A DNA stretch of 24,000 nucleotides from Thermococcus guaymasensis DSM 11113. GTDB lineage: Archaea > Methanobacteriota_B > Thermococci > Thermococcales > Thermococcaceae. The stretch spans positions 932,388-956,387 of the forward strand of contig NZ_CP007140.1 in NCBI RefSeq assembly GCF_000816105.1, read 5' to 3'. The position numbers and the translations under genes are program-made. The notes under the pieces are model-generated. The model ran no database searches. It worked only from the letters and a program-made list of their open reading frames with translations, and was not told the DNA's origin. The number at the start of each line of letters is the position of its first letter. Within the stretch, counting starts at the first letter, position 1. Shown here piece by piece: positions 1 to 24,000 of the stretch.

Positions 1-210
1 TACCTCGAAGCCGTACTCGTTCGCTAAAGCATAGACGGTGGTCGTCTTGCCGACGCCTGGAGGCCCAGCGAGGATTAGGGCCTTCTTCTTCGGCGGGTTG
101 CCGTGAAGCCACGCCTCCACCCATGCCCTAACCTGCTCTATGGCCTTCTCCTGGTTCACTATCTCGCTCAGCTTCCTCGGGCGGTATTTCTCAACCCACG
201 GCACGGTCAT
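1..210 (-). CDS. rfcL: Replication factor C large subunit, first 70 codons (gene runs off the window start)
   Basis: Not in the ORF track. Reverse-strand ATG at 208-210. My translation is [70 protein letters not shown], with the clamp-loader WVEKYRP box and Walker A GPPGVGKT. It starts 5 nt downstream of rfcS on the same strand, the usual archaeal rfcS-rfcL pair. Confidence 0.85.
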
Positions 211-215
211 GGCGA

Positions 216-1217
216 TCACTTGCCCCTCTTGTCACCCATAATCGTGAACTGAGCTAATAGGGCTTCGAGCTGTATCATCTCGTTGGCCCCCTCAACCAGG
301 CGGAAGTTGTACTCGCCTATCTTGTCCGCTAAAGCCACCTTCTTGTCCTCTGGAATCGGCAGGTTAAACACTTCCTTGTGCATCTGGATGAGAACGTCCT
401 CACCGCTGAGGCCCTGCTTGAGGAGAATCTCCCTGAGCTTCTCCCTGGCCTTGAGGAAGTTGCCCTCCAGCGCCAGGTTCATCATATCACGCACATCCTC
501 CGGCCTGGCCCTGCTCGCGACGAGGAATACGTTCTCGTCGGTTATCTTGGTGTCGAGGGCAGCAGCAGCCTGAAGGACGTTGATTGCCCTCCTCAGGTCA
601 CCTTCGGCAACGTAGAGAATCGCCTGGAGGCCCTCCTCCGTGAGCTCGAGCCCCTCGTTCTCCGCTATGTACCGTATGCGCTCGGCCACGTCCTCGTCGC
701 TGAGGGGCCTGAAGCGGAAGATTGCACACCTGCTCTGGATGGGCTCGATGATCTTGGAGGAGTAGTTACAGCTGAGGATAAAGCGAACGTTGTTTGAGAA
801 CATCTCCATCGTTCTCCTCAAAGCCTGCTGGGCGTCCTGGGTCAGGGCGTCGGCCTCGTCGAGGAAGATTATCTTGAAGCTCGCGCTCCCTATCGGCTTA
901 GTCCTTGCAAACTCCTTGACCTTCTCCCTAATCACGTTTATGCCTCTCTCATCGCTCGCGTTGAGCTCTAAGAAGTTATGGCGCCAGTTTTCGCCGAATA
1001 ACTCGCGAGCGAGGGCCAGAGCTGCACTGGTCTTTCCCGTACCGGGCGGCCCCGCGAATAGAAGGTGGGGCATCGAGCCGGTTTTAGCGTAGTGCTTGAG
1101 TCTCTTGACTATGTGATCCTGACCCACTATATCGTCAAGCCTCTGCGGGCGGTACTTCTCAACCCAGGGCTTTTCGAGAACCTTAACCTCTCTAATCTCC
1201 TCTCCCATGCGTTCCAC
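216..1217 (-). CDS. rfcS: Replication factor C small subunit (clamp loader), 333 aa, uninterrupted
   Basis: ORF translation has WVEKYRP, Walker A GPPGTGKT, Walker B/DEAD-like FLDEAD, and the SRC motif (QSRCAIFRF) typical of RFC small subunits. The length shows no intein. Confidence 0.95.
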
Positions 1218-1256
1218 CTAAAACTTTATGAGACCCAAGAGTTTAAGGGCTTTGCC
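1218..1256. promoter_or_regulatory. Compact 39-nt divergent promoter region between rfcS and the DUF457-like gene
   Basis: CTTTATGA (1224-1231) ends 26 nt upstream of the ATG at 1257. On the other strand, CTTAAAC (complement of 1241-1247) lies about 24 nt upstream of the rfcS ATG at 1217. Both spacings fit leaderless archaeal transcripts. This is inferred from spacing only. Confidence 0.35.
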
Positions 1257-1715
1257 ATGGACCCGCTTGAGCACGCCTCGGTTCCAAGCTTGATCTACCT
1301 TGCTCTTTCAGGCGAGCCAACATTGGCGGGACTAACAGCACTCGCGCTTGGCGCGGTCTTTCCCGACCTTGATGCGCTCGCGGAGGAGCACCGCTCCTAC
1401 CTCCATTCCCTCCTGCCGTTTCTCCCGGTCCTTCTCCTCGGTCTGCATCTTGGTGGCCCAATCCTTCTCTTCGCCCTCGGCTGGGGGAGCCACTTGTTCC
1501 TCGACTTCTTCACGGGGGTGATTCCACTGGTTTACCCATTGTCGAGGAGGGGCTGGGGGTTGTTAATCATCATCGCTGGGCCGCGGAATTTTAGGATTAA
1601 GATTAAATTAATCGAAAGATATCCTGACAAGAGGCACGATTACAGGGTAGATATCAGCGGAGGTTTTGCTTTGGCCGTTTTAACCATCCTCACGGCAATA
1701 ATTAGGCTGCACTAA
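1257..1715 (+). CDS. Membrane-bound metal-dependent hydrolase-like protein (YdjM/DUF457 type), 152 aa
   Basis: The ORF-track call (1065..1715) overlaps rfcS, so I start at the ATG at 1257 (MDPLEH...). The protein is a hydrophobic multi-TM protein with FPDLD...HRSYLHS, matching the PDxD...HRxxTHS signature I recall for DUF457. Confidence 0.6.
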   Translation: MDPLEHASVPSLIYLALSGEPTLAGLTALALGAVFPDLDALAEEHRSYLHSLLPFLPVLLLGLHLGGPILLFALGWGSHLFLDFFTGVIPLVYPLSRRGWGLLIIIAGPRNFRIKIKLIERYPDKRHDYRVDISGGFALAVLTILTAIIRLH

Positions 1716-1732
1716 TCAGTGCAGTGCAAAAC

Positions 1733-1739
1733 TTTTATA
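1733..1739 (+). promoter_or_regulatory. TATA box for kbl
   Basis: AAAACTTTTATAC context (A-rich BRE-like stretch plus TTTTATA), about 33 nt upstream of the ATG at 1772, followed by the SD-like GGTGGTT at 1762-1768. Confidence 0.5.
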
Positions 1740-1771
1740 CCTTCGTGACCAAAAAATGACCGGTGGTTCTC

Positions 1772-2959
1772 ATGGGGAAGCTCGACTGGATTAGGGAAGA
1801 ACTCCAAGAGCTTAAGGAGAAGGGCCTTTACGTTACCATAAGAAAGCTTGAGAGCGCCCAGGGCCCATGGGTCATCGTTGATGGCAAGAAGGTTCTCAAC
1901 ATGTGCTCCAACAACTACCTCGGCCTTGCTGCCCACCCCAAGATTAAGGAGGCCGCGATAAGGGCCATCCTCGACTACGGTGTCGGTGCCGGTGCCGTTA
2001 GAACCATAGCCGGTACCATGGAGCTCCACGTGGAGCTCGAGGAGAAGCTCGCCAAGTTCAAGAAGAGAGAGGCCGCCATACTCTTCCAGAGCGGCTACAA
2101 CGCAAACCTCGGAGCTTTAAGTGCCCTCCTCAAAAAGGGTGATGACGGAGTCTTTATCAGCGAGGAGCTCAACCACGCGAGCATTATAGACGGAATGCGC
2201 CTCAGCGGTGCGCCTAAAGTAATCTACAAGCACCTCGACATGGAGGACCTTGAAAAGAAGCTCAAGGAGAACAAGGACAAGAAGAAGAAAATCATCGTCA
2301 GCGACGGTGTCTTCTCGATGGACGGTGACCTCGCACCGGTCCCGGAGATGGCCGAATTGGCTGAACAGTACGACGCGATACTCTACATAGACGACGCCCA
2401 CGGTGAGGGTGTCCTCGGTGACAGCGGAAGGGGTATAGTTGACCACTTCAAACTCCATGATAAAGTTGACTTCGAGATGGGAACGCTGAGCAAAGCCTTC
2501 GGTGTCATCGGCGGTTATGTGGCCGGTCCGGAGGAGGCCATCGAGTACCTCCGCCAGCGCGGAAGGCCATTCCTCTTCTCAAGCGCCCCGAACCCGCCCG
2601 ACGTCGCGGCGGCCATAGCGGCTGTCGAGATTCTCCAGAGGAGCGACGAGCTAGTGAAGAAGCTCTGGGACAACACCCACTTCCTCCAGAACGGGTTGAG
2701 AGACCTCGGCTACGACCTCGGCAACACCAAGCACCCGATTACGCCGGTCATGCTCTACGACGAGAAGCTCGCCCAGGAGTTCAGCAAACGCTTATACGAC
2801 GAGTACAACATCTTCGCCCAGGCGATAGTCTATCCAACCGTCCCGCTCGGAACCGCGAGGATAAGGCTTGAGCCCTCAGCGGCCCACAGCAAGGAGGACC
2901 TTCAGTACGTCATCGATGCGTTCGAGGATTTGGGGAGGAAGACAGGGTTCTTGAAGTGA
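1772..2959 (+). CDS. kbl: 2-amino-3-ketobutyrate CoA ligase (glycine C-acetyltransferase), alpha-oxoamine synthase family
   Basis: PLP-dependent class I/II aminotransferase fold. Motifs DDAHG and the PLP-lysine context GTLSKAFG are present, and length and N-terminus ([19 protein letters not shown]) are typical of Kbl/BioF-family enzymes. The ATG at 1772 is preferred over the GTG at 1763. Confidence 0.85.
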
Positions 2960-2963
2960 AGAC

Positions 2964-2974
2964 TTTTCTTTTTT
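2964..2974 (+). terminator. Oligo-T terminator after kbl
   Basis: TTTTCTTTTTT lies 5 nt after the kbl stop. The mirrored A-tract at 3009-3022 gives a T-tract on the minus strand after the convergent orphan gene. Confidence 0.5.
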
Positions 2975-3029
2975 AGCTACTCTTTTTAACTACTTTGGAC
3001 TTTGTAGGAAAAATAAACAAAAGAGCAAC

Positions 3030-3974
3030 TCACCCGCAATTCACAACCCGAACATACTCCATTGGCGGGGCTGGAACGGCAAGGCTTTCGTTGCCAATTT
3101 TGAACACGAGCTTTGGTTTGAAATAGAGACCGTCGACACTGGAGGGCACTGCAATCAGCACCCTAAGAACTGCAGTGGAGTTTGGAAGGATTTCAGTTAC
3201 AGTTTTATTTGTGGCTATGTCAGCAAGCCTAAAAGATGTTATTTTAATACTTGGCGGCTTTGGATATTTCTGTAGTGTGGCAAGGGGAAAGGAAACGTTT
3301 TCGAGGATAATAGATTTGTTTTTGTTGTAGAGGTTCGTTATAGTCACGGTATACTCGAACGTGTCCAAGCCTTTTTTAAAGGAGGTGTAAAGTGACGAAT
3401 ACCTGCCAAACTTCAGATGGACATCCTCATGTTTTATAGGGGCAACCTGGAAGTGGAGCCATACAGACGTGCGGCTTTCATTTACTATTGATTCTCCCTT
3501 CCACAGTTGGAGTAAGAGTGCATTCCCGGTGATGCTAAACTGCTTTCCGGGAGTTTGGAACCTGAAGTATAGCGGAAGAGGAACACGGCCCGCTATTCCT
3601 GAGGAACTGGTCATTGAGAGAGCTTCAGGAACACTGTAAGATGAGGTGAAGTTATCAGCAAGAGAGAGAATGATGAAAGTTCCGTTTTTTAGATAATTGA
3701 TGTTAGGGTACACAAGCAGGGTTAAGGTCTCGTTAGGATAAACGTAGCCGTATCCCCATATTGATTGAGGACAGAGAGGAGTGGAGAATTTCGAAGCAGG
3801 TGAGGTATTGGAGACATTGTTTCCAATGTGGGGTTTTGAAGAATTATTGCTTACAGGGATGCCAGTTGAAGTATTGAAAACAACGTGATTGGAGTTTCCA
3901 CCTGAGAACCAGTAGGTGAAAAGCACAGCCCCTATCAGAACCAACACCAAAAAGATGAAAAGAGATTGCTTCAT
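3030..3974 (-). CDS. Orphan membrane-anchored, probably N-glycosylated extracellular protein, 314 aa, no family recognised
   Basis: Long ORF with an SD-like GGGGGG run 7 nt before the ATG. It has an N-terminal hydrophobic anchor (LFIFLVLVLIGAVLFTYWF), an N/S/T-rich linker, and about 14 N-x-S/T sequons by my count. The remainder looks beta-rich, and the protein ends ...VVNCG. The coding sequence is markedly AT-rich relative to its neighbours. Confidence 0.6.
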   Translation of the reverse strand: MKQSLFIFLVLVLIGAVLFTYWFSGGNSNHVVFNTSTGIPVSNNSSKPHIGNNVSNTSPASKFSTPLCPQSIWGYGYVYPNETLTLLVYPNINYLKNGTFIILSLADNFTSSYSVPEALSMTSSSGIAGRVPLPLYFRFQTPGKQFSITGNALLLQLWKGESIVNESRTSVWLHFQVAPIKHEDVHLKFGRYSSLYTSFKKGLDTFEYTVTITNLYNKNKSIILENVSFPLATLQKYPKPPSIKITSFRLADIATNKTVTEILPNSTAVLRVLIAVPSSVDGLYFKPKLVFKIGNESLAVPAPPMEYVRVVNCG

Positions 3975-4239
3975 CAGTTACCCCCCTTCATCCCCCTTGA
4001 GGATGGCAAACAGTGGCTTCCACTTCAAATGATTCACCTCCACAATGGTCATGCAATATTGGTAGTGTAATTCTCCTTATAAGTTTTTTCTTTACTATTA
4101 GCAAATTTTCTTCTTTTTTTGAGTATGAATTTATCTTAACATATGTTTTCCGTTTAGAACAGTCCAAAAGAAGCCTGAGTAAAAGAGTTGCGTATGGACG
4201 CAATGAGGAAAACATGGCTGAGGGCAGAGACAGTGTTAC

Positions 4240-4746
4240 TCAAAACTTCGTCCACTCAACCTTGTAATATACAATGTCGGCATCTTCGTCAACTATCGCC
4301 ATGATCATGTTCTTCCTGACGCCGTGGGCTACCCTTACCCTCGCCGTGATGTCGTTCGGGCTTATGCGGGAGTTTTCGGGGAGAACCCACACGAGCCATT
4401 GTGAATGCTCGTCCATTCCGCGCCTGTAAACGCGGAAGTGGGAACCGAACTTTAAACCTGACTTGACGGTGTATCCCCTGTCGCGCAGGTCTTTGTACAC
4501 GAGGTACTTCGCGTCAAAGAGCTCGTCCCTCTCCCTTCCAAGGTTCATGAGCTCCTCGACAGTGAGCTTTCTCTTCCCGTCCCTGACCTCTATCTTGCCC
4601 CTTTCAACGAGGTAAGTAGCTTCCAGCAGGGAGAGGAACAGCTTCCCTTCTACCAGCTTTCCGAAATGGCGCTTGTTGTAGAGGCCGTTTATCGCGTTCT
4701 GGTCGGTGGAGAAGACCCTGTCCCCGCTCAGGTAAAAGACTATCAT
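4240..4746 (-). CDS. endA: tRNA-splicing (bulge-helix-bulge) endonuclease, 168 aa homotetramer-type
   Basis: Size and sequence (…GYTVKSGLKFGSHFRVY… HSQWLV…RVAHGVRK) match archaeal EndA as I know it, including the catalytic Tyr/His/Lys context. Confidence 0.9.
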   Translation of the reverse strand: MIVFYLSGDRVFSTDQNAINGLYNKRHFGKLVEGKLFLSLLEATYLVERGKIEVRDGKRKLTVEELMNLGRERDELFDAKYLVYKDLRDRGYTVKSGLKFGSHFRVYRRGMDEHSQWLVWVLPENSRISPNDITARVRVAHGVRKNMIMAIVDEDADIVYYKVEWTKF

Positions 4747-5247
4747 TCAGCTCCCCCTCCATTCCTCCGCTGGCAGGAGCATGTAGTAGGCGTCCTCGCC
4801 GTCGGAGTAGTAGCTTATAATCCGCTTCACCTTCCTGAAGCCGAAGCGCTCGTAGAGCTTTATGGCCTTTTCGTTGCTGACCCGGACTTCGAGGCCTATG
4901 TATCTTGCCCCCCTCGCGATGAGCCTGTTTATGGCCTCGGTGAGCAAAGCGGAGCCTATGCCGTTCCCCCGGTAGCGTTCGTCGACGGCTATGCTCATTA
5001 TGTGGCCTTCGAGGTCGGGCCTGAGGTATGCCATGACGTAGCCTACAACCCTGCCGTTGTATTCTGCAACGAGAAAAGTATCGGGATTGTTCTCAAGGAA
5101 GACTAAGAAGAGCCCCCTTGGGTAAGCTTCTCGGAAGGACTCCCTCTCAATCCTCATCACTTCGCTTATGTCGAAGAGCTTCGCAGGCCTTATCGTGACT
5201 AACGCCAGCGGGATTCTGGCCTTCACTTCCCTGGCTGAGATGCTCAT
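4747..5247 (-). CDS. rimI: GNAT N-acetyltransferase, RimI / archaeal N-alpha-acetyltransferase type
   Basis: GNAT acetyl-CoA motif RYRGNGIGSALL, 166 aa. Its stop is directly abutted by the endA ATG (TGAATG), so the two form an operon. Confidence 0.85.
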   Translation of the reverse strand: MSISAREVKARIPLALVTIRPAKLFDISEVMRIERESFREAYPRGLFLVFLENNPDTFLVAEYNGRVVGYVMAYLRPDLEGHIMSIAVDERYRGNGIGSALLTEAINRLIARGARYIGLEVRVSNEKAIKLYERFGFRKVKRIISYYSDGEDAYYMLLPAEEWRGS

Positions 5248-5268
5248 GTTAATAGCTATCCCCCAAGG

Positions 5269-5276
5269 CTTTTAAG
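5269..5276. promoter_or_regulatory. Near-symmetric TATA element CTTTTAAG, possibly used in both directions
   Basis: It lies 22 nt from the rimI ATG (5247, minus strand) and about 40 nt upstream of the C box of the plus-strand C/D sRNA. Confidence 0.4.
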
Positions 5277-5314
5277 ACTTGAGGGAACTTCCGAGTGGGA
5301 GTGGCCACCCCAAC

Positions 5315-5368
5315 GTGATGAACACTCTCGAACCTGACCCAAGGGATGATGACCGGATTCCTGGCTGA
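5315..5368 (+). ncRNA. C/D box sRNA (2'-O-methylation guide), dual guide
   Basis: The architecture is textbook. C box GTGATGA is at 5315-5321, followed by the 12-nt guide ACACTCTCGAAC and D' CTGA at 5334-5337. An 8-nt spacer precedes C' ATGATGA at 5346-5352, the 12-nt guide CCGGATTCCTGG, and D CTGA at 5365-5368. It is intergenic. The true ends probably extend a few nt beyond the boxes. Confidence 0.85.
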
Positions 5369-5376
5369 TGCATCAA

Positions 5377-5384
5377 CTTTAAAA
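5377..5384 (+). promoter_or_regulatory. TATA box CTTTAAAA for the ABC permease (leaderless geometry)
   Basis: The box ends 23 nt upstream of the ATG at 5407 and there is no SD in between. Confidence 0.5.
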
Positions 5385-5406
5385 GGCTGGACAAAAACTC
5401 CAACAC

Positions 5407-6411
5407 ATGCGGAAGTTGCTCCCGATCTTGCTGGCCCTGTCCGTTGTGGTTATGTTCCTGGGCGTCTATGTGGGATCCGTTGAGCTCAGCCCATCGGACG
5501 TTACGGACTCAATAGTTTATGGCATAAAGAGGGCGCTGTTAGGGGAGAGCCCTGCGGAAAAGCCGAAGTACTTCATCATAATTTGGGAGTTCCGCCTGCC
5601 GAGGGTTCTTCTTGCGTACCTTGTTGGTCTTTCCCTTGCTAGTGCAGGCGTGGCGAGCCAGGCCCTCTTCAAGAACCCCATGGCGGATCCGTATATCATT
5701 GGAATAAGTGGGGGTGCAAGCATCGGGGCGGCTTTGGGGCTCATATATTTTCCTAATCACGTTTCGCTTCTCTCCTTTGCCTTTGCGATTCTCTCAGTTT
5801 ACGTAGTTTACACCGTGGCCAAAGTAGACGGCAGAATACCCGTTGATACTCTCCTCCTCTCGGGAGTAGCCTTTGGCTTTATGGCCAATGCTGTGACCTC
5901 ATACCTGGTTCTCACACTAGGGCCAAGGGCCCATCTCACTTATATGTGGCTCATGGGGAGCTTTAACGGTGCGGACTGGGAGAAAGTCAGAAACGTATTT
6001 CTCGCGTCCCTCTTTGGCCTCAGTTTTCTCATCTGGAAATGGAAGGAGTTAAACGTACTTCTTCTGGGCGAGGAGGGTGTGGCGCTTGGCCTTGACGTGG
6101 ATACTTTCCGTAAGTTCGTGGTGGTAGTTATTGCTATAATGAGCGCTGTTTCAGTTGCCTCAGCTGGAATCATAGGTTTTGTAGGTCTTATTGGCCCTCA
6201 CATTGCCAGGATACTCGTGGGGCCAAACCACAAAAGGCTGACGTTGAACGCGGCCCTCATTGGGGGGATACTGATGGTTTTAGCAGATCTGCTCGCCAGA
6301 ACGATTTCCAGACCAACGGAGATCCCTGTTGGTATCGTGACTGCTATGATGGGCGGGCCGTTCTTCCTTTACCTTCTCAGGAAGCACAAGAGGGGGGAAG
6401 TCCTCACATGA
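5407..6411 (+). CDS. ABC transporter permease, FecCD/BtuC family (iron-chelate or cobalamin type)
   Basis: A 334-aa polytopic protein with FecCD-family hallmarks (…LLLSGVAFGF…, C-terminal …GIVTAMMGGPFFLYLL…). It overlaps the ATPase gene through ATGA. Confidence 0.9.
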   Translation: MRKLLPILLALSVVVMFLGVYVGSVELSPSDVTDSIVYGIKRALLGESPAEKPKYFIIIWEFRLPRVLLAYLVGLSLASAGVASQALFKNPMADPYIIGISGGASIGAALGLIYFPNHVSLLSFAFAILSVYVVYTVAKVDGRIPVDTLLLSGVAFGFMANAVTSYLVLTLGPRAHLTYMWLMGSFNGADWEKVRNVFLASLFGLSFLIWKWKELNVLLLGEEGVALGLDVDTFRKFVVVVIAIMSAVSVASAGIIGFVGLIGPHIARILVGPNHKRLTLNAALIGGILMVLADLLARTISRPTEIPVGIVTAMMGGPFFLYLLRKHKRGEVLT

Positions 6412-7127
6412 TACTAAAGGTAAACGTCTCCTTTTCTTATGGAGATCGGGAAGTTCTGAGAGATGTTTCCTTTGAGGCCTGCAGGGGCCGTTTGCTTGCC
6501 ATAATTGGGCCCAACGGGGCCGGTAAGAGCACGCTCCTCAAGTGCATCGCCGGGATCCTCAGGCCGCGGGGCGAGGTGCGATTGGATGGCATTGATTTGC
6601 TCAATCTGGGCCCAAAGGAAAGGGCTAGGTTCGTCTCTTACGTGCCTCAGGCATCGGTTCCGGAATTTAACTTCACCATCGAAGAGTTCGTTGAGATGGG
6701 GACTTACTTTACCGGGGGAAGCGTGAGGGATGCCCTGCAAAAGGTGGGCTTCTGGGAGAGAAGAAGCGAGTCTGTGCTGTCGCTCTCGGGCGGGGAATAC
6801 CAGCTCGTACTTCTGGCGCGGGCCCTAGCCCAAGGCGGAAAGGTTCTGCTTCTGGACGAGCCCACTAGCCACCTTGATATCAACCATGCACTCATGATAA
6901 TGGAGCTTCTGAAAGAACTCAAGGAGGAAAAGATCGTCGTGGCGGTGCTCCATGACCTGAACCTTGCCCTCAGATATGCGGATAACCTTCTGATCCTCAA
7001 AAATGGGGAGAAGTTCTGGGAGGGCAGCGTTGGAAGGCTTTCGCCTAAAATCCTTGAGGAGGTTTACGGGGTCAAAGTCGAGTTCGTCAGGGGGAAGTTT
7101 GGAACCGCGGTTCTCTCTTCTCTATGA
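6408..7127 (+). CDS. ABC transporter ATP-binding protein (FecE/BtuD type)
   Basis: Walker A GPNGAGKST, signature LSGGEYQ, Walker B LLLDEPTSHLD, and an H-loop LHD. Confidence 0.9.
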   Translation: MILKVNVSFSYGDREVLRDVSFEACRGRLLAIIGPNGAGKSTLLKCIAGILRPRGEVRLDGIDLLNLGPKERARFVSYVPQASVPEFNFTIEEFVEMGTYFTGGSVRDALQKVGFWERRSESVLSLSGGEYQLVLLARALAQGGKVLLLDEPTSHLDINHALMIMELLKELKEEKIVVAVLHDLNLALRYADNLLILKNGEKFWEGSVGRLSPKILEEVYGVKVEFVRGKFGTAVLSSL

Positions 7128-7177
7128 GCTACCAAACCTTTAAATTCATTGTGAGGAGTTAAACTCTGGAGGTGATT

Positions 7178-7783
7178 ATGGTGGAGGGAAAGAAAACCGG
7201 GACAACCACCGTGGGTATAAAGGTAAAAGAGGGTGTCGTCCTCGCGGCTGACACTCAGGCTTCACTCGACCACATGGTTGAGACCCTCAACATAAAGAAG
7301 GTACTCCCGATCACTGACAGGATAGCAATAACAACCGCCGGAAGCGTGGGTGACATTCAGGCTCTGGCGAGAACGCTTGAGGCCCAGGCGAGGTATTACC
7401 AGTTCACTTGGGGAAGGCCAATGACAACGAGGGCCATGGCGAACCTACTGAGCAACATCCTCAACGAGAACAAGGGGTTCCCCTACATGGTTCAGATTAT
7501 CATAGGGGGCTATGTTGACAGGCCCGAGCTGGCGAGCGTTGATGCACTTGGCGGTCTTGTCTTCGAGAACTACACGGCCACGGGTTCGGGAAGCCCCTTC
7601 GCAATCGCCATAATCGAGGATGGCTATAGGGAGGACATGAGCATCGAAGAGGCCAAGGAGCTCGCGATCAGGGCAGTCAGGACGGCAGGGAAGAGGGATG
7701 TGTACACTGGCGAGAGGAAAGTCCAAGTTGTTGTTATCACCAAGGACGGTATGAAGGAGGAATTTGTTGAGTTTAAGGAGTGA
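7178..7783 (+). CDS. psmB: Proteasome beta subunit (with short propeptide)
   Basis: MVEGKKTG|TTTVGIKV gives the propeptide followed by the catalytic Thr of an Ntn hydrolase. GGAGGTGA lies at 7168-7175. The ATG at 7178 is preferred over the GTG at 7172. Confidence 0.9.
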
Positions 7784-8142
7784 TGGCCTTGAGGGGGCTC
7801 ATAATAAGGCAGCCCTATGCTGAATGGATAGTTGAGGGCAAGAAGATCTGGGAGATAAGGAAGTCGAGAACTCGCATCAGGGGGGAGGTGCTGATAATAA
7901 GCGGTGGAAAGGCCCTTGGAAAGGCGGAGCTCGTTGACGTCCTTGGGCCGTTTACCCCAGAAGAGCTTGCCAAGCACGGGGACAAGCACCTCGTGGACTA
8001 CCCCTTCCTCAGGGAGTACTCCAGCGGAAAGCCCCTCTACGCTTGGGTCTTCAAAAACGCAACGAAGTTCGAAAGACCCGTAGAAGTGAAACTCAAGAAA
8101 GGCGTTCAGGTCTGGGCCAACGTGGTGATCGAGGATGGATAG
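7783..8142 (+). CDS. ASCH (PUA-like) domain protein, about 119 aa
   Basis: The protein is small, and …LIIRQPYAEWIVEGKKIWEIR… is typical of the start of an ASCH domain. Its ATG overlaps the psmB stop (TGATG). Confidence 0.65.
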   Translation: MALRGLIIRQPYAEWIVEGKKIWEIRKSRTRIRGEVLIISGGKALGKAELVDVLGPFTPEELAKHGDKHLVDYPFLREYSSGKPLYAWVFKNATKFERPVEVKLKKGVQVWANVVIEDG

Positions 8143-8842
8143 AGCGAGGCGTTTCCTGTTTCCACCTCTCACGTGGCCTTTCCTGCTCCTTATAGCCCTT
8201 ACCTTCGTCCTCACCTTTGTTTTCTTCTCGAGTGCGGTCATCATGGCCTTCCACAGGCTTGGCCTTCCACCAGATGTGGCCGTTACCCTCTTCACCTTCG
8301 CGCTCGTTGGAAGCTTCATAAACATCCCCATAGCGGAAGAGGTAACGTACGAGCCCGTGATTAGGGTGAGGGAGGTTGGCTTTTTCGGGGTTCTTTATCC
8401 GGTTTCATACTTCGACTGGGAGGAGAGGAAGACGGTTATAGCCATCAACGTGGGCGGTGCCTTGGTTCCGCTGAGCATCGCTCTCTACGAGCTACTCCGC
8501 CTCGTTTACCTCGGCGAGTATGGATTGCTCATGAACACCCTCCTCGCGGTTTTAATAGCCTCTCTCCTCAGCAATGCCGTCGCGAGACCTGTCAGAGGCC
8601 TTGGAATTGTGATGCCAACGTTCTTCCCTCCTCTCATAGCGGTTCTCCTCGGTTGGCTCCTTGGGAACGGAAACCCAACACTCGTTGCCTACGTCAGCGG
8701 AACGCTTGGCGTTCTCATCGGAGCCGACCTGATGAACTGGAAGAAGATCAAGCAGCTTGGGGCACCGATGGTCAGCATAGGTGGTGCCGGAACTTTCGAC
8801 GGGGTTTTCCTCGCGGGGATAATTGCCGTCCTCCTGGTATAA
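8135..8842 (+). CDS. Polytopic membrane protein (resembles the DUF1614 family from memory, unverified)
   Basis: A 235-aa protein with multiple TM segments. Its start overlaps the ASCH gene by 8 nt. Confidence 0.55.
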
Positions 8843-8897
8843 CGGTGGGTTTATAAGGCACAACTTCAACAGGAAGCCGTCAAAGGAGGTGGTTCTC

Positions 8898-9737
8898 ATG
8901 TTCGTCATAGGGAGTGGTGGAAAGCACCTTGAGCCTGGGCTGAGGAAACTGGGCGGCGAAATCCTTGATGTCGAGATAAAAAAGTTCCCGGACGGGGAGA
9001 AGTACGTCCGGGTTCTCGGCTCCGGTAAGGAGGCAACGGTCATCAGCTCCACCTTTGCACCGCAGGACGAGAAAATCGTTGAGTTGCTCCTCGTAGGGGA
9101 TGCGCTCCGCGAGAAGGGCTTTCGAAGACTCCGGGCGGTTGTTCCGTATTTTGCTTACAGCAGGCAGGATAGGGTCACAAAGGAAGGGGAACCGATAAGT
9201 GTGAGGGCGATTATGAGGGCGCTGGGCATCTACTACGACGAGCTATACATCTTTGACCTCCACAATCCCGAGACTATAAATTACTTCCCGGGCAAAGGGG
9301 TGAATGTTTCTCCGGCGAGGGTCATTGCCGAGTACTTCCGCGAGAAGCTCGGCGATGGAATAGTGCTCGCCCCAGATAAGGGTGCCCTTGGAAGGGTTAG
9401 GGCCGTTGCAAGGGAACTCGGTTTGGAGTACAGCCACTTTGAAAAGAGACGTATCTCCCCAACGGAAGTTGAGATGAGACCCGTTGACATTGACGTTAAT
9501 GGCAAGAACGTTCTCATAGTTGATGATATCATAAGCACTGGGGGAACAATGGTTAAGGCTGCTCAGATTCTTCGGAAGCTTGGTGCAGGAAAGATCTTTG
9601 TGGGTGCCACACACGGCGTCTTCGCGGAGGGAGCAGTTGAGAGGGTGAGCAGAGCGGTGGATGAGCTTGCGGTCACTAACACCATACCCACCCCAGTCTC
9701 CAAGATAAGCATTGTTCCTGAGATACTTCGCCTTTGA
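8898..9737 (+). CDS. prs: Ribose-phosphate pyrophosphokinase (PRPP synthetase), 279 aa
   Basis: PRPP-binding loop [13 protein letters not shown] and YFAYSRQDR motif. The start is set at the ATG at 8898, preceded by AGGAGGTG (8884-8891) and TTTATAA (8850-8856). The ORF-track extension to 8823 overlaps the previous gene. Confidence 0.9.
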
Positions 9738-9744
9738 CTCTAAC

Positions 9745-9860
9745 TGCAAAAATTTTTAACATTTTTATGTTTAAATTTGGCTATTTTTATTCTCGCTTTT
9801 GACGGGTTCTTACTCAAAAATCTCCCCGTTCTTGGGTTTTGCAAAAATTTTGTATCGGTG
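9745..9860 (+). promoter_or_regulatory. rRNA operon promoter region with several TATA-like boxes
   Basis: A very AT-rich stretch (AAAAATTTTTAACATTTTTATGTTTAAATTTGGCTATTTTTATTC … GCAAAAATTTTGTATC) sits immediately upstream of the GC-rich 5' leader. I cannot tell from sequence which box is used. Confidence 0.4.
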
Positions 9861-10036
9861 GAGTCCCGCACTATTGGGTGGAGCCCCCGAACAGGGGGCG
9901 AAACACCCGGGCGCCAAGACGGCGGCGTCGGGGGGAAAGGGTGCAAAGCACCCAACGATGAACCCCGCCCTCCAGCCCGGGTTACAAAAAGGTGCGCTCC
10001 CGAGGAAACGCCGAAAGGCGGACCCCTCGGGGGTAA

Positions 10037-10071
10037 GGCAGGCCCGACATCCCGACCAAACCCCGGACGGG
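10037..10071 (+). other. 5' arm of the pre-16S processing stem (bulge-helix-bulge)
   Basis: Positions 10037-10053 pair perfectly (17 bp) with 11642-11658. The central 4-bp helix GACC (10054-10057) pairs with GGTT (11635-11638). The 3-nt bulges are AAA (10058-10060) and TAA (11639-11641). The inner helix 10061-10071 pairs with 11624-11634 (11 bp). Confidence 0.8.
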
Positions 10072-10123
10072 AATTTGGTACTTCCCCGCAGAGGGAAGTC
10101 CCACCGGCCGTACTCCTTGCTCA

Positions 10124-11612
<1,489 letters not shown>

Positions 11613-11623
11613 ATCGCCGGAAA

Positions 11624-11658
11624 CCCGTCCGGGGGGTTTAAGGGATGTCGGGCCTGCC
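11624..11658 (+). other. 3' arm of the pre-16S processing stem
   Basis: Complement of 10037-10071, as described for the 5' arm. Confidence 0.8.
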
Positions 11659-11664
11659 ATCAGT

Positions 11665-11741
11665 GGGCCGGTAGCTCAGCCTGGGAGAGCGCCGGCTTTG
11701 CAAGCCGGAGGCCCCGGGTTCGAATCCCGGCCGGTCCACCA
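11665..11741 (+). tRNA. tRNA-Ala (anticodon UGC), CCA encoded, no intron
   Basis: It folds by hand into a cloverleaf. The acceptor GGGCCGG/CCGGTCC has the G3:U70 alanine identity pair. The anticodon loop is CTTTGCAAG and the T-arm is CCGGGTTCGAATCCCGG. It sits in the 16S-23S spacer. Confidence 0.97.
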
Positions 11742-11811
11742 CGAAGAGGTGCACATCCCGAGCCCAGCTCGGGGTGGAAGGGCCTGAGACCCCGAACAGG
11801 GGTCACAATGA

Positions 11812-11854
11812 GGGCCGTGCATAGGCGAGCTGGTCCAGAAAACGTCCCGCCCGG
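11812..11854 (+). other. 5' arm of the pre-23S processing stem (canonical bulge-helix-bulge)
   Basis: Positions 11812-11835 pair with 14891-14914 (24 bp, one G:U). The central helix CAGA (11836-11839) pairs with TCTG (14884-14887). The bulges are AAA (11840-11842) and AGA (14888-14890). The inner helix 11843-11854 pairs with 14872-14883 (12 bp). Confidence 0.85.
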
Positions 11855-14871
<3,017 letters not shown>

Positions 14872-14914
14872 CCGGGCGGGACGTCTGAGAGACCAGCTCG
14901 CCTATGTACGGCCC
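14872..14914 (+). other. 3' arm of the pre-23S processing stem
   Basis: Complement of 11812-11854, as described for the 5' arm. Confidence 0.85.
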
Positions 14915-15055
14915 TTGTATGGCTCATTACCGTTGCCTTTTCTGAAAAACTTAAAATTTGATCATGATTCATCATTTCAGAAACCTCAAAGATTTGCCAA
15001 GATTATGGTCTAAGTCGTTGAGTTCTTATCTTTTCATGCAATTCTCTGCCAAAAA

Positions 15056-15063
15056 CTTTAAAA
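15056..15063 (+). promoter_or_regulatory. TATA box CTTTAAAA, the only TATA-like element upstream of trpS
   Basis: It is preceded by the A-rich GCCAAAAA and is the identical 8-mer to the permease TATA at 5377-5384. It ends 24 nt before the ATG at 15087. Confidence 0.5.
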
Positions 15064-15086
15064 CCCCCACATTCTCATTTTTCTCC

Positions 15087-15116
15087 ATGTTCGGTGGTTG
15101 CTTTTGGCCTTGGTGA
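15087..15116 (+). CDS. Candidate leaderless leader mini-ORF MFGGCFWPW (9 codons plus TGA)
   Basis: ATG TTC GGT GGT TGC TTT TGG CCT TGG TGA, read directly from the sequence. It sits at the predicted transcription start of the trpS mRNA. Expression is not proven. Confidence 0.35.
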   Translation: MFGGCFWPW

Positions 15117-15181
15117 TGTCCCGCTCTTCTGCACCGCCTTAGCTTTGAGTTTTGTTTCCACTGGAAATGGAGGTGCTTTGA

Positions 15182-16333
15182 ATGGACGACTTTAAGGTCA
15201 CCCCATGGGACGTTGAGGGTCTGGTGGACTACGACAGGCTGATAGAGGAGTTTGGAACGAGCCCGCTGACCGACGAACTGCTGGAAAAGACTGCAAGGCT
15301 CACGAAGAGCGAACTGCCGATATTTTTCAGGAGGAGGTTCTTTTTCTCCCACAGAGACTACGATAAAATCCTGGCCGATTACGAGAGCGGGAAGGGGTTC
15401 TTCCTCTACACCGGCAGGGGCCCGAGCGGGCCGATGCACATAGGCCACATCATTCCGTTCTTCGCAACCAAATGGCTCCAGGAGAAGTTCGGCGTCAACC
15501 TCTACATCCAGATAACCGACGACGAGAAGTTCTTCTTCAAAGACCTTGCCCTCGACGACACCAAGCGCTGGGCCCACGAGAATATACTCGACATCATAGC
15601 CGTCGGCTTCGACCCGAACAAGACCTTCATCTTCCAGGACAGTGAGTTCACGAAGATTTACGAGATGGCCCTCCCGATAGCGAAGAAGATAAACTACTCG
15701 ATGGCCAAAGCTGTCTTTGGCTTCAACGAGCAGAGCAAGATTGGAATGATTTTCTACCCTGCCATACAGGCCGCACCGACCTTCTTCGAGAAGAAGCGCT
15801 GTTTAATTCCCGCCGCCATAGACCAGGATCCCTACTGGCGCCTGCAGAGAGACTTTGCCGAGAGCCTCGGCTACTACAAGACCGCCGCACTCCACTCGAA
15901 GTTCGTTCCGCCGCTGACGGGCCTTGAGGGGAAGATGAGCGCGTCCAAACCCGAGACGGCCGTCTATTTGACGGACGACCCGGAGGAGGCGGGCAAGAAA
16001 ATCTGGAAGTTCGCTTTAACTGGAGGTCAGCCAACGCTCAAGGAGCAGAGAGAAAAAGGTGGAAACCCAGAGAAGTGCGTCGTCTTCAAGTGGCTGGAGA
16101 TTTTCTTCGAGGAGGACGACAAGAAGCTCATGGAGCGCTATCATGCGTGTAAGGCCGGAGAGCTTACCTGCGGTGAGTGCAAGCGCTACCTCATCAAGAA
16201 GGTTCAGGCCTTCCTGAAGGAGCACCAGAAGAAGAGAAAGGAGGCCGAGAAGAAGGTGGAGAAGTTCAAATACACCGGTGAGCTGGCGAGGGAGCAGTGG
16301 GAGAAGGCGATTCCGGGGCCGTTGAAGAAGTGA
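15182..16333 (+). CDS. trpS: Tryptophanyl-tRNA synthetase, 383 aa
   Basis: Class I signatures PMHIGH (HIGH) and KMSASKP (KMSKS), archaeal/eukaryal-type TrpRS length, and SD GGAGGTG at 15169-15175. Confidence 0.95.
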   Translation: MDDFKVTPWDVEGLVDYDRLIEEFGTSPLTDELLEKTARLTKSELPIFFRRRFFFSHRDYDKILADYESGKGFFLYTGRGPSGPMHIGHIIPFFATKWLQEKFGVNLYIQITDDEKFFFKDLALDDTKRWAHENILDIIAVGFDPNKTFIFQDSEFTKIYEMALPIAKKINYSMAKAVFGFNEQSKIGMIFYPAIQAAPTFFEKKRCLIPAAIDQDPYWRLQRDFAESLGYYKTAALHSKFVPPLTGLEGKMSASKPETAVYLTDDPEEAGKKIWKFALTGGQPTLKEQREKGGNPEKCVVFKWLEIFFEEDDKKLMERYHACKAGELTCGECKRYLIKKVQAFLKEHQKKRKEAEKKVEKFKYTGELAREQWEKAIPGPLKK

Positions 16334-16351
16334 ACGAGTTAGGCCATGAAG

Positions 16352-16372
16352 TTCTTTTTGTTTCTCCGTTTT
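16352..16372 (+). terminator. Oligo-T terminator after trpS
   Basis: TTCTTTTTGTTTCTCCGTTTT begins 19 nt after the stop codon. Confidence 0.5.
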
Positions 16373-16468
16373 CGTCTCTCTTCGCGCTCTCAGGTCCTGC
16401 CGTCTCCTAAGAGATACCAGCGGGGAAAAGTACTTAACTCGCTCCTCCAATAGTGATTGGGTGAAAAC

Positions 16469-16675
16469 ATGAATCCGATATGGGGAGTTATCATGGCCGT
16501 GGTGGGCCTTTTCATGCTGGTTTCTGGCATTACTAGGAGCAACTTCATAGTTTACAGGCTCCTGGTCGCGCGCTCCAAGATGTTCTGGGGCGAAAACGTG
16601 CACCGGTTCTACCAGGCCGTGGGGACGGTTCTAATCGTTCTCGGGGTTCTGGCGGCACTTGGGGTCGTTTGGTGA
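16469..16675 (+). CDS. Small two-TM membrane protein, 68 aa
   Basis: MNPIWGVIMAVVGLFMLVSGI… and …AVGTVLIVLGVLAALGVVW form two clear hydrophobic helices. The ATG at 16469 is preferred over the TTG at 16457. No family assignment. Confidence 0.5.
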   Translation: MNPIWGVIMAVVGLFMLVSGITRSNFIVYRLLVARSKMFWGENVHRFYQAVGTVLIVLGVLAALGVVW

Positions 16676-16764
16676 CGAGAGTTCTTTAGATAACCCTCTC
16701 CGGTTCCAGGAGGGCACCGTCAGGGTTATATCTCGCAGAAGTGTTGTTCATACTGGTGGTTATC

Positions 16765-17370
16765 ATGGAGCCCATGAAAAAACGTTCGGTGAAGGCGTGG
16801 CTTGAAGAGTACTGGCCAGTCTCAACGCCATTTCTTGCTGTGTACCTGACGGTTGTGCTGGTTCTGTTCGTCCTCAAAGAAAACTTTGCCCTCTTCCTCA
16901 TCTGGCTGCAGACGCCGGTCTACTGGGTGCACCAGTTCGAGGAGTACATCTGCCCCGGCGGCTTCGTGGAGTTCTTCAACAGGAAAGTCCTAGGCTCAAA
17001 GCGGGAGGACTGGCCGCTCACAAAAACACACGCCCTTTGGATTAACGTTCCAATAATCTTCGTCGCGTTCCCGCTCTCGGCTATACTCGCGGGCCTTGTT
17101 GATATCTCAATCGGGATATGGACGGCCTATTTCTCGATCCTAAACGCCCTCTCGCACGTGGGCATGTTCTTCAGGCACGGCTACAACCCGGGCCTCGTGG
17201 CGAGCGCGCTGCTCAACATACCCATCGGCGCTTACACGGTTTACTACTTCGCCACCAGTCATCCGCTGTCGCTGGGTGCACATATCGCTGGCTTTCTCGT
17301 CGCTCTGGCGATTCAGGGCGCGCTGATGGTCTGGGGACTAAAGTTCATGAAGGCAAAGGCAACGTTATAA
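16765..17370 (+). CDS. HXXEE-domain membrane protein, about 201 aa
   Basis: Contains WVHQFEEY (HXXEE motif) within a polytopic hydrophobic protein. TTATAT at 16726-16731 is upstream. The start could be 16765 or 16774. Confidence 0.65.
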   Translation: MEPMKKRSVKAWLEEYWPVSTPFLAVYLTVVLVLFVLKENFALFLIWLQTPVYWVHQFEEYICPGGFVEFFNRKVLGSKREDWPLTKTHALWINVPIIFVAFPLSAILAGLVDISIGIWTAYFSILNALSHVGMFFRHGYNPGLVASALLNIPIGAYTVYYFATSHPLSLGAHIAGFLVALAIQGALMVWGLKFMKAKATL

Positions 17371-17481
17371 GAGAATAAAAAATCAAGAGATTTCCCGAGC
17401 CTCTAAAAGGCTGAATTAACCTTCGCCAATCTCCTCCCTTATAGACGCACGTCATGACTCTAGTCTAGTAAGGAATCTGAG

Positions 17482-17539
17482 CCGGGATGATGTGAGGGTA
17501 GGTAGCTGAGCCGTGATGAGCTAATCGGCCCCTGACCGG
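17482..17539 (+). ncRNA. C/D box sRNA (2'-O-methylation guide), dual guide, with terminal CCGG/CCGG stem
   Basis: A CCGG stem half is at 17482-17485. The variant C box ATGATGT is at 17487-17493, followed by the guide GAGGGTAGGTAG (12 nt) and D' CTGA at 17506-17509. A 3-nt spacer precedes C' GTGATGA at 17513-17519, the guide GCTAATCGGCCC (12 nt), and D CTGA at 17532-17535. The CCGG stem partner is at 17536-17539. It is intergenic. Confidence 0.85.
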
Positions 17540-17607
17540 TTCTTGTCAATTTTTCTTCCCATCGAAAGGCATTTTAACTTCCTCATGCCAACCCCTCCGG
17601 TGGTTGA

Positions 17608-18894
17608 ATGGACGCGAAGGACTTTCACAGGGGCAACTTCATAGGCAATGGCAAGATAGAGGTCATTCCGAAGGTTCCCCTCACCAGGGAGACGCTCCCG
17701 CTGGCCTACACGCCAGGCGTCGCCGAGGTGTCGCGTGAGATAAGCAGGGAACCTGAAAAGGCCTTTGAATACACCAACCGAGCCAACACGGTTGCGGTGG
17801 TGAGCGACGGGAGCAGGGTTCTCGGCCTCGGTGACATAGGGCCCCTCGGTGCTCTCCCGGTGATGGAAGGCAAGGCACTCCTCTTCAAGGCCTTTGGCGG
17901 TGTTGATGCTTTTCCGCTCGTCCTCGCCGAGAAAGAACCAGAAAGGTTCATCGAGGTCGTTAAGGCCGTTTCGCCCTCCTTCGGCGGGATAAACCTCGAA
18001 GACATAGCCTCGCCGAAGTGCTTCTACATCCTCGACAGGCTGAGAAAAGAATTAGATATCCCCGTCTTTCACGACGACCAGCAGGGGACAGCGAGCGTCG
18101 TTTTGGCGGGCCTCCTCAACGCCCTTAAGGTCGTCGGTAAGAAGCTGGGAGAGGTCAGTATCGCACTGTTCGGCGCTGGCGCTGCCGGCTTTGCAACGCT
18201 CAGGCTCCTCGTCAAGGCCGGCGTCAGGCCTGAAAACGTCCGCGTCGTTGAGCTCGTTGATGGGAAGCCGAGGGTTCTGACTTCAGACCTTCCCCTCGAA
18301 GAGCTCTTCCCGTACAGGGGAGAGCTCTTATCAAAAACGAACGGCGAGGGAATTGAAGGAGGGCCGGCTGAGGCGCTTAAGGGCGCGGACGTTTTAATAT
18401 CCTTCACAAGGCCCGGGCCGGGCGTCATAAAGCCCGAGTGGGTCAGGGGTATGGCCGACGACGCGATAGTGTTTCCTCTCGCGAACCCAACGCCGGAAAT
18501 ACTTCCCGAAGAGGCAAAGAAAGCAGGCGCGAGGATAGTTGCAACCGGGAGGAGCGACTACCCGAACCAAATTAACAACCTCCTTGGCTTCCCTGCAATC
18601 TTCCGCGGGGCTCTAGACGTAAGGGCGAGGACGATAACGGACGGCATGGTCGTGGCGGCGTCGAGGGCGATGGCCTCCCTCATAGAGCCTAGTGAGGAGG
18701 GAATAATCCCCTCACCCTTCCACCCCGACGTTCACCCCGCTGTGGCGAAGGCTGTCGCGGAGGAAGCAATGAAGGAGAAGGTTGCAAGGGTTAAGGTAAA
18801 CCTCGAGGAAGTCGAGGAGAGGCTGAGGAAGTGGCGGGAGTTCTACTCGCGCTTTATAGTCCCGATGAACAAAGAAAGGAAGCGCTACCGGTAG
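17608..18894 (+). CDS. NAD(P)-dependent malic enzyme (short prokaryotic type), 428 aa
   Basis: …VAVVSDGSRVLGLGDIGPLGALPVMEGKALLFKAFGGVDAFP… and the dinucleotide fold FGAGAAG are typical of malate oxidoreductase (decarboxylating). Confidence 0.9.
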   Translation: MDAKDFHRGNFIGNGKIEVIPKVPLTRETLPLAYTPGVAEVSREISREPEKAFEYTNRANTVAVVSDGSRVLGLGDIGPLGALPVMEGKALLFKAFGGVDAFPLVLAEKEPERFIEVVKAVSPSFGGINLEDIASPKCFYILDRLRKELDIPVFHDDQQGTASVVLAGLLNALKVVGKKLGEVSIALFGAGAAGFATLRLLVKAGVRPENVRVVELVDGKPRVLTSDLPLEELFPYRGELLSKTNGEGIEGGPAEALKGADVLISFTRPGPGVIKPEWVRGMADDAIVFPLANPTPEILPEEAKKAGARIVATGRSDYPNQINNLLGFPAIFRGALDVRARTITDGMVVAASRAMASLIEPSEEGIIPSPFHPDVHPAVAKAVAEEAMKEKVARVKVNLEEVEERLRKWREFYSRFIVPMNKERKRYR

Positions 18895-19403
18895 AGCGAG
18901 TTCCCGTGGGCGTCTATCGCGACTATAAGCGGGAAGTTCTGGACATCAAGAACCCACACCGCCTCCGGAATCCCCAGCTCTTCCAGCCAGTGGACGGCTT
19001 TAACGCGCTTTATGCTCTTGGCCGCGAGCGAGCCGGCCCCTCCAGTGAAGGCAAAGTAGACGGCCCTTCCCCTGAACGGCTCGGTGTCCATGCCCCCTTT
19101 TCCTATTATCCCCCTGACTCCAAGACCTAAAATCGTGTCGAGGTAGCCGTTCATTCTCGCGCTCGTCGTTGGTCCGGCCGAGACTATCTCGTAGCCCCCT
19201 CGGGTTTTCCTCACGACCGGCCCGCAGTGGTATATCACAGCGCCGTTCGGATTAAAGGGCAGCTCCTCCGGGGGAAGGCCCAGGATTTTTCTATGGGCGG
19301 AGTCCCTCGCCGTGTAGATTGTACCCGAGAGGTAAACTACCTCCCCAGCCCTGAGATTCAGGACGTCCTCTTCACTCAGGGGAGTTCTCAGCTTCACTGC
19401 CAC
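18885..19403 (-). CDS. Class I (Fe-S) fumarate hydratase / tartrate-dehydratase-type hydro-lyase, beta subunit
   Basis: The C-terminal-domain family sequence (…GEVVYLSGTIYTARDSAHRKI…GPTTSARM…) is present. The real start is probably GTG at 19403 or the GTG at 19397 overlapping the alpha stop (GTGA). The ORF-track ATG at 19460 lies inside the alpha gene. Confidence 0.8.
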   Translation of the reverse strand: MAVKLRTPLSEEDVLNLRAGEVVYLSGTIYTARDSAHRKILGLPPEELPFNPNGAVIYHCGPVVRKTRGGYEIVSAGPTTSARMNGYLDTILGLGVRGIIGKGGMDTEPFRGRAVYFAFTGGAGSLAAKSIKRVKAVHWLEELGIPEAVWVLDVQNFPLIVAIDAHGNSLYR

Positions 19404-20248
19404 ACTTCCACACTCCCGTCGGGCTTTATCTCCACGAACGCCCTCCTGTTTGCCCAGCACTGGACTATCAAACCGACCGGAAAGCTCGCCGGGTGCCTGT
19501 GGGCGACCTCTATCTTGACGTCCAGGGCGGTCGTCTTTCCTCCCATTCCCATCGGACCGATTCCTAGGGCGTTTACTTCCTCCAGAATTTCCTCCTCAAT
19601 CTTCGCTATCCCCTCGTCCGGGTTCCTCTCTCCAACTCTCCTCAGAAGGGCCTTCTTGGCCAGCAGGAGGGAGTAGTCGGCGCCACCGCCGACGCCGATG
19701 CCCAGGATTGCGGGCGGACAGGGCTTTCCCCCGCACTCCCTGACCCGCTCGAGGACGAAGCGCCTCACCCCTTCCCAACCTTCCGAAGGAGTTAACATCG
19801 CCAGGGCGGAGCAGTTCTCGCTCCCGCCGCCCTTGGGAAGGATTGCTATCCTTATATCGTCACCAGGGACGAGCTCCCAGTGGATTACCGGGACGCCTTT
19901 ACCCGTGTTGTCGCCGGAGTTCTTCCCCGTGAGGACGTCAACGGCGTTGGGCCTGAGCGGGATTTCCTCGGTGGCCCGCATTGTTGCTTCCATAAGCCAG
20001 CCTTTAACTTCGCCGAGAAACGGGCTCTCAACGCCCGCCTCGACGAAGAAGGTTATCGTACCTGTGTCCTGGCAGACTGGGATAGAGTCCTCTTTTCCAA
20101 TCTCTATAGCCTTCAAAATGTTTTCAAGGTTGAAGCGCGCTACCTCGTTATCCTCTCTTGCGTGGGCATCCCTGATGGCAGAGACAACATCGTCGGGAAT
20201 CCTCGTAACGGCCAGCCTTATCGCCTCGACGATGGCATCGACAAGCAA
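19394..20248 (-). CDS. Class I (Fe-S) fumarate hydratase, alpha (catalytic N-terminal domain) subunit
   Basis: …SIPVCQDTGTITFFVEAG… matches the cluster-ligand region of this family. The only available start is TTG at 20248, preceded by AGGTGG 6 nt upstream, and an in-frame stop lies 6 codons further upstream. Confidence 0.85.
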   Translation of the reverse strand: MLVDAIVEAIRLAVTRIPDDVVSAIRDAHAREDNEVARFNLENILKAIEIGKEDSIPVCQDTGTITFFVEAGVESPFLGEVKGWLMEATMRATEEIPLRPNAVDVLTGKNSGDNTGKGVPVIHWELVPGDDIRIAILPKGGGSENCSALAMLTPSEGWEGVRRFVLERVRECGGKPCPPAILGIGVGGGADYSLLLAKKALLRRVGERNPDEGIAKIEEEILEEVNALGIGPMGMGGKTTALDVKIEVAHRHPASFPVGLIVQCWANRRAFVEIKPDGSVEVWQ

Positions 20249-20263
20249 TCGGCACCCACCTGT

Positions 20264-21556
20264 TTAAGACTGGGTGTGAGGGTTAAAAAGATTGACGCGA
20301 GAATTTAAAAGCCACTTCCATAGGGGGACGGCCTTAACCCTCAGTCCGTCCCGCCTTATTTCCCCCGAGTAGTCCCACGTCACCAGCGTCCCCCTCTTCA
20401 CACCAAACAGTTCCATAACCCTGAAAAGGTTCTCCACCTCCCTTGAAGCTACTTCATCCTCACTTGAGGCATACGTAACCTGTATGAGTTCGGTCTCTCC
20501 TTTATCCCTCACGACAAAGTCCACCTCGCCTTTGGTGTCCCGATAATGGTAGAGTTCAACACTGGGTCTCTTGTAATATTTGAACCGTAGGAGTTCAATG
20601 AAAACTGCGTTCTCCATGAGTCTGCCGATGTTTTCCGAAACATTTGGCAGGACAGCGTTGAGCATTCCCGTGTCAACTGCGTAGACCTTCTTATCGCCCC
20701 TCACAACTTCTTTGGGCTTGAATGAGAACTTGGGAAGCTCAAAAATCAGATAGGCGGATTCAAGGTACTCGACGTAGTTCTTCACCGTCTCGACGTTGCC
20801 GATTCCAAGGACGTTCTTAGTCTTGCTGTAAGTAAACCTGCCCGCGAAGTTCGAGAAGAGATAGAACGCGACTTCCTTCAGCTCGCGGACGTTTCTAACG
20901 CCGTAGCGGACTATAACGTCCCTCGTGATTATGTCGTTGTAGAGGTTCACGAGGTACTCCCTGCCAAAGCATAGTGCCTCCGGAAAGCCTCCGCGCTCGA
21001 TGTACTCCGTTAGAGCTCTCTTTAACCTTGCCTCGTCCCGCGTAGTCAGTACCTTTGGCTTAATTCCCCTGTAAGCTAAGAACTCCCTGAATGAGAAGGG
21101 CAGAAGGGTGTAGCTCAGATATCTCCCGGTCAAATAAGTAGAAAACTCCCTCGAAAGCAGGCGGGCGTTGCTTCCCGTTACCACCGTTGGGTATTCGTCC
21201 CTGAGAACCGAAACCATTCTCTCCCAGCCCTCGACCTCCTGAACCTCGTCGAGAACCACGTAATCAAACTCACCAAAAAGCTCGTAGCCCGCCTGCATGA
21301 GTCTCCTATAGTCCCCAATCGAAAAGCCCGCCATCGCGGGGTCTTCAAAGTTCACATACAGTGGTCTACCGGGGAGGGTCGCCGAGAGAACGGATTTTCC
21401 GGAACGCCTCGGCCCGGTTATTATGTGAGCCGTTGGGCTGAAGTTTTCCAGAATCTTTTCCCTCAGCTCCCGCTCGACGATGTTCTCCCTTTCGAGCTTC
21501 TCTCTCAGGGTCTCCCACTGGTCAGCCAAAACCCTCTTGAGCTCTTCAACGTTCAT
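20264..21556 (-). CDS. AAA-type ATPase of the COG1373 kind (AAA_14 N-domain plus DUF4143-like C-domain), 430 aa
   Basis: Walker A GPRRSGKS, Walker B VVLDEVQ, and a C-terminal GEVDFVV motif typical of the nuclease-fold DUF4143 region. The function is unknown. Confidence 0.8.
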   Translation of the reverse strand: MNVEELKRVLADQWETLREKLERENIVERELREKILENFSPTAHIITGPRRSGKSVLSATLPGRPLYVNFEDPAMAGFSIGDYRRLMQAGYELFGEFDYVVLDEVQEVEGWERMVSVLRDEYPTVVTGSNARLLSREFSTYLTGRYLSYTLLPFSFREFLAYRGIKPKVLTTRDEARLKRALTEYIERGGFPEALCFGREYLVNLYNDIITRDVIVRYGVRNVRELKEVAFYLFSNFAGRFTYSKTKNVLGIGNVETVKNYVEYLESAYLIFELPKFSFKPKEVVRGDKKVYAVDTGMLNAVLPNVSENIGRLMENAVFIELLRFKYYKRPSVELYHYRDTKGEVDFVVRDKGETELIQVTYASSEDEVASREVENLFRVMELFGVKRGTLVTWDYSGEIRRDGLRVKAVPLWKWLLNSRVNLFNPHTQS

Positions 21557-21579
21557 AGGACAAACTAGTTCAAACTCCC

Positions 21580-21585
21580 TATAAA
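21580..21585 (-). promoter_or_regulatory. TATA box (TTTATA on the minus strand) for the ATPase gene, leaderless geometry
   Basis: The minus strand reads AAACTTTATAGGG. The box ends 24 nt upstream of the ATG at 21556. Confidence 0.5.
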
Positions 21586-21586
21586 G

Positions 21587-21674
21587 TTTACCACCATACT
21601 GGCAAATTTCTAGTCGAAATCATACCACCATACTGGTAAACTTTTCCGGCAAACTTTGCCAGTATAGTGGCAAA
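21587..21674. promoter_or_regulatory. Array of three 20-nt palindromic operator-like sites spaced 34 nt apart
   Basis: Site 1 is TTTACCACCATACTGGCAAA (21587-21606). Site 2 is CATACCACCATACTGGTAAA (21621-21640). Site 3 is TTTGCCAGTATAGTGGCAAA (21655-21674), whose reverse complement matches site 1 at 18 of 20 positions. All fit TTTRCCA-N6-TGGYAAA. Confidence 0.55.
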
Positions 21675-21716
21675 GATTTGCGAGAACCGAAGATGAACTA
21701 AAGTGAAAGAAGGGCA

Positions 21717-22631
21717 TCAACCTTTGAGAATCTCAACGATCTGCTCTGCGACCTGGACGCCTGCCCTCATCTGGGCCTCCTCAGTTGAAGCGCCGATGTG
21801 CGGCGTTAAAACAACGTTGTCGAGCTTGGTGAGCGGGTGATCCGCCGGCAGTGGCTCCTCCTCGAAGACGTCGAGGCCAGCCCCAGCAATCCAGCCCTCC
21901 TTGAGGGCCTTGACAAGGGCTTCGGTGTCAACGACGGCACCGCGGGCGGCGTTGATGAGTATTGCCGTCGGCTTCATGAGCTTGAGCCTCTCCTCGTTTA
22001 TAAGGTGGCGGGTGGCATCGAGGAGCGGGACGTGGAGGGTAACGATGTCGCTCTCCTTGAGGAGCTCCTCCAGGCTGACGAACTTTCCTCCGACTTCCTT
22101 GGCCCTTTCCTCGTTCGGGTACGGGTCGTACAGGAGGACGTTCATGCCGAGGGCTTTCGCTATCTTGGCGACCTCGTAGCCTATCCTTCCGAAGCCGATG
22201 ACTCCGACTGTCTTGCCCTCGAGCTCGATACCCATGCACTGCTTCTTGGCCCAGACGCCTTCCCTCATCTTCCTGTCGGCGAAGGCTATCTTCCTGGCGA
22301 CGGCGAACATGAGCCCAACTGCCAGTTCGGCAACGCTCCTTGAGCTCGCTCCCGGGCTGTTGACGACCTTAATGCCTCTCTCCTTGGCGGCCTCTAAGTC
22401 TATGTTGTCGAGGCCGACGCCGGCCCTTCCAATGACCTTGAGCTTTGGAGCGGCTTCTATAACCTTCCTCGTAACCTTTGGCTTGCTCCTGACGATTATG
22501 GCATCAACGTCCCCGACAAGCTCAAGGAGCCTGTTCTCGTCGGGGTACTCCTCGTAAACAATTTCAAAACCGGCGTTTTTCAAAACCTCTATCGCCTTTT
22601 CGTGCAGCGGCGCCGCAACGAGAACTTTCAT
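21717..22631 (-). CDS. serA: D-3-phosphoglycerate dehydrogenase / D-2-hydroxyacid dehydrogenase, short form without ACT domain, 304 aa
   Basis: The NAD fold GVIGFGRIG, the catalytic region NAARG…D…TPHIGAST, and the N-terminus are typical of the archaeal SerA-type. Confidence 0.8.
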   Translation of the reverse strand: MKVLVAAPLHEKAIEVLKNAGFEIVYEEYPDENRLLELVGDVDAIIVRSKPKVTRKVIEAAPKLKVIGRAGVGLDNIDLEAAKERGIKVVNSPGASSRSVAELAVGLMFAVARKIAFADRKMREGVWAKKQCMGIELEGKTVGVIGFGRIGYEVAKIAKALGMNVLLYDPYPNEERAKEVGGKFVSLEELLKESDIVTLHVPLLDATRHLINEERLKLMKPTAILINAARGAVVDTEALVKALKEGWIAGAGLDVFEEEPLPADHPLTKLDNVVLTPHIGASTEEAQMRAGVQVAEQIVEILKG

Positions 22632-22634
22632 TTT

Positions 22635-23282
22635 TCATCCCCTCCTCTTTATTGCCATCAGCATGACCTGGTCGGAGGCGTCCTCCGCGCGGTCGGCTAT
22701 GTCCCCGATTTTTGTAAGAATCTGGTTCCATATTAATTTTGCGTAGGTTGTTATGGTCTCGCTCTCAAAAACCTTGCCTTTTACATCGTACTCAACTTCA
22801 TCAGCCTTTTCTTCGGCATCCTCAACTGCTTTGGCAAGCTCTATTGCCCTGTCAACGTCTGAATTCATGGCATCTACCGCCTGGACAAGGGTGGTGTAAG
22901 TCTCGATGGCGGCCTCTACAAGCTCCAGGATTTCGTCCTTCAGTTCCTTAGGAACCTTCGGCTTGGCCAGCAAAAGGGTGTGTGCCGCGCTCTCTGCAGC
23001 ATCTGCGACTTGATCAACAAGCTCGCTCAGCCTCACGTAGTCTCCCCGATTAGTGGGCAGAAATGCCCCCTCATAGAGCATCATCTCTATGCTCCTTCTG
23101 AGGGTATCGGCCTTGCTCTCCAGATGGTCAACCTCTCTCTCAAAAGCCCTCGCCTTTTCTAGGTCACCGTTCAGATAAGCAATAACAAGCTCTCTGAATG
23201 CCACAAGGGACTCATTGACGACCTTAAGGTGTTCGGCTATGGCTTCAAAAACACTGCTCTCTTTACCTCCAAATATGGGCAT
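22635..23282 (-). CDS. DUF47 / TIGR00153-type protein (distant PhoU homolog), 215 aa
   Basis: An all-helical, acidic repeat protein. Its N-terminus (…FGGKESSVFEAIAEHLKVVNESL…) matches my recollection of the family. Its stop lies 3 nt from the serA ATG. Confidence 0.75.
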   Translation of the reverse strand: MPIFGGKESSVFEAIAEHLKVVNESLVAFRELVIAYLNGDLEKARAFEREVDHLESKADTLRRSIEMMLYEGAFLPTNRGDYVRLSELVDQVADAAESAAHTLLLAKPKVPKELKDEILELVEAAIETYTTLVQAVDAMNSDVDRAIELAKAVEDAEEKADEVEYDVKGKVFESETITTYAKLIWNQILTKIGDIADRAEDASDQVMLMAIKRRG

Positions 23283-23296
23283 CTTTAACCCCCTGT

Positions 23297-24000
23297 CTAA
23301 ACTTTACTGCCGGGTTTATTTAGGTTTTCCTTCGCCTTGATGAGTGCCCACAACAGCTCGTTTCTTGGAGCCTCAAGGCCGACTGAGTGGGCGTATTCCA
23401 CGATTTTGCCGTGTATGTAGTCCACCTCTGTCCTCCTCCCGCGCATTATGTCCTGCAGGGTTGAGTTGTAGTTGTCCTTTGTCCTCTCTATCGTGTCCCA
23501 AAGGAGCTCAAGGGGGTGAACTTCGAACTCGATGCCGAGTTGCTGGGCGATTATACAGCCCTCCCTCGCTATCTCGATGGAAATTCCCTCCAGCTCTGGA
23601 ACCTCGTGGAGAACCCCGTTTTTGACTTCCAAAACCGTCCCCAGTCCGTTTATCACCGAGTTCACTATCGTCTTTGCCCACTTCCACCCAATAGCGTTTT
23701 CCGTGATCTTAGTTTCTATCCCCGCCTCGTTAAAGGCCCTCGCGACCTCCTCAACGAACTCTGCCCTTCCAGTTGGATACTTCCCGATGACGGTTATTCC
23801 TTTCCCTGTCCACTTAACGACTCCCCATTCAACGAGCATGGCCCCGTTGGTTGTTATTCCGCCTATCACGTTCGGCGTCAGTTTTAGGGCTAGCTCCTCG
23901 TTTCCGAGACCGTTCTGGACGCTTAAAATCCACGTGTTTTCCCCTATGCACCTTCTCGCACATTCCAGGGCCGTCTTTGTCGAGTACGATTTGGTGGTCA
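23297..24000 (-). CDS. panE: 2-dehydropantoate 2-reductase (ketopantoate reductase), C-terminal about 234 codons; the 5' end lies beyond the window
   Basis: The ORF-track start at 23869 is an internal GTG. Translating further upstream stays open to the window edge: …[54 protein letters not shown]… This has the KPR motifs SVQNG and …[14 protein letters not shown]…. Confidence 0.85.

Follow-up and report, generated by a model that had tools for sequence, protein, structure and literature searches.

The trpS gene of Thermococcus guaymasensis DSM 11113 appears to be controlled by a +1 frameshift resembling that of the bacterial RF2 gene: when Trp-tRNA is scarce, a ribosome translating a mini-ORF in the leader (ORF0) would slip at a UGG codon and thereby be brought to the trpS start. 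From the comparison of archaeal sequences, we give this reading a probability of roughly 0.7. Four things were directly observed, namely a nucleotide cassette ahead of trpS, its conservation, the relations between its reading frames and the start site of an orthologous transcript. A +1 frameshift was absent from the proposals of the initial annotation of this DNA, which had read the trpS leader as a ribosome-sensed attenuator.

The window, that is the whole stretch of 24,000 nucleotides that was analyzed, contains trpS with an ATG start codon, and all the coordinates and sequences given in the initial annotation check out. As claimed there, the TATA box CTTTAAAA lies at 15056-15063, separated by 23 nt from the ATG at 15087, and the same 8-mer recurs at 5377-5384 ahead of the ATG at 5407; translation of ATG TTC GGT GGT TGC TTT TGG CCT TGG TGA confirmed the mini-ORF at 15087-15116. 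The promoter stretch AAAACTTTAAA did not vary across 16 aligned Thermococcales leaders, and the gap between TATA box and ATG was 22-24 nt in 43 unique Thermococcales cassettes. No promoter of another gene lies upstream of the box, which is located 178 nt past the end of the 23S rRNA. The mini-ORF had also been described as leaderless, and this is borne out by dRNA-seq in T. onnurineus, where the primary start site of TU0927 (1530491, 95 nt ahead of TON_1666) is the A of the orthologous ATG. By homology, the trpS mRNA of T. guaymasensis is expected to start at 15087 (Table 1). A search of the whole window against Rfam returned only rRNA, tRNA-Ala and snoRNA-like RNAs, with no match in the leader, and a sensitive search of positions 14850-15300 returned no curated family, T-box included, even at E <= 1.

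Table 1. Features of the trpS leader, in window coordinates.
Feature	Position	Strand	Basis or remark
Promoter: A-rich BRE-like CAAAAA, then TATA box CTTTAAAA (15056-15063)	15050..15063	+	Alignment
Predicted transcription start, A of the ORF0 ATG, leaderless	15087..15087	+	Homology to T. onnurineus
ORF0, mini-ORF MFGGCFWPW followed by a stop	15087..15116	+	Translation
SD-like element GGTGGT(TG), complement of the 16S 3' end ...CGAUCACCUCCU	15093..15100	+	16S 3' end read in the window
3-nt spacer TGC, E-site codon at the moment of the proposed shift	15099..15101	+	Constant spacing
Proposed shift heptamer UUU_UGG_C, with UUU in the P site, the Trp codon UGG in the A site and a final C	15102..15108	+	Conservation
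+1-frame ORF entered after the proposed shift, GLGDVPLFCTALALSFVSTGNGGALNGRL followed by a stop	15106..15195	+	TAA ends 14 nt past the trpS start
Second Trp codon and ORF0 stop (TGG TGA)	15111..15116	+	Sequence
Anti-SD segment GCACCGCC of the initial annotation	15131..15138	+	In close relatives only; not a conserved feature
T-tract TTTTGTTT of the initial annotation	15150..15157	+	TTTCGTTT or TTTGGTTT in most relatives, missing in others
Shine-Dalgarno (SD) sequence of trpS, GGAGGTG	15169..15175	+	Unvarying in the alignment of 16 Thermococcales leaders
trpS, tryptophanyl-tRNA synthetase (TrpRS), 383 aa	15182..16333	+	Match to P. horikoshii TrpRS, PDB 3jxe, E = 6e-229

Judged from the compared sequences, the conserved unit of the leader is a nucleotide cassette, and neither a peptide nor an attenuator hairpin. 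Its parts follow a fixed order: an ATG, the element GGUG(A/G)U complementary to the 3' end of 16S rRNA (read in the window as GAUCACCUCCU), 3 nt, (C/U)UU_UGG_C and a near 0-frame stop. The core GGTGRYNNNYTTTGG has a single occurrence in the window against 0.02 expected, and the pattern GG[GT]G[AG]N-NNN-YTTTGG was found ahead of trpS in 34 of 83 archaeal loci against 0.085 expected. All 34 loci have an in-frame ATG, whose distance varies between 15 and 30 nt in steps of 3, and a 0-frame stop 1-10 codons past the UGG (3 codons in the window). Among the 43 unique Thermococcales cassettes, the SD-like element reads either GGTGAT or GGTGGT in every case, a YGY codon, which lengthens the 16S pairing to 8 bp, fills the spacer in most, and a C follows the TGG in 41. 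In both sets exactly 3 nt separate the SD-like element from the slip codon, and YTTT is unvarying (TTT_T at 15102-15105 in the window); one locus, L158, carries a GTT variant at the slip codon. The UGG at the shift site is invariant upstream of trpS. The initial annotation had pointed to two Trp codons, of which the first (15105-15107) is invariant, whereas the second (15111-15113) is present in a part of the Thermococcales only; in many relatives it is preceded by CTT, which makes a second CUU_UGG.

The choice of synonymous codons in the cassette is fixed as well. The Phe codon is always TTT, the Leu codon always CTT and the Gly codons are only GGT or GGG, whereas TTC accounts for 44-100% of the Phe codons in trpS of the same loci; set against this preference, the fixation of TTT corresponds to a product of expectations of about 1e-11 over 16 lineages. 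These constraints bear on the possibility that the nascent peptide M-x-G-[GD]-x-[FL]-W stalls the ribosome on free tryptophan, in the manner of TnaC. An apparent consensus G-[GD]-x-[FL]-W is indeed common to several phyla, but it is the nucleotides and not the amino acids that are conserved: MVDRLW (L075), MGGHVW (L158) and MGEYLW (L157) depart from the consensus, yet their cassettes keep GAUC or GGUG together with UU_UGG. In addition, just 6-7 residues are made when the ribosome is at the Trp codon, and such a sensor leaves the relations of the +1 frame unexplained. A peptide sensor is thus highly improbable.

We then consider these frame relations. In all 41 distinct Thermococcales leaders, window included, the +1 frame is stop-free while the 0 and +2 frames are always closed; the set comes from outside Pyrococcus and T. 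barophilus. The distance from the slip site to the SD sequence is always a multiple of 3, between 48 and 63 nt across six leader lengths, and the +1 stop falls 0-17 nt past the trpS start in 45 Thermococcales leaders. A termination-reinitiation layout, with a stop on the downstream start and an SD sequence before that start, is present in all 45. The +1 ORF of the window does not encode TrpRS, since trpS sits in another frame, and the same relations of a separate type were found in L020, L056, L057, L061, L067, L074 and L159. Regarding the peptide encoded by this frame, third-position variability gave no sign of selection at the amino-acid level (column entropy 0.72, 0.76 and 0.68). The +1 leader ORF is therefore kept open although its peptide is not conserved. 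Several of the +1 ORFs contain a UGG of their own, a point against the frameshift reading.

In many other lineages the mini-ORF overlaps the start of trpS, and at least 14 loci from Korarchaeota, Caldarchaeales and Nitrososphaerota are of a fused type, in which the frame of TrpRS is the +1 frame itself. This frame is open over more than 350 codons in L014-L019, L023, L028, L037, L043, L062, L075, L157 and L158. An open +1 frame suits frameshifting, but it suits equally a direct initiation in that frame, at the GUG contained in GGUG (15094), 7 nt from the 5' end. The product would then be the 33-codon ORF 15094-15195, or TrpRS in the fused lineages, and ORF0 would be a decoy or an accident. A GTG is present in the +1 frame of all GGTG-type cassettes, which are most cassettes; the ORF 15094-15195 is among the listed ORFs of the window, and gene callers do annotate fused TrpRS from the GUG or AUC of the cassette (VVHFGGEEEF..., MNIFGS...). 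Two loci with a degenerate cassette, L155 and L156, also favour direct initiation, as they have neither the ATG nor the TGG and an apparently leaderless GTG start (N-terminus VVAFVEDF). Against this explanation, the TrpRS frame of L062 and L075 contains no ATG, GTG or TTG from the upstream stop to the conserved TPWEV motif. Outside the Thermococcales, an ATG no more than 11 codons upstream occurs in frame 0 at 17 of 17 loci, against 2 in the +1 frame and none in the +2 frame; the frame-0 ATG has an SD sequence of its own or a leaderless TATA geometry, and the mapped start site is the A of the ATG, an ideal leaderless start. Moreover, direct initiation explains neither the use of TTT and never TTC, nor the invariant 0-frame UGG, nor the 0-frame stop that is always near, and it needs one N-terminal motif to be placed on TrpRS, on a leader peptide that is not conserved and on an unrelated winged-helix ORF. 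We consider direct initiation unlikely.

The frameshift reading would work as follows. Transcription would begin at the A of the ATG at 15087 and ribosomes would start on the leaderless, 9-codon ORF0. At codon six, peptidyl-tRNA-Phe would occupy UUU (15102-15104) and the A site would hold UGG (15105-15107), the single Trp codon; at that moment GGUGGU(UG), 3 nt upstream, would be able to pair with the 3' end of 16S rRNA. With ample Trp-tRNA-Trp, the UGG would be decoded and ORF0 would end at UGA 15114-15116, so that the ribosome would leave 65 nt before trpS. When TrpRS activity or tryptophan is low, Trp-tRNA-Trp would become scarce, the A site would stay empty and the P-site tRNA could re-pair one base forward, from UUU_U to U_UUU. 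Translation in the +1 frame (15106-15195) would then cross the whole leader and stop at TAA 15193-15195, over the trpS start, allowing re-initiation at the SD-preceded AUG at 15182. The output of TrpRS would in this way rise when its own product is limiting, which is the feedback logic of bacterial RF2; in the fused-type archaea, the shifted ribosome would make TrpRS itself. That the shift takes place, in response to Trp-tRNA and with re-initiation after it, is our inference.

In archaea, termination-reinitiation coupling needs ORFs that overlap or lie very close together (PMC6728339, PMC10666635), and the +1 stop at the trpS start provides such an arrangement. Some further points temper the frameshift reading. 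Since the SD sequence of trpS is strong and not sequestered in Thermococcales, TrpRS could be produced even if no shift took place. How the SD-like element would act mechanically is uncertain, because it pairs in the register AUCACC and not CCUCC, and with YUU in the P site its spacing is about that of normal initiation. Finally, archaeal tRNA-Phe carries wyosine-type modifications at position 37 that generally oppose slippage, which counts against the shift. Transcriptional slippage was considered and rejected, since the T-run is just 3-4 nt long, and so was an in-frame UUG in the +2 frame, which always closes early.

A classical leader-peptide attenuator, as proposed in the initial annotation, would instead rely on stalling at Trp codons to refold the leader through an anti-SD:SD pairing or a T-tract terminator. 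The sequence facts behind this proposal are correct: GCACCGCC (15131-15138) is complementary at 7 of 8 positions to GGAGGTGC (15169-15176), and TTTTGTTT is present at 15150-15157. An ORF0 with a Trp codon is conserved, CACCGCC pairs with the SD sequence in the minimum-energy fold of the window, and ACCGCC co-occurs with GGTGGT in close relatives, where the sign of pairing is weak (12 of 500 shuffles scored at least as high). However, the leader fold is no more stable than shuffled sequence (z = -0.33), and the anti-SD and SD are paired at 71.6% against 70.8% in shuffles, 171 of 500 being as high. Over 45 leaders folded at 37 and 75 °C, the trpS SD sequence is no more sequestered than in shuffled leaders. 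Neither the anti-SD segment nor the T-run is present in T. celer, T. onnurineus, the T. paralvinellae group or Palaeococcus, and neither is conserved outside close relatives. The anti-SD segment does not covary with the SD sequence, the T-run is interrupted in most relatives, and a sigma-70 promoter/terminator scan yielded no terminator-like site. The fused lineages lack any spacer, in many lineages the overlap of the mini-ORF with the trpS start leaves no room for a terminator or antiterminator, and attenuation explains neither the always-open +1 frame nor the constraints on the slippery site. Overall, an attenuator of this kind is very unlikely.

What is retained from the initial annotation is a leaderless mini-ORF with a Trp codon before trpS, conserved throughout the Thermococcales leaders that were examined and also in several further archaeal phyla, while the anti-SD/T-tract hardware lacks support. 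A ribosome sensing the supply of Trp-tRNA at the Trp codon of the mini-ORF remains the best reading.

The position of the motif, at +7 to +22 of the promoter, also raises the question of an operator for a transcription factor acting at the DNA level just past the start site. Archaeal repressors commonly bind in this region, and a conserved palindrome, TTTCCACTGGAAA, lies further downstream in one Thermococcus subgroup. The cassette motif is not palindromic, though, and it keeps a strict frame relation both to the ATG and to trpS; in several lineages, it is found far 3' of SD-led starts. An operator is extremely unlikely. The palindrome occupies positions 15155-15167 in the window, downstream of the cassette.

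Beyond the window, the cassette was found in complete isolate genomes (T. kodakarensis, T. onnurineus, T. celer and Palaeococcus pacificus). We think it probable that TrpRS is controlled by +1 frameshifting at a hungry Trp codon in at least four lineages: Thermococcales, Korarchaeota, Caldarchaeales/Aigarchaeota and Nitrososphaerota, including Conexivisphaera.

The closest known system is the +1 site of bacterial RF2 (prfB), AGGGGG-UAU-CUU_UGA_C, in which an SD-like sequence lies 3 nt before the P-site codon and this codon is UUU in a minority of species (PMC5009743). The trpS cassette shares with it the short ORF0, the SD-like element at the same 3-nt distance, a CUU or UUU with a U after it, an A-site codon that would depend on the gene's own product to be decoded, and the C that comes next. 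The fused archaeal lineages resemble RF2 further, as their +1 frame encodes the product and the predicted logic is negative feedback. By contrast, the archaeal sensing codon is a sense UGG read by Trp-tRNA and not a stop, the gene encodes an aminoacyl-tRNA synthetase and the host is an archaeon. ORF0 is leaderless and has just 6 codons ahead of the shift, the 16S pairing involves AUCACC and not CCUCC, and in Thermococcales, window included, the +1 frame would carry the ribosome to a separate trpS start and does not code for the product.

The heptamer itself has the form CUU_NGG_C of yeast Ty1 and ABP140 (CUU_AGG_C). In Ty1, peptidyl-tRNA-Leu moves from CUU onto UUN when the A site holds a sense codon that is decoded slowly (PMC5009743). 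There, however, the codon is slow because of a rare tRNA and the ratio is fixed; this eukaryotic system has neither an SD-like stimulator nor feedback on the charging enzyme. A parallel for the separate type is the ermC leader ORF, in which a ketolide-induced shift sends ribosomes into the intergenic spacer and turns on the downstream gene (PMC5009743). Both cases would involve a shift in a short ORF that lets ribosomes read into the spacer. In ermC, the trigger is an antibiotic and an SD-sequestering hairpin is unfolded, whereas no such structure was detectable in the trpS leader; here the end of the +1 ORF coincides with the trpS start and points to re-initiation, unlike ermC.

Regarding purpose, trpL, the pheST leader and the bacterial T-boxes likewise tie output to the charging of the cognate tRNA, and in the leader peptides (trpL, pheST) the ribosome reads this charging at cognate codons, as proposed here for trpS. 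In contrast to attenuators and T-boxes, the trpS leader has no terminator or antiterminator and a single sensing codon, and would use a change of frame in place of RNA refolding. Archaeal overlapping gene pairs (PMC6728339, PMC10666635) also resemble trpS, with a stop on or near the start (UGAAUG or an 8-17 nt overlap) and the SD sequence inside the upstream ORF. Unlike in those pairs, the ORF upstream of trpS would be accessible only by a frameshift, so that the coupling would be conditional.

To our knowledge, the matching of synthetase levels to tRNA charging is essentially unknown in Archaea, which lack T-boxes and in which no leader-peptide attenuator is established. Our literature search turned up no paper that describes a frameshift or a leader ORF for archaeal trpS; as most subscription journals fell outside this search, a prior description is possible. 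A 2021 review of archaeal recoding lists one cellular frameshift, a -1 event in fucA1 (PMC8211752), and according to a 2016 compendium no case was known in which frameshifting at a hungry codon serves to produce a trans-frame protein (PMC5009743). If correct, the reading proposed here would thus be the first cellular +1 recoding event in Archaea and the first natural frameshift that senses the supply of an aminoacyl-tRNA with feedback on its charging enzyme, an archaeal functional counterpart of T-box and attenuation control. It would imply that SD-like elements act on elongating archaeal ribosomes and that the TrpRS starts of many genomes, now called at the GTG or ATC of the cassette, need correction. 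It would also provide a compact sensor of Trp-tRNA charging in the genetically tractable T. kodakarensis (TK1874), and similar cassettes before other synthetase genes would be worth seeking.

The cassette would in addition be modular, since the gene of a winged-helix regulator is also preceded by it in two contigs from vent metagenomes. In the metagenome scan that we carried out for cassettes, 37 of 70 matches were chance occurrences inside unrelated coding sequences. A tRNA adjacent to one of the two contig loci (L111) was considered as a tRNA-Trp and rejected, as it contains an intron and is probably a tRNA-Thr. In both loci, L111 and L150, the winged-helix-like ORF is in the +1 frame of the cassette, suggesting from its sequence context a portable device and not the N-terminus of a protein.

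The cassette upstream of trpS (ATG, an SD-like GGUG(A/G)U complementary to the 16S 3' end, 3 nt, (C/U)UU_UGG_C and a near 0-frame stop) is most likely a +1 frameshift switch that would sense Trp-tRNA and would be coupled to trpS translation, a reading to which we give a probability of roughly two in three from sequence comparison. Reading of the region 14700-15500 showed that the coordinates and sequences given for the trpS leader in the initial annotation were all correct, and the TATA 8-mer recurs, as stated there, ahead of the ATG at 5407. The trpS product of the window matched the P. horikoshii TrpRS (3jxe, E = 6e-229).

Features of the trpS leader in the window
Feature	Position	Sequence or product	Basis
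TATA box	15056-15063	CTTTAAAA	sequence read
ATG of the mini-ORF (ORF0)	15087	ATG TTC GGT GGT TGC TTT TGG CCT TGG TGA (MFGGCFWPW-stop)	
+1-frame ORF	15106-15195	GLGDVPLFCTALALSFVSTGNGGALNGRL-stop	
Proposed anti-SD	15131-15138	GCACCGCC	sequence read
Proposed T-tract	15150-15157	TTTTGTTT	sequence read
trpS SD	15169-15176	GGAGGTGC	sequence read
trpS	start 15182	383 codons	92% identity to closest database protein

We compared the upstream regions of 80 trpS loci from species-representative genomes. All Thermococcus loci carried AAAACTTTAAAT, followed after about 23 nt by ATG NNN GGTG(A/G)T NNN TTT TGG and by a stop 2-4 codons further on. The motif was also present before or overlapping trpS in far more distant loci (TrpRS identity 56-79%), labelled Korarchaeota or Thermoproteota, Caldarchaeum or Aigarchaeota, Nitrososphaerota and Methanodesulfokora, so that the Trp-containing mini-ORF first noted in the window is conserved upstream of trpS in all Thermococcus loci and in distant archaea. 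Ignoring the reading frame, the core GG[GT]G[AG]N-NNN-YTTTGG was found in 34 of 83 usable loci, against 0.085 in shuffled upstream regions, and it occurs once in the window (0.02 expected). Since the cassette is present in the complete isolate genomes of T. kodakarensis KOD1 (TK1874), T. onnurineus NA1 (TON_1666), T. celer and Palaeococcus pacificus, it is not an assembly artefact. Scanning of metagenomes yielded 33 more Thermococcales cassettes, with trpS next in every case. In the window, trpS and its cassette directly follow a co-oriented 16S-tRNA(Ala)-23S operon (10124-14878, the 23S ending at 14878); the gene upstream encodes succinyl-CoA synthetase in T. celer and T. onnurineus, and KOD1 has an AF2212-like gene in this place. 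As trpS neighbours vary among Thermococcales, the cassette is tied to trpS rather than to the genomic context. In the window, transcripts reading through from the rRNA operon would carry ORF0 in a form that is not leaderless.

The only primary transcription start site (TSS) of TON_1666 lies at 1530491, 95 nt before the start codon (Cho et al., 2017, Supplementary Table 2, PMC5316973), and the distance from the ORF0 ATG to the trpS ATG at this locus is exactly 95 nt; the 5' end of the transcript is therefore the A of the mini-ORF ATG. Transcription of this ortholog thus does not begin downstream of the mini-ORF start, in keeping with the leaderless ORF initially proposed. The TATA-to-ATG distance was 22-24 nt in 43 unique Thermococcales cassettes and the window aligned without gaps across this stretch; by homology, its transcript should start at 15087.

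What looks like a peptide consensus in the mini-ORF (M-x-G-[GD]-x-[FL]-W) is in fact a pattern of nucleotides. There was no restriction on codon 2 or on the codon preceding Phe/Leu, the first Gly codon was GGT or GGG only, and Phe and Leu of the cassette were always encoded by TTT and CTT, while trpS of the same loci used TTC for 44-100% of Phe; multiplying the expected TTT frequencies over 16 lineage representatives gave about 1e-11. A C directly followed TGG in 41 of 43 Thermococcales cassettes. The 16S 3' end in the window reads ...CGAUCACCUCCU, whose AUCACC is exactly complementary to GGUGAU, and in Thermococcales the following two bases (YG) lengthen the possible pairing to 8 bp. Loci that break the peptide consensus, with MVDRLW (L075), MGDRLW (L023, L062), MGEYLW (L157) or MGGHVW (L158), retain GAUC or GGUG together with UU_UGG. 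The L158 variant (1-60) reads GUU_UGG_C, encodes MGGHVWQE-stop and has an ATG in the +1 frame as well. The cassette resembles the bacterial RF2 +1 site in its SD-like element, 3-nt spacer, (C/U)UU_U, product-dependent codon and subsequent C; at the RF2 site, conservation is high for CUU_U, which a minority of species replace by UUU_U, and extends to the C after UGA (Atkins et al., 2016, PMC5009743). Its heptamer is also similar to the Ty1 hungry-codon site CUU_AGG_C. Many Thermococcales ORF0 read UUU UGG CUU UGG UGA, that is, two successive potential shift sites (UUU_UGG, CUU_UGG) into one +1 frame; in the window (15105-15116), CCU and not CUU precedes the second UGG.

The decisive comparative test is the relation between reading frames. 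In the fused type (L014-L019, L023, L028, L037, L043, L062, L075, L157 and L158), the +1 frame is the TrpRS frame and is free of stops over more than 350 codons. In the separate type, the +1 frame ends at a separate trpS start: in the window and in 41/41 distinct Thermococcales leaders, stops were always found in the 0 and +2 frames and never in the +1 frame. In the Thermococcales leaders, the shift site lies 48, 51, 54, 57, 60 or 63 nt from the trpS SD, every value being a multiple of 3, and the +1-frame stop falls 0-17 nt beyond the trpS start (UGAAUG in T. kodakarensis). The separate arrangement was also found in L020 (UGAUG overlap), L056, L057, L061, L067, L074 and L159. Column variability of the +1 leader ORF (0.72 / 0.76 / 0.68) showed no third-position excess; therefore, the ORF is held open and its peptide is not conserved, which is how an ORF that conveys ribosomes would be expected to look. 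Three Korarchaeota-like loci (L014, L016, L019; about 2450-2500), whose lengths differ by whole codons, have both modes: the +1 frame enters TrpRS, and an internal SD (GAAGGAGGG) and ATG, 9-13 codons past the shift site, could start a shorter TrpRS.

Direct initiation in the +1 frame, with no frameshift, is conceivable because GGUG holds a +1-frame GUG. Gene callers annotate fused TrpRS from this GUG or from AUC, and in L155 and L156 (1470-1520, JGI hot-spring contigs) the cassette is degenerate, reading ATTGGTGGTAGCGTTTGTGG with neither ATG nor TGG, and shows an apparently leaderless start, with a TATA 23 nt before the GTG of TrpRS (VVAFVEDF...). We nevertheless consider this explanation unlikely. 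The TrpRS frame of L062 (Ca. Methanodesulfokora washburnensis) and of L075 (Conexivisphaera) has no ATG, GTG or TTG from the upstream stop to the conserved TPWEV motif, and the geometry of the frame-0 ATG at these two loci is leaderless or SD-led. Across the cassettes, the frame-0 ATG is universal and has its own initiation signals, and in T. onnurineus the TSS falls on its A; among the non-Thermococcales cassette loci, an ATG at most 11 codons upstream was found in frame 0 in 17/17, in frame +1 in 2/17 and in frame +2 in 0/17. Further arguments against direct initiation are the exclusive use of TTT, the constraint on UGG, the nearby 0-frame stop and the presence of the cassette ahead of an unrelated ORF (L111, L150). 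Database starts of fused-type TrpRS, generally called at the GTG of GGTG, may be wrong; in L157 (1440-1520), the +1-frame start is annotated at a non-canonical ATC within the cassette (P0120). L155 and L156 either belong to a lineage from which the switch has disappeared or give a clue to how it arose.

From the observed architecture, conservation, frame relations and ortholog TSS, we infer a frameshift, its dependence on Trp-tRNA and a re-initiation. Ribosomes would initiate on the 5'-terminal AUG of ORF0. Once UUU holds peptidyl-tRNA-Phe and UGG occupies the A site, the GGUGGU further upstream would pair with the 16S tail. With abundant Trp-tRNA-Trp, ORF0 would end at the UGA (15114-15116), 65 nt short of trpS, too far for re-initiation because this requires overlaps or very short distances in archaea (PMC10666635, PMC6728339). 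With scarce Trp-tRNA-Trp, the P-site tRNA would re-pair in +1, GGC would be read next and the leader translated through; the shifted ribosome would then terminate on the trpS start and re-initiate or, in fused lineages, directly make TrpRS. The outcome would be a negative feedback on TrpRS activity, formally as for RF2. Conceivably, a ribosome kept behind RNA polymerase might also reduce premature transcription termination.

The initial annotation had read the leader as a candidate attenuator resembling bacterial leader-peptide systems. Ribosome sensing at the Trp codon is likely, and the terminator/anti-SD part was not supported. The window leader folded no better than shuffles (-29.8 vs -28.65 kcal/mol, z = -0.33). 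The anti-SD:SD helix paired in 71.6% of cells compared to 70.8% in shuffles, 171/500 of which were equally high, and T. celer, T. onnurineus, L003, the T. paralvinellae group and Palaeococcus have unrelated sequence in place of the anti-SD, next to an invariant SD. In place of the T-tract, most relatives have TTTCGTTT, TTTGGTTT or none, and the scan found no terminator-like site. Relative to shuffled leaders, the trpS SD showed no sequestration and tended rather to be more open (probability of being unpaired 0.32 vs 0.24 at 37 C and 0.52 vs 0.44 at 75 C; 45 leaders). The signal for ACCGCC pairing with the SD-like element was weak (12/500 shuffles as high), and no Rfam family matched the trpS leader. 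Attenuation of the classical kind, sensing by the nascent peptide and a DNA operator each appear very improbable. A perfect palindrome, TTTCCACTGGAAA (15155-15167), abuts the trpS SD on its 5' side; it is near-invariant in the high-GC Thermococcus subgroup (L001-L004, L010, T. celer, KOD1, T. onnurineus) and missing from the T. paralvinellae group and Palaeococcus, and its UUUCC could pair with GGAAA or with the SD GGAGG.

In two vent metagenome contigs, the cassette precedes a different gene (L111, 280-329, minus strand, Ga0190363_1008073; L150, 4372-4420, Ga0116200_10010115). A TATA is followed by ATG AAA GGT GGT CTC TTT TGG GAG AGA TGA (MKGGLFWER-stop), and the +1 frame leads into an ORF of at least 93 codons, whose winged-helix matches were weak and both below cut-off (Penicillinase_R, E = 6e-4; TrmB, E = 4e-3). 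A second GGTGATTGTTTTTGGCC lies in frame of this ORF shortly before the contig end, and the intron-containing tRNA upstream of the cassette is probably Thr(UGU), not Trp.

A 2021 review of archaeal recoding lists one cellular frameshift only (-1, fucA1), plus suggestions for viruses and Mg-chelatase, and mentions neither tryptophan nor trpS (PMC8211752); a 2016 compendium does not mention TrpRS/trpS and reports no known hungry-codon frameshifting used for trans-frame products (PMC5009743). Full-text literature search, outside which most subscription journals lie, found no description of a trpS frameshift or leader ORF in Archaea. The trpS switch would thus probably be known in kind, as an RF2/Ty1-type +1 frameshift, and new, unlike these, in its sense-codon sensor, synthetase target, archaeal host, leaderless ORF0 and coupled non-fused version.

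Three Rfam guide RNAs were also found in the window: H/ACA Pab19 (9883-9986) immediately 5' of the 16S rRNA, C/D-box sR5 (5312-5369) shortly ahead of the TATA box at 5377, and C/D-box sR36 (17483-17537) 3' of the gene after trpS.
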